Shown here: positions 1 to 41,073 of the stretch, piece after piece
How positions within the stretch are numbered: the stretch's first letter is position 1
How the letters are laid out: every line of letters begins with the position of its first letter
From: a virus
Lineage: Duplodnaviria > Heunggongvirae > Uroviricota > Caudoviricetes
Strand: one strand, 5' to 3'
Length of the DNA stretch: 41,073 nucleotides
IMG/VR virus record: IMGVR_UViG_2537561979_000009
Coordinates: 1 to 41,073 of that record
Program-made: the position numbers and the translations under genes
The notes under the pieces: model-generated
What the model was told of the DNA's origin: nothing
What the model saw: only the letters and a program-made list of their open reading frames with translations
Databases searched by the model: none

Positions 1-588
1 CGTTCCACCTGTTTCACCTTTTGGTCCCTGTGGACCTGCCGGACCGCGTTCACCTGTTTCACCTTTTGGTCCCTGTGGACCTGCCGGGCCGCGTGCTCCT
101 GTTTCACCTTTTGGCCCCTGTGGCCCGGTAATGCCTCTTTCACCACGAGCGCCGGTATCCCCTTTCTCTCCTCGTGGTCCCCGGGCAGATGCTGCTCGTT
201 TCCGGGCTTCCTCCGCCTCAGATGCCGCGGACTCTGCTCTGTGCAGTATGGACTGCACCACAGCCTCCAGCTCTGACAACGCCTTCGGATAATAAGGAGC
301 ATCTTCCATCTCCATCAGAAATTTATTCAGTGTTCCCGGTGACGAATCCTCCCTGACCACGATATCTCCCACATACGAAGGACGGTAACCTTCTGTATTG
401 AGTGTCACCCTGTATATTCCTGGCTCCACATCCATACTGTAACTCCCCGTCTCTTCCGGCATGCCATAAGCCACTGTCGTGGCGATGACTGTCTCGCTGG
501 TTCTCTTCGCTTTCAGCTCAATAATGCATCCCGGTACCGGTTTTCCGGTTCCGTCCCTCAGCACGCCTGAAATTTTTACAGCCGCCAT
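1..588 (-). CDS. stf: Side tail fiber protein, N-terminal 196 codons only (ORF continues beyond position 1); collagen-like Gly-X-Y repeats
   Basis: Manual minus-strand translation from ATG at 586-588 gives [18 protein letters not shown]..., resembling the lambda Stf N-terminus, then [16 protein letters not shown] repeats; GGAG Shine-Dalgarno upstream; open to base 1. Confidence 0.75.
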
Positions 589-660
589 ACTCGCTCCATA
601 AAAAATAATCCCGCAAAATTGCGGGCGTCGTCATTCATTTACAATCGGGTGTTTTTATGA

Positions 661-906
661 TTACTTCACGCACGAAACTTTCGTAAACATATCTTCACTC
701 ACCCACTGACCATAAAATCTCGGAGCTGATACTTTATACACAGTGCCGCTTTTCGTTTCTATTTTCCCTGTAAGATCTACCGTATAAGCTCGCTGTAAAA
801 CCCCGGGACTCAGCACACCGGTGCACCGGACTCTCTCCGTAACGGAACTGTACCCCGCGCAACCTGATACAAGAAACAGCAAAAAAGTGCAGACGATTAT
901 TTTCAT
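661..906 (-). CDS. Small lipoprotein, Cor-like (possible superinfection exclusion), 81 aa
   Basis: Signal peptide plus lipobox (LVSGC); GAGGG Shine-Dalgarno 9 nt upstream; sits between the J module and the side tail fiber, where cor lies in phi80/N15/HK022-type phages. Assignment is by position and architecture, not verified homology. Confidence 0.45.
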   Translation of the reverse strand: MKIIVCTFLLFLVSGCAGYSSVTERVRCTGVLSPGVLQRAYTVDLTGKIETKSGTVYKVSAPRFYGQWVSEDMFTKVSCVK

Positions 907-927
907 TACATGCCCTCAACATAACTA

Positions 928-1590
928 TCAGTACGCATCATAAATTTCTGCATTTATGTAATAACAGAGGTTATTAACAACACCTGAATTATCATTGGGC
1001 GCCGCTACGTTATCTTCAGCAAAAGTTGACTGACGCCATAACTGTGAGTTTCTGGCATTAAAACTGGCGGTATACCAGTAATAACTCTCCCCTTCCTGAA
1101 CTGTCGTCCACTGGGTACACCCCGGCATTACGGCCACATCATGTCCCACACTGATCGGTACATCCTTTTCCCATATTCGCGTCATTTTTACTTCCAGTGG
1201 CAGCATTTCCGTGTTCCAGACCACCCTGCCATGACTGTCGCACAACTGTATTCCCCATTGCGGCCATACATTCACCATGTTGGCAAAAACATAAACAACA
1301 TATGTGCTGTCCTGTTCCATGCCCGGCTCCTGCCCTGTACCAGCGCTGAAAATGTCATACTGCCAGGTACCGTTAAGCTGAACCATTTCACCATGGAAGG
1401 ACTGATTACCGCTTATCTGTTTAATAAAAATCACGCAACGATAATTCGTCGGCACCCCGGTGTCGATAAACTGCATCACCGCATCACGCGCACTCAGTGT
1501 GAAATGAAAACGGCGCACAAGGTTCAGTGGCGGCGCAACAGGTGATATCCATTCTCTCCCCCGCTCATCAGTTAATTTAAGTGCAAACAT
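928..1590 (-). CDS. Hypothetical protein, 220 aa, in host-range module downstream of J
   Basis: Long ORF whose start overlaps the stop of the upstream 86-aa ORF; not recognised. Confidence 0.5.
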   Translation of the reverse strand: MFALKLTDERGREWISPVAPPLNLVRRFHFTLSARDAVMQFIDTGVPTNYRCVIFIKQISGNQSFHGEMVQLNGTWQYDIFSAGTGQEPGMEQDSTYVVYVFANMVNVWPQWGIQLCDSHGRVVWNTEMLPLEVKMTRIWEKDVPISVGHDVAVMPGCTQWTTVQEGESYYWYTASFNARNSQLWRQSTFAEDNVAAPNDNSGVVNNLCYYINAEIYDAY

Positions 1591-1850
1591 CAGATCCCCC
1601 TTATCATGACCAGCACGGGTCTTAACCAGCTTGTGTTGGCATAGTGCACTGTCCAGCCGGATACACTGGCACTGGTATGACTTCCCTGACCGTTAATCAG
1701 AATGGCCGGTGAACAGACTTCCAGACGCCAGCCCTGCAAAGGAGTATAAGAACGCTGCCCCGTCCCTTCAGTGATCACATCCAGCACCCCTGTTGGGTTT
1801 ATTTCATGTGTCACAAGGCGCCCTTTGCGCCATACCCGGACTCCGAACAT
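1590..1850 (-). CDS. Hypothetical protein, 86 aa, start overlapping the J stop
   Basis: Start overlaps J stop and its stop overlaps the next ORF start; not recognised. Confidence 0.45.
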   Translation of the reverse strand: MFGVRVWRKGRLVTHEINPTGVLDVITEGTGQRSYTPLQGWRLEVCSPAILINGQGSHTSASVSGWTVHYANTSWLRPVLVMIRGI

Positions 1851-4800
1851 TACAGTCTCCCCAGTCGTACTCTTAACACATTGTTATCGTCATATACGTC
1901 GATTCGCTCGCCATTGAAAAACAGGCGGCCTGCGCCGGGCCTTCCTGAGTTAATTTCAAGGCTGCCGTTTCTTGATAAACGCCACCCCGGACTACCGGAA
2001 TGAAAATTATCTGACCGGATATCTCCCGTCACTCTGGCAAAATCCACGGTCAGTTTTTTCATGAAAACATCATTCATGAACAGCTGATCACCCTGAGCCA
2101 CAAACAAAGGTGTTGTATTGCCATTTTCCGGGTTAATCATCGCAATACGATCTGCCTGCATCAGGATCTGACTCTGAATTCCGTCAGACGTATTTTCGAT
2201 TCCGGCACCAATACCTGCAATATAGAGACGTCCATCCCGTGTCTGCTGCAGCTTCACAGCCCACATGCTGTTCAGGTTCCGGCGCGTGTCCTCCTGAACT
2301 TTCTGTATCTGCTCAATGCTGGCATTCCAGGATCCCAGTTTTTTATCCGTGCTCTGTTTGATCTGACTTCCCTTATCATCAACATACTGTCTGATCTGCG
2401 CTATCTGTCGGCTGTTCTCCTCCGTGCTCCTGCTTACTGTCTGCCGGATTTCGCTTCCCATCCTGTCAACTTTTCTGTCAACTTCCGCAATGGCCATTGA
2501 CTGTTCAGCGCTCTTTTTCGCCACAACAGTACTTATTTGCGCACTTTTATCATCAACATACTGCCTGACCTGCGCTATCTGTCGGCTGTTCTCCTCCGTG
2601 CTCCTGCTCACTGTCTGCCGGATTTCACTGCTCACGCTGTCAACTTTCCTGTCGACTTTCGCAATGGCCAGCGACTGTTCACCGCTCTTTTTCGCCACCA
2701 GTTCCGTTATGCTGTTTTCAGACGCCGTGATTTTTTTCGTCACCCCGGCGATATCACGCTCCGCACGCTGCCTCACATCTTTCTCCAGCTGCGTCATTTC
2801 GCGGTTAATCTCATTCTCCAGTTGCTCAACTTCAGTGCGCCGTGCAGAGGCATCAATGCGTTCATTGATCTCCCGTCCCAGATGCGTTTTATTTATCGCC
2901 CCCCTGAAAAAATTAAGGTAAGCGGCAGGATCATTACTCGGTTGACCGACTGCCTCCACGAATGCCGATTTACCGACAGTGTTAACACTGCGGATATAAA
3001 AGTAATAATCATGACCAGGCTTAATATTCTGGCCGGAGACAAGCCACTGAGTTCCGGTACCAAGATAACGGGCTGTGGTTTCAACCTGCCTGATATCGGT
3101 AATCCGCTTTTCCGAAAACCAGAACTCAAACTGTACCGTCGGATCATAAACGGCAAGATGCGGCGTGGCGGTTATCTGAAAATAGCCCGGCGTCAGCTCA
3201 ATCCGCGACGGCGCTGCCGGTGCGGCAATCCGGAACGATACCGACGCCGGGTCTCCCTGCTGCCCCCGGGCATTTACTGCCCGGACTGTCAGCCTGTAGT
3301 TCCCCGGTGCCAGCTGCCTGAAGCGGTATGTGGTTTCCGTCGTCCGGGCCGTGCTGACCAGCCGCTCACTGCCGTCATCCGCTGCCACGGTCAGGCGAAG
3401 CATGAAACTCACGCCTTTCACCACCTTCGGCGTGTCCCAGCGGGCCAGTACCTGATACTCCCCGCTGTCTGCGGTGACTTCGACAGTCAGGTGCTGCACT
3501 GCTGGCGGCGTGACACCATTCACCGTGCCGCTCTGGTCACCGTCAAAGTGTGCCCCGTTATCCACGATGCCCTCTTTTTCCGGTACATGCTGCACGGCAG
3601 TGATGGCATACGTGCCGTCGTCGTTCTCACGGATACTCACGCAGCGGAACAGGCGCTGGCGCAGCGTCGGCAGCTTCAGCCCCCACACGCTGTACTCGGC
3701 AACGCCGTCAGGAACCCGGCTCACTTTTACCTTCACGCCGTCGGTGACGGACTGAACCTCCACGCTGACCGGATTGCCACTTCCGTCAACCAGACTTATC
3801 AGCGTGGTACCGGAGGATGGCAGCGTGATTTCACGGTCGAGCGTCAGCGTCCGGGTCTGGCTGTTCACCGCCAGCACACGACCACCGGTGCTGATACCGG
3901 CATAGTCATCATCACAGATTTCAATGACATCGCCCGGTACATGGCGAAGCCCTTCAGCACCCACGCTGAAATCCACGGTCTGCGTCTCCAGCAGTTCTGT
4001 TTTAATCAGCCACAGCCCGGCGCGGTGTGCCTGCCCCCGGCTGGTACAGCCAAAGGCATCCATCTTCGTGACGTTACGACCGTAACGGGCAATGGCCTGC
4101 GTGTCCTCCACAAGCTCTGTCGCCGTCTCCTGGCCGTTATCCGGGTCACTCCAGTTCACCTCAACGGCATTATGGCGGTCCTTCAGGGCGCTGAAGCTGT
4201 AGCGGAACGGCGCGCCATCATCCGGCATCACCACATTACTGCGGTTATAGGTCCACACCTTATCCGACGGCCGGTCCTGCACGAACGTCAGCGTCTGCCC
4301 GTTCCATACCGGCATACAGCGCATCGCCGAGCAGAAATCACTGAGCACATCCCACGCCTTGCGCTGTGTGGTCAGCCAGGCATTACAGGTGATGCGCGGC
4401 TCCGTGCCACCAGAGCCGTCCGGCACCGACTGGTCGCAGTACTGGCCGATAACATACAGCGCCCATTTGTCCACATCCGCTGCGCCAACACGTTTCCCCA
4501 TGCCGTAGCGCGGGTGGGTCAGCATATCCCACAGACACCAGGCCGGGTTATCGCTGTATGCCGGTTTAAACGTTCCGTCCCAGATACCGCTGTATTGCCG
4601 CGTCTGCGGGTTATAGTTCGACGGCACCTGCAGAATGCGCCCGCGAAAATGATAATTACGGCTCACCTGCTGGCTGCCGAACTGCTCCGAATCCACCTGC
4701 ACACCGACCAGTGCCGTGTTCGGGTAGCACTGTTTCACATCGATGATTTCGGTGTATGACGACCAGAGCGTTTTGTTCTGCAGCTGGTCTGTGGTGCTGT

Positions 4801-5359
4801 CCGGCGTCATCCTGCGCATCCGGATACTGAACGGGCGCGGAGGCAGGTTACCCACCACCACCGAGGCCAGATACTGCGAGGTGGTTTTGCCCTTAATGGT
4901 GATGTCTTTTTCCGTCACCCAGCCACCGTTACGCTGTATCTGAACCAGCAGGCGGACTTCCGACGGATTCCGGTCCCCCTTTGAGGTGGTTTCCACCAGT
5001 GCCTGCACACCGAAGGTCAGGCGCAGACGGTCGATGTTTGCCGACGTGATGGTCCGGGTAATCGGCGTGTCGTACTTCACTTCCGTACCCAGCACCGTCT
5101 CGGAGCCGGAGGATTCAAATCCCTCCGGCGGCGTCTGCTCCTGCTCACCTGACCGGAACACCACCGTGACGCCGGATATATTGGTATTCCCCTCACTGTC
5201 CAGCACCGGCGTACCGTTCAGCAGCACGCTTTTTAATCCATCCACCGGTCCTTGTATCGGCCCTTCGCTGATGACATCGATCACACTCAGCAACTGCGTG
5301 GACTTCAGGTTGTCCTTCGCTTCGCGCGGGGTATGCCCCTTACTGCTGCCTTTACCCAT
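1850..5359 (-). CDS. J: Tail tip host specificity protein J, 1169 aa, with a non-lambda C-terminal region
   Basis: N-terminus [24 protein letters not shown] and most of the length match lambda J as I recall it; the last ~300 aa diverge and contain an internal duplication. Confidence 0.93.
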
Positions 5360-5419
5360 TCGTCATGCTCCATAAACGACAAAACCGCCCGGAGGCGGTT
5401 TCACATAAAACATTTTGCA

Positions 5420-6067
5420 TCAGCGACCAATCACCACAACCCGGACGCCATCCCCCTCATCCGCTGTGCTGATCTCCTGCGAAATTACCAGTGACCCCAC
5501 GCGCATTTCACCGTACAGAACGGGCAGAGCATTCCCCTGGGCAACCATGTTTTCCAGTGAGGAGAAATAGGTGTTCTGTTTGCCGTTATCCGTGGCTGAT
5601 ACTCCGGGCATTCTGGCTTTCGGTGCCAGCATCTGCGCCACACCACCGAGCACCATACTGGCCCCTGCCGCATACATGCCCGATAAAGCCGCAGCCCCCA
5701 GCCAGCCTGCAGGGTTCCACCATGCCACCGCAATCAGCGCCGCGCCCAGCACTGCCTGAAACACACCACCACGTTTGGCTCCCGCCAGACGCGGCACGAT
5801 GTGGATCACGGCACCATTTGCCAGCGGTTCATTAAGACGGGCTGATAATTCGTTTTCGCCTGTATCACGCCCGGCAATACGCACCTGATACCAGCCGTCG
5901 CTCAGTTTCTGACGAAACGCCGGGAGCTGCGTGGCCAGCGCCCGGATGGCTTCGGCTCCCGTTTTCACACGAAGGTCGATGCGGCGGCCAAATCGTTGCA
6001 AATCCCCGTAAAGGCAGATGCGTGCCATGCCCGGTGACGCCAGAGGGAGTGTGTGCGTCGCTGCCAT
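5420..6067 (-). CDS. I: Tail tip assembly protein I
   Basis: 215-aa ORF in the lambda I position; overlaps K by 103 nt, the same overlap I recall for lambda K/I. Confidence 0.9.
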   Translation of the reverse strand: MAATHTLPLASPGMARICLYGDLQRFGRRIDLRVKTGAEAIRALATQLPAFRQKLSDGWYQVRIAGRDTGENELSARLNEPLANGAVIHIVPRLAGAKRGGVFQAVLGAALIAVAWWNPAGWLGAAALSGMYAAGASMVLGGVAQMLAPKARMPGVSATDNGKQNTYFSSLENMVAQGNALPVLYGEMRVGSLVISQEISTADEGDGVRVVVIGR

Positions 6068-6708
6068 TTGTCGGTATACCTCTCTCGTTTGCTCAGTTGT
6101 TCAGGAATATGGTGCAGCAGCCCGCCGTCGCCGCAGTAAATGGCGGCATGATTCGGCACCGATGAACCAAAACAGCACAGCAGCACGTCGCCGGGCTGCG
6201 CCTCTGTCAGTGCGACACGGTAAAAACCAGTCGCCTCCATATTGTCAAGATAGAGATTCTGACCTGATTTCCACCAGTCATCATATCGGTAAAAATCCGG
6301 CAAATCGATACCTGCAAGATGATAGGCATCGCGGAACAGCGTATAACAGTCCGTCACCCCGTGCTCAAAGCACCGCCCGGTGAGATGCGGCACACAGCGG
6401 AACTTGTGAATCGCCCCCCGGCAGACCAGCCACCACGGCAAATCACTCTGCACCTGCAGCCGCCGGTCGGCCTCACTCAGCCAGGGCAGACCACCGGGGT
6501 GACTGTGGACCAGTGCCACAATCTCACCCTGCATCTCTGCCTGCAGCCAGTCCTCCGGCGACATCCGGAAATACGCCTCCGGCTCACCGGAGATATTCAC
6601 GCAGGGGAAATATCTTTCCCCCTCCGGCGCTCTCACCACGAAGCCGCACGACTCCGCTGGCGCACATCGCCGGGCGTGCGCCAGAATCGCTGATTCTGTC
6701 TCTGTCAT
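5965..6708 (-). CDS. K: Tail tip assembly protein K (MPN/JAB plus NlpC/P60 domains)
   Basis: HSHPGG JAMM-like motif and a C-terminal Cys/His NlpC/P60-like region; start taken at MTETES just after the L stop. Lambda K is annotated shorter, so an internal start near 6564 (MSPEDW) is an alternative. Confidence 0.85.
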   Translation of the reverse strand: MTETESAILAHARRCAPAESCGFVVRAPEGERYFPCVNISGEPEAYFRMSPEDWLQAEMQGEIVALVHSHPGGLPWLSEADRRLQVQSDLPWWLVCRGAIHKFRCVPHLTGRCFEHGVTDCYTLFRDAYHLAGIDLPDFYRYDDWWKSGQNLYLDNMEATGFYRVALTEAQPGDVLLCCFGSSVPNHAAIYCGDGGLLHHIPEQLSKRERYTDKWQRRTHSLWRHRAWHASAFTGICNDLAAASTFV

Positions 6709-6712
6709 GGAA

Positions 6713-7411
6713 TTACTGCGAAAGTTTGTGAATGGAAAGGAAGCCGCCAAAGTTGCCGACGTTATTGCGGAACTTACAGCCGCTCAGGCATTTGCTGCAT
6801 TTATCCTTCGTGATATCGGACGTTGGCTGGTCATATTCATCCGCGACCGCCGGACCGCTATAACCGCACTCATCGCCGCGATAGGTCCAGGTGCAGGTGT
6901 TGGCCAGCATGATACGTCCCGGAAAAACAGCGCCGTCCGTTTCCGTCGGCGTGGCCAGTACAAAGGTCGCGCTGACCGCTGTCAAATCACTGCACTGCTC
7001 GATGCGCCAGCGGCTGATAACCTCCTGCTCCGGATCGGCGTCACTGTTTCCGTTGACGAAGTTCACCGCATCCAGAAAACGGGCATAAACCTTACGCCGG
7101 ACCACCGTTCCGCCGACCAGACTCTGCATATCTTCCACCATACCGGTGACCATACCGTACAGGTTAGAAACCGTCAGCGTGGGGCGCGTACTGGTGCCTT
7201 TGCCATTCAGTTCAAAACCACTCCCCTGAATGGGATACGGCTGATACTGCCGCTCCTGCCAGGTGACCGGCTCACCTTTTTCGTTCTGCTCATTACAGAA
7301 AAAATAACGTTCGCCACCGACCTCTGTCAGATCGATTTCCCAGAGCACCACGCTGGCCGACTGCTCCGCACGGGTGCATTCATTCAGTGTTTCCTGCCGG
7401 ATATCCTGCAT
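6713..7411 (-). CDS. L: Tail tip protein L
   Basis: 232 aa, MQDIRQETLNECTRAEQSASVVLWEIDL..., lambda L-like. Confidence 0.93.
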   Translation of the reverse strand: MQDIRQETLNECTRAEQSASVVLWEIDLTEVGGERYFFCNEQNEKGEPVTWQERQYQPYPIQGSGFELNGKGTSTRPTLTVSNLYGMVTGMVEDMQSLVGGTVVRRKVYARFLDAVNFVNGNSDADPEQEVISRWRIEQCSDLTAVSATFVLATPTETDGAVFPGRIMLANTCTWTYRGDECGYSGPAVADEYDQPTSDITKDKCSKCLSGCKFRNNVGNFGGFLSIHKLSQ

Positions 7412-7740
7412 CAGTTCACCACCTGTTCAAACTCTGCGCTGAACTCAACACGCAGCATACTGACCCGCGACGACCATTTTGCGCAGGTCACCTTTATCTG
7501 CCGCCACTCATAAGGCGGCGTCCACAGAAAGGATTTCCAGCCCCCGTGCTCAGCCAGAAACGACTCCAGCGCCGTGGCCTCCCAACGGGGGACAGAAAGC
7601 GTCACGCTGTACGTTTTCAGGTTGGCATTCAGCCCGGCAGGCGCTCGCTGGGAATAGCCATCACCAAAGCGCACCTTTCTTACGGAAGGGGCCGAAGCCA
7701 CATCCATACCGGGTTTCACTTTCCAGCGGAAGGTTTTCAT
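7411..7740 (-). CDS. M: Tail tip protein M
   Basis: 109 aa, same length and position as lambda M. Confidence 0.92.
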   Translation of the reverse strand: MKTFRWKVKPGMDVASAPSVRKVRFGDGYSQRAPAGLNANLKTYSVTLSVPRWEATALESFLAEHGGWKSFLWTPPYEWRQIKVTCAKWSSRVSMLRVEFSAEFEQVVN

Positions 7741-10316
7741 CGTCCACCTCCGGAGAACAGACCACCATCACGCATCTGTGTCTGAATTTCATCACGGGCA
7801 CCCTTGCGGGCCATGTCATACACCGCCTTCAGCATCTGTGGACCTGGCAGACCATTCGTACCGTCGTTCTGAATCACCACGTTGTTGTTCTGCTCAAACC
7901 TGATACCCTCTGAACGCCGCATTTGTGCCGGACTTCCGGTGCCACCGACATAACCACCAGTGGCATAGCCGCGCATCAGCCGGTAGAGATTTCCCACGCC
8001 AATCCGGCTGGTTGCCTCCTTCGTGAAGACAAACTCACCACGGTGAACAATCCCCGCTGGCTCATATTTGCCGCCGGTTCCCGTAAATCCCCCGGTCGCA
8101 AAATGGAATTTCGCCGCAGCGGCCTGAATGGCTGTACCGCCTGACGCGGATGCTCCACCACCGGCAGCACCGCCAATGGCGCTGCCGATACTCCCGACAA
8201 TCCCCACCATTGCCTGCTTAAGCAGAATTTCTGTCATCATGGACAGCACGGAACGGGTGAAGCTGCGCCAGTTCTGCTCACTGCCGGTCAGCATCGCCGC
8301 CATATTCTGTGCAATACCATCAAAGGTCTGCGTGGCTGCACTTTTAACCTGCGACATACTGTCCGTGGCGCTCTCTTCCCACTCACTCCAGCCGGACTTC
8401 AGGCCTGCCATCCAGCTCCCGCGAAGCTGGTCTTCAGCCGCCCAGGTCTTTTTCTGCTCTGACATGACGTTATTCAGCGCCAGCGGATTATCGCCATACT
8501 GTTCCTTCAGACGCTGTTCTGTGGCTTCCCGCGCTGCCTGCCGGTCAGTCAGCCCCCGGCTTTTCGCATCAATGGCGGCCCGTTTTGCCCGTTGCTGCTG
8601 TGCGAATTTATCCGCCTGCTGCGCCAGCGCGTTCAGGCGCTCCTGATACGTAACCTTGTCGCCAAGTGCAGCCAGCTGGCGTTTGTACTCCAGCGTCTCA
8701 TCTTTATGCGCCAGCAGGGATTTCTCCTGTGCGGACAGCTGGCGACGTTGTGCCGCCTCCTCCAGTACCGCGAACTGACTCTCCGCCTTCCACAAATCCC
8801 GGCGCTGCTGGCTGATTTTCTCATTCGCTCCGGCATGCTTCTCCAGCGTCCGGAGTTCAGCCTGAAGCGTCAGCAGGGCAGCATGAGCACTGTCTTCCTG
8901 ACGATCGCCCGCAGACACCTTCACGCCGGACTGTTTCGGCTTTTTCAGCGTCGCTTCATAGTCCTTTTTCGCCGCCGCCATCAGCGTGTTGTAATCTGCC
9001 TGCAGGATTTTCCCGTCTTTCAGTGCCTTGTTCAGTTCTTCCTGACGGGCGGTATATTTCTCCAGCGGCGTCTGCAGCCGTTCGTAAGCCTTCTGCGCCT
9101 CTTCGGTATATTTCAGCCGTGATGCCTCAGACTCGGCCCAGTCCTTTGCTGCCATCTCTCTGGCCTTTTCAAGATCGGCCTGCAACGTGGCGGCTGAAAG
9201 CCCAAGTTGCGCATTCGCTCTGTCCTCCCATGCTCCCCGGAGATTGGCAAGAAATGCTGAGGTTTTACCGCGCCGGTGGCTCCGGCTCTGATACCACTGC
9301 CATTTTTTATCCGCTTCATCAAAAGCCTTTTCAGCTTTGGCGAGCATATCTGCAGAGGAGTCCGGACGACCAATATCCAGCACCGAATCCCACATGGATT
9401 TGAATGCCCGTGCTGTCCTGTCTGCCCAGGTCTCCAGCGTGCCCATGTTCTCTTTCAGGCGGCGGGTCTGGTCATCAAACCCTTTCGTTGCGGCCTCGTT
9501 CGCCGCCTGCAATGCCCCGGCTTCATCTCCGGAACGCTGCAACTGAGCAACATACGCAATCTGCTCCGCCGTCACGTTATGGAACTGACGTGCCATCGCT
9601 GTCAGTCCCGACGTCGGGTCTGTGGTCAGCTTCCCGAAGGCTTCAGCGACCTTGTCCACCTCCACGCCGGATGCAGAGGAGAAACGCGCCACACTCTGGC
9701 TGATGGATGCAATCTGAGCCTCACCGCTTACTCCCGCCTTAACCAGTGCGCTGAGTGACTCGCTGGTCTGGTTAAACGTCAGCCCTGCCGCCTGCCCGGC
9801 TCTGGACAGGACCAGCATACGATCTGCCGTCAGTCCCGACTGATTGCCGGAAAGGACCAGCGTTTTGTTGAAATCGGACAGGGTTGAGTTGCCCTGATAC
9901 CAGGCATACGCCAGCGCACCGGTTGCCACCGCCAGCGAGGTGGCCCCGACCATCGGCAGGGTGATCGCACCGGCAAGCCCCCTGAACATGGGGATCATCC
10001 CGCCGAAGGAGTCCTTCACCTGACCACCCTGTTGCAGCAGGATCAGCCACGGGTTCTGCCCGCCTGCAAGCTGCGTGGCCACGTCAGTGAACTGTGCAGG
10101 CAGCATACGCATGGCGGCTTTATACTGCCCGACGGAAATCCCCGCTTTCTGTGCAGCCAGCGCCTGTCGGCTCAGCGACTGTTCAACGACTGCCGCTGTT
10201 TTTTTCGCATCACTTTCCGTACCGGAAAAATGACGCCTGACTCTGGCCATCTGCTCGTCAAATCTGGCCGCATCCAGACTTAAATCAACGACCAGATCGC
10301 CTACCGGTTCAGCCAT
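7737..10316 (-). CDS. H: Tail tape measure protein H
   Basis: 859 aa, coiled-coil rich, lambda H-like order and length. Confidence 0.93.
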   Translation of the reverse strand: MAEPVGDLVVDLSLDAARFDEQMARVRRHFSGTESDAKKTAAVVEQSLSRQALAAQKAGISVGQYKAAMRMLPAQFTDVATQLAGGQNPWLILLQQGGQVKDSFGGMIPMFRGLAGAITLPMVGATSLAVATGALAYAWYQGNSTLSDFNKTLVLSGNQSGLTADRMLVLSRAGQAAGLTFNQTSESLSALVKAGVSGEAQIASISQSVARFSSASGVEVDKVAEAFGKLTTDPTSGLTAMARQFHNVTAEQIAYVAQLQRSGDEAGALQAANEAATKGFDDQTRRLKENMGTLETWADRTARAFKSMWDSVLDIGRPDSSADMLAKAEKAFDEADKKWQWYQSRSHRRGKTSAFLANLRGAWEDRANAQLGLSAATLQADLEKAREMAAKDWAESEASRLKYTEEAQKAYERLQTPLEKYTARQEELNKALKDGKILQADYNTLMAAAKKDYEATLKKPKQSGVKVSAGDRQEDSAHAALLTLQAELRTLEKHAGANEKISQQRRDLWKAESQFAVLEEAAQRRQLSAQEKSLLAHKDETLEYKRQLAALGDKVTYQERLNALAQQADKFAQQQRAKRAAIDAKSRGLTDRQAAREATEQRLKEQYGDNPLALNNVMSEQKKTWAAEDQLRGSWMAGLKSGWSEWEESATDSMSQVKSAATQTFDGIAQNMAAMLTGSEQNWRSFTRSVLSMMTEILLKQAMVGIVGSIGSAIGGAAGGGASASGGTAIQAAAAKFHFATGGFTGTGGKYEPAGIVHRGEFVFTKEATSRIGVGNLYRLMRGYATGGYVGGTGSPAQMRRSEGIRFEQNNNVVIQNDGTNGLPGPQMLKAVYDMARKGARDEIQTQMRDGGLFSGGGR

Positions 10317-10749
10317 ACCGGACTCCTCCTGCGATCCCTTCTGATACTGTCATCAGCATTACGTCATCCTCCGTCATGTCCGCCACATCCGGGGAAGCGG
10401 GGATAACTTCATTCCCGTCCGGGCCAAAGCGGACGCCTCCGGCAAGCCCTGCCGCTTTCTGCATCAGCACATCATCTTCAGGCTCTTCGTCAGCCTCGCG
10501 CCGGTTAAGCAGACTGAAATCCAGCGGATGCATATCCGGATCGCTGAAAAACAGGCTGAGCACGGTGTACGTCAGCCCGGAAAAATGCATATCCAGCAGA
10601 ACATCATGAAAATAATGGGTACTGTAAAAGCGGTGCCAGTCGGCATACTCCGTGGATGACATCCCGGCAAGCATGGCGCGCCAGTCGGGTCGCCCCATCT
10701 CACGCGCCAGTTTCAGGGCAAAACTCAGCTCACCGTCGAACACTTTCCC
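10309..10749 (-). CDS. T: T portion of the tail assembly chaperone GT fusion, reached by -1 frameshift from G
   Basis: 144-aa ORF in the -1 frame relative to G, overlapping the G 3' end; slippery heptamer present. Confidence 0.85.
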   Translation of the reverse strand, partial: GKVFDGELSFALKLAREMGRPDWRAMLAGMSSTEYADWHRFYSTHYFHDVLLDMHFSGLTYTVLSLFFSDPDMHPLDFSLLNRREADEEPEDDVLMQKAAGLAGGVRFGPDGNEVIPASPDVADMTEDDVMLMTVSEGIAGGVRYG

Positions 10750-11147
10750 GCAGAAACAGGCTCTGCAGGCCCGGCGTCATCTGCCTGTTCAGGAGCATCA
10801 TTCACCACAAACTCATACATACCAGACAGCCGGTACACCACGTTTTCAGCATGAGAAATTGCCTCCGTGGGCCAGGTGGTAAGCACTTCCTGCTCAATCT
10901 GTTTAACGGCTTCATTCATGGACGGCATCTGCGTCTTCTGCGGATGGTTATGCCACAGGGACATCGCCACCAGAAACGCGCCGGTTCTGATGGCGTCTTC
11001 CACAGTAAACTTCCGGTTGCTGTCTGACTCCGCCTGTTCTGCCTGCCGTTTCATCAGGGCGAGATGCTCAATACGCTGCAGGGCTGACAGTTCAGAAAGC
11101 GTGACGGTCACGCCGTTATGTTCAAATGATTCGGTTTTCAGGAACAT
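10725..11147 (-). CDS. G: Tail assembly chaperone G
   Basis: 140 aa, lambda G-like. Confidence 0.92.
   Translation of the reverse strand: MFLKTESFEHNGVTVTLSELSALQRIEHLALMKRQAEQAESDSNRKFTVEDAIRTGAFLVAMSLWHNHPQKTQMPSMNEAVKQIEQEVLTTWPTEAISHAENVVYRLSGMYEFVVNDAPEQADDAGPAEPVSAGKCSTVS
10743..10749 (-). other. Programmed -1 ribosomal frameshift slippery heptamer GGGAAAG (minus strand)
   Basis: Plus strand reads CTTTCCC at about 10743-10749 inside the G/T overlap; same heptamer as lambda G-T. Confidence 0.8.
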
Positions 11148-11162
11148 CGCTGACTCTCCGGA

Positions 11163-11903
11163 TTAACTGGCGGTGACGGTAATTTCTGCAACCGCAGCAA
11201 GTTCACCATTACCGGATACGACCGGAATGTTGACCCTGCCTGCAGCAACGCCCTTCACGGTGATGGTCATACCACTGACCGACACGGTGGCTTTTGTTTT
11301 ATCCGCAGACACCGCACGGAAGCTCTTGTCTGTTGCGCCTTCCGGCTGGAATGCCACGGTCAGCGTGGTGCTCTGCCCTTTCACCACCGAGGTGCTGGCA
11401 GGCGTCACGGTCATGCCGGTTGCCGCTGTTAGCGTGCTGCGATCTTCTGCCATCGACGGACGTCCCACGTTGGTGACTTTCACCGTGCGGGTGATCACTT
11501 CCTTCGCCGTCACCGCCTTACCGATGCTGCTGACCCAGCCGCGGAACACATCGACCGTGCCGTTCGGGAAGCGGATTTTATAGGCACGGGTATCCCCTTC
11601 ATTAAACCACGCCAGCAGCGCCTGCTGCCCCTGCTCTCCGGGCATCCACGCCAGCGTGAAGCTGGTATCTCCGGCGGATTTCTGCCCCTGTCCGGTCGCG
11701 GCCCAGTCCGCATCTTCATCATCGAGATAACTGTCGTCATAGGACTCAGCGGTCAGTTCGCCGGGCGTCAGGTCTTTAACTTTAGCCAGACGCGACCAGT
11801 CAACGTCTGAAAGCGGGTTCGCATAAGGGTCACCGTTCCCCTTATAAACCCACAGTGTGGTCCCGGCCCCTTTCACCGGTGCCAGAGGATTTGGTGTTGG
11901 CAT
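11163..11903 (-). CDS. V: Major tail tube protein V
   Basis: [22 protein letters not shown]..., lambda V-like; start chosen at the internal Met matching lambda V rather than the longer ORF start at 11933. Confidence 0.93.
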
Positions 11904-11910
11904 ATCGTCC

Positions 11911-12306
11911 TCACATTTCATAGGTAATGACATAAGTCAGATCGGCTGAACTCCACAGGCCCGCATCATCGTCGCGCCGGTAGTCATAGCCACTGGCCAC
12001 CATACTGGTGATCAAATCTGACAGTGCCGGGATATCGCTCATCACCGGATAAATCCGGGACTCCATCCACGAATCCAGCTCTGAATCCGGCACCTGAGCA
12101 GGCAGGAAAACTTCAATATGCAGCTCCGCCTGCCAGGTATCGCTGTCCAGCTCTTCGCCCGTGTATTCAGCGCCGGTGAGATAAACGGCAATTGCCGGAA
12201 AATCCGCCTCATCAAAAACAGCGGGGCGACCATCAAAAAGCGTCGCCCCGGTGTCATGTTTTTCCAGTGCATCCAGTACGGCTGTACGGATATCAGTATT
12301 TTTCAT
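11911..12306 (-). CDS. U: Tail terminator protein U
   Basis: 131 aa, lambda U-like. Confidence 0.93.
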
Positions 12307-12878
12307 CGCTTTATCACAATCCTCAGTTGTTGTTTCAGCGCATAGCTCAGTTCTTTTGGCAGACGTTCGCGTCGGATACGGTTAACGTTCTCATCAAAAG
12401 CCTGTTTCAGTGGGGCCGACATCGGAATTTTCACCACCTGAATGGGAAGACGATTACGCTTTTTCCTTCCCTTATCGTCATTGCCCTTCGCATACCTGGC
12501 TTCTGGCAGACGTTGCATAACATGCCAGCGCCCATTATTCAGTCGCTGGATGAATGCCCGCTGATAACGATGCTGACCGGCTTTGAGTATGCTGTTCGGG
12601 CGACGTCCCAGCATCCTGATCCCCAGCTTAATCACAGGAAGATCGCCGCGGTTAACGATAATTTTTGCGTTCGGATTTCTGACCGTAGCCCGTTTCAGTC
12701 TGGATCGCTCTTTAACAAGTTTTCTCGGCACCCGGGTTTCACGGGCGACCTGAGACGAAGACTGATTAATCGCCGTTGTGGCCACGCGGTTAATGGCCAT
12801 TGCTGACGCACCGGGCACCGCCGTTCTGCTGATACGGCTGAGGTTTTCAACGGCCTGCTCAAGACCCTGTATGGCCAT
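12303..12878 (-). CDS. Z: Tail completion protein Z
   Basis: 191 aa in the lambda Z position; start overlaps U stop. Confidence 0.9.
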   Translation of the reverse strand: MAIQGLEQAVENLSRISRTAVPGASAMAINRVATTAINQSSSQVARETRVPRKLVKERSRLKRATVRNPNAKIIVNRGDLPVIKLGIRMLGRRPNSILKAGQHRYQRAFIQRLNNGRWHVMQRLPEARYAKGNDDKGRKKRNRLPIQVVKIPMSAPLKQAFDENVNRIRRERLPKELSYALKQQLRIVIKR

Positions 12879-12889
12879 ACATCCCCCTT

Positions 12890-13252
12890 TCAGCGGCGAC
12901 GATTAACGGCAGGCGGTACGCCCCGCCCAAGCCAGAGATGACAGCTTCCGCCATCATCCGGCGAAACCCGGTCTATCCAGAAGTTTTCCTCACCGATGGT
13001 CAGCGTGTCTCCACGCCGCAGTTGCCGCACATCATCAGTCCGGACAAACAGGGACGGGCTGGAGCCTTCAACGCGCACGCCCTGTCCGGCATAGCTGATA
13101 TTTTCAGGGTCATCAAAAACACCACGTATTACTGCGCCGGGCTGCTCACCGGATGTAATGGTGGCTGACGTTCCCATATGCCCGCGTATCGTTTCATCAG
13201 CCCGGGCAATGGCTGTATCAAAACCGTTATCCCTGATATTAATAACTTTCAT
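12890..13252 (-). CDS. FII: Head-tail connector protein FII
   Basis: C-terminal ~100 aa match lambda FII; start at MKVINIRDNG chosen over the longer ORF start at 13288. Confidence 0.88.
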   Translation of the reverse strand: MKVINIRDNGFDTAIARADETIRGHMGTSATITSGEQPGAVIRGVFDDPENISYAGQGVRVEGSSPSLFVRTDDVRQLRRGDTLTIGEENFWIDRVSPDDGGSCHLWLGRGVPPAVNRRR

Positions 13253-13601
13253 CTGTAACAAGCCCCTCCAGGACAAGTTCCGCAACATTCACTGGATCAA
13301 CTCTGACAGTCATACCTGTAACAACAATCTCCATATCACTGTCATCATGCGGATGTTTTCCCGCCACATGCAGGGTTTTGAGTACACGAACAGTGCTCAT
13401 TTCATCCCCGCCAGTGGAGTAGCTATACGTCATCAAATGCCTTTCGTTCTCATCACTCGCCTGGTTTTTGTCCTCTGCTTCCTCTTCCCATTCCGCCACC
13501 CGCTGCGCTATCTCTGCGGCACTCCCGGATATATCCGGCTCACGCCCCAGAATCCGGGCCAGTTCATCAAGCCGTTTCAGATTTTGCTCTTTCGTTGCCA
13601 T
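13239..13601 (-). CDS. DNA packaging / head completion protein in the FI position (sequence not lambda FI-like)
   Basis: Acidic ~120-aa ORF between E and FII, as FI is in lambda; start at MATKEQNL chosen over the longer ORF start at 13649. Confidence 0.7.
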   Translation of the reverse strand: MATKEQNLKRLDELARILGREPDISGSAAEIAQRVAEWEEEAEDKNQASDENERHLMTYSYSTGGDEMSTVRVLKTLHVAGKHPHDDSDMEIVVTGMTVRVDPVNVAELVLEGLVTDESY

Positions 13602-13652
13602 ATCAGGCCTCTGTGAAAAAAGACACGGGGGCATTTCGCCCCCGCTCACGGA

Positions 13653-14681
13653 TTATTTCACCTGTACCACCACAAACTCATCCGGGTCCGGCAACACCAT
13701 CAGCGGCGCGGACTGCGTCATGGTAAATTCACGGGCGGGATCCCCCACCGTCAGCCAGTGTTTCGGATAACGGGAAGAGGCCACCACGCCTTCAGACAAC
13801 GCCTGTGCATCCTGAATGGCACCGTAACAACGGATCCCATCTGCAGCAGTATTCCCCAGGACCAGCGTGCCGTCTGGCAGATAACGTTTTTCGGTACCGT
13901 CCTCTGCCACATAAGACGTTTTCGCCACCACAATGGCCAGATCACCGTAATACCCTTTGAAAGACACCACCGCCCCCAGGTCTTTCACTGCCGTTTCGAG
14001 TTGCGAATTTGAACCGCGACGGGTATCCAGTTTTTCGCGGAACAGCTTAAAACCATTCAGCAGACGCCAGACGATACCGTCCATAATGGCAATATTCACA
14101 AGGCCGCTGGCCTGGTCGCAGTAGAGGTCAATATCATGCGCAGGATCGAACGTGTCACGATCGTGCTCAGACCATTTTTTACCACTGGCCTGCGTAATGT
14201 TATTCGCCGGCGATCTGCCAAAATCGACCTCAATTTTCTCGAACTGGTCTCCTTCCATGGTGTATTTGCCATACAGCACGGCATTTACCGCCTGCATTTC
14301 TTCCACCTGGACAATCGCGTACTCTTCCTGTTTGAGGTTATCGGTAATGATACGCAGACGGCGGTAAGCCGGATCGTTCAGTTGAGCCGGATCTTCACCA
14401 GGAAGGCGCTCAACCGCCTGCCGGGAATTAAATTCGTGTTTCGGCTTGACGTAGCCCGGACGCAACACGCGGGTTTCACCACCACGATGACGCAGCACTT
14501 TTCCTTCAACAACCGGGGAGACATAGGCCGCCACCGGCGTTTTTCCGGTAATTTTGTCCAGCATCACCTCTTCGGTATGGAAATTCACCGTACGGCGGAA
14601 AAACAGCTCCAGAAACAGCGCACGAAATTTCACTTTTTGTTCGGTATAACCGAGTAACTGGCGGGTCGTAAACAATCCCAT
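13653..14681 (-). CDS. E: Major capsid protein E
   Basis: 342 aa, lambda E-like (HK97 fold family). Confidence 0.92.
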   Translation of the reverse strand: MGLFTTRQLLGYTEQKVKFRALFLELFFRRTVNFHTEEVMLDKITGKTPVAAYVSPVVEGKVLRHRGGETRVLRPGYVKPKHEFNSRQAVERLPGEDPAQLNDPAYRRLRIITDNLKQEEYAIVQVEEMQAVNAVLYGKYTMEGDQFEKIEVDFGRSPANNITQASGKKWSEHDRDTFDPAHDIDLYCDQASGLVNIAIMDGIVWRLLNGFKLFREKLDTRRGSNSQLETAVKDLGAVVSFKGYYGDLAIVVAKTSYVAEDGTEKRYLPDGTLVLGNTAADGIRCYGAIQDAQALSEGVVASSRYPKHWLTVGDPAREFTMTQSAPLMVLPDPDEFVVVQVK

Positions 14682-14738
14682 AAATCAGTTCCTTTCATTC
14701 AGAAATCAGTCAGGCCACCGCGGTGGCCTGATAACGTG

Positions 14739-15086
14739 TTACGGCAGCGCCGCGTGACTCAGGACACTGCCTGCAAAGGCGTTGGCCTTTTTGTGTTCAT
14801 CCACACTGTCAGGCCAGCGGATTGCCTCCGTCGCAAAGGTTCCCGACTTGTAATACGTCAGCGCCGTCTCTGTGCCTTCAAGCGGCAGTACCAGTATGCC
14901 AACCGCACTACCGGCTTTCTGTCCGTCCCAGACCACCAGTTTCCCGGTGGCTTCATCCAGCATCAGGGGCGTCAGTGCCGGTGTTGCCGAGGAAATCCCG
15001 CTGCTGCCTGTGGCGGTGTGAGCCGGATCATTACCGGCAAAAATACGTACTTCCGCACGCTGTTCAGTGATGGTTTTCGTTACCAT
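14739..15086 (-). CDS. D: Head decoration protein D
   Basis: 115 aa, ...DPAHTATG...TPLMLD...WDG...KSGTF..., lambda D-like. Confidence 0.9.
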   Translation of the reverse strand: MVTKTITEQRAEVRIFAGNDPAHTATGSSGISSATPALTPLMLDEATGKLVVWDGQKAGSAVGILVLPLEGTETALTYYKSGTFATEAIRWPDSVDEHKKANAFAGSVLSHAALP

Positions 15087-15122
15087 ATTGTCAAAACCTC
15101 CTATTGATGGTCAGCACTGGCT

Positions 15123-16628
15123 TCATGGCATGGCCATGAGCATTTTCACGTCCGCATCACCGTCTGCTGACGTCTGTGGCACGCCACCCTGTACCGCTGC
15201 CGGTGAATGGTTCGCCATGAAATGTTCAAACATGGCGGTTGTGGATGCAGAGACCGGTTCTGCCTTACCTGATCCCGCAGCCAGCACAGCCCGGGCGTTC
15301 TCCACGGTCATTCCCGGGCAGGCAGCCAGCTGTTCAGCCTGCGCCTCAGCCCCTTTTGCCTCATCCAGGGCCATGATCTGATCACGGAGTGATGGTCCGG
15401 CATCCGCCTGCGGTGAAGCTGCCAGGATCGGGCGGGCTTTTTCCACCGTCATCTCCGGCATCGCCGCCAGCGTTGCCGCCAGTTGTTCACGACCTTTCGC
15501 CTCTTCACACGCCATAATGCGATCGGCTTCACTCTGCGCGGATGCCACCGGCTGCTGTGGTGCCGCCGCGGCCAGGATCTCCCGGGCCTGTTCAACGCTC
15601 ATGCCCTGTTGTCCCGCCAGCATCGTGGCAAGCTGTTCACGTCCTTTCGCTTCCTTACTCGTCAGGATCCCCATCACTCGCTGGTTCTCCTGCGCGGCGG
15701 CTTCCGTTGCAGTTAATTGCGGCATAGTGCCTCCTGTATCATGTGTGTACAGCGCCGTGGTCATCACACTGATGGCATCCGACGCATTGACTAATTCATC
15801 CGCCAGCCCGGCCTCAATGCCGGACTGACCTTCAAAAACGGCGGCCTCTGTTCCCGTGACCACATCCACAGACAGCCCGGTATACATCGCCACTTTTTCG
15901 GCAAACATCCGGTGTGCCGCATCAATGCGCTGCTGCATGTCCTGACGCACCTCTTCCGGTAAGGCTTCAAACTGATTGCCATCCACCTTGTGCGCCCCGG
16001 CATAAATCAGCGTGATATCCACACCGGCCTGCGCCAGATGACCGGCATAGCTGAGATGGCTCATCATCACGCCAATGGAGCCGATACGGGATGTCTGGGT
16101 AACCAGCCGTCGGGAGCAGGCCGACGCCAGCAGCATGGCTGCAGAACAGGCCGTGTCATTGCACAGTGCCCAGACCGGCTTCTGCTGACGGAGGCGGTAA
16201 ATCATGTCAGCACAGTCAAACGCGCCTGCGGCCTGCCCGCCCGGACTGTCAATGTCCAGCAGTACGCCCCGGACAGCGGTGTCCGCCATTGCCTGCTGAA
16301 GACAGGCGACAATGCCGTCATAGCCTGTCATTCCGGAAAATGGCCGCATACCACCCAGCCGGTGCACCAGCATGCCGGTCACCGGCAGTACAGCAATACC
16401 GTTCACCACCCGGTAAACACGGGCCGGTCGTTTACCTCCGGCCATGTACTCGTCCGTTTCAGCCAGCATTCCGGGAGCATCAAGCTGTACCTGCTGTTGT
16501 GGTACCGAAAGACTTGCTGCCCCCATCTCGCGCCCGAGCGCGCAAAAGAAAACCCGCGCATAGGCGGGCTCCAGAAGCAGCGGTTCATTGAATGCTGCGG
16601 CAATAATGTGTGAAAGATTACGTCTCAC
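15123..16628 (-). CDS. C: Capsid assembly protease C with in-frame scaffold (Nu3-type) C-terminal region containing three tandem repeats
   Basis: 501 aa, N-terminal S49 peptidase-like region matching lambda C; C-terminal EAKGREQLA...ARxILAA motif three times. Confidence 0.9.
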   Translation of the reverse strand: MRRNLSHIIAAAFNEPLLLEPAYARVFFCALGREMGAASLSVPQQQVQLDAPGMLAETDEYMAGGKRPARVYRVVNGIAVLPVTGMLVHRLGGMRPFSGMTGYDGIVACLQQAMADTAVRGVLLDIDSPGGQAAGAFDCADMIYRLRQQKPVWALCNDTACSAAMLLASACSRRLVTQTSRIGSIGVMMSHLSYAGHLAQAGVDITLIYAGAHKVDGNQFEALPEEVRQDMQQRIDAAHRMFAEKVAMYTGLSVDVVTGTEAAVFEGQSGIEAGLADELVNASDAISVMTTALYTHDTGGTMPQLTATEAAAQENQRVMGILTSKEAKGREQLATMLAGQQGMSVEQAREILAAAAPQQPVASAQSEADRIMACEEAKGREQLAATLAAMPEMTVEKARPILAASPQADAGPSLRDQIMALDEAKGAEAQAEQLAACPGMTVENARAVLAAGSGKAEPVSASTTAMFEHFMANHSPAAVQGGVPQTSADGDADVKMLMAMP

Positions 16629-18210
16629 GTGGTGTTGTCTCCTCTTCCGGCCTGCGACTCGCCGCTATCTGCTGCTGATACGCCTGCGCTATCCACACCG
16701 GACGTGAGAGTCCGGCTTTTTCCCGCTCTGCAGATTCCCTGACCTGCTGGCGGAAAATGTCCTGATAATCCTCACCCATCAGCGCCAGCTCTTTCTCATA
16801 CGTGCTCAGTCCGGCCTCAATGCGCATCACCGATTCCTGGACCTCCTTGAGCCCGTCAATGGCCATTCTTCCGGCTCCAATCCACTCTGCCCGTGACCAG
16901 GATGAACGCGCCTGATAAAAATCAAAACGCGCCCGTGGCGGACGAATAATCCCCCGCAGAAGAGCCTCTTCCAGCCAGCAGGAAAACATCTGCGTGGCCA
17001 GCCGGGCCGCAATAAATTTTCGCCGCCCCATAAAATAGCGCCACGACTCATTGGCGGAGGCGCGGGCACTTGAATAACTGACCTTCGAGTAATCACGGGA
17101 CAACTGTTCGTAGGAAACGCCAAGACCGGCGGCGATATACCGCAGCAGCGCCTGTTCAAGCGCAGAAAATCCATTGTCTGAATCCTGCGCAGTCTGTAGT
17201 TTCAGATCATCACCGGGGAAAAGGTGCGGAATTTTGACACCGCCCAGTGTCACGTTATTCGTGTCATACCAGCTGGAGAACTTCTCCAGAATATTAATAA
17301 GCGGATTATCCTTCTGCCCCTCCGGCGCACCGGCGATATATTCAAAGGCCTTTTCGGTATCAAGTTCACTTTCAATCGTCGCTGCATACATCGCCTTCAC
17401 TATGGCTGACTGAAGCTGTGTTGCCTGCAGGGAATCGAGCATTTTCAGCCGTTCCATGACGCTGTAAAACTGATTAGCCCCACGGGTCTGCCCGTCCTCA
17501 ACCGGCTCGAAAATATGCAGCATGGCCGGACGCCCGGTGGGAAGTTCACGCGGGATCCGTTCCCATCGTCCACTACCAGAGAGCGGAAAATCATCCTCAC
17601 AGATATGGTACGCAACGGCCCGTCCATGCCGATCGACCTCCACCCCGGCCCGCAGAAAGCGGTTCCCCAAACCGTATCCTGGCGTGTCCACCCGTTTCGG
17701 ACTCACGGCTTTAAAACGCGTACGAAACAGCTGCGTAGTCTCCGCATCCCAGACCGGCTGCACAAAGATTTCGCCGTTAAACGCATGAACGCCCACGCCT
17801 TCCCGGATAAATTCCGTGAACGTGCGTTTTCCTTCCACGTCGATCTCGCCAGACATCCCTTCGGCGTATTCCGACCAGGCCGCCTCCACCTCATCGACAA
17901 AGCTTTTTGCTGCGGTCTCCCGCATCCCCAGCCAGCGCCAGTTCGGACGGTAGCTGATCAGAAACATATGCCCGACTATGTGATCCTTATGCAGGGCCAC
18001 CGCATTAGCCGCTATTCCGTTATTGCGCACCAGATCATCTGCCCGGGCATTCCCCAGACGCAACGCGGGCAGCAGGGCCGCATCGACACTCTGCGCCGGT
18101 GGCAACCACTCCGCCATTTGCCCGCCAAATCCTGCGCCGCCCCCGTTGTAGCTGAGACTCTCACGAAGCGGAACGCCGTTCACATCAATCAGGACAGGCG
18201 TTCTTTTCAT
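16618..18210 (-). CDS. B: Portal protein B
   Basis: 530 aa, lambda B-like. Confidence 0.93.
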   Translation of the reverse strand: MKRTPVLIDVNGVPLRESLSYNGGGAGFGGQMAEWLPPAQSVDAALLPALRLGNARADDLVRNNGIAANAVALHKDHIVGHMFLISYRPNWRWLGMRETAAKSFVDEVEAAWSEYAEGMSGEIDVEGKRTFTEFIREGVGVHAFNGEIFVQPVWDAETTQLFRTRFKAVSPKRVDTPGYGLGNRFLRAGVEVDRHGRAVAYHICEDDFPLSGSGRWERIPRELPTGRPAMLHIFEPVEDGQTRGANQFYSVMERLKMLDSLQATQLQSAIVKAMYAATIESELDTEKAFEYIAGAPEGQKDNPLINILEKFSSWYDTNNVTLGGVKIPHLFPGDDLKLQTAQDSDNGFSALEQALLRYIAAGLGVSYEQLSRDYSKVSYSSARASANESWRYFMGRRKFIAARLATQMFSCWLEEALLRGIIRPPRARFDFYQARSSWSRAEWIGAGRMAIDGLKEVQESVMRIEAGLSTYEKELALMGEDYQDIFRQQVRESAEREKAGLSRPVWIAQAYQQQIAASRRPEEETTPRET

Positions 18211-18413
18211 AACCTCACTCCCAGCGGACGACGGCGACGTCGGGTTGTCCCCAGTACCGACTCCGCATCATTGATCGCCCGGTTAAGCTCATCCAGAGAA
18301 GCCGCCGTATATTCAATTCTGCGACCATCTTTCTGGACAGACACCACCCGTTTACCGGTTAATAAATCAAGGCGCGCCTGACGCAGCGCCTGCAGTTCAG
18401 CGACTGTAACCAT
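18207..18413 (-). CDS. W: Head-tail joining protein W
   Basis: 68 aa, ...LTGKRVVSVQKDGRRIEYTAASL..., lambda W-like. Confidence 0.9.
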   Translation of the reverse strand: MVTVAELQALRQARLDLLTGKRVVSVQKDGRRIEYTAASLDELNRAINDAESVLGTTRRRRRPLGVRL

Positions 18414-20325
18414 TCACTCCTCCGGACAGCTTCGCTGCCAGTTCTTTAAGGGTTGGCCGGGTCGTCTCTTCTTCCCGGGATTTTGCCAGTACAGCCAGAT
18501 CAAGCTGCCAGCGTTGCACGGACACACGTAATGCCGCGTAGGCATACACCAGGCAGTCCAGCGCTTCGTTACGCCGCTTTTTGTTATCCCACAGCAGACG
18601 CATCTTTCCTTTTTCCCACTTCTCCACAAGCTCTTCCGCGACCAGTTGCTGCGCCTCTGTCTGCGAAAAAATCTCCGGATCATCAGGAAAACGGATGGCA
18701 TACGACGTGGATTCATCCGCAGGCGTGGGAGCGGCTTTCATACGGGCATAGAGAATTTCTTTTGCGGTGTCCGTGCCCACTTCACACAGATACACGCCCC
18801 GCTGATTGCGGGTTTTTGGCATGGTGATCACCGGCTTGCCATAGACAGATGCGCCTTTTACCGGCAGCACCCGGAAAACACCGTGTTTTTTTGACCTCTG
18901 ATAAACGATTTCGCCATCGATCCCCCCGATGTCCCAGCAGACACGGGAAATGGTCATTTCGGTTCCGTCTGCATGGCGGTATTTTTTGTTGATCGCCGCA
19001 TCCACACGTAACAGCGTCTCTTCCTCATCGGGACGTCCCATAATGATGATTTTATCCACCAGAAAGGCTTCCTCTCCCGGAGCCCATCCCCAGACATACA
19101 TCTCAAAACGGTTTCGCTGCGAGTCAATGCCCGCCGTCAGATAAACCACCCGGGCAGGCACCGCCGCCGTGTAACGCACAACCTTATCCATCAGTACCTG
19201 GTGATCGAGTTTTTCGCCCACGGCCTCTTCCCAGGTCTCGCCCAGCGTGGTGTTCACAAAGGTTTTCAGGCCGTTGGGATCTTTCAGTGCATCCAGCCAG
19301 TCATAGACTATCTGTACCCAGGTGGTGAACGGACTGTACGCCGTCCAGATATGGAAAGTGATGGAGCGCGGCGGCGGAATTTCATCACCCCGGGCGCTGA
19401 AAAACATCAGGCCGTCACGGGTCCACATGCCCGTGTTTTCACAGATCCACCGCCCGTTACTCTGGTCAAGCTCAGACTGATGGATCACACAGCCATGATG
19501 CTCACAAAGGTAGAAAACGCTTTCGGGGCTGTCCTTCTCCCATTTAAGGCCAAAAGGCGTGGATTCATCGCCAAATTTCAGATACTGCTCCTCCCCACAG
19601 TGCGGGCAGGGCACATAAAAACGCATGAAATGTGCCGACTCGTTAGCGGCTTTTTCGATCTGGCAGGAGCCTTTGATTTTAGGCGTCGAGCCGCGAATGG
19701 ATTTTGGCCATACAGAGCCCTCAATACGCTTATCCCCCAGCAGGGTTGGCGAGCCCTCTTTTTCAACATCCGGTTCGAACGAGGAAAGCTCGTCATAGCA
19801 GACCACGTCCACGGATTTTTCACGGTAGTTTTTTGCTGCCGCACCACCCAGGCACCAGAAACCGACGCCCGATGAAAAGCGTTTCAGCGTGAGAGTATTG
19901 TCACGATGTTTACGCCCCAGCCATGGAGAAAGGTCTTTCAGACATGGCACATCCCGAATCGTCGCCTCCACGTGAGACTTCATAAAATCTTCAGCGGCAG
20001 AATCCGTGGGCTGAAAAAGCAGACTGTTTCGGGATTTATGCTCAATAAAATACCCGACCACCCCCAGCAACATCTTTGTATAACCAATACGGGCAGATTT
20101 AATCAGGTTAACAGTGCGAATCAGATCGTTGCCCATACAGTTCATGATGGCGATCTGGAACGGCAGCGTTTTCCATTCTCCCTCACCATATGAAGATTCT
20201 TTAGGCAGATAATAATTTTGATCAGCCCATTCAACTGGCGTCACCGGCAATGCCCTTATCAGGGGCTGTAATGCTGTTGTGACAGCACTGATCATATTAT
20301 TCAGTTGTTGCTCTGATATATTCAT
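18397..20325 (-). CDS. A: Terminase large subunit A
   Basis: MNISEQQLNN... then strong lambda gpA-like sequence; start at internal MNIS chosen over the longer ORF start at 20382. Confidence 0.93.
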   Translation of the reverse strand: MNISEQQLNNMISAVTTALQPLIRALPVTPVEWADQNYYLPKESSYGEGEWKTLPFQIAIMNCMGNDLIRTVNLIKSARIGYTKMLLGVVGYFIEHKSRNSLLFQPTDSAAEDFMKSHVEATIRDVPCLKDLSPWLGRKHRDNTLTLKRFSSGVGFWCLGGAAAKNYREKSVDVVCYDELSSFEPDVEKEGSPTLLGDKRIEGSVWPKSIRGSTPKIKGSCQIEKAANESAHFMRFYVPCPHCGEEQYLKFGDESTPFGLKWEKDSPESVFYLCEHHGCVIHQSELDQSNGRWICENTGMWTRDGLMFFSARGDEIPPPRSITFHIWTAYSPFTTWVQIVYDWLDALKDPNGLKTFVNTTLGETWEEAVGEKLDHQVLMDKVVRYTAAVPARVVYLTAGIDSQRNRFEMYVWGWAPGEEAFLVDKIIIMGRPDEEETLLRVDAAINKKYRHADGTEMTISRVCWDIGGIDGEIVYQRSKKHGVFRVLPVKGASVYGKPVITMPKTRNQRGVYLCEVGTDTAKEILYARMKAAPTPADESTSYAIRFPDDPEIFSQTEAQQLVAEELVEKWEKGKMRLLWDNKKRRNEALDCLVYAYAALRVSVQRWQLDLAVLAKSREEETTRPTLKELAAKLSGGVNGYSR

Positions 20326-20806
20326 CGAGTAAATCCGGTAATTTATCCCCTGCCCGCGCACACTGATTTGCCCCCTTCGCAATAAGGGTTTTCAGATGGT
20401 CAAGATGGCGCGGTGTTAAATCAGGAAACTGTCGTTGCATGGATAAAGGGATGGAATCAAGCGTACTGGATAACGCCATTGCCAGCTTGCTGAGGGCAAA
20501 AATACAGAACCCGGTGTCAATAAGTTTTCCTTTTGACACCTCATTTTTTAACTGCTGTGTAACAGCCTGTTCTGCTGTCAGTTCCCATCTGGCAATAAGC
20601 AATTTCTCCTCATAGTCGTCTTCGCTATCGCCATCAGGCACATCGTTTTTACTTCTTCTCAGATACGATATGTAAAAATCACGCCAGGCATCCAGATCCA
20701 GTTGCCCTCGCTTATTCGATATCGGGGCACCCGGCAATTTCTGCAGTCTGCGAAGCTGGCGATCGGTCAGACTCAAATGCCTGGCAACTTCAGTCTGCGT
20801 AGCCAC
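20297..20806 (-). CDS. Nu1: Terminase small subunit Nu1
   Basis: 169 aa directly upstream of A and next to cosB; C-terminal half lambda Nu1-like. Confidence 0.85.
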   Translation of the reverse strand: MATQTEVARHLSLTDRQLRRLQKLPGAPISNKRGQLDLDAWRDFYISYLRRSKNDVPDGDSEDDYEEKLLIARWELTAEQAVTQQLKNEVSKGKLIDTGFCIFALSKLAMALSSTLDSIPLSMQRQFPDLTPRHLDHLKTLIAKGANQCARAGDKLPDLLDEYIRATTE

Positions 20807-20884
20807 TGTTCACCTCGCAAAAAATCTCCCCTCATGCGTTTTAAACATGCATCTTGCGAGCAACTTTATGCAAACGCACGCATA

Positions 20885-20980
20885 TGTCCGGTTTGTTTGT
20901 ACATTTTTTGCACATGTCCGGTTCGCAGAAAGCATGTTTTTATATTTTTCATATAGTTAACTTGCAGAGAAACCGGACAT
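20885..20980. repeat. cosB-like repeats: three copies of CATGTCCGGTT (two direct, one inverted) between Nu1 and cosN
   Basis: Seen at about 20883-20893, 20913-20923 and inverted at 20972-20982; the position matches terminase R sites. Confidence 0.6.
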
Positions 20981-21018
20981 GGATCCCGGAAAATTTTCAT
21001 AAATAGCGAAAAACCGCG

Positions 21019-21030
21019 AGGTCGCCGCCC
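21019..21030. other. cosN, 12-nt cohesive end (complement of GGGCGGCGACCT)
   Basis: Plus strand AGGTCGCCGCCC with flanking sequence that is the reverse complement of the lambda left end GGGCGGCGACCTCGCGGGTTTTCGCTATTTATGAAAATTTTCCGG as I recall it. Confidence 0.85.
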
Positions 21031-21229
21031 CGTAACGGGTCCACATGCCGGAAAGGACCCGCAAAATGATAATAATTATCATCTACATGTCACAACGTGC
21101 ATCTACGCCATCAAACCACGTCAAATAATAAATTATGACGCAGGTATCGTATTAATTGATCTGCATCAACTTAACGTAAAAACAACTTCAGACAATACAA
21201 ATCAGCGACACAGAATACGGGGCAACCTC

Positions 21230-21424
21230 ATGTCAACGAAGAACAAAACCCGCAGAACAACAACCCGCAACATCCGCTTTCCTAACCAAATGATTGAACA
21301 AATTAACATCGCTCTTGAGCAAAAAGGGTCCGGGAATTTCTCAGCCTGGGTCATTGAAGCCTGCCGTCGGAGACTAACGTCAGAAAAGAGAGCATATACA
21401 TCAATCCAAAGAGATGATGAATAA
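21230..21424 (+). CDS. Small protein, 64 aa, possibly ribbon-helix-helix; resembles the DLP12 YlcI family by size and position
   Basis: Only plus-strand ORF between cos and Rz; family assignment is from memory and unverified. Confidence 0.4.
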   Translation: MSTKNKTRRTTTRNIRFPNQMIEQINIALEQKGSGNFSAWVIEACRRRLTSEKRAYTSIQRDDE

Positions 21425-21686
21425 ACATCCCGGTTTCTTCCACCATCGCACCGGAAAAGCGACTATGAGGGTAACCCTGCGTCTGTCAGCACAGTAAAAC
21501 CCGGTGTGCATCGTTTTTGATTATTCCCGCACACTCGCGCAGAAGGAGTTCCCCGTCGGGCTACGGTCATGGTTAATGCGGGAATACAGCGACGATACAG
21601 CGCATGATGTGTCAGGCTTGAATACCTTTATCCGTTAAAAGGGATATCAGTTAAGTTATCCCGTACAGGGCATAAGCCATTATCAA

Positions 21687-21713
21687 AGCCACTCTGTAGG
21701 GAGTGGCTTTTGT
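21687..21713 (+). terminator. Rho-independent terminator candidate (AGCCACTC-TGTAGG-GAGTGGCT then TTTTGT)
   Basis: 8-bp perfect stem followed by a T-run on the plus strand. Confidence 0.5.
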
Positions 21714-21720
21714 AATGGCA

Positions 21721-21745
21721 ATAAAAAGCCCCGCGAATGCGAGGC
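21721..21745 (-). terminator. Rho-independent terminator candidate facing the previous one, downstream of Rz
   Basis: Minus strand GCCUCGC-AUUC-GCGGGGC followed by UUUUUAU. Confidence 0.45.
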
Positions 21746-21919
21746 TAAATCCAGGTATTTTTAATGACTGGCTCTTATTTCAACGCAGCCCCTTACCGCG
21801 CGCCAGATGCTCAACTTCAAGCATCAGCAATGAGATGTTTAATCTGGATTCACTCCAGAAGTGATCACCACCCTGTCTACAGAGCCAGATGTGAAGGATG
21901 ATGAGTAAAATTATCGCTA

Positions 21920-22402
21920 TCATCGAAGGCATTGCGTCCTGATATATTCCTGAAGCGTTCTCAGTGCTGTCTGGTCTCTGATGATTCCGTCCCGGATACC
22001 GAGAACGTTTCGTCCAGCAACTGGAGAGAGTTCGACGGTGGCATCATTGCCCATGCCGGAGGCGCTGGAGGTTTCGGCTGAGGATGGCACAGGGCATTTT
22101 CCTTTGACGAGCACCCGACCACCATTATCAAGCTTGCGCCGAAGAGCATCATTTTCAGCTTTCGCATCAGCCAACTCCTTCGTGTATTTAGCATCGAGTA
22201 CATCAGCAGCACGCTGGCGTTGCTGCATGTCAGTAATGGTGGCGGTCGCCTGCTTCAGCTCACTGACTTTTTTATCACGCTGTTCTTTGTAGGCGATGGC
22301 GTTATCACGGTAATGATTGACCGCCCACGACAGGCAGACGATAGTGCAGATAACCAGAGCATAAATAATCGCGGCGACTCTGCTCACTGATCTATCCCCC
22401 AA
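21920..22402 (-). CDS. Rz: Spanin inner-membrane subunit Rz
   Basis: N-terminal TM segment ([26 protein letters not shown]) and coiled coil, lambda Rz-like; start overlaps the endolysin 3' end. Confidence 0.88.
21961..22167 (-). CDS. Rz1: Spanin outer-membrane lipoprotein Rz1, embedded in the +1 frame of Rz
   Basis: [21 protein letters not shown] lipobox followed by a proline-rich [11 protein letters not shown] segment. Confidence 0.8.
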
Positions 22403-22917
22403 CAGGCTAATGCGCTTTCCTGGTCACGACGAATAACCTGCCCATAGCAGTTATTTGAACGTATGCGGCAATCGCGCCCACCATCTTTTATCCACCAGCG
22501 AATCGCCTCGCATGCACTCTTACGATCACCGGCATTCAGCCGCTTATAAAACGTCGACGGGAAACACTTACCGGGGCCAATGTTATAGGGACAAAATGAC
22601 GCTATACCCGCTTTCTGTGGTTCGGTCAGTGGTACTTTAATATTGCGCTCCACCCATGCCAGCGCCCTATCACGCTCAATGGCATTAACCTGAGCGCATT
22701 TTTCCTTCGACAGCTTCATTCCCGGTATGACGGGCTTACCATCCACCATTGTGGCACCACGACAGATGGTCCATATACCGGAACCATCGCGGTATGCCGT
22801 TGTGTGGTTACCTTCTTTTTCATCCAGAAACTGGTCGAGAATATCAGGCGCAGGCGCACCGATGGCAATCAACGCCAGAACGGCAGCCGACAGGCCATAT
22901 TTGATTTTGGTGTTCAT
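22384..22917 (-). CDS. R: Endolysin, lysozyme family, with N-terminal SAR (signal-anchor-release) domain
   Basis: Gly/Ala-rich weakly hydrophobic N-terminus ([16 protein letters not shown]) then lysozyme-like domain; resembles the phage 21 / DLP12 RrrD type. Confidence 0.85.
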
Positions 22918-23045
22918 GGATATTTATCAGGATTTATCGGTTCCGAATCCCTGGATATGTTAAATCTTCAGCCCGCCAGCGGTAGGACACTGGCGTTTTT
23001 CCTGATGGCTGAAATATATCTGACAATTTCAGTAGAGGATTAACC

Positions 23046-23360
23046 ATGCATAACGATCAACATAATTATGATTTATGCCTGCAAGCCATAAATGAGCGGG
23101 TAAAATCAGAGTGCCTCTTACTCCTCCCACAAGAACACGATGCAGTAAAATCCATTCAGGCTGAGCCGTATGGACATCTCACACCTGTGACTCTCGGCAT
23201 TATCGCCAGAGCATTAACACAGCCCATGCTTATGCGTATTAAGACCAATATAAATAACTGGTTGAATGAAGAATTAAGCTACCTTGATTGTGAGTGGGAC
23301 AATCATTACGCAAAAACACAAAAAGAACGCATCTTCAGTCGATTATCCAGCAACAGATAA
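23046..23360 (+). CDS. Hypothetical protein, 104 aa, antisense to the lysis operon
   Basis: GAGGAT Shine-Dalgarno 8 nt before ATG; convergent with the 268-aa ORF, ends 10 nt apart; not recognised. Confidence 0.55.
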   Translation: MHNDQHNYDLCLQAINERVKSECLLLLPQEHDAVKSIQAEPYGHLTPVTLGIIARALTQPMLMRIKTNINNWLNEELSYLDCEWDNHYAKTQKERIFSRLSSNR

Positions 23361-23369
23361 CGAGCCACC

Positions 23370-24176
23370 TTATATACGCCCTTTCAGATAAGTCATCCCC
23401 GGCTGCATCCAGTCAACAGGTGCTTTCTTAAAGGGCGTATTATCAAAATCACGCAGAAGAGCCTCCAGCACAACTGCATCATTGTCAGCACCACTGGCCA
23501 TCATTTCAATCTCAGCTGCTACCTGCAGATATCCCATGCAACGACCAATGCGCTTCATCAGCCCCTGCTTTTTATTGTTCTTCAGGTAATCAATGGCAAA
23601 TTCAATGAGCGCCTCACTATGCTGGTGCGATGGCGGTGTTAATTTCCCATTTTCTGAGATGGTTATTTTCCCGCCATCTCCGTATACAACAAAGGATGGC
23701 CGGTTACACTCCCATTCCTGATCTTTATCAGGTGCAGACGCAATAAAATAACGTTTATTTCCTTCCTCTCCGGCACTTTTAACCGTAATGGAGTACTCAG
23801 ACTGCAGACAAGACGCCTCTTTTTCTGACCGCAGTGTTGACGGCGGCATCTTCAGAGAACCAGTAATTCTTCCCGGTAGCTTTCCTTTGTAGGTTATCCA
23901 CACATTCTGCGCCTCTAAAATTATGGGGCGCTTTTCCGGCGACAGCTCATCCCCTTCACATAACCCGGCAGCAACATCCAGGAAGACCTGTCTGATGCTC
24001 CTTCTGGCTGCTGCCTCATAAAACTCCAGCGCGGCACCTTCAACACGGTCCAGCGAGATGTCCAGGTCAAAAATTTCACCGTCAAAGCGTTTTTTGTCCC
24101 GTAACGCTACAGTTACCGTAACTTTATTCTCAAAATTGCGGATCCCTTTCACAATCAGTTCATAGTTTTGAGTCAT
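23370..24176 (-). CDS. Hypothetical protein, 268 aa, inserted between holin and endolysin
   Basis: Start 4 nt after the holin stop, same strand as the lysis genes; no recognisable motif. Confidence 0.6.
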   Translation of the reverse strand: MTQNYELIVKGIRNFENKVTVTVALRDKKRFDGEIFDLDISLDRVEGAALEFYEAAARRSIRQVFLDVAAGLCEGDELSPEKRPIILEAQNVWITYKGKLPGRITGSLKMPPSTLRSEKEASCLQSEYSITVKSAGEEGNKRYFIASAPDKDQEWECNRPSFVVYGDGGKITISENGKLTPPSHQHSEALIEFAIDYLKNNKKQGLMKRIGRCMGYLQVAAEIEMMASGADNDAVVLEALLRDFDNTPFKKAPVDWMQPGMTYLKGRI

Positions 24177-24180
24177 TGAA

Positions 24181-24396
24181 TTACTCTCCCCGTGCAGCCT
24201 TGCGACGGTCCTCTTTTATCTTGAAGTACAGATTCGTCAGATAAGTCAGAAAGCCCAGTGCCAGACTCCCCAGCACACCAATAGCAGCCCACTGTGAAGG
24301 ACTGACCTGATCAATCCACTGCAAAAACCAGTACCCGGCACTACCTGCTGAGGTGCCATAGGCAACACCCGTTGTTAACTTATCCATGGATTTCAT
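24181..24396 (-). CDS. S: Class II holin (pinholin, S21-like) with dual start motif
   Basis: 71 aa, MKSMDK... with Met1 and Met4, two TM segments, charged C-terminus; GGAGG Shine-Dalgarno. Confidence 0.85.
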
Positions 24397-24726
24397 AGCA
24401 ACGCCTCCGCCAGTAACGGATTGCGTAGTTCTTGTATTAGGAAGGGGAAAAAGAAGGCCGCAGCATAATTGTCACTGATGAATTCACGACAGCCAGTGGC
24501 TACGGCTCGGTTTGGGTTGTGGTGGCTGGCGCAGGTCTCCGGCTTGCGGTTATTTCAGACTCTCACGGGCGTTTAATTGCCCCGCCGGACAGATCTTTTC
24601 CGCAATAGCTGCAATGTCTTTCGCGCATCAGCCTGAGCATTCACCACAACGATAAGAGCACTGCGCGGCACCTTTCACCAGTTCCGCGAGGTCTGCGGGT
24701 TCAGTGCTCTTACCTGTTGTGCAGAC

Positions 24727-24749
24727 AAAAAAAACCGCACGGCGGCGGG
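24727..24749 (-). terminator. tR'-like terminator of the late leader RNA (short GC hairpin plus U8 on the minus strand)
   Basis: Minus strand CCGCCGCCGUGCGG then UUUUUUUU, followed by GTCTGCACAACAGGTAAGAGCA..., which matches the lambda sequence just downstream of tR' as I recall it. Confidence 0.6.
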
Positions 24750-25200
24750 TTTAAGTTGTGTGGCGTAGGAACCACTCTTACCATGATATGCATACTTTTA
24801 CGATCGTAAAGTGTTTGTTCATACCCTGCATGCTGCATGATTCACCCCACAGACAATCTCTGGATTGTTGCGACGTTTGGCAAGATACAATTAAAGATTA
24901 TGCATTCATCTATGCACGTATTTTTCTTCAAAAGTAATGTCTTTATTAAGGTTATATAAATAACTCATAAACCCAAATAATTAAATATATTTAGCACTTC
25001 TAATAAAAAAGATTGATCTTAATTTTCTGAGTGAAAGATAGCCATCTATTTATTAGTTTGCATGACTTCTTATTTTGTGATAGTGGTCACATATAAAGAA
25101 TCGGACTCCTTAATTTTCCTTGTATACATTATACACAGAAATTAAATTTTCATCCTGATAGCATTTTGTCGTCCAATTAACTCCCACCAGAGGATAAAAA

Positions 25201-26307
25201 ATGAAAAATTTAACAGTGGCACTTTCTGCTGTAGCAGCATCAGTATTTCTGGCAACGTCTTCAAATGCAGCAGAAATATACAATAAAGATGCAAACAAAG
25301 TGGATTTATACGGTAAAGCAGTTGGTTTACATTATTTTTCTTCTGATAAGGACCAAAACGGAGATCAGACTTACGCACGCCTTGGATTCAGAGGTGAAAC
25401 CCAAATAAATAATTATATTACTGGTTTTGGTCAGTGGGAATATAATTTCCAGGGGAACAACCCTGAAGGGGATGGAGCTCAAACTGGAAACAAGACTCGC
25501 CTGGCATACGCTGGTCTGAAGCTTGCAGATGCTGGCTCTCTTGATTATGGTCGTAACTACGGCGTGGTGTACGACGCATTAAGCTACACTGACGTCTTCC
25601 CGGAGTTTGGACCTACCGCAGCGCAAGACGATAACTTCTTCGTTGGTCGTGTAGGCGGTGTTGCCACATACCGCAACACTGACTTTTTTGGACTGGTCGA
25701 TGGGCTTAGCTTTGCAATTCAGTATCTGGGAAAAAATGAACGCAAGGATAAACCAGATACTTCAAACGGAGAGGGTGTAGGTGGCTCTGTCAGCTATGAA
25801 TATGAAGGATTTGGTTTTGTCGCAGCATACGGCGCTGCTGATCGTACTAAAAATCAGAAAAAGGCTGAGCTTGGTAAAGGGAAAAAAGCTGAACAGTGGG
25901 CCACCGGGGTAAAATATGACGCAAATAATCTGTACCTGGCTGCCAGTTATGGTGAAACAAATAATACCCGTGCAATATCGTATGGTGATAATATTTCAGG
26001 AGTGGCGAATAAAACCGAAGATTTCACTGTTGTGGCACAATACCAGTTCGACTTTGGATTACGCCCGTCTCTTGCTTATACCCACTCTAAAGCAAAAAAC
26101 CTTTCATCCAGTACTGATATTAGTAAAAAACATGATGACGGATATATTGAAAAATTCGTTGAAGTCGGGGCTTCTTATTACTTCAACAAAAATATGTCTA
26201 CATACATAGATTACAAAATCAATATGCTCGATAAAAATAAATTCACTGAAAGAACAGGAGTATCAACCGACGATATTGTCGCTGTTGGTCTGGTTTATCA
26301 GTTCTGA
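25201..26307 (+). CDS. Outer membrane porin, OmpC/OmpF/PhoE family (prophage Lc/NmpC-like lysogenic conversion porin)
   Basis: 368 aa, signal peptide, ends in the beta-barrel motif ...VGLVYQF; AT-rich upstream region. Confidence 0.85.
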
Positions 26308-26451
26308 TTTGTTCTGTAAGAATATGCCGGGGGAGTGAGAACTTTTCTGGCATATAAAGTGGTGCCCTCATGCCACTGCAAAACGTTGGACAGTACTTAA
26401 CTTTTCCAACGAACTTTCTGTTATTTATTAACCTTTTTGGTTTTTATGCTT

Positions 26452-26478
26452 GGGCGCTTTGCGCCCATTTTTTATTTT
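26452..26478 (+). terminator. Rho-independent terminator (GGGCGC-TTT-GCGCCC then ATTTTTTATTTT)
   Basis: Perfect 6-bp GC stem and T-run on the plus strand, about 145 nt after the porin stop and just outside the Q 3' end. Confidence 0.7.
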
Positions 26479-26485
26479 GTACGCC

Positions 26486-26923
26486 TTATATCCCTGCCCT
26501 GGAGGACGCAGTTTTACGACGTATCGAATAATTTGTGCTCACATATCGATCCATCTCAAGGCGAACATCCAGCATCATCAACATGCCATCGATAACTCCT
26601 TCCGCTTTCTGCAGGCGCTTACCAACGCAAGTATCCGAACATCCATGTTTCCTTGCTAACTTCATGAACGTAATCCCATATACGTAGTAATCAACCAGCA
26701 TGTCATGCATATCGGCGTTGTTCTTTTTCAGGCGAGCCATACAACCACATATAATCATCGCGTCATCATCGGAACACTGCGATCGCGATTTTACTTTTGA
26801 CGGTATCAGCCCCTTAAATCCGGCGGCAATGCCTGACCATTCCACGTCTTCATGATTATTTGCGACCCATGCCCCCCAACGTTCAAGAACCATTTGAATA
26901 TCACGCATCAACTTTCTCCACAA
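26486..26923 (-). CDS. Q: Late gene antiterminator Q (QuuD/phage 21-type family)
   Basis: Cys-rich ~140-aa protein ([14 protein letters not shown]... [11 protein letters not shown]) between the nin-like region and lysis genes; alternative starts at Met6 and Met11. Confidence 0.65.
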
Positions 26924-26925
26924 AA

Positions 26926-27921
26926 TCAGGCCAGCACACCAGTTGCCAGCGCACGATCGATAAAACGAAATATCAGCTCCAGCTGGGAGCCATACTTCAC
27001 TTCAAATGCCACGGTATCCGCATGCAGCTCGTCGTGATGCTTTCTGCACAAAGGCAACACAAAGAGATCATGCGCTTTTTTACCCATTCCCCCCTGACCG
27101 TGGCCTATCAGATGGTGGGGATCATCAGCAGGCTTTCCACAACATGCACACGGCTGCGTCTTAACCCAGCGCGTGTACTTTTCATTAACCCAGCGGCGAC
27201 GTTTTGGGCGTAACATAAAAGACTCCGGCGACTCCGGATCCACTTTCAGCGCCAGCACCTTTTTCGCTTTATCCTGGATGATGCTGGTGGCAGGAACCGA
27301 AGGCACAAGGTCACTTTCCCGGGTGACAGATGGCACAACAGGCTTCGGTAATCTCAGTGCCTTACGGGCTGCACTTTCCGGTAAGGCATCCGCCAGATCA
27401 TTACGAACCAGCCACCAGCACAGTTCCGGCATTGTCACAACGTGACTGTCATCAAAACCGAGATCCCGACGCACGACAGACAACACCCAGCGGGCACAGT
27501 TATCCGTTGCCATTGATTCCAGCCGTTCCGTGAACTGATCGCGCAGCTGGTTATCGCAGTGCCAGCACAGACGGATTGCGCCCGGCGCGTGTCGCATTGT
27601 TGTCATGTTCTCGCTGTGCCAGTCGGAATGAGGCCACTGGCAGCCTTTTTCACGAAGTAACCAGCTTTCAAGACATTCCACGCCACCAGCACGACGGATC
27701 ACTGCCTCATTGCGGAACACGGCCCGAACGGCAGGATCATCCGCCAGCGGTTGTGATGCCGCCGGAACGGCACCACTGGCGAAAGATGAATAACGTTCCG
27801 GCTCAGGCTCCAGCAGGACACGCCCCTGCATAAACAGGGGCATCAGCTCTGAACCTGGCCTGAACAATACGATCCCCATACGCGGGGCAATTTCAGGGGT
27901 CAGTAGTGCTCTCACGGTCAC
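26926..27921 (-). CDS. DUF968-like prophage protein (YdfU-like), 331 aa
   Basis: C-terminal [21 protein letters not shown] ... [10 protein letters not shown] Cys/His cluster; position immediately upstream of Q. Confidence 0.45.
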
Positions 27922-27922
27922 C

Positions 27923-28750
27923 TCAATGAACGGTATCGAGCAGCTTTAACAGCTCAGGGAATCGGGATTCGAAGAAATGCGGCTGCGTCTCGCGCGGATT
28001 TGCGGGACTGGTGATGTTCTTGCCGAACATGCAACCTTTCGCTGTCAGCGACCAGAATTTTTTGATGTTGTTAATCGCGGTACGGCTGTATCGTTCGCGT
28101 TGTTCAACGATCCCCAGCTTCGCCATCTGGTGATATGCCTGATTAGCCGTAAGGCGGATACCATACTGTTTCAGCAGTGCACTCAGCGACAGCGTAGGGC
28201 GGCTTGAACCATCTGGCGCATCAGCAGGTGCATCAATGGCATAGATCGGCATAAGTTCAGGAAGACCAGCTACCTTTGATAATTTCTGGTATGCACCAAG
28301 TTTCGAGGAGTTTGACAGATTTAGAGTCTTTGCTGCTGATTCAAGCAGAATGACCCCGGATTTAATTTTGTCGGATGTGGTTTCTTCTGGTGATGAATTA
28401 TGAAGCGCATCAAAAGTACGTATCACTTTTAAGCTGAATGCCGGGCTGATCCACATTGCATATGCATAGACCAGCTCTTTACAGACATACGTCCCACCAT
28501 TGCGCCCCTGAATGGTGATGACAGGAATACTACGGGAATCTCCCGTAGTTTCTTCTTCCAATAATTCCACAAGAGCCTTCGTTTCAGGACGACGCATAAA
28601 CTCGTGAACTTCCAGCGAACGGGAGGAGCGATTCTCACCAGCGGCAAGAAGAGCAGCTTTCTGAAGGTCGTTAAGACAGTAGTTAGATTCGAAGTACTGG
28701 CGCACAGAAACGCCATCAATTACAAGCAACTGATTCATTGGTTTCTCCAC
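27923..28750 (-). CDS. KilA-N domain-like protein (putative antirepressor/Roi-like), 275 aa
   Basis: N-terminal region resembles KilA-N DNA-binding domains; assignment tentative. Confidence 0.4.
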   Translation of the reverse strand: MEKPMNQLLVIDGVSVRQYFESNYCLNDLQKAALLAAGENRSSRSLEVHEFMRRPETKALVELLEEETTGDSRSIPVITIQGRNGGTYVCKELVYAYAMWISPAFSLKVIRTFDALHNSSPEETTSDKIKSGVILLESAAKTLNLSNSSKLGAYQKLSKVAGLPELMPIYAIDAPADAPDGSSRPTLSLSALLKQYGIRLTANQAYHQMAKLGIVEQRERYSRTAINNIKKFWSLTAKGCMFGKNITSPANPRETQPHFFESRFPELLKLLDTVH

Positions 28751-28900
28751 AAATTTTTATCCACGAGCGGGACTGCACTCCCTTTTCGTTGATGCAGGAT
28801 GAACTTACTGCGATTTTTAATAGTTATCAAGGATACACTGTTCATAAATACAGTATCTTTAACGAGGTAATACCCAAATTTAGGGTGTTGCTCAATTCCG

Positions 28901-29296
28901 TTACCGAGTTGCTAATTTGCAACTCGCTTTTTCGTACTTACTGATAGTGATCTCGACCTTCCCCTCCGGGATAACCGGTCCCCACTCCACCAGCATTCTT
29001 TTCACCTGACTGTCGTCTTCCCACACCCCCGCGTGGGTCAGGGCGTCAAACAGCGCCTTGTTATAGTTGTCCAGATCGCGGATCCGGTTATCCGGAGGAA
29101 ACAACACGATCTCCACTGAAGCAGGTGCCGACGTTGGTTTCGGCAGACGACGTAACTGCTCAACTATTGCTGCGCACGCCGCGCTCTGAAATTTTCGCCC
29201 CGCCGCGCTTATCAGGCTCTTACCAGCAAATGCCCCTTTGTTGGGGTGTCGCCAGTACGTGTTCACGCTGGGCGGGAAAGGCAGGATCAGCTTCAT
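28901..29296 (-). CDS. rusA: Holliday junction resolvase RusA
   Basis: 131 aa, ...PPSVNTYWRH...DLDNYNKALFDALTHAGVWEDDSQV..., RusA family pattern. Confidence 0.8.
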   Translation of the reverse strand: MKLILPFPPSVNTYWRHPNKGAFAGKSLISAAGRKFQSAACAAIVEQLRRLPKPTSAPASVEIVLFPPDNRIRDLDNYNKALFDALTHAGVWEDDSQVKRMLVEWGPVIPEGKVEITISKYEKASCKLATR

Positions 29297-29619
29297 ACTT
29301 TCAGGCCTCTCTCATGTAACCAGTGGGTTGCACGCAGCCTGGCGTTTTCCTCACCGGCAAGCAGTGAGCGGATAATCCCGACCGCCTCGCTGTCGTCGTC
29401 CTTCACCGCGGTATGAAGAGTGATACCCCGGGCCACGCCACGCTTTATCGTGATGACGCCTTTTTTCTCCAGTGCGCGAAGATGTTCCACCGCTGCATTC
29501 ACTGAACGGTATCCCAGTATGGTTGCCACCTCCTGATTGGTTGGCGGGAAGCCACGTTCTTTCTGGTAAGAAATCAGCATATCCAGCACCTGCTGCTGGC
29601 ATTGAGTTAACGTCGTCAT
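29293..29619 (-). CDS. LexA N-terminal DNA-binding-domain-like protein with no peptidase domain, 108 aa
   Basis: LTQCQQQVLDMLISYQKERGFPPTNQEVATILGYRSVNAAVEHLRALEKKGVI closely parallels the LexA winged helix; no S24 domain follows. Confidence 0.6.
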   Translation of the reverse strand: MTTLTQCQQQVLDMLISYQKERGFPPTNQEVATILGYRSVNAAVEHLRALEKKGVITIKRGVARGITLHTAVKDDDSEAVGIIRSLLAGEENARLRATHWLHERGLKV

Positions 29620-30269
29620 GCCGCCATCTCCCTGACCAGTTTTTCCGCCTGCTGGCGAACCTGCGCCAGAAACGCCTCACCACATGCCTCAAGTTCATCA
29701 CGCCCGATGTAGCTGATTGCCGGTCCCTTCCAGGTCTTGTCGAAAACAGCAATAGCACCAGCGAAGAAAGCGCCTGTCGGCACCTGCTTCTCGTCCTTCG
29801 GTATAAACCAGGCAGGCAGTTCAAAACCAATACGCCCGCGAATAAAAGCAATATGATCTGCATCTTCCGGCCACCACACTTCGCTGGTGGCCGCTTTGAT
29901 CAGGAAAACATAGCGCCCGCCCTTATCACGCATGGCACTGGCATGTTTCATGATGTAACGCATGCCGGTGATGTATTGCCCCTCATGCTGACTGGCGCGG
30001 CTGTATGGAGGATTACCAAAGGCAGCACCTTTAAGCTCCGCAAGGCGTTCTGACCAGTCACGCGCCAGCGCGTTGTCTTCTGCCGTGTAATACGCGGCAC
30101 ATTTGGCGTTATCACCGTCAGTGAACAGATCCAGAACAAACGGGCCAAACAGGGTGTTAATTCCCCAGAAAATGTTGTCCGGCGTGCGCCACTGATCACC
30201 CACTTCCTTCAGTTCATGGGCTGGTTTGTTCCGCAGTTCCACCAGCTCCTGGCAATATTTATTACTCAT
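29616..30269 (-). CDS. Phage DNA N6-adenine methyltransferase (Dam-like)
   Basis: GNPPYS catalytic motif; start taken at MSNKYCQ (30269), abutting the upstream gene stop, rather than the ORF start at 30302. Confidence 0.7.
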   Translation of the reverse strand: MSNKYCQELVELRNKPAHELKEVGDQWRTPDNIFWGINTLFGPFVLDLFTDGDNAKCAAYYTAEDNALARDWSERLAELKGAAFGNPPYSRASQHEGQYITGMRYIMKHASAMRDKGGRYVFLIKAATSEVWWPEDADHIAFIRGRIGFELPAWFIPKDEKQVPTGAFFAGAIAVFDKTWKGPAISYIGRDELEACGEAFLAQVRQQAEKLVREMAA

Positions 30270-30763
30270 TAAGCCCCCACGTAATTCCTTGACAGATACC
30301 ACTCATCACCCGATACAGCTCGCTTGCTGCTTTTCCGTAAGCACTGCTCACGACGCGCCAGAAAATTGTTTCGTTCTGGCTGGGAGTGGCTTTCTCGGAA
30401 TGCCGCCATCCACACCGTTGCAGCACGACGGTATAAACCCCTGGACTCCAGCTCTTCAGCCTGGCGGGTCAGGCACAAAATCACCCGGGGATCGTTAGTG
30501 CCGACATAGAAATTGCGCACAGGTTTGGTTTCACGAACTGGTTGTGGTTCCGGCTCCTGCGCTCTCTCAGTCAGGCGTGGGAAATGTCTGCGTGTATCTC
30601 CTTCACAACGGTGAGCCACACGCCCACTCTGACGTAACTTGCTTGCTGACTGCAGAACGCGCTGCCGTGAGTAACCTGCAAAAGCATCCGCAATGTCTCC
30701 GGAAGTACACCCCGGATGGGCTTCAATGAATTTCTGAACTTCATTCAAAAGACTCATGATCAC
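30269..30763 (-). CDS. Putative PerC-family transcriptional regulator, 164 aa
   Basis: Motif ...LESRGLYRRAATVWMAAF... is reminiscent of PerC/Pch proteins; start overlaps the O-like gene stop. Tentative. Confidence 0.35.
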   Translation of the reverse strand: MIMSLLNEVQKFIEAHPGCTSGDIADAFAGYSRQRVLQSASKLRQSGRVAHRCEGDTRRHFPRLTERAQEPEPQPVRETKPVRNFYVGTNDPRVILCLTRQAEELESRGLYRRAATVWMAAFRESHSQPERNNFLARREQCLRKSSKRAVSGDEWYLSRNYVGA

Positions 30764-31578
30764 CCCCTGAATCCTGCCGGGATCTGGCTGTAGTCCACGT
30801 TGTCGTAACTGGCTTTGAAGTACGGGTCCTCACGTCTGGCTGCAGATACCGCAGGAACTTCCCAGGGTTCTTCGAAATGACGATCCGGACCAAAGAACGT
30901 GACAGCCTGTTTCACAAATTGTGTGCCGCTGTTACCCATCGCAGATACCCAGCCCGCGTAGCGTTTCACACCTTCCAGCATGGTTTCGGGGTTTACCCCC
31001 TCATTCAAACGGGCTTTCCAGGCTTTGAAGGCTGCAGATTTTGAATTGCCACCAGCACGTTTGGGATATGCCAGCCATGCCTGCTCAAACTCCGGAGAGT
31101 ATTCCGGTCGGTTTGAACGAACTCGCACAGACTCATCAGCAGATGCACCAACAGCTATTGGTTCATTGACTGGTTCTTTGACTGGTTCAAAAGAGTGACT
31201 GGTTCTGGGTGAATCTCCTGCACTACCCCCTGGTGCAACTCCTGCACTACATGGTGAATTTGCTGCACCAGATAGTGAATTATTTGCACTACCCCCTAGT
31301 GAATCTCCTGCACCATCCAGATGAAGGAGATAGATATTACTTGAGTTACCTTTTTCACCTTTCCGGGTGACTTTTTTTACCAGCCCGGACTCACAAAGGG
31401 CCGCAATATGATTCATCACAGAACGTTTGCTAATCTCGCACTGGTCAGCAATATGCTGGTAGCTGGGCCAGCACTCACCCTGATCGCTGGCATTATCAGC
31501 CAGCTTGATCAGAACCAGTTTTCGCAATGGATTACCCACTCGAATTTTCATCGCTTTAACCATCAGCTCCATACTCAT
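30760..31578 (-). CDS. Replication initiation protein (lambda O analogue) with internal iterons
   Basis: N-terminal winged-helix region (LRKLVLIKLADNASDQGECWPSYQHIADQCEISKRSVMNHIAALCESGLV), Gly/Ser/Ala linker encoded by iteron DNA; early-right operon position. Confidence 0.6.
   Translation of the reverse strand: MSMELMVKAMKIRVGNPLRKLVLIKLADNASDQGECWPSYQHIADQCEISKRSVMNHIAALCESGLVKKVTRKGEKGNSSNIYLLHLDGAGDSLGGSANNSLSGAANSPCSAGVAPGGSAGDSPRTSHSFEPVKEPVNEPIAVGASADESVRVRSNRPEYSPEFEQAWLAYPKRAGGNSKSAAFKAWKARLNEGVNPETMLEGVKRYAGWVSAMGNSGTQFVKQAVTFFGPDRHFEEPWEVPAVSAARREDPYFKASYDNVDYSQIPAGFRG
31209..31313. repeat. Five phased iterons GTGAATnnnnTGCAC (one variant), candidate replication origin
   Basis: Copies begin near 31209, 31233, 31254, 31275 and 31299 (spacing 24/21/21/24 bp); additional TGACTGGTTC x3 at about 31166-31205. 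Confidence 0.65.
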
Positions 31579-31799
31579 GCTGCACCTCCGAGATGCTTCA
31601 TGTTTTTTCCGGAGCGAAAGGCTATAAGCGGCATACTGATGCGGTAATTACGGCCCAGCGGTTCACAAATCACCTTCTGACATTCACGGTCAACCAGGCT
31701 AACACGTAGAACATGCCCTGCAGGCGTGGTGTACCACTGACCCGGACGAGGACAACGGAAAGTCTGATTGGTAAAACGTTTGAAAATATTCCGGATCAT
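31575..31799 (-). CDS. Hypothetical small protein, 74 aa
   Basis: Start overlaps the Rha stop and its stop overlaps the O-like start. Confidence 0.4.
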   Translation of the reverse strand: MIRNIFKRFTNQTFRCPRPGQWYTTPAGHVLRVSLVDRECQKVICEPLGRNYRISMPLIAFRSGKNMKHLGGAA

Positions 31800-32959
31800 T
31801 TGCGCCCCCTTACCTCTGAAGGGTTCAGCGACAAATTTATGAGGCAGGCCAGTGCCGAAGCATCATTAATATAGTCATATAAGCTAACAGCCAGCGGAGA
31901 TTCGGCTTTTGCCAACATAGGATAAAGCTGCTGCAGCCAGACCTGATGAATTGATGAAATGTAGGAACAGAGAACGCTGGCGTTATGTGCAACGTCGCTC
32001 GGTACAGCGGGCTTTGAAAGCTGTTTCTCCATCTGGTTAAAGGCATTGATGTATGCCTCTTTGAACTGGGCAGCACGTTTCCCCGTGAAACCCATAGCAA
32101 GAAACGCAAAGCCGTCGCGGGTTATTTGATAGCAAGGAAGTTTGCGAGTACCGCCGTTGGGCTGGCGTACCAAAATTGATGTCTCCGCAAAATTGCGGGC
32201 ACAAAACTCTGGAGAACAATCCAAAATGCGGATCTTTTTCAGAACATCGTCATGACGTTTAGAGAAGAAGTCAGCAACAGCCAAAGAAGATGTAACAGCC
32301 TGACCATCAACGATGGCAATTTCAGGTTGAGAGAGGGTTGGGAGAGTAGTCATGGTGACAGCCCCGGTAGTCAGTTTTTTAGAAAACTCACCACATGGGA
32401 CGCCAATCACAGAGGTGGTGAGACGTACAGGGTTGGCGTTACCGGAGACTACCGAACCCGGCCCGACCGAAGTCGGCCCTGTACGCCCCACCATAATTTG
32501 GGCGTAGCAATGCTCATGACACGAAAAAACCGCATGAGCGCGGTTATGCTCAGTAATCAATTTCAGGACGCCAATCCCGGCACCCGTTTTATAAGGTGCC
32601 TGAACAGTGTAACGTCCCGGAATGGCAGAATCAATGTGCTGGTGGTCCTTCACACTCAACAAAATCACGCCTGAATTTCCACAAAGGACTAAAGCACTCA
32701 TGCGGGTAGTCTTTGCGAAAATAGATAACGCGCTGTGTTTCTGGTTCCCAACGAATAACATGAACATAAAGTCCTCTTCCGTCACGAAACCAGCGGTTAA
32801 GTTCCTGCACAACTCGCCCCCCACAGTCAGGTAAAGTTCTCTGTGGTTACTTACAGCCAGGTGATTTGGTAATCTGCATTCATGCCGTAACAACAGGTGT
32901 TCAGCCACGCGGACCACCAGCTGTTGCGACCAACGGTTATTTGCCGTTAAACTGTTCAT
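31796..32959 (-). CDS. Rha family phage regulatory protein; Rha domain in the C-terminal 185 aa, N-terminal 202 codons of uncertain reality
   Basis: MTTLPTLSQPEIAIVDGQAVTSSLAVADFFSKRHDDVLKKIRILDCSPEFCARNF...MGFTG matches the Phage_pRha pattern and begins at an internal Met near 32353; the ORF stays open to 32959. Confidence 0.6.
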   Translation of the reverse strand: MNSLTANNRWSQQLVVRVAEHLLLRHECRLPNHLAVSNHRELYLTVGGELCRNLTAGFVTEEDFMFMLFVGNQKHSALSIFAKTTRMSALVLCGNSGVILLSVKDHQHIDSAIPGRYTVQAPYKTGAGIGVLKLITEHNRAHAVFSCHEHCYAQIMVGRTGPTSVGPGSVVSGNANPVRLTTSVIGVPCGEFSKKLTTGAVTMTTLPTLSQPEIAIVDGQAVTSSLAVADFFSKRHDDVLKKIRILDCSPEFCARNFAETSILVRQPNGGTRKLPCYQITRDGFAFLAMGFTGKRAAQFKEAYINAFNQMEKQLSKPAVPSDVAHNASVLCSYISSIHQVWLQQLYPMLAKAESPLAVSLYDYINDASALACLINLSLNPSEVRGRK

Positions 32960-33507
32960 GCGTTAGTTTCTCCACAGACACAAAACGCCACGACGCCCGG
33001 AGCTGCACACTCGCGGGCGTCACTCTTTTCTGGAACGCAGAAAATTTTGTAGACCAGTGCCGCATGTTCCTGGAGCTTCGAAATCGACAGATACAACTCA
33101 TCATTAATTGCTGTCTGCTCATGTGGCTCCACTACCCCGTCTTCGATTGCCGAACGAATCTGCTTTGAGTAACTCCCGATCTGTTCAATAACTTCCAGTA
33201 GACGTTGGTTGATATCAGCGTTCTCTACTTCCTCAATTTCTGGAAGTGATACAAACACCCCACCAGCAGACTGTGCGACAGCATCCGCAATGTAGTGAGT
33301 GCCAGCAGCACGCTGTAAAATCATTGCCCATCCCAGCGGGAAAATCTGATCGCCATCTGCACGAAGGCGGTTGAATAAAGCGTTCTCTGTTACATCCAGC
33401 CACTCAGCAGCTTCAGCGTAGCCCCCCGGCAACGCCGCGATAGTTTTTCTGACAGCTTTCACGTACCACTCAGGCTGTTTTTCCACTTTCCAGTGATGAT
33501 TACCCAC
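32956..33507 (-). CDS. Putative CII-like regulatory protein, 183 aa, GTG start
   Basis: Second gene of the rightward operon after cro; start overlaps cro stop; family guessed by position. Confidence 0.35.
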   Translation of the reverse strand: MGNHHWKVEKQPEWYVKAVRKTIAALPGGYAEAAEWLDVTENALFNRLRADGDQIFPLGWAMILQRAAGTHYIADAVAQSAGGVFVSLPEIEEVENADINQRLLEVIEQIGSYSKQIRSAIEDGVVEPHEQTAINDELYLSISKLQEHAALVYKIFCVPEKSDARECAAPGVVAFCVCGETNA

Positions 33508-33760
33508 AGCTTACCTCCTGTTCCTGTGGTTTAAACCCATTCTGATTTTGGCTAGATTGAAAACGTGCCGGATAAAGAATCTGCATTTCGCTGATTTCAC
33601 CCTTAAAAAAATTGGCCAGACGTTCTGCAAGATCGATAGATGGAATTTGTTCCAATCTTTCAATACGACTCAGCGTCGCTGGATTGACCTGAACGCCAGC
33701 AGCAACATGCTGCAAAGTAAATCCGTGCGCCTTACGCACATTCCGTAATGGTGATTGCAT
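33500..33760 (-). CDS. cro: Cro-like repressor (XRE-type HTH)
   Basis: 86 aa, first gene divergent from cI, HTH ...QHVAAGVQVNPATLSRIERL...; coordinates from the ORF track. Confidence 0.75.
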   Translation of the reverse strand: MQSPLRNVRKAHGFTLQHVAAGVQVNPATLSRIERLEQIPSIDLAERLANFFKGEISEMQILYPARFQSSQNQNGFKPQEQEVSCG

Positions 33761-33857
33761 ATGACCTCCACATATTGCGTGATGAGCATATTATTTCACG
33801 CAAATATTTTGCGCAAGTTGATTTGCTTAACGCGCAATAAAGAAATGTAATAAACGC
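33761..33857. promoter_or_regulatory. OR region: divergent cI/cro promoters with operator-like dyads (TTGC-N7-GCAA class)
   Basis: TTGCTTAACGCGCAA at about 33823-33837, palindromic TTGCGCAA at about 33809-33816, inverted TTGCGTGA...TCACGCAA. Confidence 0.55.
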
Positions 33858-34550
33858 ATGAACATAGGAAACCGAGTCAGACAACTTCGCCAGGCGAAGA
33901 ACATGAAAATCGCCGATCTCGCTGAAGCAATAGGAGTGGATGCGGCGAATATCTCACGCCTGGAAACAGGTAAGCAGAAACAATTCACTGAACAAGCCCT
34001 GAGTAATATTGCCAGGAGCTTAGGTGTTGATATTGCTGATCTCTTTACCTCAGACTTCAAAAGTAATACTGTATGTAAAAACAGTATTAGTGAGGATGTT
34101 GCGCAGGTGAAGGATGTATTCCGTATTGAAATGCTGGATGTCAGTGCCAGTGCGGGAAATGGCCTTATCCAGGGCGGTGATGTCATTGATGTGATTCATG
34201 CCATTGAATACAGAACTGATAATGCTGTATCGATGTTTGGCGGACGGCCAGCCAATCACATTAAAGTTATCAACGTTCGTGGGGACAGTATGTGTCCAAC
34301 CATTGAACCAGGAGATCTCATCTTCGTTGATGTCAGTATCAATCAGTTTGATGGAGATGGTATCTATGTATTTGGTTTTGATGATAAAATTTATGTCAAA
34401 CGACTGCAAATGATACCTGACAAACTACTGGTGATTTCTGATAACCAGATTTACCGTGAATGGGGAATTACCAGCGAAAATGAACACCGGTTTATGGTCT
34501 TTGGAAAGGTCTTAATCAGCCAGTCACAAACCCTTAAGCGACACAATTAA
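33858..34550 (+). CDS. cI: CI repressor: N-terminal HTH plus C-terminal S24 (LexA-like) autoproteolytic domain
   Basis: 230 aa; HTH (MKIADLAEAIGVDAANISRLETGKQ), C-terminal GDSM serine and KR lysine motifs. Confidence 0.85.
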   Translation: MNIGNRVRQLRQAKNMKIADLAEAIGVDAANISRLETGKQKQFTEQALSNIARSLGVDIADLFTSDFKSNTVCKNSISEDVAQVKDVFRIEMLDVSASAGNGLIQGGDVIDVIHAIEYRTDNAVSMFGGRPANHIKVINVRGDSMCPTIEPGDLIFVDVSINQFDGDGIYVFGFDDKIYVKRLQMIPDKLLVISDNQIYREWGITSENEHRFMVFGKVLISQSQTLKRHN

Positions 34551-34570
34551 CCCTTACCTCCTCATCAATT

Positions 34571-34595
34571 AGCCACCCGAAGGTGGCTTTTCATT
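34571..34595 (+). terminator. Terminator candidate after cI (AGCCACC-CGAA-GGTGGCT then TTTTCATT)
   Basis: 7-bp perfect stem with tetraloop, 20 nt after the cI stop; short U-tract. Confidence 0.5.
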
Positions 34596-34605
34596 ACCCA
34601 TTAAA

Positions 34606-34658
34606 TTGCATATCTCGCAACAAAAACACTTGCACAATGCGCAACTTCATTTTATCTT
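34606..34658 (+). promoter_or_regulatory. OL/pL candidate: two 15-bp operator-like sites with possible -35 TTGCAC and -10 TATCTT
   Basis: TTGCATATCTCGCAA at about 34606-34620 and TTGCACAATGCGCAA at about 34630-34644, same TTGC-N7-GCAA pattern as OR, 24 bp apart. Confidence 0.45.
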
Positions 34659-35070
34659 TCTTTCCAGACCAACAAACAAGGTACTAACAAAATTTGGTTG
34701 TAACACGGCGTATGGCACATGCGTCGTTAGCGGTCTGGGGACGTTAAAGGGGACAATCCACTCCTTGCTCGGGCAAACAAACCAGGTAACCGGAATGTGC
34801 AAGTCAATGATGATGCTGATAAGACGCCTAACCAGCGTGGCGATTCGGTTTGACGCCTGGGAAGAGACCAGGGTGCAACGATGAGGGCATTTATGGAACC
34901 GCGACAAAGTGTGGTGCCGTAACTGGCTAAGTGCTCTCAGCGTTGTGGTAATCCGCGAAATGGCGCGGCGGTAAGTATAGCGGGGTTACTCTTTCCCCGT
35001 TGAGGACACCGGATTGTCAGGTTGACCATACGCCTGAGTGACAACCCCACCACAACAGCCACTGCTTTGG

Positions 35071-35202
35071 CGGTACCAGTTTGTACCCTTGCTTCCGGCT
35101 GGTACCGTCCTTTTTACAAAACAGAGAAGAGCATCACCGGACGACGGGCTCATAACCCAATCCACCCGGGCGGCTGCCACCGCAGGTGTTCTTCTCTGTT
35201 TT
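35071..35202 (+). ncRNA. Structured RNA element in the early-left leader (nested long stems); function unknown
   Basis: CGGTACCAG...CTGGTACCG (9 bp, about 35071-35107) then TCCTTTTT; AAAACAGAGAAGA (35118-35130) pairs with TCTTCTCTGTTTT (35190-35202) around GC-rich internal hairpins. Confidence 0.4.
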
Positions 35203-35252
35203 GTGGAGAAACCAACCGGCCTTGCAGGGTCGATATGATGAGGAGCAGCAAA

Positions 35253-35615
35253 ATGGCTAGCGAACGCAGTACTGATGTGCAGGCATTTATCGGGGAGCTG
35301 GACGGCGGCGTATTTGAAGCCAAATACGGCGCAGTTCTCAGTGAAGTCGCTTCCGGTGCGATGAACACGAAGAACAAAGGTAAGGTCTCGCTCAACCTGG
35401 AAATCGAACCATTTGATGAGAACCGTGTGAAAATCAAACATAAACTCTCATATGTTCGCCCGACTAACCGCGGGAAAATTTCCGAAGAAGACACCACCGA
35501 AACGCTGATGTATGTCAATCGCGGTGGTCGCCTGACTATTCTGCAGGAAGACCAGGGACAATTACTGACTCTTGCCGGTGAACCTGACGGAAAACTTCGC
35601 GCAGCAGGTCATTAA
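35253..35615 (+). CDS. Early-left accessory protein, 120 aa (YfdP-like by size and position)
   Basis: GAGGAG Shine-Dalgarno 8 nt before ATG at 35253; upstream part of the 197-aa ORF is rejected as leader. Confidence 0.5.
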   Translation: MASERSTDVQAFIGELDGGVFEAKYGAVLSEVASGAMNTKNKGKVSLNLEIEPFDENRVKIKHKLSYVRPTNRGKISEEDTTETLMYVNRGGRLTILQEDQGQLLTLAGEPDGKLRAAGH

Positions 35616-35681
35616 TATCGTTCTTAATTAACCGATTATTTATCTCATCACTGAATTATCTTTATATAGTGAGGACTTATT

Positions 35682-36506
35682 ATGTCTCAGAACTTAGACG
35701 CAACCGCAATTGATCAAATCCATGCCCTTATTTCTGCTCAGGGGGTTAATGAAATTATCAGTAAGATTGGTGCCGATGCTGTGGCATTGCCTGAGAATTT
35801 CCGCATTCATGATCTGGAAAAATTTAATTTAAATCGCTTCCGTTTCCGTGGTGCGCTTTCCACTGCCAGCATCGATGACTTTACCCGTTATTCTAAAGAT
35901 CTTGCAGATGAAGGCACCCGCTGCTTTATCGATGCCGATAATATGCGAGCCGTCAGTGTGCTTAACCTGGGTACTATTGATGAACCAGGTCACGCAGATA
36001 ACACCGCCACTCTCAAACTGAAAAAGACAGCACCGTTCTCTGCCCTGTTGTCTGTTAACGGCGAGCGTAACTCCCAGAAATCACTGGCAGAATGGATTGA
36101 AGACTGGGCCGACTACCTTGTGGGCTTTGATGCTAATGGTGACGCCATTCAGGCAACAAAAGCTGCTGCGGCAGTCCGTAAAATCACGATTGAAGCAAAC
36201 CAGACCGCTGATTTTGAAGATAATGACTTCAGCGGTAAACGCTCCCTGATGGAATCTGTCGAAGCGAAGACCAAAGACATTATGCCAGTGGCATTTGAAT
36301 TTAAATGCGTTCCGTTTGAAGGTCTGAAAGAACGTCCGTTTAAATTACGCCTCAGCATTATCACTGGCGATCGTCCTGTACTGGTTCTGCGCATTATTCA
36401 GCTGGAAGCGGTGCAGGAAGATATGGCTAACGAATTTCGTGATCTGCTTGTTGAGAAATTCAAAGACAGCAAAGTAGAAACCTTTATTGGTACTTTCACC
36501 GCCTGA
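35682..36506 (+). CDS. Early-left accessory protein, 274 aa (YfdQ-like, DUF2303-type)
   Basis: Length and position match the CPS-53 yfdQ arrangement as I recall it; unverified. Confidence 0.5.
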
Positions 36507-36634
36507 TTTCATTACTGCAAATGCCCCTTCGGGGGCATTTATGGAAACGTAATTAACTCAATAATCGCCGGATGGTGAGGGCTTCCTTTTACCCGAATTC
36601 AGCGCGGTGCAGCGCATATAACGTGGAGAACAAA

Positions 36635-37171
36635 ATGTCATTTATTAAAACTTTTTCCGGGAAGCATTTTTATTATGACAGGATAAATAAAGACAACATC
36701 GATATTAACGATATCGCGGTTTCCCTTTCAAATATCTGTCGCTTTGCCGGTCATCTTTCACACTTCTACAGCGTCGCCCAACATGCGGTGCTTTGCAGCC
36801 AGCTGGTGCCGCAGGAATTTGCTTTTGAAGCGTTAATGCATGATGCAACAGAAGCGTATTGCCAGGACATCCCCGCGCCACTGAAACGCCTTCTTCCTGA
36901 CTATAAACGGATGGAAGAAAAAATAGACGCCGTAATCCGTGAGAAATACGGGTTACCTCCTGTTATGAGCACGCCAGTGAAATATGCCGATCTCATTATG
37001 CTGGCAACCGAACGCCGCGATCTCGGACTTGATGATGGCTCTTTCTGGCCTGTATTGGAAGGTATCCCGGCAACAGAGATGTTCAAAGTTATTCCACTGT
37101 CGCCAGGTCATGCCTACGGGATGTTTATGGAACGTTTTAACGAGTTATCGGAGTTACGCAAATGCGCATGA
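36635..37171 (+). CDS. HD-domain phosphohydrolase (YfdR-like 5'-deoxynucleotidase family)
   Basis: H...HD motif region (FAGHLSHFYSVAQHAV...LMHDATEAY); start at MSFIKTF with GGAGAA Shine-Dalgarno rather than the ORF start at 36572. Confidence 0.6.
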   Translation: MSFIKTFSGKHFYYDRINKDNIDINDIAVSLSNICRFAGHLSHFYSVAQHAVLCSQLVPQEFAFEALMHDATEAYCQDIPAPLKRLLPDYKRMEEKIDAVIREKYGLPPVMSTPVKYADLIMLATERRDLGLDDGSFWPVLEGIPATEMFKVIPLSPGHAYGMFMERFNELSELRKCA

Positions 37172-37524
37172 ATGTTTTCGAAATGGAAGGGTTTCTTCGC
37201 GGGAAATGTGTACCGCGAGATCTGAAAGTGAACGAAACAAATGCTGAGTACCTGGTACGTAAATTCGACGCGCTTGAAGCTAAATGTGCGGCACTGGAAA
37301 ACAAAATAATACCAGTGTCAGCTGAATTGCCACCTGCAAATGAAAGTGTTCTGTTATTTGATGCTAACGGAGAAGGCTGGCTGATTGGCTGGCGTTCTCT
37401 CTGGTACACCTGGGGACAAAAGGAAACCGGAGAATGGCAGTGGACATTTCAGGTCGGGGATCTTGAAAACGTCAATATCACTCACTGGGCAGTAATACCA
37501 AAGGCACCGGAGGCAGGGGCATAA
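37162..37524 (+). CDS. Hypothetical early-left protein, 120 aa
   Basis: Coupled to flanking genes by overlapping stop/start codons. Confidence 0.45.
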   Translation: MRMNVFEMEGFLRGKCVPRDLKVNETNAEYLVRKFDALEAKCAALENKIIPVSAELPPANESVLLFDANGEGWLIGWRSLWYTWGQKETGEWQWTFQVGDLENVNITHWAVIPKAPEAGA

Positions 37525-38144
37525 TGACCACATTTACCGACAAAGAACTGATTAAAGAAATCAAAGAGCGCATAGGCAGTCTGGATGTGCGAGACAATAT
37601 TGAGCGCCGTGCTTATGAAATTGCTTTGGTATCGCTGGAAGCAGAACCGGTGGCATGGCTGCATTCAGACAATGGCTTAGGTATTCCGGCAATAACACGG
37701 AGTAAAAACATTGCTGACAGCTGGTTATCAAAGGGCTGGTATGTTCAGCCGCTATATATAGCCAAGCCAGTGCCGGTGGTGCCAGATGTTCGTCCATCTT
37801 TAAATAATGGCATAGTCGGTTTTGATGAAGGCTGGAACGCCTGCCGCGCCGCCATGCTTCATAGTGCCGAACCTGTAAGCCAGACTTACAAGTTGAACGA
37901 GCTGTCGGGCAACTCTCCGGTAACTCCGGATGGTTGGATAAGCTGTAGTGAGCGAATGCCGAACGATAAACAGTATGTTTGGTGTTGGGGGAAGTCTTAC
38001 GGCTGGACTGAGTGCGATACCTTCGAAGGGTATTACGATTGGTCGAGAAACAAATGGTGGGCAATTACTGACGATGGGGAAAAACCGGCATCGAAAGTAA
38101 CCCACTGGATGCCGCTACCGGAACCGCCGCAGGAGGTGAAGTAA
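37524..38144 (+). CDS. DUF551-like protein, 206 aa
   Basis: C-terminal WISCSERMP...KVTHWMPLPEPP resembles DUF551. Confidence 0.45.
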   Translation: MTTFTDKELIKEIKERIGSLDVRDNIERRAYEIALVSLEAEPVAWLHSDNGLGIPAITRSKNIADSWLSKGWYVQPLYIAKPVPVVPDVRPSLNNGIVGFDEGWNACRAAMLHSAEPVSQTYKLNELSGNSPVTPDGWISCSERMPNDKQYVWCWGKSYGWTECDTFEGYYDWSRNKWWAITDDGEKPASKVTHWMPLPEPPQEVK

Positions 38145-38338
38145 TGAACAACTTAATGACAACAAAACAAGTCGCCGAATTCTGTGGCGTTTCAGTATCG
38201 ACGGTGCTTCGCTGGAACAGCGTAAACAGGAGAACTGGCCAGAAATACAGGCCTGATTTTCCAGATCCTGATATCAAATCCTGCCCAAATAAATGGGCAT
38301 CACGCAAAATATACAGATTTGCTGGAGTTATTGAGTAA
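38144..38338 (+). CDS. xis: Excisionase (AlpA/Xis-type HTH)
   Basis: 64 aa, MTTKQVAEFCGVSVSTVLRW HTH; last gene of the early-left operon, near int. Confidence 0.65.
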   Translation: MNNLMTTKQVAEFCGVSVSTVLRWNSVNRRTGQKYRPDFPDPDIKSCPNKWASRKIYRFAGVIE

Positions 38339-38716
38339 TGAGAGTTAGCCAAGAGGTGAGATAGTATCCATCTATGGCACAGAACTAAACATAATCTGAC
38401 TATATGCTCTGTGCCAAAAACAGATGTTATATCATGTATTGTATGCTCATCCTGCAAAATATAAATTCCGCAGATACCCCTTACCTCTGAATATTAATCC
38501 ACAATGGATGCGACAAAAAAGATTTTGAGTTGGTATCAAGCGAAATATTAATAATTATAATACCCCATACACAATGCCATCTGAGTCATCATATCCTGGT
38601 CTCTATCAATATTTATCTTGCCATCAGAAAAATCCAACACAAAGAAATGATGAAATTTCGGCGGAACAACTTTAGAGTAAAAGCAGAAATACTCATTATT
38701 CCTTTCATATTGAAAA

Positions 38717-39679
38717 TTAACGTATATTTTTTAATTTTTTATTTTCCACCAGGTCCATAAACATTTTATTTAAATCTGACCTTTTACTTTCCTTGTCATC
38801 ATCTTGAAGCTTAGGATCAAAGTAACGTATTAAGCAGTTTTCAATAATTCTCCCCTCATTATCAACATCAATTTCATCCAGTAGAGAATTTGAAATATTA
38901 AAGACCACATTACATTTATTATTCAGCGATATAATCCTTGGATTAAATATACTAAAACAAACAAAAAAATCATTATCGTCATTTGAAACGCTATACAGCA
39001 TCTTTGATAAGCCACGGTGAATAAAATCAACAGGGCGCCGATGCGGATGACGTGTATATCCTACGTAATGCACTTCTGTATGAATTCCTAAATCAATATA
39101 ATGTCCGTTTACGAAGTCATGAACTGACATCACACATAAATTGCCATTTTCATATTCAATGTAGAGAAACTTCTCAGTTACTCTAACATTTGGAGTTACC
39201 TTCACTACCCCATTCTGCGTAAACGTGCAAAAGGAATATTTTATCCGAAGCTTTCGCTCTTCTTTGCCAATCAACAGAGTGAATACTATATTTTTTGTGA
39301 ATGGGTTATACCTAGGCTGTTTCTTGGTTGAAAACCTTACTTTTTTTCTTGAACCTAAGAAATAAATAAATCTCTTTTCACAGCTTTCCCTCGTATATTT
39401 TTCCATAATTCTGAGATAGTTCTTTATTATCTTATTTGTTCTTATATCATCAGGAGGATTAATTATCATATCATACCAAATACAATCGGTGTTAATGAGA
39501 TCAATCCACAATGACTTATCGGCTTCTGAGAAAACCACGTTAGAGTTTATAAAATCAAAGTTTCCGCGAGTCATAAAACACTTCATCACATTAAAAATCA
39601 CCTGCACATAATAAATTAAGTAGCAGAAGGTTCGCAAACCCTTGCTTCTGTTTGTGCTATGATATTTTTCATAATTCAT
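38717..39679 (-). CDS. Hypothetical protein, 320 aa, AT-rich moron between xis and int
   Basis: Markedly lower GC than the flanking phage DNA, rich in Asn/Lys/Ile/Phe; no recognisable motif. Confidence 0.6.
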   Translation of the reverse strand: MNYEKYHSTNRSKGLRTFCYLIYYVQVIFNVMKCFMTRGNFDFINSNVVFSEADKSLWIDLINTDCIWYDMIINPPDDIRTNKIIKNYLRIMEKYTRESCEKRFIYFLGSRKKVRFSTKKQPRYNPFTKNIVFTLLIGKEERKLRIKYSFCTFTQNGVVKVTPNVRVTEKFLYIEYENGNLCVMSVHDFVNGHYIDLGIHTEVHYVGYTRHPHRRPVDFIHRGLSKMLYSVSNDDNDFFVCFSIFNPRIISLNNKCNVVFNISNSLLDEIDVDNEGRIIENCLIRYFDPKLQDDDKESKRSDLNKMFMDLVENKKLKNIR

Positions 39680-39837
39680 TGATTGGCATCCCTACATCCT
39701 TAGTCCCACAGTAACCCAATAAACCATCAAACTCCTGCCGACACCCCAAATACTGAAGCTACCGGTTAACGTAGTCTGGCTAAAAACCCAGTACACAAGG
39801 TATCCGCAGCGGACTGGCAGATATGATTACGCTCTGG

Positions 39838-41073
39838 CTACGCAAACTGTCCGTTGGAGATTAAGTCAGTACAAGTAACGATCGATTCAACCCTCTCCCA
39901 CCATGCCCAGTAAGCTTTACGCTGTTCTTCTAGATAATCGCTCTTATCATAAACTTGCCATACACCTGGCAGTTTATGACCGAGCATTATTTCAGCAATA
40001 TGAGGAGCAGTAAGATCAGAAAAGTTTGTTCGTGCTGTTCGTCTCAAATCATGAAGAGACCAATGAGGAAATTGATACCCCAAACGTCGCCATGCGAACT
40101 GCATTAAATTGTAAGGCAGCGACTGCAATGATGTCCGACCAACTGGCTCCCTGCTTCCTTCCTTAGTAAAAAGCATATCGGAACCGTTGTTCATAGAGAT
40201 AACGTATTTTATAAGCTCTTCAACCGGTTCAATAATGGGCCGCTTTAGCGGTTCGCCTGTTATGTCCCCAGTCTTATGTCGTTCTGGTGGTACAGTCCAT
40301 ACCTTATTTATGAAATCAAAATCATCCACCCTAGCAGTAATTAGCTCTGAACTACGGCAACCAAAATGCAGCAATAGTTTAATGAAGGCTCGGTATTTAG
40401 GAACCATTCGAGAACCATCGATCGCAGCATAAAGGATGTTAATTTCATCATGTGTCAGAAACCGTTTTTTCTGACCTTTACGGATATCCATATCTTTACC
40501 CGTGATATCCGACAGTGGGCGAGTTTCAATGAGCTTTCTCTTATACGCCCAGACATGGGCCTGCTTTGCGTTAATTAGCAATCGGTCTACTATTGCTGGA
40601 GTCTTGGTGCTAAGAGGCTCCAGGACTTCTAACCAATCATGCAATGTAGCTGCATCGTGAGGGATATTCCCGATTTTAGAGAACAGGTGCAGCTCAAACG
40701 AGCGGAGTATCTGTTCAGAACCTTTTTTATTTTTTACACAATATGCTTCATACCAGGCACGGATCACAGACTCTACCGTCATGGCTTCAGTAGCTTTTCG
40801 TTTTTCAGCCTGCTTGACTAATCGTGGATTGCGGTTTGACTCGAGTTCACCACGGAGACGGATAACTTCTTCTCTGGCCTCTTTTAATCCAGTTGCCGGG
40901 TAAGTTCCGATATCAAGGCGCTCACCTTTCCCTGCCCATTGATAACGATATTGGAACACTACGCGACCTTTCGGTGATACTCTGACAGACAGACCATCAC
41001 GATCGGATTTAACCAAAACCTTATCACGTTCCTTTCCAACGACTGAACGCAACCACGCATCAGACAGCGCCAT
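39838..41073 (-). CDS. int: Tyrosine integrase, P4-type with DUF4102-like N-terminus
   Basis: 411 aa; N-terminal ...LSVRVSPKGRVVFQYRYQWAGK arm-binding-like region and C-terminal R...HDLRRT...LGH...Y catalytic motifs; ATG occupies the last three bases of the window. Confidence 0.85.
   Translation of the reverse strand: MALSDAWLRSVVGKERDKVLVKSDRDGLSVRVSPKGRVVFQYRYQWAGKGERLDIGTYPATGLKEAREEVIRLRGELESNRNPRLVKQAEKRKATEAMTVESVIRAWYEAYCVKNKKGSEQILRSFELHLFSKIGNIPHDAATLHDWLEVLEPLSTKTPAIVDRLLINAKQAHVWAYKRKLIETRPLSDITGKDMDIRKGQKKRFLTHDEINILYAAIDGSRMVPKYRAFIKLLLHFGCRSSELITARVDDFDFINKVWTVPPERHKTGDITGEPLKRPIIEPVEELIKYVISMNNGSDMLFTKEGSREPVGRTSLQSLPYNLMQFAWRRLGYQFPHWSLHDLRRTARTNFSDLTAPHIAEIMLGHKLPGVWQVYDKSDYLEEQRKAYWAWWERVESIVTCTDLISNGQFA

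What the first reader, a model, noticed from the sequence alone, without database searches (positions are those of the whole stretch)
928..5359. Mosaic host-range module: lambda-like J body, divergent C-terminus, then two translationally coupled small ORFs and a Cor-like lipoprotein
J matches lambda J for most of its length but the C-terminal region lacks the lambda receptor-binding sequence. J stop overlaps the start of an 86-aa ORF, whose stop overlaps a 220-aa ORF, followed 22 nt later by a lipoprotein. This could be a split receptor-binding module; the lipoprotein may be a Cor-type exclusion factor, which would imply an FhuA-type receptor. Both interpretations are inference.
Basis: partly seen in the sequence, partly recalled or inferred. 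Interest (0 to 1): 0.5.

Follow-up and report, generated by a model that had tools for sequence, protein, structure and literature searches.

The report
Swapped phage receptor-binding cassette with Cor-like lipoprotein
A lambda-like E. coli prophage has replaced the built-in receptor-binding end of its tail-tip protein J with a known type of plug-in cassette (two small tail-tip proteins plus a Cor-like exclusion lipoprotein); the layout is ordinary, but this version is a divergent branch whose bacterial receptor is unknown.

Summary
All genes are on the minus strand: J (5359..1850), an 86-aa ORF (1850..1590), a 220-aa ORF (1590..928) and an 81-aa lipoprotein (906..661). The junctions are TAATG, TGATG and a 21-nt gap.

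The order J, small protein, about 220-aa protein, Cor lipoprotein, terminator, side tail fibre is the same as in phi80 and N15, and T1 has the same gene set. It is a known host-range cassette, not a frameshifted J.

- J is 93% identical to lambda J over aa 1-836. At aa 1104 it switches to a 66-aa T1/phi80-type end. A sister prophage with the same J body carries a lambda-like covalent receptor domain and no cassette.
- The lipoprotein is a remote Cor homologue (hhalign 94%).

The cassette is a third clade, 20-26% identical to the FhuA-linked clade (T1/phi80/N15) and to a second clade that includes a BtuB-dependent phage. No sequenced phage isolate carries it. FhuA is therefore possible but not implied.

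Verdict: a new member of a known kind, of modest interest.

The parts
1850..5359 (-). J-like central tail fibre / tip attachment protein, 1169 aa (whole gene)
   Evidence: ORF. Pfam Ig_J, FNIII-A_GpJ, Phage-tail_3, Ig_J_second, Phage_Tail_Tip. PHROG 31, central tail fiber J.
2852..5359 (-). J aa 1-836: lambda-type body, 93% identical to lambda J
   Evidence: BLASTP. (megablast, 91-94% to many lambdoid J genes). GC about 0.60.
2327..2851 (-). J aa 837-1011: 175-aa insertion absent from lambda J. Charged, repeat-rich and coiled-coil-like by composition; this was not modelled.
   Evidence: gap between the two lambda-matching blocks; a 174-nt tandem repeat, 1.9 copies, at 2373-2698; strain GF60 has an extra 33-nt (11-aa) duplication here.
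2051..2326 (-). J aa 1012-1103: tail-tip domain shared with lambda (56%). It ends at the conserved FMNDVFMK motif, which is the recombination joint.
   Evidence: Pfam Phage_Tail_Tip covers aa 1015-1140.
1850..2050 (-). J aa 1104-1169 plus stop: 66-aa T1/phi80-type terminal segment (...[17 protein letters not shown]) in place of lambda's covalent receptor-binding domain. Proposed docking end for the separately encoded proteins.
   Evidence: NRZ14408 J is 98.6% identical up to aa 1103, then diverges into a lambda-like domain; the same terminal motif is present in phi80, N15, T1, Sp5 and L008 J-type proteins.
1590..1850 (-). ORF86: small soluble beta-sandwich protein of the N15 gp22 / T1 gp32 family. 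Probably an accessory or adaptor subunit of the tip complex.
928..1590 (-). ORF220: two-domain all-beta protein of the N15 gp23 / T1 gp31 family. Proposed receptor-binding protein.
661..906 (-). 81-aa outer-membrane lipoprotein, a remote Cor-family homologue. Proposed superinfection-exclusion factor.
   Evidence: lipobox LVSG|C16. Cys 6/16/28/79 line up with phi80 Cor Cys 7/17/28/76, and a WVS...F...C motif is shared. PHROG 1119 E 8.6e-7 and PHROG 27799 E 1.7e-8; hhalign 94.3%, E 9.6e-8; 18 of its 20 tblastn hits in phage genomes are annotated Cor.
600..625 (-). Intrinsic-terminator-like hairpin (CCCGCAATTTTGCGGG followed by a T-run) closing the cassette
   Evidence: phi80 and N15 have a terminator in the same position.
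1..588 (-). 5' part of the next gene, a lambda Stf-like side tail fibre (MAAVKISGV...) with collagen-like repeats. It marks the downstream boundary of the cassette.
   Evidence: start at 588; the same gene in strain B771 is annotated as prophage tail fiber N-terminal domain protein; 45-nt repeat at 1-123.

Best explanation
This is the host-range end of the tail operon of a lambda-like E. coli prophage. The covalent receptor-binding domain of lambda J, and the lom gene position, have been replaced by a cassette of the T1/phi80/N15 type.

The exchanged unit is about 1.4 kb (window about 2050..661). It comprises the last 66 aa of J, ORF86, ORF220 and the lipoprotein.

Proposed mechanism:
1. The three J chains end in a short T1/phi80-type tip instead of a receptor domain.
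2. ORF220, a two-domain beta protein with the fold of the Oekolampad receptor-binding protein, attaches non-covalently to that tip together with ORF86. ORF86 is a one-domain relative of ORF220's N-terminal domain.
3. ORF220 binds an outer-membrane protein of the host. This triggers irreversible adsorption and DNA ejection.
4. The lipoprotein is exported, lipidated and placed in the outer membrane of the lysogen or infected cell. There it disables the same receptor from the periplasmic side, as described for Cor, Llp and Rtp45. This excludes phages using that receptor and stops progeny from being lost on cell debris.

Shown here: gene layout, family membership, the mosaic joint, purifying selection, the fold match and the Cor homology.

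Inferred: virion location, which subunit contacts the receptor, and the exclusion activity.

Receptor: the two experimentally anchored clades use the TonB-dependent transporters FhuA and BtuB, so a TonB-dependent transporter is the best guess. My rough split is FhuA 0.25, BtuB 0.2, another such transporter 0.3, something else 0.25. These figures are judgement, not computation.
For: Layout. phi80 and N15 have the order J-like, about 100 aa, about 225 aa, cor, terminator, tail fibre, with one-base stop/start overlaps. T1 has the same genes, with cor on the opposite strand.

Family membership. PHROG 557, 425 and 1119 match ORF86, ORF220 and the lipoprotein. Clade-level hhalign confirms this for ORF86 and ORF220 and for Cor.

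Module swap. NRZ14408 J is 98.6% identical through aa 1103. It then carries a lambda-like covalent domain, and no cassette is annotated before the side tail fibre gene. GC falls from about 0.60 to 0.42-0.53 over the distal part of J and the cassette.

Real genes. A relative 48-63% identical, sitting in a different, Stx-phage-like prophage backbone, keeps the same ORF lengths and overlaps and shows low dN/dS.

Not membrane proteins. Neither ORF86 nor ORF220 has a signal peptide or transmembrane segment.

Literature on the class. Loci downstream of gpJ determine the terminal receptor and carry matching exclusion lipoproteins (PMC8594841; bioRxiv 10.64898/2026.04.02.716166). The full three-gene cassette occurs in FhuA-dependent phages (PMC13164509).
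Against: - Virion incorporation and receptor contact of ORF220 are inferred.
- Sequence identity to any characterised member is only 20-33%.
- One published view treats the two proteins as exclusion-related membrane proteins (PMC13164509).
- In the Stx phage Sp5, a systematic deletion study found nine essential late genes of previously unknown function, and the text I searched does not mention the homologous pair among them. I could not match that paper's ORF numbering to the genome record, so this point stays open.
- The lipoprotein sits 21 nt after ORF220, and no convincing promoter of its own was found. Expression in the lysogen is therefore unproven.
Confidence: 0.78

Rival explanations
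1. One reading: this is an FhuA-directed cassette. ORF220 binds FhuA, and the lipoprotein is a true Cor that blocks FhuA and so excludes T1, phi80 and T5.
For: The three-gene layout is the one found in the FhuA-dependent phages T1, phi80, N15 and HK022, and in 10 of 10 BASEL phages that carry the full cassette (PMC13164509). The lipoprotein is slightly closer to clade A Cor proteins (28-33% identity) than to the clade B lipoprotein (24%). Its phage hits are nearly all Cor proteins, mostly from phi80 and other lambdoid coliphages.
Against: ORF86 and ORF220 are about 20% identical to the FhuA clade. By profile comparison they are closer to clade B (E 1.8e-15 against 5.7e-6 for ORF220; ORF86 links only to clade B). 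Clade B includes the BtuB-dependent phage Bas04. The published receptor-predictive threshold is above 30% identity (bioRxiv 10.64898/2026.04.02.716166), and this cassette falls well below it. Cor/Llp-like lipoproteins also occur in BtuB-dependent phages (PMC13164509).
Confidence: 0.25
2. ORF86, not ORF220, is the receptor-contacting subunit: a trimeric Ig-like cap equivalent to lambda J's C-terminal domain. ORF220 would then be an assembly chaperone or secondary cap.
For: PMC12309495 reports that the small protein resembles the lambda J C-terminal Ig-like domain and can be modelled as a trimer on the J tip. ORF86 is a beta-sandwich and is under the strongest purifying selection of the three genes (dN/dS 0.18).
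Confidence: 0.1
3. ORF86 and ORF220 are not virion parts. They are accessory factors acting with the lipoprotein in superinfection exclusion, or other prophage-carried genes that benefit the host rather than the virion (morons).
For: [quoted passage not shown] PMC13164509 suggested an exclusion-related role after finding no fold hits.
Against: Neither protein has a signal peptide or hydrophobic segment. They are translationally coupled to J within the tail operon. They co-vary with the J terminal segment. ORF220 has the fold of a receptor-binding protein. In phage JenP2 the pair occurs with no lipoprotein gene annotated beside it.
Confidence: 0.08
4. The small ORFs are fragments of a once-continuous J C-terminus broken by frameshifts, that is, a decaying prophage.
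For: Stop/start overlaps can look like frameshift junctions. A relative (NRZ14408) has a longer, continuous J.
Against: The longer J continues into a lambda-like domain with no significant BLASTP similarity to ORF86 or ORF220. J ends at the same conserved motif as the J-type proteins of phi80, N15, T1 and Sp5. The same overlaps are present in N15, phi80 and T1. ORF lengths are conserved at about 50% divergence with low dN/dS. Each ORF has its own ribosome-binding site.
Confidence: 0.02

Closest known systems
phi80 gp21-gp22-gp23-cor, N15 gp21-24, T1 gp33-gp32-gp31-cor, HK022 (clade A cassette, FhuA-dependent phages)
   Same: Same gene order and sizes: a J without a covalent receptor domain, then about 90-100 aa, about 220-230 aa and a 75-81-aa lipoprotein. 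phi80 and N15 also share the terminator and following side fibre gene. One-base stop/start overlaps are shared. The PHROG families are the same. The J C-terminal motif (...LRV.hG..) is shared, and the Cor cysteine pattern matches.
   Different: Identity is only 19-26% for the small protein, 20% for the 220-aa protein and 28-33% for the lipoprotein. Here the J body is lambda-type (93%) rather than phi80/N15/T1-type (31-35%). J ends at ...GRL, without the TG(V/S)(F/W) tail seen in clade A. The lipoprotein follows after 21 nt rather than about 110 nt. The receptor is unknown.
Clade B cassette: Warwickvirus (vB_EcoS-95; Bas04 FritzSarasin, BtuB-dependent), Nonagvirus JenP2, Stx phage Sp5/VT2-Sakai orf62-orf64
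   Same: The closest characterised relatives by profile comparison: ORF220 98.5% probability, E 1.8e-15; ORF86 79%, E 1.6e-5. The nearest true relative of the window cassette (52-63% identity) sits in an Sp5-like short-tailed prophage backbone.
   Different: Identity is 21-26%. In Warwickvirus the genes are convergent with J and the lipoprotein comes first. Sp5 has lom in place of a Cor-like gene. JenP2 has no lipoprotein annotated.
Single-chain LptD-binding proteins Rtp44 / Oekolampad RBP (PDB 9rpt) with exclusion lipoprotein Rtp45
   Different: It is one polypeptide rather than two. Identity is 17-19%. Which part of it ORF220 corresponds to is unresolved: one profile alignment gives 53-149 to 156-245 (P 1.5e-4), another gives 1-131 to 1-135 (P 4e-3). 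In a joint alignment Rtp45 was the least similar lipoprotein.
Lambda J with covalent LamB-binding C-terminal domain, followed by lom
   Same: J aa 1-836 are 93% identical, and the tail-tip domain is 56% identical. The flanking tail genes and side tail fibre are the same.
   Different: The lambda receptor domain (aa 935-1132) and lom are absent. A 175-aa repeat-rich segment is inserted after aa 836. Receptor binding is delegated to separate proteins.
T5 pb5 (receptor-binding protein) and Llp (lipoprotein blocking FhuA)
   Same: Works alike: a monomeric receptor binder attached non-covalently to the central fibre, plus a small periplasm-facing lipoprotein that inactivates the receptor (PMC9586334).
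   Different: No sequence match was found here: the PDB sequence searches with ORF220 and with the lipoprotein family returned nothing for pb5 or Llp. The genomic location is also different.

Membership tests
T1/phi80/N15-type host-range cassette downstream of J (gp22-like, gp23-like, cor) | Lies immediately downstream of a J-like gene that lacks a covalent C-terminal receptor domain, inside the tail operon | tested here: met
   compared.
T1/phi80/N15-type host-range cassette downstream of J (gp22-like, gp23-like, cor) | About 220-aa protein homologous to N15 gp23 / T1 gp31 (PHROG 425) | tested here: met
   PHROG 425, E 3.3e-27, full length. hhalign against clade A 85.5% (E 5.7e-6) and against clade B 98.5% (E 1.8e-15). 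56 cluster representatives at E<=1e-3 in 1.84 billion proteins.
T1/phi80/N15-type host-range cassette downstream of J (gp22-like, gp23-like, cor) | About 90-100-aa protein homologous to N15 gp22 / T1 gp32 (PHROG 557) | tested here: inconclusive
   PHROG 557, E 2.8e-4. hhalign against clade B 79%, E 1.6e-5, but no link to clade A (E 0.039). The conserved N-terminal motif and the position support it.
T1/phi80/N15-type host-range cassette downstream of J (gp22-like, gp23-like, cor) | Dependence of the phage on FhuA | not testable with these tools
   Needs plating on receptor mutants. Sequence distance (20-26% to both the FhuA-linked and BtuB-linked clades) gives no prediction.
Cor superinfection-exclusion lipoprotein | Signal peptide with lipobox cysteine; small mature protein of about 60-65 aa | tested here: met
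   MKIIVCTFLLFLVSG|C16; the mature part is 66 aa.
Cor superinfection-exclusion lipoprotein | Sequence homology to characterised Cor proteins, including the conserved cysteine pair and C-terminal W-V-...-F-...-C motif | tested here: met
   PHROG 1119, E 8.6e-7. 32% identity to phi80 Cor. hhalign 94.3%, E 9.6e-8. Alignment and cysteine positions. 18 of 20 hits in 50,697 phage records are annotated Cor, but at weak E-values of 3e-3 to 6e-2.
Cor superinfection-exclusion lipoprotein | Excludes FhuA-dependent phages when expressed | not testable with these tools
   Needs expression and plating assays.
Lambda-type J with covalent receptor-binding domain | N-terminal hub and fibre domains of J | tested here: met
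   Pfam J domains. 93% identity to lambda J over aa 1-836.
Lambda-type J with covalent receptor-binding domain | C-terminal receptor-binding domain of about 200 aa homologous to lambda J 935-1132 | tested here: not met
   No alignment beyond lambda aa 934. The sister J in NRZ14408 does have this domain.
LptD-type single-chain receptor-binding proteins (Rtp44 / Oekolampad) | Shared fold | tested here: met
LptD-type single-chain receptor-binding proteins (Rtp44 / Oekolampad) | Sequence-family membership (above 30% identity over the full length, the criterion used in bioRxiv 10.64898/2026.04.02.716166) and a single chain of about 310 aa | tested here: not met
   19% identity to Rtp44. No PDB sequence hit. 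Two chains rather than one.

The most novel reading that the evidence does not exclude
The cassette is a third, uncharacterised specificity clade that targets a receptor not yet known for this protein family, that is, neither FhuA nor BtuB. The receptor could be a transporter absent from K-12, which would explain why no isolated coliphage carries this cassette.

In addition, ORF86 plus ORF220 may be a naturally split form of the three-module single-chain receptor binder seen in LptD-targeting phages. The three beta-sandwich modules would then cap the three-fold J tip.
Probability: 0.3. Interest if true: 0.55.

Novelty: new member of a known kind. Interest (0 to 1): 0.3.

Why it matters
Cassettes of this type set which outer-membrane protein a phage uses, and which phages a lysogen excludes. 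They are being used to predict and re-engineer host range.

This allele extends the family to a clade with no cultured representative. It sits on both lambda-like and Stx-phage-like prophages of avian and human E. coli. It also shows a clean natural swap between a covalent receptor domain and a separately encoded one at a defined joint in J, after FMNDVFMK. That joint could serve as a practical splice point for engineering.

The fold link between the gp23-like proteins and the solved Oekolampad protein also bears on a disagreement in the recent literature. One paper treats these proteins as receptor binders, another as exclusion-related membrane proteins.

None of this changes the known picture of how such modules work.

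Tried and rejected
Searches that gave little or nothing:
- Pfam found nothing for the three small proteins.
- PDB sequence searches found nothing for any of them. A profile that included Rtp45 only recovered Rtp45 itself, not T5 Llp.
- The word-indexed protein search found only 2 clusters for ORF220 and 3 for the lipoprotein. The exhaustive HMMER search and an alignment query were needed to reach further.
- The YncD-type locus of Bas10 has similar gene sizes (101, 217 and 110 aa) but no detectable homology beyond a short N-terminal motif. It was not used as an anchor.
- No tRNA genes were found in the window.
- The promoter scan gave no convincing promoter for the lipoprotein.

I redid it with database proteins.

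Ideas I dropped or could not settle:
- I suspected an extra 174-nt repeat copy in some strains because of a two-piece BLAST hit. It was wrong: the difference in GF60 is a 33-nt duplication.
- I could not map the ORF numbering of the Sp5 deletion study onto orf63 and orf64.


Full report
**1. What is there**

All the genes of the finding lie on the minus strand:
- J, 5359..1850, 1169 aa.
- An 86-aa ORF, 1850..1590.
- A 220-aa ORF, 1590..928.
- An 81-aa ORF, 906..661.

The junctions, read directly from the sequence:
- J/ORF86 is TAATG, a one-base overlap, preceded by GGGGAG.
- ORF86/ORF220 is TGATG, preceded by AGGGGG.

The 81-aa protein begins MKIIVCTFLLFLVSG|C, a hydrophobic segment followed by a lipobox cysteine. 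A terminator-like hairpin (625-610, then a T-run) follows it. Next comes the start of a lambda Stf-like side tail fibre at 588, running off the left end of the window. Upstream are lambda-type tail genes.

**2. J is a four-part mosaic**

Against lambda J:
- aa 1-836 are 93% identical.
- aa 837-1011 have no lambda counterpart. This charged, repeat-rich segment contains a 174-nt tandem repeat at 2373-2698. I call it coiled-coil-like from composition only.
- aa 1012-1104 are 56% identical to lambda 841-934, the Pfam Phage_Tail_Tip domain.
- Lambda's last roughly 200 residues, the receptor-binding end, are absent.

GC drops from about 0.60 in the J body to 0.42-0.53 over the distal part of J and the cassette.

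The decisive comparison is a prophage in E. coli NRZ14408. Its J (1302 aa) is 98.6% identical to the window J through residue 1103. It then continues as a lambda-like covalent C-terminal domain (54% identical to lambda 841-1131), and the next annotated gene is the side tail fibre, with no cassette.

The window J diverges right after the conserved FMNDVFMK motif. It ends 66 residues later with ...[17 protein letters not shown]. That is the same kind of terminus as the J-type proteins of phi80, N15, T1, Bas10 and the Stx phage Sp5.

The exchanged unit is therefore J aa 1104-1169 plus the three downstream genes, window about 2050..661.

**3. The three genes are real and are a known cassette**

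phi80 (gp21-gp22-gp23-cor) and N15 (gp21-24) have the same order and sizes, the same one-base overlaps, and a terminator followed by a tail fibre gene. T1 (gp33-gp32-gp31-cor) has the same genes, with cor on the opposite strand.

PHROG assigns the window proteins to the same families:
- ORF86 to PHROG 557, E 2.8e-4.
- ORF220 to PHROG 425, E 3.3e-27, full length.
- The lipoprotein to PHROG 1119 'Cor', E 8.6e-7, and to PHROG 27799, E 1.7e-8.

[quoted passage not shown] Neither ORF86 nor ORF220 has a signal peptide or a hydrophobic segment.

The closest relative of ORF220 (P0002, 52-53% identical) lies in a different backbone. That backbone matches the late region of the short-tailed Stx phage Sp5/VT2-Sakai: a 541-aa protein, a 421-aa Phage_Tail_Tip protein, then the cassette, then a run of genes ending in a roughly 2800-aa protein.

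In that relative the three ORFs have exactly the same lengths (86/220/81 codons) and the same overlapping junctions. Synonymous sites are near or at saturation while amino-acid change is restrained:

| Gene | dN/dS or dN |
|---|---|
| ORF86 | dN/dS 0.18 |
| Lipoprotein | dN/dS 0.39 |
| ORF220 | dN 0.43, dS saturated |

The 1.9-kb distal segment itself is 99-100% identical in 10 of 5426 complete E. coli genomes. Frameshift debris and assembly error are excluded.

**4. ORF220 has the fold of a proven receptor-binding protein**

An AlphaFold2 model built on 30 family members is confident (pLDDT 88, pTM 0.86). It shows two beta domains of about eight strands each.
- Foldseek against the PDB gave one meaningful hit, 9rpt_C: probability 1.0, TM 0.50, E 1.3e-2. 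9rpt_C is the receptor-binding protein of phage Oekolampad, solved bound to LptDE.

Two recent papers disagree about these proteins. PMC13164509 found no fold hits and guessed an exclusion-related membrane role. PMC12309495 modelled the 'hand-like' roughly 220-aa protein as a monomer capping the J trimer and contacting FhuA or BamA. The fold match found here favours the second view.

**5. ORF86**

Profile comparison links the gp22-like family to the N-terminal domain of the gp23-like family (P 4e-5 over 80 columns). It links the two halves of gp23-like proteins more weakly (P 4e-4).

By eye, a motif of the form (Y/F/W)G-h-x-h-x-(D/N)-x-x-G starts ORF86. It appears in ORF220 at residue 1 and again near residue 112. 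It recurs at about residues 1, 113 and 207 of Rtp44 and at similar positions in the Oekolampad protein (sequences).

ORF86 plus ORF220 total 306 aa, against 311-321 aa for the single-chain LptD binders. This suggests that the pair is a split (1+2) version of a three-module binder. But the correspondence is not settled. One profile alignment places ORF220 on the last two modules (P 1.5e-4). A clade A profile aligns to the first (P 4e-3). I report this as a hypothesis.

**6. The lipoprotein is Cor-like**

- It is 32% identical to phi80 Cor.
- Its cysteines (6/16/28/79) line up with those of phi80 Cor (7/17/28/76), and both share a C-terminal WVS...F...C motif.
- hhalign of the window-type pair against phi80, N15 and T1 Cor gives 94.3% probability, E 9.6e-8.
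- Among 50,697 phage records it has 20 tblastn hits, 18 of them annotated Cor. E-values are weak, 3e-3 to 6e-2.
- RefSeq annotation omits this gene in strains B771 and GF60.

**7. Which receptor?**

Pairwise identities and profile comparisons define three co-varying clades of the cassette.

| Clade | Members | Receptor evidence |
|---|---|---|
| A | T1, phi80, N15 | FhuA |
| B | vB_EcoS-95, JenP2, Sp5 orf63/orf64 | Bas04, whose gp22-like protein groups here, is BtuB-dependent (Maffei 2021, supplementary file 5) |
| C | The window and its Stx-phage-like relative | None |

Clade C is 19-26% identical to both A and B. By profile it is nearer B for ORF220 (E 1.8e-15 against 5.7e-6) and for ORF86 (E 1.6e-5 against no link). 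Its lipoprotein is slightly nearer clade A Cor (28-33% against 24%).

The published predictive threshold is above 30% identity (bioRxiv 10.64898/2026.04.02.716166). No record in the phage collection exceeds about 30% identity to ORF220.

So 'Cor-like, therefore FhuA' does not follow. A TonB-dependent transporter is the best guess by analogy with the two anchored clades. Its identity needs experiment.

**8. Verdict**

It is wrong to infer FhuA.

The arrangement has been known since the Rtp/T1 genome comparison (Wietzorrek 2006, as cited in PMC13164509) and was systematised by Maffei 2021 (PMC8594841). This is a new, divergent member of a known kind.

The modest points of interest are:
- a specificity clade with no cultured representative;
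- the clean natural swap between a covalent and a separately encoded receptor domain at a defined joint in J;
- the fold link to the solved Oekolampad protein.

Noticed in passing
window 661-906 (-) and 1815-1850 (-); L001 7573-7913; L014 5243-5583: RefSeq (PGAP) annotation of identical prophages in strains B771 and GF60 leaves the 81-aa Cor-like lipoprotein gene uncalled. It also starts the small ORF at an internal GTG (74 aa). The 12 residues dropped are conserved in the roughly 50% diverged relative and match the family N-terminus, so the 86-aa start overlapping the J stop is the likely true start.
   Followed up: yes
L011 (VT2-Sakai/Sp5) 4717-5618: Sp5 orf63 and orf64 are gp22/gp23-like and 47-61% identical to those of Nonagvirus JenP2 and Warwickvirus vB_EcoS-95. 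Bas04, a Warwickvirus whose small protein groups with this clade, is BtuB-dependent, whereas short-tailed Stx phages are reported to use BamA. orf63 also seems annotated too short: an upstream TTG adds 17 residues that carry the conserved N-terminal motif.
   Followed up: partly
L015 142-4050 (E. coli NRZ14408): This prophage J is 98.6% identical to the window J through aa 1103, including the inserted repeat-rich segment. It ends in a lambda-like covalent receptor domain (54% identical to lambda) and has no cassette. It is a natural 'fused versus separate' pair.
   Followed up: yes
window 2373-2698; L014 3313-3390: The inserted J segment carries a 174-nt (58-aa) tandem repeat, 1.9 copies at 90% match. 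In strain GF60 the same segment has an additional 33-nt (11-aa, QLENAINREMT) duplication. The fibre shaft length is therefore polymorphic between strains.
   Followed up: partly
window 1-123: A 45-nt tandem repeat (2.7 copies, 93% match) lies in the side tail fibre gene on the minus strand. Collagen-like Gly-X-Y repeats are expected there, because homologous fibres in related loci carry Pfam Collagen domains.
   Followed up: no
L007-L010, just downstream of the cassette (e.g. L008 7217-7357): In the Stx-phage-like relatives the cassette is followed by a hok/gef-family toxin gene. In L007 an IS (transposase, rve) interrupts the region upstream of the Phage_Tail_Tip gene.
   Followed up: no
window about 600-3000: GC content falls from about 0.60 in the J body to 0.42-0.53 across the distal part of J and the cassette. 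This is consistent with acquisition of the distal part from a lower-GC source.
   Followed up: partly
L016 20098-21472 (Bas10 IsaakIselin, YncD-dependent): The YncD-type locus has a similar size pattern (101, 217 and 110 aa, convergent with J). Its first protein begins with a similar motif (MPGLQAWDASGN...), but no homology to the window cassette was detectable beyond that.
   Followed up: partly

What the first reader, a model, noticed from the sequence alone, without database searches (positions are those of the whole stretch)
2375..2722. Tandem ~174-bp (58-codon) duplication inside the J C-terminal region
Two adjacent near-identical DNA units, beginning at about 2375 and 2549, encode a repeated coiled-coil-like segment (…QYVDDK.AQI…VAKKS.EQS.AIA.VDRKVD…[20 protein letters not shown]…). 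Copy-number change here would alter fibre length or geometry and is a likely recombination hotspot.
Basis: seen in the sequence. Interest (0 to 1): 0.4.

Follow-up and report, generated by a model that had tools for sequence, protein, structure and literature searches.

The report
Repeat-lengthened helical shaft in J
A real, in-frame 174-bp tandem duplication lengthens the helical stalk of a prophage's central tail fibre protein J; related E. coli prophages carry one, two or three copies, so it is a natural length variant of a known fibre part and not a new kind of system.

Summary
The repeat is real. Two 174-bp units lie at 2549-2722 and 2375-2548. The high-identity core is 2373-2698 (about 91%), and no other offset in the gene exceeds 51%. 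The units are codons 880-995 of the minus-strand gene 1850-5359, a 1169-aa lambda-type J protein. They sit in the alpha-helical shaft, between the second Ig-like domain and the beta-prism fibre, not in the receptor-binding tip. Here the shaft is 170 residues longer than lambda's 53-residue shaft. It is built from old, degenerate 29-residue repeats with a hydrophobic period of about 3.63 residues. The 58-codon unit is a younger duplication of two such 29-mers (about 16 helical turns). In complete E. coli genomes, about 730 have diverged single-copy alleles and 23 have the duplication. One (AR_0085) has a third copy whose sequence fits unequal crossing-over. A separate 11-residue repeat upstream also varies (1, 2 or 3 copies). 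Phage T1 gp33 aligns end to end with this J and has its own 33-residue tandem repeat in the same shaft. My best reading is a spacer that adds about 8.6 nm per unit to a trimeric coiled coil; that length effect is inferred. The "hotspot" claim is only weakly supported. Interest is modest.

The parts
1850..5359 (-). J gene (central tail fibre / tip attachment protein J), 1169 aa, intact reading frame
   Evidence: ORF list and translation. Pfam FNIII-A_GpJ 86-207, Phage-tail_3 330-498, Ig_J 610-714, Ig_J_second 716-818, Phage_Tail_Tip 1015-1140. NCBIfam NF049904 lambda_TipJ 1974.6 bits against a cut-off of 1950. phrog_31 central tail fiber J.
2549..2722 (-). Repeat unit A (first in the protein), J residues 880-937
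2375..2548 (-). Repeat unit B (second in the protein), J residues 938-995
   Evidence: The core differs from unit A at 14 of 150 nt: 6 synonymous and 7 non-synonymous codon differences, dN/dS about 0.27.
2273..2935 (-). Whole extended alpha-helical shaft, about J residues 809-1029, made of degenerate 29-residue repeats
   Evidence: Lambda J 808-839 aligns to J 808-839 here, and lambda 844-941 aligns to J 1014-1111 here. The AlphaFold2 monomer model has helices at J 811-824, 826-891 and 898-1029. Hydrophobic period is 3.625 residues. An offset-29 self-similarity is significant in single-copy alleles.
2321..2842 (-). Stretch of about 170 residues (J 840-1013) with no counterpart in lambda J. It sits between the two halves of lambda's shaft (lambda 809-840 and 841-861).
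   Evidence: Alignments to PDB lambda J chains and to NC_001416 J. The anchor-to-anchor distance is 251 aa here and 81 aa in lambda. Lambda shaft boundaries are from PMC11101478.
2759..2824 (-). Second, smaller tandem repeat: two diverged 11-residue units ([11 protein letters not shown] / [12 protein letters not shown] 846-867). The copy number is 1, 2 or 3 in other alleles.
   Evidence: Alignment of alleles: L003 and L009 have one unit, the window has two, L004 and L007 have three. Coordinates checked.
1940..2317 (-). Central straight fibre (beta-prism) domain, J 1015-1140 by Pfam Phage_Tail_Tip
   Evidence: Aligns to lambda J 844-941 in PDB 8iyk, 8xcj and 9wca.
1853..2029 (-). Short T1-type C-terminal tip (J 1111-1169, ending ...RVRLGRL), in place of lambda's Ig-like LamB-binding domain
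   Evidence: Alignments to T1 gp33 (9l9p_S), 9ze4_N and 7z4b_EA. The lambda-type receptor-binding domain is absent.
661..1850 (-). Downstream module that goes with this tip type: orf86 (1590-1850), orf220 (928-1590) and a Cor-like lipoprotein (661-906)
   Evidence: phrog_557 and phrog_425, whose PHROG descriptions match the product names annotated on T1 gp32 and gp31. phrog_1119 Cor, E 8.6e-7, and 29% identity to T1 Cor. orf220 versus T1 gp31 gives E 3e-6; orf86 versus T1 gp32 is not significant.

Best explanation
The feature is an in-frame tandem duplication of 58 codons inside the alpha-helical shaft of the central tail fibre protein J of a lambdoid E. coli prophage. In this allele family the shaft is not lambda's 53-residue bundle. 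It is a helix of about 220 residues built from old, degenerate 29-residue repeats (8 helical turns each, about 3.63 residues per turn). The duplicated unit is two such 29-mers, about 16 turns. The duplication arose once, by unequal recombination or slippage between neighbouring repeats, after this lineage split from the single-copy alleles. It has since been inherited with different distal tips. It occasionally expands again, as in the third copy in AR_0085. Inferred mechanism: in the J trimer the shaft is a parallel three-stranded coiled coil. Each unit then adds about 8.6 nm (58 x 0.148 nm) without changing the angular register of the distal beta-prism and tip. The tip sits farther from the tail-tube mouth and can reach farther to its receptor. 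In this allele the tip is the short T1-type end, and receptor binding is probably done by a separately encoded small protein from the locus just downstream. Shown here: the repeat, its reading frame, its position in the domain order, its helical and amphipathic periodicity, and the copy-number series. Inferred: the trimeric parallel geometry, the length gain and any effect on host range.
For: The repeat is real and unique in the gene.

Position. It lies between Ig_J_second (716-818) and Phage_Tail_Tip (1015-1140). Lambda J 808-839 and 844-941 flank an insert of about 170 residues. Lambda's shaft is a three-helix bundle at residues 809-861 (PMC11101478).

Helical character. The AlphaFold2 monomer model is helical over J 811-1029, with pLDDT of 60-80 in the helices. 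The hydrophobic period is 3.625 residues in the window, reached by 0 of 500 shuffles. It is 3.65 in single-copy alleles, where the value cannot be a harmonic of the duplication.

29-residue substructure. The mean BLOSUM62 score at offset 29 is 0.74-0.77 in single-copy alleles. The maximum over 300 shuffles is 0.39-0.47.

Copy-number series. About 736 genomes carry only the single unit and 23 carry the A-B junction. AR_0085 has three units. Its middle unit is B-type for the first 24 nt and A-type for the rest, as expected from a crossover in the 16-nt identical run at positions 25-40.

Age and constraint. Units A and B are 91% identical in the core and 72-78% identical to single-copy alleles. 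Orthologous units are 97-100% identical between genomes. dN/dS between A and B is about 0.27.

Shaft lengths relative to lambda are +28, +101, +170, +181 and +239 residues.

Parallel case. T1 gp33 aligns end to end (29% identity, E 4e-131) and has a perfect 33-residue (99-bp) tandem repeat in the same shaft. Its C-terminal part is modelled as a fibre of about 370 A (PMC11945409).
Against: No trimer model or image was available. The only structure prediction is a single-sequence monomer with mean pLDDT 55. It breaks the helix at J 892-897, so a fold-back hairpin or bundle that adds less length cannot be excluded. The exact 3.625 peak in the two-copy allele is partly forced, because 58/16 is a harmonic of the repeat. 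Only the 3.6-3.65 values from single units and single-copy alleles are independent, and their resolution is about 0.05-0.1 residues. No functional data link shaft length to adsorption or host range. The prophage was not shown to be inducible. In lambda the shaft refolds on receptor binding to open the tail tip. It is unclear how that signal would pass along a shaft four times longer.
Confidence: 0.65

Rival explanations
1. Selectively neutral in-frame expansion: the duplication is merely tolerated in a repetitive helical segment and has no effect on infection worth selecting for.
For: Only 23 of 5426 complete genomes carry it. Only 2 of 50,697 phage records carry any version of the 58-residue unit, and a megablast search of the same collection with 1850-3100, which holds the junction, found no close relative of the two-copy allele. 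Seven of 13 differing codons between the copies change the amino acid. Many J genes in these prophages are decaying, for example an IS66 truncation in L006 and a frameshift in L016.
Against: The reading frame and hydrophobic register are kept. dN/dS between copies is about 0.27. The two-copy shaft persists across alleles that differ by up to 3%, across at least two tip types, and in several prophages within one genome. The indels compared between the extended alleles (11, 29 and 58 residues) are each close to a whole number of helical turns; the +28-residue L010 shaft (7.7 turns at 3.625 residues per turn) fits less well.
Confidence: 0.25
2. The extra helices do not lengthen the fibre. They fold back into an antiparallel bundle or knob near the Ig-like domains, so a duplication changes thickness or stiffness, not reach.
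For: The AlphaFold2 monomer model breaks the helix at J 892-897 (KKSGEQ), which would allow a hairpin. Glycines are present at 872, 893, 968, 997 and 1009.
Against: A monomer model of a trimeric fibre commonly folds back artificially. The break is predicted in unit A but not at the equivalent KKSAEQ of unit B. The insert interrupts a segment that is a parallel three-helix bundle in lambda. The published AlphaFold3 model of the homologous T1 gp33 C-terminus is an extended fibre of about 370 A. A uniform 29-residue periodicity runs through the whole shaft.
Confidence: 0.1
3. Assembly artefact, or a programmed variation device such as a diversity-generating retroelement repeat pair or a phase-variable tract.
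For: Tandem repeats are often mis-assembled, and many database copies of this J are fragments from short-read assemblies.
Against: The identical structure occurs in 23 complete genomes and two independent contigs. The copies differ at fixed positions. The mismatches involve all base types and are not adenine-specific. The unit is 174 bp and in frame, and the copy count is stable. No RNA family, promoter-like or terminator-like site lies inside 2373-2722.
Confidence: 0.01

Closest known systems
Alpha-helical shaft of phage lambda gpJ (residues 809-861; Ge and Wang 2024, PMC11101478; PDB 8iyk, 8xcj)
   Same: It occupies the same place in the same protein family: after the second FNIII/Ig-like domain and before the beta-prism central straight fibre. 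Both flanks are homologous: lambda 808-839 and 844-941 align to J 808-839 and 1014-1111 here.
   Different: Lambda has no insert and no repeats. The anchor-to-anchor distance is 81 aa in lambda and 251 aa here. The insert falls exactly between lambda's 'upper' helix (809-840) and the 'lower' part (841-861) that refolds into beta-strands on LamB binding. Lambda ends in an Ig-like LamB-binding domain, whereas this J ends in a 59-residue T1-type tip.
Central fibre protein gp33 of phage T1 (1172 aa; PDB 9l9p; PMC11945409)
   Same: It aligns end to end (29% identity, E 4e-131) and has almost the same length. It has a long helical shaft and the same C-terminal ending (...RVQIGRL versus ...RVRLGRL). 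It has its own tandem repeat in the shaft. The motif SELREVIATETEALSREIDQLKAQIGDD aligns with [27 protein letters not shown]. The same gene order follows: a small ORF, a protein of about 220 aa, then Cor.
   Different: T1's unit is 33 residues (three 11-residue units, period about 3.7) and its two best copies are identical. Here the unit is 58 residues (2 x 29, period about 3.63) and the copies are 9% diverged. The N-terminal 800 residues here are lambda-type, not T1-type. The T1 shaft was not resolved experimentally.
Single-copy extended-shaft J alleles of E. coli prophages and of the isolated phages PhiR40_1 and PhiR49_2
   Same: They share the shaft architecture and the 29-residue repeats, and are 70-74% identical in protein sequence over the unit. 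They are found in about 14% of complete E. coli genomes.
   Different: They have one unit, not two, and lack one 11-residue unit. They usually carry a lambda-like Ig-type receptor-binding domain followed by Lom.
Length variation through repeats in other trimeric fibres and stalks: adenovirus fibre shaft repeats, trimeric autotransporter adhesin stalks, and segmented coiled coils with 29-residue repeats such as SF-assemblin and beta-giardin (from my own knowledge, not tested here)
   Same: Length is set by the number of repeat units. The increments keep the helical register. A 29-residue repeat corresponds to 8 turns.
   Different: These proteins and organisms are unrelated. The resemblance is one of principle only, and no homology is claimed.

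Membership tests
Lambda-type tip attachment protein J (NCBIfam NF049904 lambda_TipJ) | Whole-protein score at or above the curated cut-off | tested here: met
   1974.6 bits against a cut-off of 1950.
Lambda-type tip attachment protein J (NCBIfam NF049904 lambda_TipJ) | Domain order FNIII-A, hub (Phage-tail_3), two Ig/FNIII domains, tail-tip fibre domain | tested here: met
   Pfam PF24801, PF13550, PF24421, PF24489 and PF09327 occur in that order, each with E <= 2e-34.
Lambda-type tip attachment protein J (NCBIfam NF049904 lambda_TipJ) | Gene position after the tail assembly genes I and K | tested here: met
   ORFs of matching size lie upstream. In near-identical loci they are annotated as tail assembly protein and C40 family peptidase.
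Lambda-type tip attachment protein J (NCBIfam NF049904 lambda_TipJ) | C-terminal Ig-like receptor-binding domain as in lambda (about residues 980-1132) | tested here: not met
   It is absent in the alignment. The protein ends 59 residues after the beta-prism, with a T1-type tip.
Alpha-helical shaft of gpJ (as defined for lambda in PMC11101478) | Helical segment between FNIII-2 and the central straight fibre, with flanks homologous to lambda 809-840 and 841-861 | tested here: met
   Helical in the AlphaFold2 monomer model.
Alpha-helical shaft of gpJ (as defined for lambda in PMC11101478) | Parallel three-helix bundle in the J trimer | not testable with these tools
   Only monomer prediction is offered. 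The amphipathic period of 3.6-3.65 residues is compatible with a bundle.
Alpha-helical shaft of gpJ (as defined for lambda in PMC11101478) | Refolds on receptor binding to release the FNIII domains and open the tip | not testable with these tools
   This needs structures of receptor-bound virions.
T1 / Dhillonvirus-type central fibre with a separately encoded receptor-binding protein | J-like protein that lacks the Ig-like end and finishes in the short conserved tip | tested here: met
   Alignments to T1 gp33, 9ze4_N and 7z4b_EA over the last 60 residues. The 'knife-like' tip is described in PMC12309495.
T1 / Dhillonvirus-type central fibre with a separately encoded receptor-binding protein | A small ORF and a protein of about 23 kDa directly downstream, then a Cor-type exclusion lipoprotein | tested here: inconclusive
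   The order and sizes match T1 gp32, gp31 and cor. The PHROG matches are weak for orf86 (phrog_557, E 2.8e-4) and good for orf220 (phrog_425, E 3.3e-27). Cor-like: phrog_1119 at E 8.6e-7, and E 4e-5 against T1 Cor. orf220 versus gp31 gives E 3e-6. orf86 versus gp32 is not significant.
T1 / Dhillonvirus-type central fibre with a separately encoded receptor-binding protein | The downstream protein binds the tip and the receptor | not testable with these tools
   This is a hypothesis in the literature too (PMC8594841 and PMC12309495).
Coiled coil with 29-residue (8-turn) periodicity | 29-residue sequence repeat with a hydrophobic period near 3.625 residues | tested here: met
   Offset-29 score is 0.74-0.77 against a shuffle maximum of 0.39-0.47. 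The period is 3.625 to 3.65 residues.

The most novel reading that the evidence does not exclude
The J shaft acts as a quantised molecular ruler. Among the extended alleles, natural lengths change in steps that are whole numbers of helical turns (11 residues = 3 turns, 29 = 8, 58 = 16), so the distal tip keeps its orientation while its reach changes by about 1.6, 4.3 or 8.6 nm (the +28-residue L010 shaft, 7.7 turns, fits this less well). Copy number would then be selected to match the thickness of the host's O-antigen or capsule layer. That would also mean the receptor-binding signal that opens the tail tip can travel along a coiled coil of 30-45 nm, which the lambda model of local shaft refolding does not explain.
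Probability: 0.2. Interest if true: 0.5.

Novelty: new member of a known kind. Interest (0 to 1): 0.3.

Why it matters
The shaft of J couples receptor binding at the fibre tip to opening of the tail tube in lambda. Natural alleles that differ only by one, two or three 58-residue units, or by one 11-residue unit, form a ready-made length series in otherwise near-identical proteins. That series could test two things: how fibre length affects adsorption through surface polysaccharide, and whether the opening signal can pass along a long coiled coil. There is also a practical point for annotation. J genes of different lengths (1159 to 1302 aa) differ through three separable modules: shaft repeats, tip type and the downstream receptor-binding locus. 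The "C-terminal region" of J is therefore not always the receptor-binding part. Beyond that, the finding is an ordinary example of repeat expansion in a fibrous phage protein.

Tried and rejected
(1) Searching solved structures with the shaft alone (208 aa) gave nothing significant; the best E was 0.34. No solved structure covers this repeat. The T1 gp33 entry 9l9p models only residues 13-820.

(2) The word-indexed protein search returned mainly contig-end fragments of J and no full-length proteins, so it could not be used for counting copies. I used DNA searches of complete genomes instead.

(3) The unit profile searched against 1.84 billion representatives gave only 17 hits. These were E. 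coli J fragments plus two unrelated weak repeat-protein hits, P0032 and P0035. The unit family is narrow. No protein with more than three matched stretches is a credible J.

(4) I first read the AR_0085 alignment, which stops at window 2698, as a recombination breakpoint into unrelated sequence. Fetching the locus showed it is a third copy.

(5) I first took orf220 for a Lom/Ail barrel. Pfam and NCBIfam give nothing. It groups instead with the T1 gp31-type 'membrane associated protein' family.

(6) A regulatory or RNA role for the repeat on either strand was rejected. No Rfam family and no promoter-like or terminator-like site lies inside 2373-2722. The long plus-strand ORFs across J (for example 2537-4759) run antisense to a well-supported gene and were not pursued.

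(7) A diversity-generating retroelement or phase variation was rejected, because the mismatch pattern is not adenine-specific and the copy number is stable.

(8) An exact-junction scan of one genome per species (GTDB) found nothing. No spread beyond E. coli was detected at that stringency.

(9) Literature searches for earlier descriptions of tandem duplications in J found none. The PhiR phages have no paper in the library.
Full report
OBSERVATION. The tandem repeat is present as described. Tandem Repeats Finder reports window 2373-2698 with period 174, 1.9 copies, 90% matches and no indels. The repeat finder gives two 152-nt copies at 91%, spaced 174 nt apart. I scanned all in-frame offsets (multiples of 3 nt) from 30 to 1200 nt across the gene. 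Offset 174 reaches 91% identity in a 90-nt window, and the next best offset reaches 51%. They encode J residues 880-937 and 938-995 with the quoted peptide. The first 24 nt of the two units are unrelated. The near-identical core is therefore about 150 nt, with 14 differences.

WHAT THE GENE IS. The minus-strand ORF 1850-5359 (1169 aa) is a lambda-type J. It passes the curated NCBIfam lambda_TipJ threshold (1974.6 bits against 1950). It has the Pfam series FNIII-A_GpJ, Phage-tail_3, Ig_J, Ig_J_second and Phage_Tail_Tip. The window as a whole is a lambdoid E. coli prophage. Near-identical J genes lie in E. coli chromosomes next to tail assembly genes.

WHERE IN THE PROTEIN. The repeat lies between Ig_J_second (716-818) and the tail-tip fibre domain (1015-1140).
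- Alignment to solved lambda J chains and to the lambda genome copy shows that lambda 808-839 matches residues 808-839 here.
- Lambda 844-941 matches residues 1014-1111 here, so about 170 residues have no lambda counterpart.
- In lambda this position is the alpha-helical shaft, residues 809-861. It is a three-helix bundle that holds the FNIII domains together and refolds when LamB binds (PMC11101478).
- The insert sits between that shaft's upper helix (809-840) and its lower part (841-861).

The repeat is therefore in a greatly extended shaft, not in the receptor-binding end.

NATURE OF THE SHAFT.
- A single-sequence AlphaFold2 monomer model is of low overall confidence (mean pLDDT 55). It is helical over J 811-824, 826-891 and 898-1029, with pLDDT of 60-80 in the helices.
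- Hydrophobicity has one dominant period of 3.625 residues, which 0 of 500 shuffles reach.
- That value is a harmonic of 58, so I repeated the analysis on single-copy alleles. They give 3.65 over 155 residues.
- Self-comparison of those single-copy shafts shows a significant 29-residue repeat. The mean BLOSUM62 score at offset 29 is 0.74-0.77, against a maximum of 0.39-0.47 in 300 shuffles. Offset 58 comes next.

The shaft is thus an array of old, degenerate 29-residue units of 8 turns each.

COPY NUMBER IN RELATIVES.
- A blastn search with one unit finds it in 732 of 5426 complete E. coli genomes. Of 734 matching records, 23 are at 97-100% identity and 711 at 60-80%.
- A query across the A-B junction is fully covered in only 23 genomes, all at 95% identity or more. 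Every other genome covers half of it, meaning one copy.
- Fetched single-copy examples confirm this (L003, L009, L013, L015-L017). They include two isolated phages, PhiR40_1 and PhiR49_2.
- Among the 23 genomes, alignment lengths show two copies in 22.
- E. coli AR_0085 has three copies, giving a J of 1238 aa. Its middle copy carries the B-type first 24 nt and the A-type remainder. This is what unequal crossing-over within the 16-nt identical run at unit positions 25-40 would produce.
- One IMG/VR contig and one metagenome contig also have two copies. One genome per species in GTDB gave no match.
- Several of the 23 records are the same strain sequenced repeatedly, so the number of independent strains is nearer 16.
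- Some genomes carry the two-copy J in two prophages, for example LH50-c.

AGE AND CONSTRAINT. Units A and B are 91% identical in the core and 72-78% identical to single-copy alleles. Orthologous units are 97-100% identical between genomes. The duplication therefore followed the split from the single-copy alleles and preceded the spread of the two-copy family. dS is 0.25 and dN is 0.066, giving a ratio of 0.27 over only 50 codons. This suggests the copies are under purifying selection. The longest identical run between the copies is 39 nt. Together with 22 of 23 genomes having exactly two copies, this argues for occasional change and not a hot spot.

OTHER LENGTH VARIATION IN THE SAME SHAFT. 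An 11-residue unit upstream (window 2759-2824) is present once in L003 and L009, twice here, and three times in GF60 and AR_0085. Relative to lambda, the shafts seen are +28, +101, +170, +181 and +239 residues. At 3.625 residues per turn, the steps of 11, 29 and 58 residues are 3.0, 8.0 and 16.0 turns. This fits, but does not prove, selection for keeping the register. The two-copy shaft is combined with at least two distal ends: the short tip here and a long Ig-type domain in NRZ14408. The switch point is just after FMNDVFMK, at about window 2058.

THE T1 PARALLEL.
- T1 gp33 (1172 aa) aligns with this J from end to end at 29% identity, E 4e-131.
- It shares the C-terminal ending.
- It has its own perfect 33-residue (99-bp) tandem repeat in the equivalent shaft, with weaker copies at offsets 66 and 99.
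- Its C-terminal 352 residues were not resolved by cryo-EM. An AlphaFold3 model shows a fibre of about 370 A (PMC11945409).
- Downstream of J the window has orf86, orf220 and a lipoprotein that matches the Cor exclusion family. This is the same order as T1 gp32, gp31 and cor.
- Published work proposes that in such phages the receptor-binding protein is a separate small protein encoded just after the J homologue (PMC8594841; PMC12309495).

The fibre whose length the repeat sets probably carries a separate receptor-binding protein at its tip. That step is an inference.

MECHANISM AND RIVALS. My best reading (confidence 0.65) is a register-keeping spacer that adds about 8.6 nm per unit to a parallel trimeric coiled coil. 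This uses the standard helix rise of 0.148 nm per residue and is inferred. The main rivals are a selectively neutral expansion (0.25) and a fold-back bundle that does not add length (0.1). An assembly artefact or programmed variation is excluded by the data.

COMPARISON AND NOVELTY. J, its helical shaft and repeat-built fibre shafts are all known. I found no earlier description of this 58-residue duplication, the 29-residue substructure or the 1/2/3 copy series, but the library is incomplete. I rate it a new member of a known kind, of modest interest. Its use would be as a natural length series for testing how the J shaft transmits the receptor signal.

Noticed in passing
window 1-588 (minus strand); tandem repeat at 1-123: This is the start of a side tail fibre gene ([13 protein letters not shown]...), cut by the window edge. 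It runs into collagen-like Gly-X-Y repeats. Tandem Repeats Finder reports a 45-bp (15-residue) period, 2.7 copies and 93% identity at 1-123 ([15 protein letters not shown]). It is a second repeat-built fibre segment in the same tail module.
   Followed up: partly
window 661-906, 928-1590 and 1590-1850 (all minus strand): Directly after J lie an 86-aa ORF (phrog_557), a 220-aa ORF (phrog_425) and an 81-aa lipoprotein with a lipobox (LVSGC). The lipoprotein matches the Cor superinfection-exclusion family and T1 Cor (29% identity). The order is the same as T1 gp32, gp31 and cor, which suggests a separately encoded receptor-binding protein and a cognate exclusion protein, not Lom.
   Followed up: partly
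window 2759-2824 (minus strand): There are two diverged 11-residue units ([11 protein letters not shown] / [11 protein letters not shown]). Other alleles have one (L003, L009) or three (L004 GF60, L007 AR_0085). This is a second, independent length polymorphism in the same shaft.
   Followed up: yes
window about 2058 (J residue about 1100, after FMNDVFMK): This is a module boundary. Fourteen genome records share the two-copy shaft at 97-99.7% identity up to this point and then switch to a long Ig-type receptor-binding domain (for example NRZ14408, J of 1302 aa). Shaft and tip are exchanged independently.
   Followed up: partly
window 32411-32498 and 32523-32599 (minus strand): Rfam matches above the gathering score: C4 antisense RNA (82 bits) and isrK Hfq-binding RNA (60 bits). 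They suggest a P1/P7-type antisense immunity or anti-repressor control region in this lambdoid prophage.
   Followed up: no
L014 (phage T1) 11044-14562, gene nt about 2767-2960: T1 gp33 contains a perfect 99-bp (33-residue) tandem repeat in its helical shaft, with weaker copies at offsets 66 and 99 residues. The passages of the T1 structure paper that I retrieved by term search do not mention it.
   Followed up: partly
P0019 (538-aa fragment from the protein representative library): This J fragment carries two extra 29-residue duplications, one in the shaft ([29 protein letters not shown] twice) and one in the beta-prism ([29 protein letters not shown] twice). They are either further real repeat variants or an assembly artefact.
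   Followed up: no
L006 3020-6802; L016 1585-5149; L015-L017 1246-1386: The J gene of strain 135 is cut at its 3' end by an IS66 element. The J gene of 2012C-4431 is frameshifted. The single-copy alleles in the Shiga-toxin-type strains are followed by a Hok/Gef toxin gene instead of Lom.
   Followed up: no
window 2537-4759 and 2424-2921 (plus strand): Long open frames (740 and 165 aa) run antisense to J across the repeat. They have no support as genes and are probably a by-product of J's codon usage.
   Followed up: no

What the first reader, a model, noticed from the sequence alone, without database searches (positions are those of the whole stretch)
20885..21082. cos site with lambda-like cosN, three R-like repeats, and a perfect 17-bp palindrome beyond cosN
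cosN and its flank reproduce the lambda left cohesive end, and three CATGTCCGGTT repeats lie between cosN and Nu1. On the other side of cosN is a perfect palindrome ATGATAAT-A-ATTATCAT at about 21066-21082, which resembles an IHF or Fur-box-like site and could be a packaging or regulatory element.
Basis: partly seen in the sequence, partly recalled or inferred. Interest (0 to 1): 0.4.

Follow-up and report, generated by a model that had tools for sequence, protein, structure and literature searches.

The report
Lambda-type cos with known Fur box
This is an ordinary lambda-type phage DNA-packaging site, and the palindrome beside it is a copy of a binding site for the host iron regulator Fur that was already shown experimentally in E. 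coli K-12 prophages, so it is regulatory and not needed for packaging.

Summary
Read on the minus strand, the window has a lambda-like cos: cosQ (21054-21060), cosN (21019-21030), an I2-like AT tract, three R repeats (20971-81, 20913-23, 20884-94), then Nu1 and terminase A. From lambda bp ~55 leftward through cosN and cosQ, identity to lambda-like phages is 93-96%. The cosB with the repeats is not lambda's.

The 17-bp palindrome (21066-21082) matches the Fur 7-1-7 consensus TGATAATnATTATCA perfectly. It is identical to the DLP12 nohB Fur site and homologous to the gel-shifted Qin nohA site. A degenerate copy in CFT073 lies under a Fur ChIP-exo peak, and terminase and head genes there rise in a fur mutant. 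Lambda, 434 and phi80 carry the same box.

In cos sites collected without reference to the box, it sits 3-7 bp upstream of cosQ in most phage lineages despite unrelated upstream flanks. It tracks the terminase operon. It is absent from the functional cos1 and cos2 of the satellite EcCICFT073 and from Gifsy-1, so it is dispensable for packaging. The IHF reading fails.

Side result: the window's cosB is the same type as EcCICFT073 cos2.

Verdict: new member of a known kind; moderate interest.

The parts
18397..20325 (-). Terminase large subunit gene (lambda A homologue). The start is taken at MNISEQQ by analogy with lambda gpA; the mechanical ORF extends to 20382.
   Evidence: ORF and translation. 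The similarity to lambda gpA is recalled from memory. TerL homologues lie downstream of related cos sites.
20297..20806 (-). Terminase small subunit (Nu1/TerS), 169 aa, GTG start preceded by AGGTGA. The C-terminal part is Nu1-like. The N-terminal DNA-binding domain is not the lambda type.
   Evidence: Pfam Phage_Nu1 matches only residues 49-150 (E = 1e-18); this N-terminal domain co-occurs with this cosB type in 14 phage loci.
20884..20894 (+). R1 repeat (TATGTCCGGTT on +; lambda-orientation bp 137-147).
   Evidence: Conserved in PICI cos2 and in phage loci.
20913..20923 (+). R2 repeat (CATGTCCGGTT on +; bp 108-118), 30 bp from R1.
20924..20970 (.). AT-rich spacer between R2 and R3, at the position of lambda's IHF site I1. 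It has no IHF core consensus match with 1 or fewer mismatches.
   Evidence: The spacer is conserved in PICI cos2. The I1 position in lambda-like cosB is taken from PMC4669245.
20971..20981 (-). R3 repeat (CATGTCCGGTT on the minus strand; bp 50-60), at the position of lambda and N15 R3.
   Evidence: N15 R3 at bp 48-59 is taken from PMC4669245.
20982..21013 (-). I2-like AT-rich segment between cosN and cosB (lambda bp ~18-50), nearly identical to lambda.
   Evidence: alignment. The I2 extent is taken from PMC4856287.
21019..21030 (-). cosN: the 12-nt cohesive-end sequence GGGCGGCGACCT, identical to lambda.
21054..21060 (-). cosQ (GGGTCCT), the packaging-termination signal, identical to lambda 48473-48479.
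   Evidence: A 7-bp cosQ is annotated in the phage 434 record. Its role is described in PMC4669245.
21066..21082 (.). Fur box: a perfect 17-bp palindrome whose 15-bp core (21067-21081) is TGATAATAATTATCA, a 0-mismatch match to the 7-1-7 consensus. It lies 6 bp from cosQ.
   Evidence: It is identical to the DLP12 nohB site and homologous to the gel-shifted Qin nohA site. A ChIP-exo peak lies on the CFT073 homologue.
21066..21093 (-). Predicted sigma-70 promoter reading toward cosQ, cosN and Nu1: -35 GTGACA (21093-21088), 16-nt spacer, -10 TATCAT (21071-21066). The -10 and the spacer lie inside the Fur box. This is a prediction only, and it is specific to this lineage.
   Evidence: 10 of 12 matches, and the only promoter-like site in 20780-21260; the -35 is not conserved in other lineages.
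21230..21424 (+). Divergent small ORF, YlcI/YnfO family (DUF3950), 64 aa.
   Evidence: Pfam DUF3950, E = 1.8e-20. Annotated as such in E. coli genomes and in phage 434.

Best explanation
The region is the cohesive-end packaging site of a lambda-like prophage, read on the minus strand. TerS (Nu1) binds the three R repeats of cosB, terminase nicks cosN, and cosQ signals termination. These roles are inferred from homology to lambda.

The 17-bp palindrome just outside cosQ is a binding site (operator) for the host regulator Fur. With iron bound, a Fur dimer sits on the 7-1-7 dyad. A second dimer probably sits on an overlapping site offset by 6 bp, as modelled for the nohA site.

In this lineage the box covers the -10 hexamer and the spacer of a predicted sigma-70 promoter. 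That promoter would start transcription within cosQ and read through cos into Nu1 and A. Fur would therefore hold down repressor-independent transcription of the terminase/head operon when iron is replete and release it when iron is scarce.

Shown (for homologous sites elsewhere): Fur binds in vitro and in vivo, and neighbouring genes are modestly derepressed in a fur mutant.

Inferred: binding to this exact copy (it is identical to the DLP12 site), promoter occlusion, and the direction of regulation.

A plausible reason the box hugs cosQ is that this is the first free position upstream of the terminase operon that lies outside the tightly constrained cos. Staying there keeps the operator linked to the packaging module when phage arms recombine.
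For: 1. Consensus match. The core has 0 of 14 mismatches to TGATAATnATTATCA and is the only hit with 2 or fewer mismatches in 41 kb.

2. Homology to tested sites. Chen et al. 2007 (PMC2189734) list the nohB site at 25.3 bits (coordinate 579824) and the nohA site at 22.3 bits. The nohA site was gel-shifted with Fur, was selected in vivo in an earlier study, and lies 233 bp upstream of nohA. The alignment shows the nohA site centre falls exactly on the lambda-type palindrome. DLP12 carries the window's exact 17-mer, with identical flanks for 50 nt upstream.

3. In vivo binding. Gao et al. 2023 (PMC10164565) report CFT073 ChIP-exo peak P53 at 1424699-1424711 under iron-replete conditions. It lies on GTGATAATTATTCTCGT, directly before cosQ at 1424714.

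4. Expression. In the CFT073 fur mutant, TerL is +1.34, portal +1.57, the next head gene +2.13, and two upstream genes +2.33 and +2.95 log2.

5. Promoter. A promoter-like site overlaps the box, and it is the only one in the region.

6. Conservation. Among sites chosen only by a cosQ-cosN pattern, 26 of 51 flank-distinct lineages have 3 or fewer mismatches starting at -17 to -22 from cosQ (one at -17, the rest -18 to -22). The rest have 6 or more, so the distribution is bimodal. Background probability is about 0.003. The free central base of the dyad is among the most variable columns in the box, as the 7-1-7 model predicts.

7. Named phages. Lambda, 434 and phi80 have perfect boxes, and phi80's upstream flank is unrelated to lambda's.

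8. Association. The box tracks the terminase operon: 16 box versus 4 no box with TerL downstream, and 0 versus 6 without (Fisher p = 0.0009). It does not track the DUF3950 gene (5 of 16).

9. Dispensable for packaging. EcCICFT073 cos1 and cos2 lack the box yet are functional.
Against: - No experiment has been done on this exact locus.
- The -35 element is not conserved across lineages. Lambda's own -10 is TATCAC, and phage 21/CFT073 has no good consensus promoter toward Nu1. The promoter-occlusion step may therefore hold only in this lineage, and the conserved role of Fur binding is not established.
- Gao et al. list no ChIP-exo peak at either K-12 copy. K-12 nohD and ylcI are almost silent in both wild type and the fur mutant.
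- The CFT073 derepression is modest. It could be partly indirect, through general prophage activation in a fur mutant.
- The tight spacing to cosQ is not required by a purely transcriptional role.
Confidence: 0.78

Rival explanations
1. The palindrome is part of the packaging signal. It would extend cosQ and be bound by terminase, or by Fur acting as a host accessory factor, for example as a roadblock that slows the translocating motor just before cosQ so that termination cutting is efficient.
For: The box is locked 3-7 bp upstream of cosQ in many lineages with unrelated upstream flanks. In the packaging direction the motor meets it immediately before cosQ. The standard 'complete cos' constructs (lambda 48446-182) include it, so they do not exclude a role. 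The phi80 record's 55-bp 'cosQ aka R4 region' covers it.
Against: EcCICFT073 cos1 and cos2 have no box, yet they are packaged by lambda and phi80 terminase. Gifsy-1 and seven terminase-linked cos sites lack it. cosQ is treated as a 7-bp element. The box-to-cosQ distance varies over about 5 bp, roughly half a helical turn, which does not fit a rigid complex.
Confidence: 0.1
2. The palindrome is the operator of the neighbouring small DUF3950 (YlcI/YnfO) protein, or it mainly controls that divergent gene and not the terminase operon.
For: The DUF3950 ORF is the divergent neighbour here and in lambda, 434, DLP12 and Qin. By symmetry the box also offers TATCAT as a -10 on the plus strand. Genes on that side rise in the CFT073 fur mutant.
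Against: Only 5 of 16 flank-distinct box lineages have a DUF3950 gene within 700 bp. In phi80 the upstream gene is co-directional. The only -35 candidate on that strand is AGGACC, inside cosQ, at 3 of 6. The PICI has a YlcI/YnfO gene but no box at its cos sites. Fur binding itself has been shown experimentally.
Confidence: 0.08
3. The palindrome is an IHF site belonging to the cos architecture.
For: The sequence is AT-rich. IHF sites are known in cos (I1, I2, I0).
Against: There is no match with 1 or fewer mismatches to the IHF core WATCAANNNNTTR on either strand in 20800-21240. The annotated IHF sites of phage 21 are all on the cosB side of cosN.
Confidence: 0.02
4. The palindrome is a chance sequence, or a passively inherited part of the conserved cosQ-cosN block, with no function of its own.
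For: Perfect palindromes with 8-nt arms are expected about 1.4 times per window of this size. The K-12 copies show no ChIP-exo peak and almost no expression.
Against: The mismatch distribution is bimodal and the background is about 0.003. The box is better conserved than the spacer that separates it from cosQ, and its free central base varies. Fur binding has been shown experimentally.
Confidence: 0.03

Closest known systems
Fur binding sites upstream of nohA (Qin) and nohB/nohD (DLP12) in E. coli K-12 (Chen et al. 2007, PMC2189734; Vassinova and Kozyrev 2000 as cited there)
   Same: It is the same locus by homology. The window's 17-mer and 50 nt of upstream flank are identical to the DLP12 site. 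The Qin/lambda version differs at the free central base and at one flanking base. The distance to cosQ and the neighbours (DUF3950 gene on one side, Nu1 homologue on the other) are the same.
   Different: Here the site sits in a prophage that keeps full-length Nu1 and terminase A genes downstream and has a different cosB and TerS. The published work treats the site as a promoter site of nohA/nohB. No paper in the searched library contains both 'cosQ' and 'Fur'.
Bacteriophage lambda cos (cosQ, cosN, I2, cosB with R3-I1-R2-R1)
   Same: cosQ and the 12-nt cohesive end are identical. I2 is nearly identical. R3 is at the same distance from cosN. There are three R repeats with an AT-rich spacer between R3 and R2, and Nu1 and A follow.
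   Different: The R sequences are unrelated to lambda's. R1 has the same orientation as R2, whereas in lambda R1 matches R3. The 8 nt in the middle of the cosQ-cosN spacer differ. The TerS N-terminal domain is not the lambda winged-helix type by Pfam.
cos2 of the phage-inducible chromosomal island EcCICFT073 (Fillol-Salom et al. 2018 and 2019)
   Same: It has the same cosB type: R3, the AT-rich spacer, R2 and R1 at about 90% identity and the same spacing, next to lambda-like cosQ and cosN.
   Different: cos2 has no Fur box and no terminase genes downstream, and it sits inverted 810 bp from cos1. The authors reported that they could not find a phage cosB in the island.
Phage 21 and N15/Monarch cosB specificity classes
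   Same: The principle is the same: shared cosQ and cosN, with divergent R sites matched to a divergent TerS DNA-binding domain.
   Different: The R sequence and the TerS N-terminus differ. The only close database phages are the PhiR12_x series, at 92%. Specificity has not been tested.

Membership tests
Lambda-like cos site | 12-nt 5' cohesive-end sequence closely matching lambda's cosN | tested here: met
   GGGCGGCGACCT is identical to lambda. The actual virion ends were not determined.
Lambda-like cos site | 7-bp cosQ (GGGTCCT) about 23 bp upstream of cosN | tested here: met
   Window 21054-21060, with the same spacing as lambda 48473-48479.
Lambda-like cos site | cosB with repeated TerS-binding R sequences, R3 about 50 bp from the end, and an AT-rich or IHF site between R3 and R2 | tested here: met
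   R3 is at bp 50-60, R2 at 108-118 and R1 at 137-147. The repeats co-vary with the TerS N-terminal domain. No IHF consensus was found in the spacer. R1's orientation differs from lambda's.
Lambda-like cos site | Terminase small and large subunit genes immediately downstream | tested here: met
Lambda-like cos site | Terminase cleavage at cosN producing the virion ends | not testable with these tools
   This needs sequencing of virion DNA ends after induction.
Fur box (E. coli Fur operator) | Match to the 7-1-7 dyad TGATAATnATTATCA (19-bp Fur box) | tested here: met
   0 of 14 mismatches. The identical DLP12 site scores 25.3 bits in Chen et al.'s model.
Fur box (E. coli Fur operator) | Fur protein binds the site | not testable with these tools
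   Shown for homologues only: a gel shift of the nohA site and a ChIP-exo peak on the CFT073 site. No peak is listed at the K-12 copies.
Fur box (E. coli Fur operator) | Overlaps a promoter whose activity depends on Fur and iron | tested here: inconclusive
   A predicted promoter overlaps the box here, but its -35 is not conserved. Adjacent genes are derepressed 2.5- to 8-fold in the CFT073 fur mutant. The K-12 copies are silent.
IHF binding site | Core consensus WATCAANNNNTTR | tested here: not met
   No match with 1 or fewer mismatches in 20800-21240 on either strand.
Packaging signal (extended cosQ) | Present in all functional cos sites served by lambda-type terminase | tested here: not met
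   Absent from the functional EcCICFT073 cos1 and cos2, from Gifsy-1 and from seven terminase-linked cos sites.

The most novel reading that the evidence does not exclude
The Fur box may be a conserved fourth element of the lambda-type cos neighbourhood. Through it the phage would read host iron status at the packaging site itself. Fur bound 3-7 bp before cosQ would gate transcription entering cos and the terminase operon, and would also influence cos cleavage or packaging termination, for example by slowing the incoming motor or by shielding cos in lysogens from stray terminase. Under this reading, iron limitation would change virion production or chromosome cutting at prophage cos sites. This link is not discussed in the packaging literature I could search.
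Probability: 0.12. Interest if true: 0.6.

Novelty: new member of a known kind. Interest (0 to 1): 0.38.

Why it matters
For annotation, the palindrome can be labelled as a Fur operator and cosQ can be added. The cos should be described as lambda-type cosQ, cosN and I2 joined to a non-lambda cosB and TerS pair.

Two things may interest specialists. First, a strong Fur box sits next to cosQ in lambda itself and in most lambda-type cos phages, and sequence matching this region occurs in about 4000 of 5426 complete E. coli genomes. Its role in phage biology is untested, and no paper in the searched library links Fur to cos. Second, the window's cosB type matches the unexplained second cos site of the satellite EcCICFT073. 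That points to phages of this class as natural helpers that would not need the Rpp redirecting protein, and it offers an explanation for why such islands carry two cos sites.

Tried and rejected
- The primary cosQ papers (PMC1461673, PMC47553) are not held, so I could not read whether the palindrome was ever mutated.
- The supplements of Beauchene et al. 2015 are not held.
- A search linking Fur, lambdoid phages and terminase found only an unrelated report of P2-type prophage induction in a Yersinia fur mutant.
- Rfam gave only a sub-threshold PrrF hit (20 bits against a gathering score of 90, E = 0.78), which I treat as chance.
- The palindrome folds only into a weak AU-only hairpin (-5 to -9 kcal/mol), so it is not a terminator.
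- I looked for a conserved -35 in either direction across lineages and found none.
- The DUF3950-operator idea was tested by co-occurrence and rejected.
- No protein-homology, structure-prediction or fold searches were run, because the question concerned DNA sites and the proteins were already placed by Pfam.

Full report
**What is in the sequence**

The terminase genes lie on the minus strand: Nu1 at 20806-20297 and A from about 20325 to 18397. The cos site is therefore read in reverse.

In lambda orientation the order is:
- the palindrome, 21082-21066
- a 5-nt gap (6 nt to the 15-bp core)
- cosQ GGGTCCT, 21060-21054
- a 23-nt spacer
- the 12-nt cohesive-end sequence GGGCGGCGACCT, 21030-21019
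- an I2-like AT-rich tract
- R3 CATGTCCGGTT, 20981-20971
- a 47-nt AT-rich spacer
- R2, 20923-20913
- R1, 20894-20884
- the Nu1 GTG at 20806

The third repeat is 10 of 11. R2 and R1 are direct repeats 30 bp apart and both are inverted relative to R3.

**Is it more than chance?**

The 10-mer ATGTCCGGTT occurs three times in the 41-kb window, all inside 98 bp, against 0.04 expected per strand.

A perfect palindrome with 8-nt arms is not remarkable in itself. The window has three, and Markov simulations average 1.4. Its significance comes from what it matches and from where it recurs.

**Relation to lambda**

Megablast to phage records covers only window 20986-21240, at 93-96% identity. A pairwise alignment shows near-identity to lambda from lambda bp ~55 leftward through cosN and cosQ and on to lambda 48150. 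The exception is an 8-nt patch in the cosQ-cosN spacer.

The palindrome aligns to lambda 48451-48467. Lambda has TGATAAT-C-ATTATCA there (48452-48466), itself a perfect 15-bp dyad, 6 bp before cosQ (48473-48479).

To the left of 20986 the similarity to lambda ends. The cosB and the first part of Nu1 match only the PhiR12_x phages, at 92%. Pfam's Nu1 model covers only residues 49-150 of the TerS, so the N-terminal DNA-binding domain is of another type.

**Identity of the palindrome**

Its core matches the Fur 7-1-7 consensus TGATAATnATTATCA with no mismatch. That consensus is established knowledge (Baichoo and Helmann 2002), cited from memory. It is the only hit with 2 or fewer mismatches in the window.

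Chen et al. 2007 (PMC2189734) list strong Fur sites upstream of the two Nu1 homologues in E. coli K-12 cryptic prophages:
- nohB (DLP12): 25.3 bits, third in their Table 4 of strong Fur clusters.
- nohA (Qin): 22.3 bits plus an overlapping 12.6-bit site 6 bp away, 233 bp upstream of the gene. Fur shifts this site in a gel. An earlier study cited there had selected it in vivo.

I fetched both K-12 loci and aligned them with lambda and the window. The Qin site is the lambda version of the palindrome, and its centre is exactly 233 bp from the nohA start. The DLP12 site is the window's 17-mer, with identical sequence for 50 nt upstream. After allowing for the known coordinate shifts between genome versions (my own arithmetic), the published coordinates fall on these palindromes. 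From memory, the nohB region was also recovered in the original Fur titration screen of Stojiljkovic et al. 1994. I could not check that paper.

**In vivo evidence from a fuller prophage**

Gao et al. 2023 (PMC10164565) list a Fur ChIP-exo peak in CFT073 at 1424699-1424711 under iron-replete conditions. It lies between two transcription units, one of which is the terminase, head-tail joining and portal operon.

In the CFT073 sequence that peak lies on GTGATAATTATTCTCGT, a 2-mismatch copy of the box, immediately before cosQ at 1424714 and cosN at 1424744. Phage 21 has the same version.

In their table, positive values mean up in the fur mutant. TerL is +1.34, portal +1.57, the next gene +2.13, and two genes on the other side +2.33 and +2.95 log2.

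Limits: the changes are modest and could be partly indirect. No peak is listed at either K-12 copy, where the two near-identical copies may also hinder read mapping. The K-12 genes are nearly silent in both backgrounds.

**How widely the box accompanies cos**

- Of 125 sites, 78 have distinct sequences in the 40 nt before cosQ.
- After collapsing sites with similar upstream flanks, 51 lineages remain. Of these, 26 have a 7-1-7 match with 3 or fewer mismatches starting 17-22 nt before cosQ (one at -17, the rest at -18 to -22), and 25 have 6 or more mismatches. None fall in between.
- The background chance of a match with 3 or fewer mismatches in such a window is about 0.003, an upper bound.
- The DNA upstream of the box is unrelated between lineages. 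The short spacer to cosQ varies in length and sequence. Within the dyad, the free central base is among the most variable columns. Column information values in that table are inflated, because sites were anchored on their best match.
- Among named phages, 434 and phi80 have perfect boxes, and phi80's upstream flank is unrelated to lambda's. Phage 21 has the 2-mismatch version. Gifsy-1 has none.
- Records annotate only the 7-bp cosQ (434), an R4 box (21), or a broad 55-bp 'cosQ aka R4 region' that happens to cover the box (phi80).
- No paper in the searched library contains both 'cosQ' and 'Fur'.

**Regulatory element or packaging element?**

Three comparisons bear on this.

1. Terminase context. 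Among true cos sites, recognised by the I2 sequence, 59 of 66 followed by a TerL gene have the box, against 7 of 23 not followed by one. After collapsing related flanks the counts are 16 versus 4 with TerL and 0 versus 6 without (Fisher p = 0.0009; the lineages are not fully independent).

2. The satellites. The box-less sites without terminase are phage-inducible chromosomal islands. In CFT073 itself, EcCICFT073 has cos1 (cosQ at 1387528, followed by the 144-aa ORF matching RppA's length) and an inverted cos2 (cosQ at 1388338). Neither has anything closer than 7 mismatches to the box. Both cloned cos sites support transfer by lambda and phi80, and deleting both abolishes island transfer (PMC6092414 and PMC6739421). 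The box is therefore not required for packaging by lambda-type terminase.

3. The neighbouring gene. The box does not follow the DUF3950 gene: only 5 of 16 flank-distinct box lineages have one within 700 bp. This argues against the box being that protein's operator.

The IHF idea fails a direct consensus scan.

**Mechanism**

In this window the only sigma-70-like site between 20780 and 21260 is on the minus strand. Its -35 is GTGACA (21093-21088), the spacer is 16 nt, and the -10 is TATCAT (21071-21066), for 10 of 12 matches. The -10 and the spacer lie inside the Fur box, which is the usual layout for Fur repression. Transcription would begin within cosQ and run through cos into Nu1.

This is a prediction. 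The -35 is not conserved in other lineages; its match distribution is close to chance. Lambda's -10 ends in C. Promoter occlusion may therefore be specific to this lineage.

What is conserved is Fur-box-like sequence next to cosQ and linkage to the terminase operon. My inference for the tight spacing is that cos is too constrained to hold an operator, so the nearest free position upstream of the operon is just outside cosQ. Staying there also keeps the operator linked to the packaging module when phage arms recombine.

I put about 0.9 on 'Fur binds here', about 0.45 on 'it represses a promoter reading into Nu1 in this phage', and 0.78 on the overall statement that this is a Fur operator with a regulatory role and no packaging role.

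**The three repeats**

In the collected phage loci, 14 have this cosB layout, with R3, R2 and R1 at fixed offsets. Every one encodes the window's TerS N-terminal domain: 13 at 98-100% identity, and one diverged at 74% that lacks an exact R1. They sit on several different upstream flanks, and all have the Fur box.

The same cosB, including the AT-rich spacer, is present at about 90% identity in EcCICFT073 cos2 and in related islands. The sequence then diverges.

This supports the repeats as a functional TerS-binding unit of a specificity class distinct from lambda, 21 and N15, in the sense described in PMC4669245. Specificity itself has not been tested.

**Exclusions**

Rfam gives only a sub-threshold hit. 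The palindrome's hairpin is weak and AU-only.

**Verdict**

The finding is a correct description of an ordinary lambda-type cos.

The window adds a member with a less-studied cosB and TerS pair. The comparative results raise two testable questions: why a Fur box is kept beside cosQ in most lambda-type phages, and whether phages of this class are the cognate helpers for the islands' second cos.

Noticed in passing
window 20884-20985; L250 (NC_004431) cos2 at ~1388338 and downstream; L007, L015, L049, L052, L093: The window's entire cosB (R3, AT-rich spacer, R2, R1) is about 90% identical to the cosB of cos2 of the satellite island EcCICFT073 and its relatives. The island's authors reported that they could not find a phage cosB there. 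Phages of the window's class may be cognate, Rpp-independent helpers for cos2.
   Followed up: partly
L015 4161-4757, L093 8924-9520, L049 1584-2180: Island variants without rppA have two inverted cos sites 557 bp apart. The 518-bp segment between them occurs in both orientations (99% identity when inverted, with the outer flanks unchanged). Cutting both cos sites would leave identical cohesive ends on the segment, so terminase cleavage and re-annealing could flip it. Homologous recombination between the inverted cos cores could do the same.
   Followed up: partly
L015 4200-4400 versus L111 (downstream of cos at ~1050): The other arm of these rpp-less islands carries a second phage-type cosB (GAGATTTTTTGAGGGGGTGGTTGTTG...). 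It is about 93% identical over roughly 190 nt to the cosB of phage contig L111, whose TerL is 95% identical to the window's. The islands therefore seem to mimic two different phage cosB types.
   Followed up: partly
window 21031-21053: The middle of the cosQ-cosN spacer (GGCATGTGGACCC) differs from lambda (GGTGATCCGACAG). It resembles the spacer of EcCICFT073 cos1 (GGCATATGGACCC).
   Followed up: no
L250 (NC_004431) 1380473-1380652: EcCICFT073 carries its own YlcI/YnfO-family (DUF3950) gene, far from its cos sites. In lambda-type phages this gene family is the divergent neighbour of cos.
   Followed up: no
L020, L036, L043, L047, L057, L086, L111 (viral contigs): Seven cos sites with terminase genes downstream have no Fur box. 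In several, the break in similarity to lambda-type flanks falls right at cosQ. They could serve as natural box-less controls.
   Followed up: no
window 20965-21093 (minus strand): The only Rfam match is a far sub-threshold hit to PrrF, a Fur-regulated Pseudomonas sRNA family (20 bits against 90, E = 0.78). I treat it as chance.
   Followed up: yes

What the first reader, a model, noticed from the sequence alone, without database searches (positions are those of the whole stretch)
23046..24176. Two unrecognised genes inserted inside the lysis cassette, between the pinholin and the SAR endolysin
Holin and endolysin are normally adjacent. Here a 268-aa ORF starts 4 nt after the holin stop on the late transcript, and a 104-aa ORF with a strong Shine-Dalgarno lies convergent to it, antisense to late transcription. 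I recognise neither protein. The layout suggests a cargo pair, one expressed with lysis and one possibly in the lysogen, for example a defence, exclusion or lysis-timing function. The arrangement is what the sequence shows; the function is inference.
Basis: partly seen in the sequence, partly recalled or inferred. Interest (0 to 1): 0.72.

Follow-up and report, generated by a model that had tools for sequence, protein, structure and literature searches.

The report
YdfR-family gene plus swappable small gene
The two genes between the holin and the endolysin are real: one is the full-length form of the prophage YdfR family (a K-12 relative binds RNase E), the other is one of at least eleven interchangeable small genes that share a conserved structured leader, and neither has a known function.

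Summary
Late genes lie on the minus strand. A 268-aa ORF (23370-24176) starts 4 nt after the S21-type holin stop. A 104-aa ORF (23046-23360, plus strand, GAGGA Shine-Dalgarno) converges on it with a 9-nt gap.

The 268-aa protein belongs to a recognised family. It is a YdfR/DUF1327 protein, 82% identical over residues 1-74 to K-12 Qin YdfR, which sits in the same slot. It also has a conserved C-terminal "D" domain that RefSeq leaves unannotated. Salmonella relatives keep both domains, so the long form is probably ancestral.

The 104-aa gene ("o104") is a real gene: dN/dS is 0.39-0.49, AlphaFold pLDDT is 90, and Salmonella homologues are 43-46% identical. In every locus examined it converges on a D-domain gene.

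Its roughly 130-nt leader has three hairpins. The same leader precedes at least 11 unrelated small ORFs, in the holin-endolysin gap or between the tape-measure and tail-tip genes. Their convergent neighbour is a YdfR-superfamily gene in the holin-endolysin, Salmonella and L164 loci and in the one tail-slot partner tested.

No search gave a defence, toxin-antitoxin, lysis or RNA-family match of note. The function is inferred only: a late-expressed RNase E-binding protein paired with a swappable cargo gene transcribed antisense to the late operon. Interest is moderate.

The parts
24181..24396 (-). S21-type class II holin (71 aa, dual-start MKSMDK). Left anchor of the junction.
   Evidence: PF04971 at 5.5e-35; phrog_20 and phrog_9876 'holin'.
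23961..24176 (-). Long YdfR, module A (aa 1-72): the DUF1327 domain. It corresponds to the region of K-12 YdfR mapped as the RNase E-binding surface.
   Evidence: PF07041 at 4.1e-42 over aa 1-100. 82% identical to K-12 YdfR over aa 1-74. Three strands plus a helix in the model, pLDDT about 61-79 in 10-residue blocks. RNase E binding of K-12 YdfR aa 1-72: PMC13232886.
23823..23960 (-). Long YdfR, module B (aa 73-118): linker (AAGLCEGDE...PEKRPIILEAQNVWITYKGKLPGRITGSLKMPPSTLRSEK). The recombination joint with the Stx2 phage 86 allele lies at its start.
   Evidence: Mosaic alignment. Low-confidence, unstructured in the model. Present in many truncated YdfR variants.
23370..23822 (-). Long YdfR, module D (aa 119-268, plus the stop codon): conserved C-terminal domain of unknown fold. 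Invariant residues are H186, I195, L198, G211, R212, L217, Q218, A220, A221, P248, K250, W256, P259, G260, Y263 and L264.
   Evidence: Conserved at 28-44% identity in Salmonella relatives. Also found as stand-alone C+D proteins of 213 aa. No Pfam or PDB hit. Not annotated in RefSeq although the ORF is intact.
23361..23369 (.). 9-nt spacer between the two convergent stop codons. There is no room for a terminator.
   Evidence: Sequence. No terminator-like site here. The spacing is 0-11 nt in all other pairs.
23046..23360 (+). o104: a 104-aa soluble five-helix protein, the cargo gene, antisense to late transcription. GC is 41% against 51% for the window.
   Evidence: phrog_1853 only. AlphaFold pLDDT 89.9. 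dN/dS 0.39-0.49. Salmonella homologues 43% and 46% identical. pI 6.2 and no transmembrane segment. Always followed by a convergent D-domain gene.
22928..23045 (+). Conserved structured leader of the cargo gene:
- HP1 at 22928-22953 (CAGGATT...AATCCCTG)
- a -10-like TATGTT at 22956-22961
- HP2 at 22974-22995 (CGCCAG...CTGGCG)
- the conserved GATGGCTGA at 23004-23012
- HP3 at 23009-23032 (CTGAAAT...ATTTCAG)
- the Shine-Dalgarno GAGGA at 23035-23039
   Evidence: The HP2 motif occurs once in the window. It is present in 9 of the 160 loci fetched up to that point, all with an opposite-strand gene beside a YdfR-family gene. It also occurs in 42 IMG/VR loci. The distance to the start codon is fixed at 49-53 nt. 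HP2 shows one compensatory change and two wobble changes. HP3 stems differ while the loop is conserved. No Rfam match.
22384..22917 (-). R21-type endolysin with a SAR-like N-terminus. Right anchor of the junction. Its ATG lies 10 nt from HP1, and it has no good Shine-Dalgarno and no upstream gene to couple to.
   Evidence: PF00959 at 6.8e-24 and phrog_7. Sequence. In K-12 the ydfR stop overlaps the rrrQ start. In other genera S and R overlap.
21920..22402 (-). Rz spanin, with a candidate embedded Rz1 ORF at 21961-22212 (-). This is the rest of the lysis cassette.
   Evidence: PF03245 at 7.6e-29 for Rz. The embedded ORF appears in the ORF list only and was called Rz1 from its position, not tested.

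Best explanation
**What it is (shown).** This is a mosaic two-gene accessory module of lambdoid prophages.

- Gene 1 lies on the late strand. It is the full-length form of the YdfR family: an N-terminal DUF1327 domain, a linker, and a conserved C-terminal D domain.
- Gene 2 (o104) lies on the opposite strand, stop-to-stop with gene 1. It sits behind a conserved ~130-nt leader with three hairpins.
- That same leader precedes at least 11 unrelated small ORFs elsewhere. In the holin-endolysin, Salmonella and L164 loci, and in the one tail-slot partner tested, those ORFs converge on a YdfR-superfamily gene.
- So the YdfR-type gene and the leader are the constant parts, and the small ORF is a swappable cargo.

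**How it most likely works (inferred).**
1. The long YdfR is made from the Q-antiterminated late transcript together with the lysis proteins.
2. Through its DUF1327 domain it binds the catalytic half of RNase E, as K-12 YdfR does. This alters RNA decay late in infection.
3. o104 is transcribed from its own leader when late transcription is off, in the lysogen or early in infection.
4. o104 is silenced on induction, because the late transcript is fully antisense to it.
5. o104 is seen only next to a D domain, so it probably acts with or on that domain.

The cellular target and phenotype are unknown.
For: **Family and position**
- PF07041 at 142.7 bits.
- 82% identity to K-12 YdfR over aa 1-74, with the same 4-nt spacing after the holin.

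**RNase E link**
- K-12 YdfR aa 1-72 binds Rne 1-597 in two-hybrid assays, co-purifies Rne 1-598, and co-purifies RNA (PMC13232886).

**The long form is conserved**
- Salmonella relatives at 28-44% identity keep both the DUF1327-like domain and the D core.
- They lie in the late region, between Q and the holin.

**The pair is conserved**
- o104 homologues (43% and 46% identical, E 7e-34 and 2e-34) converge on the long YdfR in L154 and in L156/L157.
- Every o104 locus in IMG/VR has a D-domain gene 9-11 nt beyond its stop.
- The module is identical to Stx2 phage 86 in the alignment, with a joint at about codon 66.

**Leader and cargo**
- 42 IMG/VR loci carry the leader. The start codon lies 49-53 nt after HP2. 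The ORFs fall into 11 BLAST families, and each family that matched a PHROG matched a different one.
- HP2 and HP3 show compensatory and wobble changes that fit only the cargo strand.
- The tail-slot partner tested (L169) is homologous to a module of the long YdfR P0067, pairwise E 5e-14.

**o104 is a real gene**
- dN/dS 0.39-0.49, pLDDT 89.9, GC 41%.
Against: - RNase E binding has been shown only for the short K-12 protein. Its overproduction changed few transcripts.
- No single YdfR module is universal among the partners. Some have A+B only, some C+D only, and some a different A-like module. Most tail-slot partners were linked to the superfamily by eye, not by a test. One common molecular activity of the partner is therefore doubtful.
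- The D domain occurs without o104 in about 88% of the genomes that carry it: 787 genomes against 95. In the one such locus examined the ORF is intact. o104 is therefore dispensable for D.
- No sigma-70 consensus promoter was found for o104, and no expression data were examined.
- The model of the 268-aa protein is poor (pLDDT 53).
- No fold or family match gives the D domain or o104 any biochemical activity.
Confidence: 0.4

Rival explanations
1. The two genes are independent morons at a recombination hot spot. On this view o104 is a stand-alone gene expressed in the lysogen, for exclusion, defence, anti-defence or host modulation, and has no functional tie to YdfR. It lies next to the D domain only because the conserved 3' end of the YdfR gene and the conserved leader act as homologous flanks for cassette exchange.
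For: - The same leader precedes at least 11 unrelated small ORFs in two different late-operon slots.
- o104 has a lower GC content.
- The cargo is present or absent among close relatives, and the D domain is common without o104.
- One alternative cargo (95 aa, L007) has a weak match to the PADLOC candidate PDC-S51, E 2.5e-5.
Against: - o104 is never seen without a D-domain gene. This holds in about 20 loci, in three genomic contexts and in two genera at 43-46% identity, whereas other cargos sit beside partners without D.
- o104 itself has no defence-family hit.
- There is no terminator after o104, unlike a classic moron.
Confidence: 0.3
2. The pair is an effector-inhibitor (toxin-antitoxin-like) pair. 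On this view the D domain is a harmful late effector. o104 is its cognate protein inhibitor, made in the lysogen to neutralise leaky late expression.
For: - o104 co-occurs strictly with D.
- The stop-to-stop spacing is tight and conserved.
- The architecture, a conserved N-terminal part, a variable C-terminal part and a small neighbouring gene, recalls polymorphic toxin loci.
Against: - A D-bearing ORF without o104 is intact in the locus examined (L006), and D without o104 is far commoner than the pair.
- The D-tail allele does not track the presence of o104. The O157 pair has the same PAYW..PGLTYLK tail as loci without o104.
- The orientation is convergent, not an operon.
- No toxin, antitoxin or immunity domain was found in Pfam, NCBIfam or PADLOC.
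Confidence: 0.15
3. The genes are lysis-timing accessories. On this view they regulate the pinholin or the SAR endolysin, as an antiholin or an endolysin-release regulator would.
For: - The genes lie inside the lysis cassette. The 268-aa gene starts 4 nt after the holin stop.
- A genetic screen cited in PMC13232886 linked K-12 ydfR to envelope integrity.
Against: - Both proteins are soluble, with no transmembrane segment or signal peptide.
- S21-R21 cassettes in all other genera sampled work without them.
- Related modules sit between tail genes, or upstream of a different holin class.
Confidence: 0.08
4. The 104-aa ORF is a chance antisense ORF, and the 268-aa ORF is a decaying pseudogene, as RefSeq annotation implies.
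For: - PGAP labels the gene 'incomplete, missing C-terminus'.
- Many family members are visibly frameshifted or truncated.
Against: - The ORF is an intact 268 codons here and in L001.
- The D core has invariant residues across genera.
- For o104: conserved length, dN/dS below 0.5, a Shine-Dalgarno that is also present in the Salmonella loci, and a confident fold.
Confidence: 0.03

Closest known systems
E. coli K-12 Qin prophage YdfR (b1555, P76160; DUF1327/PF07041)
   Same: The N-terminal 74 residues are 82% identical. The position is the same, directly after an S21-type holin (essQ) with the same 4-nt spacer and before an R21-type lysozyme (rrrQ). By homology it is expected to share binding of the RNase E catalytic half (PMC13232886).
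   Different: The K-12 protein has 103 aa. It lacks modules B and D and has a different short C-terminal helix. Its stop overlaps the rrrQ start. It has no opposite-strand gene and no leader.
Stx2-converting phage 86 gp05 (YdfR family, 268 aa) and gp06 (hypothetical, 104 aa), NC_008464
   Same: The four-gene layout is the same. The DNA is identical in the alignment from codon ~66 of gp05 through gp06 to the endolysin start, and gp06 is identical in protein sequence.
   Different: The holin and the DUF1327 domain are a different allele, about 53-56% identical in protein. Neither gene has been characterised: no paper in the library names them.
Phage morons (Hendrix/Juhala sense; for example lambda bor and lom, HK97 gp15). 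Comparison from my own knowledge.
   Same: An extra gene between genes of a late operon, present or absent among relatives, with a different base composition and presumably its own expression signals.
   Different: Here the cargo is antisense to the operon, has no terminator of its own, shares a conserved three-hairpin leader with many unrelated cargos, and is paired with a convergent gene that, where tested, belongs to one protein superfamily.
Phage and host proteins that act on RNase E: T4 Srd, T7 gp0.7, phiKZ Dip, E. coli RapZ and RraA. Comparison from my own knowledge plus PMC13232886.
   Same: A small protein that contacts RNase E. Like Srd and RapZ, K-12 YdfR binds the N-terminal catalytic half and co-purifies with RNA.
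   Different: There is no sequence or fold similarity to any of them. The effect on RNase E activity is unknown. Binding has not been tested for this 268-aa protein.
Prophage-encoded sRNAs next to lysis genes (Pas sRNAs, AgvB, AsxR, STnc100)
   Same: Structured non-coding elements in intergenic regions of lambdoid late operons in Escherichia/Shigella.
   Different: PasA, PasC and PasD lie upstream of the holin, not between the YdfR gene and the endolysin. AgvB, AsxR and STnc100 are Rfam families, and no Rfam family matches the leader.

Membership tests
YdfR / DUF1327 family (PF07041) | Match to the Pfam model above its gathering score | tested here: met
   142.7 bits against a cut-off of 25, over aa 1-100.
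YdfR / DUF1327 family (PF07041) | Located directly downstream of a class II (S21-type) holin in a lambdoid late operon | tested here: met
   4 nt after the holin stop, as in K-12 Qin. 43 of 80 IMG/VR loci show the same arrangement.
YdfR / DUF1327 family (PF07041) | Binds the N-terminal catalytic half of RNase E (the property reported for K-12 YdfR) | not testable with these tools
   Only 82% identity over the mapped interaction region (PMC13232886).
Type II toxin-antitoxin system | Two co-oriented, co-transcribed small genes with a recognisable toxin or antitoxin domain | tested here: not met
   The genes are convergent. No toxin or antitoxin domain in Pfam, NCBIfam or PADLOC.
Type II toxin-antitoxin system | The toxin gene is not maintained without its antitoxin | tested here: not met
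   D without o104 in about 88% of D-bearing genomes, with an intact ORF in L006.
Moron (autonomous extra gene in a phage operon) | Present or absent among otherwise related phages, and of atypical base composition | tested here: met
   o104 is in 95 of 5426 E. coli genomes and in 4 of 50,697 phage records. GC is 41% against 51%.
Moron (autonomous extra gene in a phage operon) | Own promoter upstream and own terminator downstream | tested here: inconclusive
   No sigma-70 consensus hit and no terminator after the stop. A conserved -10-like TAWRGT element between HP1 and HP2 is only suggestive.
Known anti-phage defence systems (PADLOC-DB 2.0) | Match to a defence-protein model | tested here: not met
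   0 families for both window proteins. For relatives and alternative cargos there are only weak hits: PDC-S51 at 2.5e-5 for the L007 95-aa protein, PDC-S26 at 0.023, and Aga_Nuclease at 0.0068.
Lysis accessory proteins (antiholin, spanin, membrane-acting regulators) | Transmembrane segment, signal or lipoprotein sequence, or homology to a lysis PHROG | tested here: not met
   No hydrophobic segment: the maximum 19-residue Kyte-Doolittle means are 0.87 and 1.16. The PHROG matches all have unknown function.
RpiR-type HTH regulators (a lead for o104) | Significant sequence or fold match to the HTH_6 domain | tested here: not met
Rfam RNA families (for the leader) | Match at or near a family's gathering score | tested here: not met
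   Nothing in 22880-23080 at gathering score. The best E-value hits are 4.9-9.8, to unrelated eukaryotic or staphylococcal families.

The most novel reading that the evidence does not exclude
The conserved parts form a dedicated post-transcriptional switch. On this reading the YdfR-superfamily protein recognises the conserved hairpin loop (GAUGGCUGA) in the leader of the cargo mRNA and hands that mRNA to RNase E, as RapZ hands GlmZ to RNase E. A hypervariable set of small cargo proteins, perhaps defence or counter-defence factors, would then be expressed in the lysogen and destroyed once late genes turn on. This would give YdfR/DUF1327 a function and define a new cis-regulatory RNA class and a new cargo hot spot in lambdoid phages.
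Probability: 0.1. Interest if true: 0.85.

Novelty: new variant of a known kind. Interest (0 to 1): 0.52.

Why it matters
- **YdfR.** YdfR/DUF1327 is one of the commonest uncharacterised prophage genes in E. coli, and K-12 carries one. This locus shows that the K-12 protein is probably a truncated form of a two-domain protein. Its conserved C-terminal domain is missing from RefSeq annotation.
- **RNase E.** A 2026 report shows that K-12 YdfR binds RNase E. Together with that, this locus gives a concrete and testable idea: a late-phase phage modulator of RNA decay.
- **Cargo hot spot.** The conserved three-hairpin leader in front of at least eleven unrelated small ORFs, in two late-operon slots, marks a cargo hot spot. 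The leader sequence can be used to find more small phage proteins. Such hot spots have been productive sources of defence and anti-defence genes.
- **Medical relevance.** Part of the module is carried by Shiga-toxin phages and by the O104:H4 outbreak lineage.

Tried and rejected
2. **Fold searches.**
   - o104 against BFVD: nothing below E 0.9.
   - The afdb50 library was not available.
3. **D domain as a duplicate of DUF1327.** hhalign probability 0.14%.
4. **D-core motif KRLGRCMGLLQVAAEIE against 8tch 'pathogenicity island protein'.** 25 residues at E 0.06, too short to use.
5. **Family libraries.** PADLOC, NCBIfam and Pfam gave nothing for o104 or for the D domain.
6. **Promoter and terminator scans.** No sigma-70 site for o104. 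HP2 followed by a T-run looks like a terminator in the window, but the T-run is not conserved in the Salmonella or tail-slot loci.
7. **Folding of the intergenic region alone.** z-scores of -1.3 and -2.0, not decisive.
8. **Literature.** No paper names the phage 86 genes or links YdfR to holin and endolysin. The Pas sRNA preprint concerns other intergenic sites, and the PasB sequence was not obtainable.
9. **RNAalifold on the leader.** It recovered HP1 and HP2 but not HP3, because the loop lengths differ and the alignment goes out of register. HP3 was therefore assessed sequence by sequence.
Full report
**1. The observation**

Late genes lie on the minus strand. In order they are: DUF968, Q antiterminator (26486-26923), a plus-strand porin gene (25201-26307), a tR'-like terminator near 24734-24746, holin, the two ORFs in question, endolysin, Rz (with a candidate embedded Rz1 ORF), Nu1 and terminase.

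- The holin (24181-24396) is S21-type (PF04971, 5.5e-35).
- The 268-aa ORF (23370-24176) starts 4 nt after the holin stop.
- The 104-aa ORF (23046-23360, plus strand) has a GAGGA 6 nt upstream of its ATG. It ends 9 nt from the stop of the 268-aa ORF.
- The endolysin (22384-22917, PF00959) starts 128 nt beyond the 104-aa ORF's start.

The description is accurate.

**2. The 268-aa protein**

It is a YdfR-family protein. PF07041 (DUF1327) scores 142.7 bits over aa 1-100, and phrog_1085 matches over the full length. E. coli K-12 has the same arrangement in the Qin prophage: essQ, a 4-nt spacer, ydfR (103 aa), then rrrQ. The window protein is 82% identical to K-12 YdfR over residues 1-74.

The family is highly mosaic. 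I distinguish four modules:
- A: the DUF1327 domain, aa 1-72.
- B: a linker, aa 73-118.
- C: an optional coiled-coil module, absent here.
- D: a C-terminal domain, aa 119-268.

A search of 1.84 billion representative proteins found only 82 relatives. The distant ones, at 28-44% identity, keep both a divergent DUF1327-like domain and the D core. The D core has 16 invariant residues, including H186, G211-R212, L217-Q218, P248, K250, W256 and P259-G260. The three of these relatives that carry a source name are from Salmonella enterica.

The two-domain form is therefore probably ancestral. The short K-12 protein and the many 176-211-aa and frameshifted variants are reduced forms.

RefSeq annotates only the first ~112 codons as 'YdfR family protein, incomplete, pseudo', although the ORFs are intact. 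As a result the D domain shows 'none' as its annotated feature in many of the genomes listed.

**3. The 104-aa protein (o104)**

It matches only phrog_1853. Word-indexed searches found 13 and then 24 clusters, all from E. coli.

It is a real gene:
- Its length is conserved at 101-111 aa.
- dN/dS is 0.39-0.49.
- Its Shine-Dalgarno is also present in the Salmonella loci.
- AlphaFold gives a confident five-helix model, pLDDT 89.9 and pTM 0.83.

**4. Is the junction normally empty?**

I fetched 146 loci that encode a relative of this holin and classified them.

| Sample | YdfR-family gene after the holin | Holin and lysozyme adjacent |
|---|---|---|
| 66 species-representative loci | 12 | 44 |
| 80 IMG/VR loci closest to this holin | 43 | 35 |

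- In the species-representative set, all 12 loci with a YdfR-family gene are Escherichia/Shigella or Escherichia-like contigs.
- The 44 adjacent or overlapping pairs have gaps of -16 to +5 nt. They include every other genus sampled: Kluyvera, Enterobacter, Klebsiella, Kosakonia, Phytobacter, Raoultella and others.
- Junction lengths fall in discrete classes: 312, 374, 418, 692, 877, 888 and 1085 nt. The window's 1263 nt was unique in this sample.

In Escherichia, however, a YdfR-type gene is a frequent resident of this junction.

**5. Distribution of this particular pair**

- The full four-gene layout is in 54 of 5426 complete E. coli genomes, including 55989 and the O104:H4 outbreak lineage. 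Among 50,697 phage records it occurs only in Stx2-converting phage 86, as gp04-gp07.
- The alignment shows a recombination joint at about codon 66 of the YdfR gene. Upstream of it the window resembles K-12 Qin. Downstream, through D, o104 and the intergenic region to the endolysin start, it is identical in the alignment to phage 86.
- o104 is in 95 genomes (132 places). The D domain is in 787 genomes (970 places). D is therefore usually without o104. One example is L006, where an intact 297-aa (GTG-start) YdfR ORF ends 36 nt from the endolysin start.
- The converse does not occur. Every o104 locus examined has a D-domain gene converging on it at 0-11 nt. The partner is A+B+D in some, C+D only in O157-type prophages, and a remnant in strain A34.

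**6. The pair is conserved in another genus and in other positions**

The first two pairs below were found through context look-ups of the distant relatives; the third row is the window itself.

| Locus | Partner | o104 homologue | Position |
|---|---|---|---|
| L156/L157 (S. Dublin) | 266-aa long YdfR | 105 aa, 46% identical, E 2e-34, stops 5 nt apart | After Q, a HicAB pair and a tR'-like terminator; upstream of a holin_2_3-lysozyme-Rz cassette |
| L154 | 297-aa relative | 111 aa, 43% identical, E 7e-34, stops abut | After a DUF4406 gene |
| The window | 268 aa | 104 aa | Between holin and endolysin |

Other relatives lack o104. In L159 the slot holds a DUF1883 gene instead. L158 has nothing there. 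L155 has a co-directional membrane-protein gene, and its long YdfR lies just upstream of an S21-type holin that overlaps its lysozyme.

**7. The leader**

The 128-nt region between the endolysin start and the o104 start is more conserved than o104 itself. It is shared with a locus (L007) that has an unrelated 95-aa gene in the slot.

Its core is a hairpin, HP2: TCAGCCYGYCAGYG, then a loop, then CACTGG.
- It occurs once in the window.
- It is present in 9 of the 160 loci fetched up to that point. All 9 have an opposite-strand gene next to a YdfR-family gene.
- An exact-pattern scan of IMG/VR found 42 more loci.

In most loci with room for an ORF, a small ORF of 70-111 aa with a Shine-Dalgarno starts 49-53 nt after HP2. 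The DUF1883 locus has 30 nt instead, and five loci have a truncated family-3 ORF that starts 13 nt after HP2 without a Shine-Dalgarno. These ORFs fall into 11 families at BLASTP 1e-3. o104 is the largest, with 16 loci. Eight of the ten representatives tested matched PHROGs of unknown function, seven different ones, because the two members of one BLAST family share phrog_6806. The other two matched none. None has a meaningful PADLOC hit.

The loci fall into three contexts:
- **Holin-endolysin junction.** This holds o104, the 91-aa family (whose partner is a YdfR with A+B but no D), and the 95-aa gene.
- **Between the tape-measure gene and the minor tail genes M, L and K** (PF09718, PF05939, PF05100, JAB+NlpC/P60). 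Six other families sit here.
- **Another context (L164).** The convergent partner there is DUF1327-like: the A-module profile scores E 2.8e-20.

In the tail slot the convergent neighbour is a 78-119-aa protein that usually begins MTLEQRVE.LE. One of these (L169) is homologous to an internal module of the long YdfR P0067, aa 129-190, pairwise E 5e-14. The other tail-slot partners were assigned to the superfamily by eye only.

**8. Structure of the leader**

In order the leader contains:
1. HP1 (CAGG...CCTG).
2. A short -10-like element, TAWRGT.
3. HP2, with 8 base pairs.
4. About 20 nt of spacer.
5. HP3, which carries the conserved loop GATGGCTGA.
6. A Shine-Dalgarno and the ATG.

RNAalifold recovers HP1 and HP2. 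HP2 shows one double (compensatory) change and two G-U changes.

HP3 is predicted sequence by sequence in 11 of the 13 leaders outside the E. coli o104 type. The two with weaker support are L007, with only a 4-bp stem, and L167, where the minimum-energy fold shows no such stem. The stems differ: GGAGG/CCTCT, GCGAG/CTCGC, CCGAC.GG/CC.TCGG, CAGGGG/CCTCTG and CCGGAGG/CTTCTGG. In E. coli o104 leaders the hairpin is shifted so that GGCTG lies in or beside the 5' arm.

The G-U pairs are valid only on the cargo strand. This points to an RNA element in the cargo transcript. No Rfam family matches it.

I could not assign a promoter. If TAWRGT is a -10 element, transcription would start at the foot of HP2, giving a 5'-terminal stem-loop. 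That is an inference.

**9. Mechanism**

Shown:
- A late-strand YdfR-superfamily gene.
- A convergent small cargo gene behind a conserved structured leader.
- Cargo exchange between conserved flanks.
- Strict linkage of o104 to the D domain.

Taken from the literature: K-12 YdfR, through aa 1-72, binds the catalytic half of RNase E in two-hybrid assays, co-purifies Rne 1-598 and co-purifies RNA. Its overproduction changes few transcripts (PMC13232886).

Inferred:
- The 268-aa protein is made late and acts on RNase E.
- o104 is expressed when late transcription is off, and is silenced by the fully antisense late transcript.
- o104 works with or on the D domain.

Against a single simple mechanism:
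- Partners differ in which modules they carry.
- The D domain commonly lacks o104.
- No biochemical activity can be assigned to D or to o104.

The main rival is that o104 is an independent moron, and that its adjacency to D reflects recombination between conserved flanks. A toxin-antitoxin reading and a lysis-timing reading are less likely, for the reasons given under the rival explanations.

**10. Novelty and score**

Both genes are already in public records as 'YdfR family protein' and 'hypothetical protein'. The same pair is in Stx2 phage 86. The finding is therefore not a new gene discovery, and the 268-aa gene is a regular occupant of this junction in Escherichia.

The following appear to be undescribed in the library searched:
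- The conserved, unannotated D domain.
- The conserved convergent partnership with o104 across two genera.
- The shared three-hairpin leader in front of many unrelated small ORFs in two late-operon slots.

I rate it a new variant of a known kind, phage accessory or moron cassettes. Interest is moderate because the function is still inferred.

Noticed in passing
window 22928-23045 (+); also L161-L202, L004, L005, L007, L154, L156, L159: A conserved ~130-nt three-hairpin leader lies a fixed 49-53 nt before the start of small ORFs from at least 11 unrelated families. It has no Rfam match. It may be a new cis-regulatory RNA and a marker for a cargo hot spot.
   Followed up: partly
L163 (hairpin at 6259), L169 (4746), and L167, L173, L185, L196: The same leader and cargo, with a convergent 78-119-aa gene, is inserted between the tape-measure gene and the minor tail genes M, L and K. 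In several of these loci (for example L163, L167, L182, L196) a strong intrinsic terminator on the late strand (GCCACC-CGAA-GGTGGC plus a T-run) separates the module from gene M.
   Followed up: partly
L001 6471-7277; L006 3000-3893; hits H96-H98 and others: RefSeq/PGAP annotates intact long YdfR ORFs (268 and 297 codons) as 'incomplete, missing C-terminus' pseudogenes covering only about 112 codons. The conserved D domain is therefore unannotated in many of the genomes listed.
   Followed up: yes
window 32411-32498 (-) and 32523-32599 (-): Rfam matches above gathering score to C4 antisense RNA (82.3 bits) and the isrK Hfq-binding RNA (60.1 bits), side by side. From my own knowledge this resembles a P1/P7-type antirepressor control region; I did not test that here.
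   Followed up: no
window 25201-26307 (+): A complete OmpC-type porin gene (PF00267, 2.9e-125) lies on the opposite strand between the Q antiterminator and the holin. It is a classic lysogenic-conversion moron in the same late-promoter region.
   Followed up: partly
window 22918-22945 (-); compare L003 4055-4058: The endolysin has no recognisable Shine-Dalgarno. In K-12 its start overlaps the ydfR stop (ATGA), and in other genera it overlaps the holin. Here the nearest co-directional stop is 452 nt upstream, so translational coupling is lost. Endolysin translation must start unaided, on an mRNA that can pair with o104 RNA.
   Followed up: no
L156-L160 (Salmonella enterica prophages): A HicA/HicB toxin-antitoxin pair sits on the opposite strand between the Q gene and the first late gene, which is the long YdfR relative. 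It is conserved in all five loci.
   Followed up: no
L088, L091, L095, L100, L102, L141: Contigs with Enterobacteriaceae-type S21 holins (72-92% identical to the window's; 83-92% for the first five, 72% for L141) are binned into MAGs labelled Segatella copri, Nanosynbacter, Bacillota, Veillonella parvula and Geobacteraceae. This is most likely binning contamination.
   Followed up: no
L185 tail-slot partner (119 aa, MTLEKRVEELE...): Its N-terminal coiled coil gives a weak Pfam hit to SlyX (E 0.078). SlyX is the other small protein reported with YdfR as a binder of the RNase E catalytic half. This is probably only coiled-coil similarity.
   Followed up: no
L007 2453-2740 (+): The alternative 95-aa cargo in the same slot has a weak match (E 2.5e-5, 59 residues) to the PADLOC candidate defence protein PDC-S51.
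   Followed up: no

Follow-up and report, generated by a model that had tools for sequence, protein, structure and literature searches.

The window analysed here is a stretch of 41,073 nucleotides from a virus of the Caudoviricetes (positions 1 to 41,073 of IMG/VR record IMGVR_UViG_2537561979_000009). Between the Q antiterminator gene and the first gene of the late operon, it carries a porin gene on the opposite strand, a putative late promoter (pR') with its terminator (tR'), and a leader. The features are as follows.

26486..26908, minus strand: Q antiterminator gene, 140 aa from the ATG at 26908
24880..26477, plus strand: porin unit (moron) between Q and pR', on the strand opposite to Q
stem 26451-26467, then a T-rich tail, plus strand: intrinsic terminator in the porin 3' UTR (consensus scan)
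25201-26307, plus strand: porin coding sequence (Pfam Porin_1, E 2.9e-125)
24880-25200, plus strand: AT-rich porin control region, 19-33% GC, upstream of the gene
24810-24805, minus strand: predicted pR' -35 hexamer TTTACG, inside the palindrome
24796..24810, minus strand: perfect palindrome, TTTACGATCGTAAA plus A, a candidate Q-binding element that contains the -35
24783..24788, minus strand: predicted pR' -10 hexamer TATCAT, 16-nt spacer from the -35 (promoter scan 9/12)
24760..24782, minus strand: start region GGTAAGAGTGGTT, with the predicted start at A24776
24775-24760, minus strand: small 5' hairpin GUGGU/GCCAC, within the conserved start region
24752-24735 (hairpin) and 24734-24727 (U8), minus strand: tR', predicted intrinsic terminator (terminator scan)
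24181..24396, minus strand: class II (S21-type) holin, first gene of the late operon (Pfam Phage_holin_2_1, E 5.5e-35)

Q ends the early rightward operon, where it is preceded by the nin-type genes RusA, DUF968/HNH and KilA-N. The protein matches Pfam PF06530 (Phage_antitermQ) over residues 1-118 with the full profile covered (E 3.9e-53), and is 81% identical to the Q of H-19B across 124 aa; its tail past about residue 124 is absent from most relatives. Q21 and the DLP12 protein QuuD are also PF06530 matches, and by this profile the window Q is a member of the Q21/Q933W family (PF06530; 10.1101/651190). At the other end of the locus, the holin gene is followed on the same strand by a DUF1327 gene and by genes for lysozyme, Rz and the Nu1 and gpA terminase proteins. 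All late genes lie on this strand and make up a complete late operon that includes the terminase and structural genes.

The porin terminator on the plus strand (TGGGCGCTTTGCGCCCA then TTTTTTATTT) stops a few bases short of the Q stop codon, and the 179 nt separating the stop codons of Q and the porin are the porin 3' UTR and terminator. DLP12 and LH50-c have homologous sequence in the corresponding interval. The order of Q followed by an opposite-strand porin is also annotated in E. coli TUM1886, LH50-c and K-12 DLP12, while no porin separates Q and pR' in H-19B or VT1-Sakai. As expected of a moron, the unit has its own promoter region and terminator, lies on the opposite strand, has a distinct composition and is absent from relatives at this place. 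Three different porin units (the window type, DLP12 nmpC and the L074 type), as well as other cargo, end directly upstream of the -35. Judged from these alignments, the porin unit fills the interval from about codon 124 of Q to position -36 of pR', displacing the promoter module by 1.68 kb. A relic of the Q 3' end was sought upstream of the window -35 and discarded, as pairwise alignment gives scattered matches only and, with the frame read by eye, just the promoter-encoded L-R-S-stop is common with H-19B Q.

The promoter and the terminator were each detected independently by consensus scans. The initial annotation had placed pR'/qut immediately 5' of the hairpin and some 1.7 kb away from Q, and homology bears this out: window segment 24820-24725 is 81% identical over 96 nt to the annotated pR'/qut/first terminator of VT1-Sakai and H-19B, the Q proteins match (81%), and DLP12 carries the corresponding module. 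Scanning the minus strand gave a sigma-70 promoter that lines up with the one annotated as pR' ('putative late promoter') in VT1-Sakai and Ss-VASD. Hits to the segment came from 351 phage records, for the most part Stx phages, and fall at the Q/pR' junction. The Q stop codon, whose last base is 26486, and the -35 hexamer at 24810 are 1676 nt apart; the porin unit fills this space, and nothing promoter-like lies beside Q. The annotation had also put pR' inside the AT-rich stretch shared with the porin promoter. This was mistaken, as pR' sits in DNA of 44-46% GC, about 70 bp outside the porin control region.

Homologous modules, 29 of them distinct, were aligned. TTTACGWWCGTAAAA is invariant in all 29, and the following 7 nt vary. 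In the -10 hexamer, positions 1, 2 and 6 (T, A and T) are invariant and positions 3-5 are variable, and in the start region a G followed by TAAG is invariant and AGTGGTT is nearly so. As read from the alignment, this conservation is the pattern of a promoter, a protein site and a terminator. The 15-nt palindromic element occurs once in the window. Of 80 related viral contigs with this Q, 73 have the palindrome TTTACGWWCGTAAA as a single copy, at distances of 32 to 3026 nt past the matched part of Q, with a chance expectation of about 0.04 exact matches in that much DNA (arithmetic). By this distribution, the palindrome is tied to Q and not to the position of Q.

Transcription probably starts at about A24776. 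In Sakai Stx phages the mapped PR' start lies 258 nt from the mapped tR' 3' end (PMC7547250), a distance that puts the start 7 nt after the -10 in L005, and A24776 is the equivalent position in the window. By analogy with Q21, whose site sits between the -35 and the -10, the palindrome TTTACGATCGTAAAA, the -35 included, is most likely the Q-binding element. The two do not resemble each other; the candidate is an inverted repeat and the solved Q21 element is a direct repeat (10.1101/651190). No convincing sigma-dependent pause element was found in the start region or further downstream in the 29-module alignment. The invariant TAAGAGT spans the predicted start, and within it AAGAGT (A at 2, T at 6) sits at -3 to +3 as a pause candidate only.

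The hairpin and U8 that had been reported at about 24727-24749 are present, at 24752-24727 on the minus strand. This intrinsic terminator, the one expected after pR', is the sole terminator-like site that the consensus scan returns on that strand from the porin gene to the holin gene; no second one was found ahead of the holin gene. It aligns with the first annotated VT1-Sakai 'putative rho-independent terminator for pR' transcript'. Across the 29 modules its stem and T-run are conserved and its loop is variable, with about 95% of cells paired. Neither here nor in the small 5' hairpin are there compensatory changes in these modules, so pairing is neither backed nor contradicted. An RNA ending at tR' would be about 45-50 nt long. 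The hairpin is modest, the 57-nt leader folding at -15 kcal/mol (z = -1.45). In the Sakai phages, the stable PR' product runs to a second terminator, 258 nt beyond the start (PMC7547250), which means either that the homologous first hairpin stops transcription incompletely or that its short product escaped capture.

Taken together, it is highly probable that 24810-24727 on the minus strand is a lambdoid late module made up of a constitutive sigma-70 pR', the loading site of the prophage's own Q, and tR'. Without Q, polymerase would stop at the hairpin and U8, yielding a short leader RNA. After induction, Q made from the early rightward operon would diffuse to the remote pR', where it is most likely recruited by the palindrome and would load onto promoter-proximally paused polymerase. 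The Q-loaded polymerase would then read past tR' and an untranslated leader of about 330 nt into the holin, lysozyme, Rz, terminase and structural genes. Since Q is a diffusible DNA-binding protein recruited by a site at the promoter (10.1101/651190), remote action in trans requires no new mechanism. The features in the sequence, their homologies and the pattern of conservation are observed directly; promoter activity, the start, binding of Q to the palindrome and the efficiencies of termination and antitermination are predictions for the window, modelled on relatives. Experiments on the homologous promoter of Sakai Stx phages have documented both the PR' start and read-through under Q control (PMC7547250). 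The DLP12 lysis cassette is reportedly under the control of a Q-type antiterminator, and the DLP12 literature also invokes control of the region by RpoE and Hha (PMC7918800).

Textbook Q cassettes have pR' drawn directly after Q (10.1101/651190), and this layout could apply here too, with pR'/qut at about 26480-26310 on the minus strand, the porin gene read antisense and the hairpin a downstream terminator that Q-modified polymerase would pass. An N- or Q-modified polymerase could traverse the porin gene in that direction, and there is an antisense promoter-like site inside it, at 25440-25412. However, the consensus scan found no promoter-like site on the minus strand of 26310-26486, which is porin 3' UTR and terminator as in DLP12 and LH50-c. 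The motif of the Q family is also absent beside Q, its only copy in the window being at 24810-24796, and in relatives it follows the cargo and not Q. We consider the adjoining position extremely improbable, and the displacement a feature of layout, not of mechanism.

Two other readings accept the promoter but differ on its use. In one, which we regard as very unlikely, the 24810-24783 promoter is mainly host-controlled, expressing the lysis cassette independently of Q under envelope stress (RpoE), and the hairpin acts as a simple attenuator. In its favour, DLP12 and the window have homologous modules, and the SRRz/Rz1 operon of DLP12 reportedly responds to RpoE, Hha, pH and osmolarity (PMC7918800). 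In inducible Stx phages, however, late and stx genes are transcribed from this same module in a Q-dependent way (PMC7547250), and it co-occurs strictly with the Q type. In the window it precedes a complete late operon, not a lysis cassette alone; nor are the Q and host modes mutually exclusive. In the other, the short constitutive pR'-tR' RNA is the main product, acting in trans in the lysogen as an sRNA like StxS, with antitermination secondary. In Sakai Stx phages, constitutive transcription from PR' yields a terminated RNA that binds Hfq and functions as an sRNA (PMC7547250), and the first 20 or so transcribed nt with the small 5' hairpin are very strongly conserved. Q loading explains the conserved start equally well, though, and the 74-nt StxS comes from the 3' part of a 258-nt transcript, a part with no counterpart in the window, whose homology to VT1-Sakai goes no further than the first terminator (L005 position about 995). 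No Rfam family matches either, and this reading is unlikely.

The late module so read has its closest characterised relatives in the Stx phages H-19B, 933W and VT1-Sakai, in which Q is 81% identical and the -35, palindrome, -10, start, small hairpin and terminator are all homologous. Q belongs to the same Pfam family and presumably loads by the same mechanism. In these phages pR' overlaps the last Q codons, whereas in the window it is 1.68 kb off, behind the porin unit. They also carry cargo (tRNAs, stx) past pR', and their StxS precursor is ended by a second terminator at +258; in the window, homology extends only to the first terminator, after which comes a leader of the lambda/CUS-3 type. 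The porin, being on the opposite strand and upstream of pR', would lie outside the Q-controlled late transcript, and so would not be a late product as stx is.

The displaced layout is ordinary, being the same in K-12 DLP12 (quuD - nmpC - essD rrrD rzpD), with the order Q, opposite-strand porin and holin. Between nmpC and essD lies the promoter and terminator module that DLP12 shares with the window, TTTACGTACGTAAAA ... TATGCT ... GTTAAGAGTGGTTAC ... terminator, and the porin 3' UTR abuts Q likewise. The DLP12 porin is 58% identical to that of the window, and nmpC is interrupted by IS5. Upstream of the -35 the DLP12 sequence is unrelated to the window, and it is without the lambda-like leader element. 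DLP12 is defective, whereas the window has a complete late operon. Phage 21 shares PF06530, a terminator within about 50 nt of the start, and a homologous holin and S-proximal leader, although its Q is about 30% identical to the window Q. Phage 21 has pR' directly after Q and tRNA genes beyond the terminator. The Q21-binding element, known from solved structures of the Q-loading and Q-loaded complexes, is a direct repeat ATTGAGCA AATGAGCA between the -35 and -10, unrelated to the window palindrome.

For prophage annotation, these assignments would fix the late transcription start and the terminator that Q must overcome. In the Q933W/DLP12 subfamily, the interval from about codon 124 of Q to the -35 appears to take cargo up to about 3 kb with the cognate promoter kept; cargo insertion has been placed downstream of pR' in the literature (PMC4104026). 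Programs that seek pR' solely beside Q would miss displaced promoters. The palindrome is also a testable candidate binding site for the medically relevant Q933W-type antiterminators.

The initial annotation had likened both the hairpin and the following sequence to lambda tR' and the S leader. From the T-run onward the likeness holds, with three collinear blocks of the lambda tR'-to-S flank at 86-91% identity, the nested repeat included, as the alignment to lambda that it called for bears out. These are window 24734-24701 with lambda 44774-44807 (31/34, E 5e-9), 24663-24639 with 44844-44868 (22/25), and 24529-24454 with 44926-45003 (67/78, E 2e-21), so that lambda shares 44774-45003 in part. 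The hairpin stem does not follow this pattern: by alignment, tR' is of the 933W/DLP12 type, not lambda tR'. Lambda Q is of another family (PF03589), nothing upstream of the T-run aligns to lambda, and lambda pR', qut, the 194-nt 6S RNA and the tR' stem have no counterpart in the window, where the leader RNA is predicted to be far shorter, as given above. The DNA past tR' is, from these alignments, a different mosaic piece, joined exactly at the T-run. Its features are listed below.

24518..24721, minus strand: lambda-like leader element, apparently decayed and tRNA-like (lambda blocks, covariation in relatives, folds)
24721-24702 with 24663-24645, minus strand: outer stem P1 (the nested repeat)
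24648-24642 (TGTGGTG) and 24524-24518 (CACCACA), minus strand: closing strands
24638-24623, minus strand: hairpin A, followed by a variable region
24543-24525, minus strand: hairpin B
24397..24529, minus strand: S-proximal leader, including the holin ribosome-binding region, common to lambda, phage 21 and CUS-3

The description of the S leader as lambda-like also stands in part. The S-proximal leader is 86% identical to lambda 44926-45003, but it and the holin are of the phage-21 type, matching phage 21 at 83% over 346 nt, from just after its tRNA-Thr through S21. The leader element is 95% identical to the leaders of CUS-3 and HK629. Its inverted repeat (TAAGAGCACTG, 24712-24702, and CAGTGCTCTTA, 24663-24653, minus strand) extends to a stem of about 19 bp (CACAACAGGTAAGAGCACTG, 24721-24702, with CAGTGCTCTTATCGTTGTG, 24663-24645). 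The 141-nt stretch with the hairpin and repeat folds at -53.3 kcal/mol (z = -3.2), and none of 200 shuffles folds as well.

In its intact form the element would consist of a 5' hairpin followed by a tRNA-like cloverleaf, and its stems covary in relatives. The cloverleaf has a closing helix of 7-9 bp (UGUGGUG/CACCACA), a 5-bp hairpin with the loop GGCUGA, a variable arm of 4-183 nt and a second 5-bp hairpin with the loop AGAUCAGCA, and the two loops are complementary (GCUGA/UCAGC). The element is found in at least 120 viral contigs and 178 phage records, its hosts including lambdoid, P22-like, P1-like, Lastavirus and Ackermannviridae phages, and usually lies directly after a terminator or tRNA genes. 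In the window, hairpin B has the loop AGACCTGCG instead of AGATCAGCA and one stem mismatch, and by this comparison the window copy is degenerate. We tentatively suggest, while thinking it somewhat doubtful, that the nested repeat forms the outer stem of a structured RNA which is widespread but listed in no catalogue, and of which lambda and the window have decayed copies. If so, the intact element could, for instance, signal RNA processing, mimic a tRNA or mark the junction of a mobile module; it offers a lead, apart from the late module, to what may be a new phage RNA.

Rfam gave no match to window 24100-27000 at E up to 1, and thus no known sRNA or leader family, nor to the element in 13 loci with intact copies. 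ARAGORN found no tRNA or tmRNA in the whole window, although related prophages have tRNA genes at this place, and a full-text literature search for the element core sequence returned no relevant paper. CACAACA motifs in the element suggested the anti-sRNAs AgvB/AsxR as its identity. Each of these is 51-60 nt long, has a promoter and a terminator of its own, and is encoded downstream of cargo genes (PMC4104026); they were rejected on the architecture so described, the element being without a terminator. The phi80 M3 RNA, an RNase P substrate, was rejected as a relative, since M3 is annotated in the phi80 record as the oop homologue and lies at 36229-36288, well away from the late leader. A small protein gene was judged unlikely, given that the stems covary without keeping frame and that most copies are unannotated and intergenic. 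In phage Tyrion a 53-aa ORF is annotated over the element, with the peptide SAL-VVVNAQADA shared.

The window is a lambda-like prophage with its early-right and late genes on the minus strand. An opposite-strand porin gene lies between the gene for the late antiterminator Q and a stretch that, judged by its sequence, appears to be an ordinary, non-canonically placed Q-dependent late regulatory module, comprising the promoter pR', a candidate Q site and the terminator tR'. The initial annotation's observation of a late terminator with lambda-like flanking sequence away from Q is confirmed, and its interpretation is supported. In the closest E. coli record, TUM1886 (98.8% identity over 91% of a 3-kb query), the annotation likewise runs antiterminator Q, other-strand porin, class II holin.

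Gene order around the late regulatory module (minus-strand genes read from 30300 down to 18400)
Before Q, minus strand: Dam methylase, RusA, KilA-N protein, DUF968/HNH protein
26908-26486, minus strand: antiterminator Q
25201-26307, plus strand: porin gene
24810-24727, minus strand: pR' to tR' module
24396-24181, minus strand: S21-type holin
After the holin, minus strand: DUF1327 protein, lysozyme, Rz, Nu1, gpA terminase

The gene between holin and lysozyme (23370-24176, minus strand) encodes 268 aa, of which only residues 1-100 match DUF1327 (YdfR family). Annotated YdfR genes of relatives encode ~100 aa, so this is an extended or fused version.

The hairpin with U8 that had been reported is present (hairpin 24752-24735, eight U at 24734-24727), and is the sole minus-strand terminator-like site between porin and holin in a consensus scan. 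The promoter had been expected just upstream, with its position left open; a promoter scan locates it at 24810-24783 (minus strand; TTTACG, 16-nt spacer, TATCAT). It is not in the AT-rich stretch, as had been suggested, since GC content there is 44-46% and the AT-rich stretch is ~70 bp away. No promoter-like site adjoining Q was found on the minus strand by the scan. The region's best sigma-70-like match (25440-25412, minus strand; TTCCCA, 17-nt spacer, TATAAT, 10 of 12) is antisense within the porin CDS and adjoins a terminator-like site at 25467-25448; it may reflect chance or an antisense transcript.

Sensitive BLAST of window 24990-24730 against 50,697 phage records matched 351, mostly Shiga-toxin phages, and among the matches listed all align to window 24820-24730 and, within their records, sit at the 3' end of Q. 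In VT1-Sakai the matched stretch bears the annotations 'putative late promoter', 'putative Q-utilization' and 'putative rho-independent terminator for pR' transcript', and the late promoter and the final codons of Q overlap. Aligned pairwise with the window, the VT1-Sakai stretch matches almost perfectly between the -35 and the end of the T-run (81% over 96 nt). Window Q belongs to PF06530, named the Q21/Q933W family by Yin et al. (10.1101/651190), as do Q21 and DLP12 QuuD, and lambda Q to PF03589. As window Q also shares 81% identity with H-19B Q across 124 residues, the prophage encodes a cognate antiterminator for this promoter type, which is also that of the Stx phages. DLP12 of E. coli K-12 carries the same module (TTTACGTACGTAAAA ... 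TATGCT ... GTTAAGAGTGGTTAC ... terminator) between the divergent nmpC porin gene, which carries IS5, and essD, 2.9 kb beyond quuD. The order Q, porin, S is the same in DLP12 as in the window, and presumably also in phage PA-2 (lc gene).

Of 80 viral contigs encoding relatives of window Q, 73 contain TTTACGNNCGTAAA a single time, against a chance expectation of ~0.04 matches in that DNA (12 specified bases); among the seven others, five have <1.3 kb of sequence past Q. Counted from where the matched part of Q ends, the distance to the copy is 32 to 3026 nt, in classes of 32-51, 148, ~500, 609, 731, 792-899, 1074, 1531-1579, 1679 and 2326-3026 nt. In an alignment of 29 distinct modules, TTTACGWWCGTAAAA is invariant, the seven spacer bases after it are variable, and only positions 1, 2 and 6 of the -10 hexamer are invariant. 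Around the start, G and TAAG are invariant and AGTGGTT nearly so, followed by a small GUGGU/GCCAC hairpin and a terminator in which stem and T-run are conserved and the loop varies. This pattern would fit a promoter that contains a protein-binding site and is followed by a conserved initial transcribed region and then a terminator. A covariation test on the 29 modules found no compensatory changes in the stems, and covariation is therefore uninformative on them either way.

The invariant element forms a palindrome of 14 bp without mismatches, TTTACGATCGTAAA (24810-24797, minus strand), one half of which is the -35 hexamer; only its central dinucleotide changes among relatives (AT or TA), so that the palindrome is kept. 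Since the Q-binding element of phage 21 is located in the promoter, as a direct repeat between -35 and -10 (10.1101/651190), the palindrome is proposed as the candidate Q-binding element of this Q subfamily, and, unlike the Q21 direct repeat, is a candidate site for a Q dimer. No sigma-dependent pause element was identified in the module, AAGAGT across the start being the only -10-like candidate.

The sequence from Q to the module is a self-contained unit of AT-rich control region (19-33% GC), porin gene and 3' UTR, the last closing with a plus-strand terminator that stops a few bases short of the Q stop codon. Three different porin units are found in this interval in different contigs: the window type, nmpC and one at 59% identity. 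Non-porin cargo includes a Q-strand antirepressor-like gene, interrupted by transposase-like ORFs in one contig, and a 181-aa protein encoded on the opposite strand. In each case unrelated cargo sequence reaches right up to the -35, and Q-side homology among relatives ends at ~residue 124, just past residue 118, where the Pfam domain match stops. Thus, the cargo site is bounded by ~codon 124 of Q and pR' position -36. Type-I-restriction-like ORFs are also among the cargo of the contigs with Q relatives (L010-L089), the Q C-terminal tail changes with the cargo, and cargo length in this subfamily ranges from 0 to ~3 kb (window interval 26486-24810). The porin 3' UTR (26308-26477, plus strand) contains its own terminator as well as several hairpins and lies where DLP12 has the IpeX sRNA. 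It has blocks of sequence in common with the equivalent DLP12 interval and no Rfam match.

Q is a diffusible protein that recognises a DNA element at pR', joins the polymerase while it is paused near the promoter, and then moves along with it (10.1101/651190). Q would reach the distant pR' by diffusion, and adjacency of gene and site would not be required. The proposal that Q acts in trans at a distance is therefore consistent with the normal mechanism on an unusual map, and is supported. Lying upstream of pR' on the opposite strand, the porin gene is outside the Q-dependent late transcript, and the consequence of the displaced pR' is organisational. One paper places cargo downstream of pR' (PMC4104026), and another describes Q as 'followed by' pR' (10.1101/651190). 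No literature statement placing pR' beyond the porin gene in such prophages was found; the placement can nevertheless be deduced directly, and the DLP12 lysis cassette has already been described as Q-controlled (PMC7918800).

In Sakai Stx phages, the PR' start lies 258 nt from the tR' 3' end by differential RNA-seq and Term-seq (PMC7547250). As the second annotated terminator of the VT1-Sakai locus (L005) ends at ~1202, a 258-nt transcript would start at ~945, an A seven nucleotides after TATCAT. By homology with this base, the window start is probably A24776. The first VT1-Sakai hairpin is conserved at ~+27 to +55 (L005:971-1000) and the second terminator is at L005:1174-1202; the published stable PR' product ends at +258 despite the conserved first hairpin (PMC7547250). 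Because that paper has the stable precursor running 258 nt, it implies that the first hairpin, the homologue of the window hairpin, is an incomplete stop. The window hairpin is modest, yet its U tract is longer, and a consensus scan of the window found no second intrinsic terminator before the holin gene. The ~330-nt untranslated leader could be a Rho target.

The suggested likeness to the lambda tR' flank holds from the T-run on, where the window and lambda 43800-45700 share three collinear blocks in a pairwise BLAST comparison. It does not extend to the hairpin stem, which, with all upstream sequence, has no counterpart in the lambda comparison.

Collinear blocks shared with lambda, beginning at the T-run
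24734-24701, minus strand: lambda 44774-44807, 31/34 identical
24663-24639, minus strand: lambda 44844-44868, 22/25 identical
24529-24454, minus strand: lambda 44926-45003, 67/78 identical

Phage 21 is a better match than lambda from 24523 down through the holin gene (83% over 346 nt). The nested repeat TAAGAGCACTG / CAGTGCTCTTA is present as described and extends into a ~19 bp stem (24721-24702 with 24663-24645); the 141-nt stretch with hairpin and repeat folds better than 200/200 shuffles. This stem is the outer stem of a structured leader element (24721-24518, minus strand).

The leader element is widespread, being found in several phage groups. At least 120 stretches of viral contigs carry its pattern in a pattern scan, and BLAST with window 24745-24620 hit 178 phage records, among them Klebsiella, Salmonella and Enterobacter phages and one entitled Escherichia phage P1. 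Intact copies (e.g. L113:1085-1300, L093:440-800, L095, L096, L139) have, in order, the long stem, UGUGGUG AAU, a hairpin GCGCA-GGCUGA-UGCGC, a variable region of 4-183 nt, a hairpin GCCGG-AGAUCAGCA-CCGGC, and CACCACA. The two conserved loops are complementary (GCUGA/UCAGC, read from the sequences). The long stem comes in over a dozen unrelated sequences, all of which pair; 28 of 103 unique copies reach at least 18/20 ungapped pairs, and 33 of 103 beat at least 199/200 shuffles. When copies are aligned without gaps, with the loop motif as sole anchor, both sides change in four of the second hairpin's five pairs and in one pair of the first. The closing helix, its 5' strand fixed by the search pattern, varies only by wobble-preserving changes. 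The observed covariation score is reached by 0/500 shuffles, and pairing is 95.9% versus 24-53% in slid controls. In minimum-energy folds, a hairpin precedes a cloverleaf. Thus, the element is predicted to be a 5' hairpin plus a tRNA-like cloverleaf with strongly covarying stems. It has no Rfam match, and a full-text literature search with its core sequence found nothing relevant. In the window copy the second hairpin is degenerate and loop complementarity is lost; the lambda copy is more decayed.

Most neighbouring ORFs and 15/15 nearby tRNA genes run in the same direction as the element, and in phage 21 a real tRNA-Thr is in its place. Three different Q modules, those of lambda, CUS-3 (21-type pR'/tR') and the window (933W-type), are joined to it exactly at the T-run. 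The terminator-element junction may be either a preferred recombination joint of Q and lysis modules, or a terminator and element working together. The 5' arm starts with CACAAC, and at least 11 unrelated terminator hairpins stop 0-3 nt short of it (L106, L109, L120, L123, L124, L127, L157, L162, L165, L174 and L183, loci with copies of the element; window 24727-24721).

Follow-up and report, generated by a model that had tools for sequence, protein, structure and literature searches.

The window (the whole stretch of 41,073 nucleotides analysed here, IMG/VR record IMGVR_UViG_2537561979_000009) represents a lambda-like prophage of E. coli, with integrase, repressor, terminase and tail genes, and carries an intact porin gene for which sequence comparison gives statistical support to a mosaic of OmpF-type and Lc-type segments. 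The cassette that contains this gene is probably a lysogenic-conversion module of the porin-replacement type, the kind known from Lc and NmpC, in which the mosaic porin is new and the 3' untranslated region (3'UTR) would lower host OmpF and OmpC. The features of the locus, in order of position, are:

24181-24396, minus strand: holin of class II (S21 type), which opens the lysis cassette (PF04971, E 5.5e-35)
24726-24810, minus strand: candidate late leader (pR'/tR'-like), with the promoter-like site TTTACG-16-TATCAT at 24810-24783 and a terminator stem at 24746-24734 followed by T8
24811-25200, plus strand: upstream regulatory region, 390 bp, AT-rich, 31% GC
25076-25091, no strand assigned: perfect CRP core TGTGA-N6-TCACA, 110-125 nt upstream of the porin ATG
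25201-26307, plus strand: porin coding sequence (CDS) from the list of open reading frames, 368 aa, mature protein about 345 aa, stop codon TGA at 26305-26307
25201-25269, plus strand: signal peptide, 23 codons, cleavage after SNA with AEIYNK next, placed by alignment with the OmpF and Lc cleavage sites
25263-26163, plus strand: OmpF-type core, CDS nt 63-963, codons about 22-321, constriction loop L3 included
26164-26304, plus strand: Lc/NmpC-type C-terminal segment with the last strands, L8 and the terminal Phe
26308-26478, plus strand: structured 3'UTR, diverged homologue of the nmpC/lc 3' region (IpeX) by alignment with DLP12 and PA-2
26387-26406, plus strand: hairpin-3 segment, complementary to ompC codons 1-7 (+2..+22) in runs of 11 and 8 nt with one bulge
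26412-26445, plus strand: block between the hairpins and the terminator, predicted to be single-stranded
26451-26478, plus strand: intrinsic terminator, TGGGCGC-TTT-GCGCCCA followed by T6AT4, stem at 26451-26467, found by scan and direct reading
26486-26908, minus strand: antiterminator Q (Q21 family, QuuD-like; PF06530, E 4e-53), probable start ATG at 26908

The porin gene and its slot in the prophage

The porin gene is intact: its reading frame runs uninterrupted from an ATG preceded by the Shine-Dalgarno sequence GAGGA (25190-25194), and re-inspection for a frameshift or premature stop found neither. The product matches the Pfam family Porin_1 (PF00267) over the entire profile (positions 1-337 of 337; 418.6 bits against a cut-off of 23.7; E 2.9e-125), which makes it a member of the enterobacterial general trimeric porins (the OmpF/OmpC/PhoE superfamily). 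Its best sequence match in PDB is E. coli OmpF (E 1e-150), with the alignment extending from the signal peptide through the last residue, and the AlphaFold model (pLDDT 72.7) comprises 16 strands and has OmpF (2zfg) as its top Foldseek match (TM 0.85/0.92); taken with the residue alignment, the model predicts a 16-strand barrel with a charged constriction. Alignment also indicates a Sec signal peptide, and the C-terminus reads ...VYQF, ending in the aromatic residue Phe. In these respects the first-pass annotation, which described a complete plus-strand porin gene with a signal peptide and a terminal Phe, was correct.

The assignment of the gene in that annotation to an 'OmpC/PhoE family' stands only at the level of the superfamily. 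Protein alignment yields identities of about 70% to OmpF, 63% to Lc, 59% to OmpC and 55% to PhoE, so that in this comparison OmpF, not OmpC or PhoE, is the nearest named relative and the porin is neither OmpC- or PhoE-like nor an Lc orthologue. At the same time, the scores against the NCBIfam models of OmpF (NF007446, 540.3 bits with a cut-off of 583), OmpC (NF007841, 460.5 with a cut-off of 484) and PhoE (NF007544, 417.6 with a cut-off of 599) all fall short. The label 'phosphoporin PhoE', which the gene carries in databases, is unsupported given the latter score and the presence of Gly at the position aligned with K125 of PhoE (FMTKR in PhoE, FFVGR in the porin), the lysine in L3 that confers anion selectivity.

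Inserted between Q and the late leader, which lies upstream of the holin gene, the porin gene runs antiparallel to Q and the holin, both on the minus strand. Lc of phage PA-2 and NmpC of the cryptic prophage DLP12 occupy the same slot in the same orientation, antiparallel between Q and holin, and the flanks are homologous: Q is 79% identical to QuuD of DLP12 at the protein level (and 32% identical to Q of phage 21), the holin DNA is 80-82% identical to that of PA-2 and DLP12, and the late-leader segment is 79% identical to the same position in both, all of which identifies a cassette of the Lc/NmpC type. PA-2 lysogeny reportedly leads to the production of Lc and to a lowering of OmpC. Given the promoter-like site and the terminator between porin and holin, together with the 79% identity to PA-2 and DLP12, the placement of the late leader is plausible. 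Its architecture matches the annotated pR'/terminator of phage 21; we infer that the candidate acts as pR'/tR'. The position of the porin between Q (26486-26908) and the late leader (24810-24726), as initially annotated, is thus borne out; its orientation, initially described as opposite to all flanking genes, is indeed opposite to Q and the holin, but a 104-aa open reading frame nearby (23046-23360) also lies on the plus strand.

In strain TUM1886, the block from holin to Q is 98.8% identical to that in the window, the similarity ends at the start of Q and the replication genes upstream of the block are different, which indicates that the block moves between phage backbones. In the relative in GF60, two tRNAs separate the porin from the lysis genes; ARAGORN found no tRNAs in the window, and PADLOC found no defence systems in the neighbouring unknown open reading frames. 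The logic of superinfection exclusion is known for PA-2. In the present prophage, the C-terminal 350 aa of J have no close relative among sequenced phages (the best match, at 45%, does not cover the tip) and are unlike the receptor-binding ends of lambda J and A8 gpJ in PDB, so that no phage receptor can be proposed.

Mosaic structure, pore and surface loops

Within CDS nt 63-963, 136 of the 213 informative sites are OmpF-like, compared with 7 of 50 outside this interval; in the two-breakpoint maximum chi-square test, none of 200 permutations reached the observed value. Toward the 5' end, the signal peptide is 70% identical to that of Lc versus 29% for OmpF, and the DNA of the first 30 codons is 83% identical to lc versus 57% for ompF. 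Residues 24-260 are 51-66% identical to Lc and 71-81% identical to OmpF, and the relationship is reversed for residues 321-368, with 81% identity to Lc versus 69% to OmpF; the DNA of the C-terminal segment is likewise 75-80% identical to lc versus 63-68% to ompF. Given the overall identity of 63% and the significant mosaic test, the porin is not a whole-length orthologue of Lc/NmpC (OmpD type), two proteins that share 99% identity; its residues about 22-321 are of the OmpF type. By these comparisons, the frame of the cassette, namely the late-leader flank, the signal peptide, the C-terminus, the 3'UTR and the terminator, is of the Lc/NmpC type, and the barrel with the constriction loop is of the OmpF type. 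The mosaic shows that phage-borne porin genes recombine with ompF-type genes.

A second allele of the porin, in GF60, has 80% amino acid identity to the first, and its mosaic breakpoints are different (nt 259-817). Synonymous sites are saturated between the porin gene and K-12 ompF, and the closest chromosomal OmpF proteins reach no more than 65-69% identity to the porin, so that no donor species can be named for the OmpF-like core; a search of representatives of 185,579 species found no closer OmpF (best 67%).

The alignment shows that the porin retains the residues that make the OmpF-type general-diffusion trimeric pore. The pore residues K16, R42, K80, R82, R132, D113 and E117 are conserved, as is the pair E71/R100 of the L2 trimer latch (all in OmpF numbering), and the PEFGG motif reads PEFGP. 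Compared with OmpF, the barrel and the turns are 82% identical, L3 is 75% identical and the surface loops are 43% identical. Judging from the alignments, several surface loops among L1 and L4-L8 have been remodelled or are unique: relative to OmpF, L1 lacks 5 aa, L7 has a 7-aa insertion, L8 also contains indels, and L6-L7 resemble neither OmpF-type nor Lc/NmpC-type loops. Further differences from OmpF are found at the tip of L3 (GGDTAYSDD in OmpF, GPTAAQDDN in the porin) and at R167/R168, which are replaced by D/T. The gene has been under purifying selection, with a dN/dS of 0.17 between the two alleles (0.12 in the barrel, 0.28 in the loops), and near-identical alleles show a charge-changing polymorphism at the L3 tip, which suggests that the pore is exposed to selection.

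Upstream region and predicted expression

The 390 bp upstream of the gene are specific to this cassette: they bear no relation to the corresponding region of lc/nmpC and show no detectable similarity to the upstream DNA of ompF, ompC, lc, phoE or ompN, so that control by OmpR cannot be argued from homology. Among complete E. coli genomes, the region is confined to the same five that carry the porin; between alleles that diverge by 14% in coding sequence, it is conserved at 97-99%. The CRP core is the only perfect match in the 41-kb window, with 0.05 expected by chance; the alleles of TUM1886 and GF60 have it as well, and the other loci compared lack it. No sigma-70 promoter on the plus strand of this region passed the consensus scan, and a promoter proper to the gene is therefore something we infer; a relaxed scan returned weak candidates, of which the best, TTTGCA-16-GATAGT (25057-25084), overlaps the CRP site. 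Of the 'own AT-rich promoter' in the first-pass annotation, the AT-rich region is thus present and the consensus promoter was not found. In one genome, an IS5-family element is inserted in the upstream region; such insertions can activate or inactivate silent genes.

The predicted duplex of MicF with the 5' region of the porin mRNA has an energy of -11.3 kcal/mol (z -0.3), compared with -27.4 kcal/mol (z -4.9) for ompF, and by this measure the porin gene is without a MicF target. It differs from ompF not only in its location, in a prophage between Q and holin rather than at the chromosomal asnS-ompF-aspC locus, but also in having neither the MicF-targeted leader nor similarity to the OmpR-controlled ompF promoter. 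For the protein, E. coli OmpF is the best match in sequence and fold.

The most serious alternative to a conversion module that is active in the lysogen, although a rather unlikely one, is that the gene is quiescent cargo, intact but normally silenced by H-NS or for want of an activator, and at most a reserve porin comparable to nmpC and ompN. DNA of 31% GC is of the kind silenced by H-NS, and the failure of the consensus scan, the overlap of the best relaxed candidate with the CRP site and the IS5-family insertion would all fit a silent gene. Against it speak the purifying selection, the charge-changing polymorphism at the L3 tip, the CRP core, which is perfect and conserved between alleles, the strong conservation of the upstream region and the structure of the 3'UTR. 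Related porin genes have been called quiescent, to judge by the title of Prilipov et al. (1998), as given in PMC3333887, which applies the term to nmpC (of E. coli B) and ompN.

The 3'UTR and the proposed porin replacement

The 3'UTR lies between the porin stop codon and the terminator, the same place as IpeX, and is homologous to the DLP12 and PA-2 sequences. It is laid out as three hairpins, an A/U-rich single-stranded block and the terminator, folds better than any of 200 shuffled sequences (z -4.1), and has a consensus structure in which 8 pairs persist although both partners have changed. This 3'UTR and IpeX have hairpins 1 and 2 in common, where the changes are compensatory, and the 5' 25 nt of the single-stranded block (26412-26436), at 88% identity to DLP12-type 3'UTRs, are the most conserved stretch between the two types. 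The overall identity, in contrast, is about 60%, the terminator differs, and hairpin 3 is replaced by the sequence complementary to ompC +2..+22. An Rfam scan of positions 23000-28000 at E <= 1 gave no match, so that neither the 3'UTR nor the late leader belongs to a curated family. The terminator with which the gene had been credited is present, as the plus-strand stem and T-run after the gene, and is unidirectional because the opposite strand has no U-run.

Both versions of the 3'UTR are complementary to the start regions of ompC and ompF. For ompC, the 11- and 8-nt runs pair with +4..+21, the reverse complement of the 3'UTR scores 33 against ompC -44..+21 (shuffled sequences 18.7 +/- 2.8, none of 300 reaching this score), and the predicted hybrid energy is -23.3 kcal/mol. 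For ompF, the single-stranded block contains TTATTTATTA (26421-26430), a 10-nt complement of ompF -9..+1, which is the MicF target; the GF60 allele has a 12-nt run, TTATTTATTACC, identical to MicF. Raw hybrid energies are better than those of all 60 shuffled sequences for both ompC and ompF but not for the mRNA of the cassette itself, the start of which has no comparable complementarity to the 3'UTR. The energies come from windowed prediction, with opening energies used for an accessibility correction that is a crude approximation; duplexes predicted over the full length of the 3'UTR and the mRNAs spanned whole molecules and carried no meaning, and the windowed procedure took their place. After the correction, the 3'UTR pairs with ompF at -10.7 kcal/mol (reached by 1 of 60 shuffles), which equals the MicF-ompF control computed by the same method (-10.5 kcal/mol), and with ompC at -7.6 kcal/mol, which is not significant for the allele in the window (10 of 60 shuffles). 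The target regions are at least 99% identical to those of K-12 in 5366 (ompC) and 5397 (ompF) of 5426 E. coli genomes. On the basis of predicted pairing, the 3'UTR looks able to silence host porins. It would use the same bases as MicF against the Shine-Dalgarno sequence and AUG of ompF, but shows no overall homology to micF and no Rfam match, and is part of a prophage mRNA, unlike micF, which stands as a gene of its own beside ompC.

The literature counts IpeX among the post-transcriptional repressors of OmpC and OmpF (PMC7177473, PMC3617542), and a review states that it acts without base-pairing (PMC3617542). The latter statement does not fit the complementarity measured in the 3'UTR. A preprint on a prophage sRNA (PMC12247714) concerns LamB and is not relevant here.

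It is a still less likely possibility that the cassette is additive only, that is, that it supplies an extra OmpF-like channel with a 3'UTR that is a mere terminator region and leaves the host porins unrepressed. The insignificant corrected energy for ompC would be expected in this case, as would the denial of base-pairing by IpeX in the review (PMC3617542), and since the porin genes compared here are visibly recombination-prone, the complementarity to ompC could be a relic of an old recombination with the 5' end of ompC. A mere terminator region would, however, leave several observations unaccounted for: the block complementary to ompF and ompC is the part best conserved between two diverged 3'UTR types, it falls in the predicted single-stranded stretch that leads from the hairpins to the terminator, the GF60 allele shares a 12-mer with MicF, the mRNA of the cassette lacks comparable complementarity, and IpeX is reported to lower both OmpC and OmpF (PMC7177473). 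That the gene is instead a host chromosomal ompF, or a decayed pseudogene like K-12 nmpC, has a negligible probability and was rejected, for although OmpF is the best-scoring named family, the gene sits between phage Q and holin in a prophage with integrase, repressor, terminase and tail genes, scores 540 bits where OmpF requires 583, is saturated at synonymous sites relative to K-12 ompF, is flanked on both sides by DNA unrelated to the ompF locus and has an intact reading frame.

Under the preferred reading, porin replacement in the lysogen, transcription of the porin gene would depend on CRP and start from a promoter within the AT-rich region upstream of it, the mRNA would escape MicF because the MicF target is absent, and the protein, once exported, would assemble into an OmpF-like pore whose outer face is different. 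The 3'UTR, as a homologue of IpeX, would pair with the ribosome-binding regions of host ompF and ompC and lower their translation, so that the phage porin would take the place of the host porins instead of supplementing them. As a result, solute uptake would be preserved, recognition by porin-dependent phages, colicins and antibodies would be altered, and drug permeability might change as well. The promoter, expression in the lysogen and the change in phage or colicin sensitivity are argued here from the analogy with Lc, the divergence of the loops and the predicted anti-ompC/ompF activity of the 3'UTR.

Small hydrophilic antibiotics enter mainly through porins, which also serve many phages and colicins as receptors. 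Such a cassette could change the phage and colicin susceptibility, antigenicity and drug permeability of E. coli in one step, and the predicted pairing of the 3'UTR provides, for IpeX-type RNAs, the mechanism of which has so far been left open, a base-pairing model that is concrete and can be tested. More tentatively, and as a possibility rather than an expectation, the cassette might be a portable device for porin exchange that combines a loop-exchanged OmpF-like pore, a CRP promoter that ignores OmpR and MicF, and a dual antisense 3'UTR resembling MicF and MicC. If so, IpeX-type RNAs would work by base-pairing, against the review literature, and lambdoid phages would shuffle segments of host ompF-type and phage lc-type genes, as the different breakpoints in different alleles also suggest, giving rise to new porin surfaces where phages, colicins, the immune system or antibiotics exert pressure.

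With respect to distribution, all 42 phage GenBank records with a porin are at 60% identity or less to the porin described here, and among the best 80 of 405 porin-bearing contigs in IMG/VR, two have a porin of this type. The other 78 of these best matches are about 60-61% identical, and all 77 of them that could be checked have 3'UTRs of the DLP12 type. The gene is rare, being carried by 5 of 5426 complete E. coli genomes; the exact protein is encoded on 449 contigs, all from E. coli. Altogether, the gene occurs in more than a thousand assemblies under the names 'porin' or 'phosphoporin PhoE', which are uninformative or wrong, and the strains that carry it are mostly poultry isolates.

Setting of the porin gene in the prophage

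The window is a lambdoid prophage with an integrase, an S24-type repressor, Rha/Ash and DnaD-like replication genes, DUF968, KilA-N and RusA, together with Q, holin, SAR-type lysozyme, Rz, terminase and lambda-like J. The anatomy of the porin cassette and its surroundings is as follows (window coordinates).

23046-23360 (+), 104-aa ORF (phrog_1853), between holin S and endolysin R
23370-24176 (-), 268-aa ORF with an N-terminal DUF1327 domain (phrog_1085), between holin S and endolysin R
24181-24396 (-), holin, S21 type
24746-24726 (-), GC-rich hairpin followed by T8, about 30 nt after the late promoter-like site
24810-24783 (-), late promoter-like site TTTACG-16-TATCAT, between porin and holin
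25076-25091, perfect CRP core TGTGATAGTGGTCACA, the only one in the window (0.05 expected)
25201-26307 (+), porin, 368 codons, the one long ORF of the region
26451-26478, terminator TGGGCGC-TTT-GCGCCCA plus T-run, at the end of the porin 3'UTR
26486-26908 (-), Q, Q21 family (PF06530)
33858-34550, S24-type repressor
39838-41073, integrase

The porin gene is antiparallel to both Q and the holin gene, as the first-pass annotation had described. Q is 79% identical to QuuD of the cryptic prophage DLP12 and 32% identical to phage 21 Q. The late promoter-like site and its hairpin are arranged like the pR'/terminator unit annotated in phage 21, and the late-leader segment shares 79% identity with its counterparts in PA-2 and DLP12. 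Given that a promoter scan found no minus-strand promoter between Q and the porin gene, the gene appears, from its sequence, to lie between Q and the late promoter, in agreement with its original placement. The same slot is occupied in both reference elements: nmpC is antiparallel between quuD and essD in DLP12, lc is antiparallel and adjoins the lysis genes in PA-2, and the window holin, late leader, porin gene and 3' flank all align with both.

E. coli TUM1886 has the holin-to-Q block at 98.8% identity, but there the similarity stops exactly at the start of Q and a different helicase/toprim replication module lies beyond; this block is therefore a mobile module common to different lambdoid backbones. 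The gap between holin S and SAR endolysin R (22918-24180) holds the two extra ORFs listed, on which PADLOC gave no hits; in TUM1886, the lysozyme directly abuts the holin, without these ORFs. Between tR' and the holin, some 150 nt (24512-24665) match DNA at unrelated positions in other phages at 90-94% identity (among them P1-like phages, near plp; mEp460, adjoining the repressor; Stx phages). Rfam gave no match to this stretch, its fold is unremarkable and its ORFs are all tiny; it may represent a small element that is mobile or recombinogenic. In the relative from strain GF60, genes for tRNA-Lys and tRNA-Ile separate the porin from the lysis genes (positions 5721-5874 of its locus, L002); no tRNA genes were found anywhere in the window. 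The J tail-tip protein (1850-5359, -) is lambda-like throughout its central domains; its receptor-binding end shows no resemblance to lambda J (a LamB binder) or A8 gpJ (an OmpC binder), and its nearest phage relative is 45% identical, with the tip not covered.

A mosaic porin with an OmpF-like core

Re-inspection of the porin ORF found no frameshift or premature stop, so the first-pass description of a complete gene with a signal peptide and terminal Phe stands. The Shine-Dalgarno sequence GAGGA lies six bases upstream of the ATG, the Pfam profile for enterobacterial porins, PF00267, is matched over its full length (418.6 bits, positions 1-337 of 337), and the product aligns with solved OmpF chains without a break, signal peptide and terminal Phe included (C-terminus VYQF), with the junction between the 23 N-terminal residues and AEIYNK at the known OmpF and Lc cleavage sites. 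The AlphaFold model, built with 45 homologues as input, has 16 strands (mean pLDDT 72.7) and superimposes on OmpF 2zfg with TM 0.85/0.92.

The OmpC/PhoE-family label initially given to this gene does not hold: the protein is 70% identical to K-12 OmpF, 63% to Lc and NmpC, 59% to OmpC and 55% each to PhoE and OmpN. Among the NCBIfam models OmpF ranks first, and the score is below the cut-off for OmpF (540 vs 583 bits), OmpC (460 vs 484) and PhoE (418 vs 599). Alignment to PA-2 Lc, to which the first-pass annotation had also pointed, does not identify the gene as Lc either, given the OmpF-like core; the porin is an Lc/OmpF mosaic.

Segment-wise protein identity of the porin
Residues 1-23 (signal peptide): 70% to Lc, 29% to OmpF
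Residues 24-260: 51-66% to Lc, 71-81% to OmpF
Residues 261-320 (L6, L7): at most 62% to anything
Residues 321-368: 81% to Lc, 69% to OmpF

The DNA shows the same segment-wise pattern, and GC content tracks it, with AT-rich gene ends and a core of about 50% GC. A two-breakpoint maximum chi-square test on the sites that discriminate ompF from lc delimited an OmpF-like tract at CDS nt 63-963 (OmpF-like sites 136/213 inside, 7/50 outside), a value reached in none of 200 permutations. The GF60 allele (80% aa and 86% nt identity) has a different tract, nt 259-817 (115/152 inside, 28/123 outside), so exchange between lc-type and ompF-type genes has taken place more than once. Synonymous sites are saturated relative to K-12 ompF, and across representatives of 185,579 species no OmpF is more than 67% identical to the porin.

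When regions are defined by the strands of the model, the barrel with its turns is 82% identical to OmpF, L3 is 75% identical and the seven surface loops are 43% identical, with a 5-residue deletion in L1 and insertions of 7 and 4 residues in L7 and L8. In OmpF numbering, the basic ladder (K16, R42, R82, R132), the acidic L3 residues D113 and E117, the latch pair E71/R100 and K80, which is Trp in OmpC, are all conserved. The L3 tip differs (GGDTAYSDD in OmpF, GPTAAQDDN in the porin, with Pro and Thr in place of G120 and D121), as do R167/R168, which are Asp/Thr. Anion selectivity of PhoE is set by K125, which aligns with Gly here. The protein is best read as a general-diffusion pore of the OmpF kind whose outer face differs.

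The gene evolved under constraint (dN/dS against the GF60 allele 0.17 overall, 0.12 in the barrel, 0.28 in the loops). Residue 143 at the L3 tip (25627-25629) is D, K or G among alleles otherwise about 99% identical, a charge-changing polymorphism within the pore. All five amino acid differences from the TUM1886 porin fall in strand 1, L1, L3 or L4, and none of the six nucleotide changes in the mature part is synonymous, which hints at selection on pore charge, with counts too small for a test.

Upstream region, 3'UTR and predicted pairing

The late leader and the porin ATG are separated by 390 bp (31% GC) in which no similarity was detected to the DNA upstream of ompF, ompC, lc, phoE or ompN, and which occur only together with this porin gene. 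In two alleles with coding regions that differ by 14%, this segment is 97-99% conserved. The CRP core is conserved in both alleles, and CRP sites are annotated upstream of lc in the PA-2 record as well. Of the AT-rich promoter and terminator originally proposed, the AT-rich region and the terminator are present, but a consensus scan found no plus-strand promoter for the porin; a relaxed scan gave weak candidates, and under a class II arrangement transcription would start near 25124. The 5' region contains no MicF target (-11.3 kcal/mol, z -0.3, compared with -27.4 kcal/mol, z -4.9, for ompF). One chicken isolate (NZ_CP033635.1) carries the IS5-family element ISKpn26 just before the CRP site, at the equivalent of window position ~25056, which recalls the disruption of K-12 nmpC by IS5.

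The 171 nt downstream of the stop codon are predicted to form three hairpins, a single-stranded A/U-rich stretch and the terminator (fold z-score -4.1). The nmpC/lc 3' region, to which Castillo-Keller et al. reportedly mapped ipeX in 2006, is a diverged homologue: hairpins 1 and 2 are common to both, kept via compensatory changes, as is a single-stranded block with 88% identity over 25 nt.

The reverse complement of the window 3'UTR aligns with K-12 ompC from -44 to +21 (score 33 vs 18.7 +/- 2.8 in shuffles; reached in 0/300). Exact complementary runs comprise 11 nt (+11..+21) and 8 nt (+4..+11) near the ompC start and 11 nt (-50..-40) and 9 nt (-10..-2) in the leader. The 10-nt run TTATTTATTA is complementary to ompF -9..+1, and its GF60 equivalent is the same 12-mer that MicF uses. 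Interaction energies were estimated by our own approximation, which combines windowed duplex prediction with opening energies.

Predicted interaction energies (kcal/mol; shuffles reaching the value)
MicF with ompF (control): -10.5
Window 3'UTR with ompF: -10.7 (1/60)
Window 3'UTR with ompC: -7.6 (10/60)
GF60 3'UTR with ompC: -12.1 (1/60)
Window 3'UTR with its own mRNA: -2.9 (39/60)

In raw hybrid energy, ompC and ompF are better than all 60 shuffles, whereas the cassette's own mRNA is not. In 5366 (ompC) and 5397 (ompF) of 5426 complete E. coli genomes, the targeted regions match those of K-12 at 99% identity or more.

Complementarity to the ompC leader is strong in the classical IpeX region of DLP12 too, with an alignment score of 32 (17.9 +/- 2.6 in shuffles); by the same approximation, this region yields -9.8 kcal/mol with ompC (-22..-6) and -10.0 with ompF. 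Within the DLP12 nmpC 3' region (locus L004, 1868-2029, -), AAACCTTCTGTTATATATTACCCTTTATTT pairs with ompC -32..-6 at a hybrid energy of -26.1 kcal/mol. IpeX is listed as repressing OmpC as well as OmpF (PMC7177473); the predicted pairing does not fit the statement in a review that IpeX acts without base-pairing (PMC3617542).

Mechanistically, porin replacement is most likely: a gene under CRP control and blind to MicF would make an OmpF-type pore with new surface loops, and the 3'UTR coupled to it is predicted to repress host ompF and ompC. The anatomy is read directly from the DNA; we infer porin expression, host-porin repression and the phenotype. The lysogenic-conversion porin module originally proposed stands in kind, as one of the Lc/NmpC sort, but not in detail, the gene being an OmpF-like mosaic rather than OmpC/PhoE or Lc.

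Distribution

Of 5426 complete E. coli genomes, 5 carry the cassette (four at ~99%, one at 86%), and chicken or chicken meat was the source of four of these. A DNA search found no cassette in GenBank phage records; the porins in phage records are all of the Lc/NmpC/OmpD type (42/42) and at most 60% identical. A porin relative is encoded on 405 IMG/VR viral contigs; the best 80 comprise one identical, one GF60-type and 78 that are ~60-61% identical, and the DLP12-type 3'UTR is present in all 77 checkable contigs of these 78. No paper describing this porin was found in the literature; another uncharacterised extra porin was noted in the 2010 genome paper on EAEC 042 (PMC2808357), a strain absent from the DNA hits for the cassette. 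Another E. coli prophage porin (P0100, 371 aa, named 'OmpC'), 61% identical to the window porin and with an Lc-like signal peptide, occupies a different slot, within the tail gene cluster between minor tail proteins M and L (4001-5116 in each of the loci L014-L016). The exact window protein is found on 449 contigs and close variants on hundreds more, all E. coli, under the database names 'porin', 'phosphoporin PhoE' and 'outer membrane protein 1a'.
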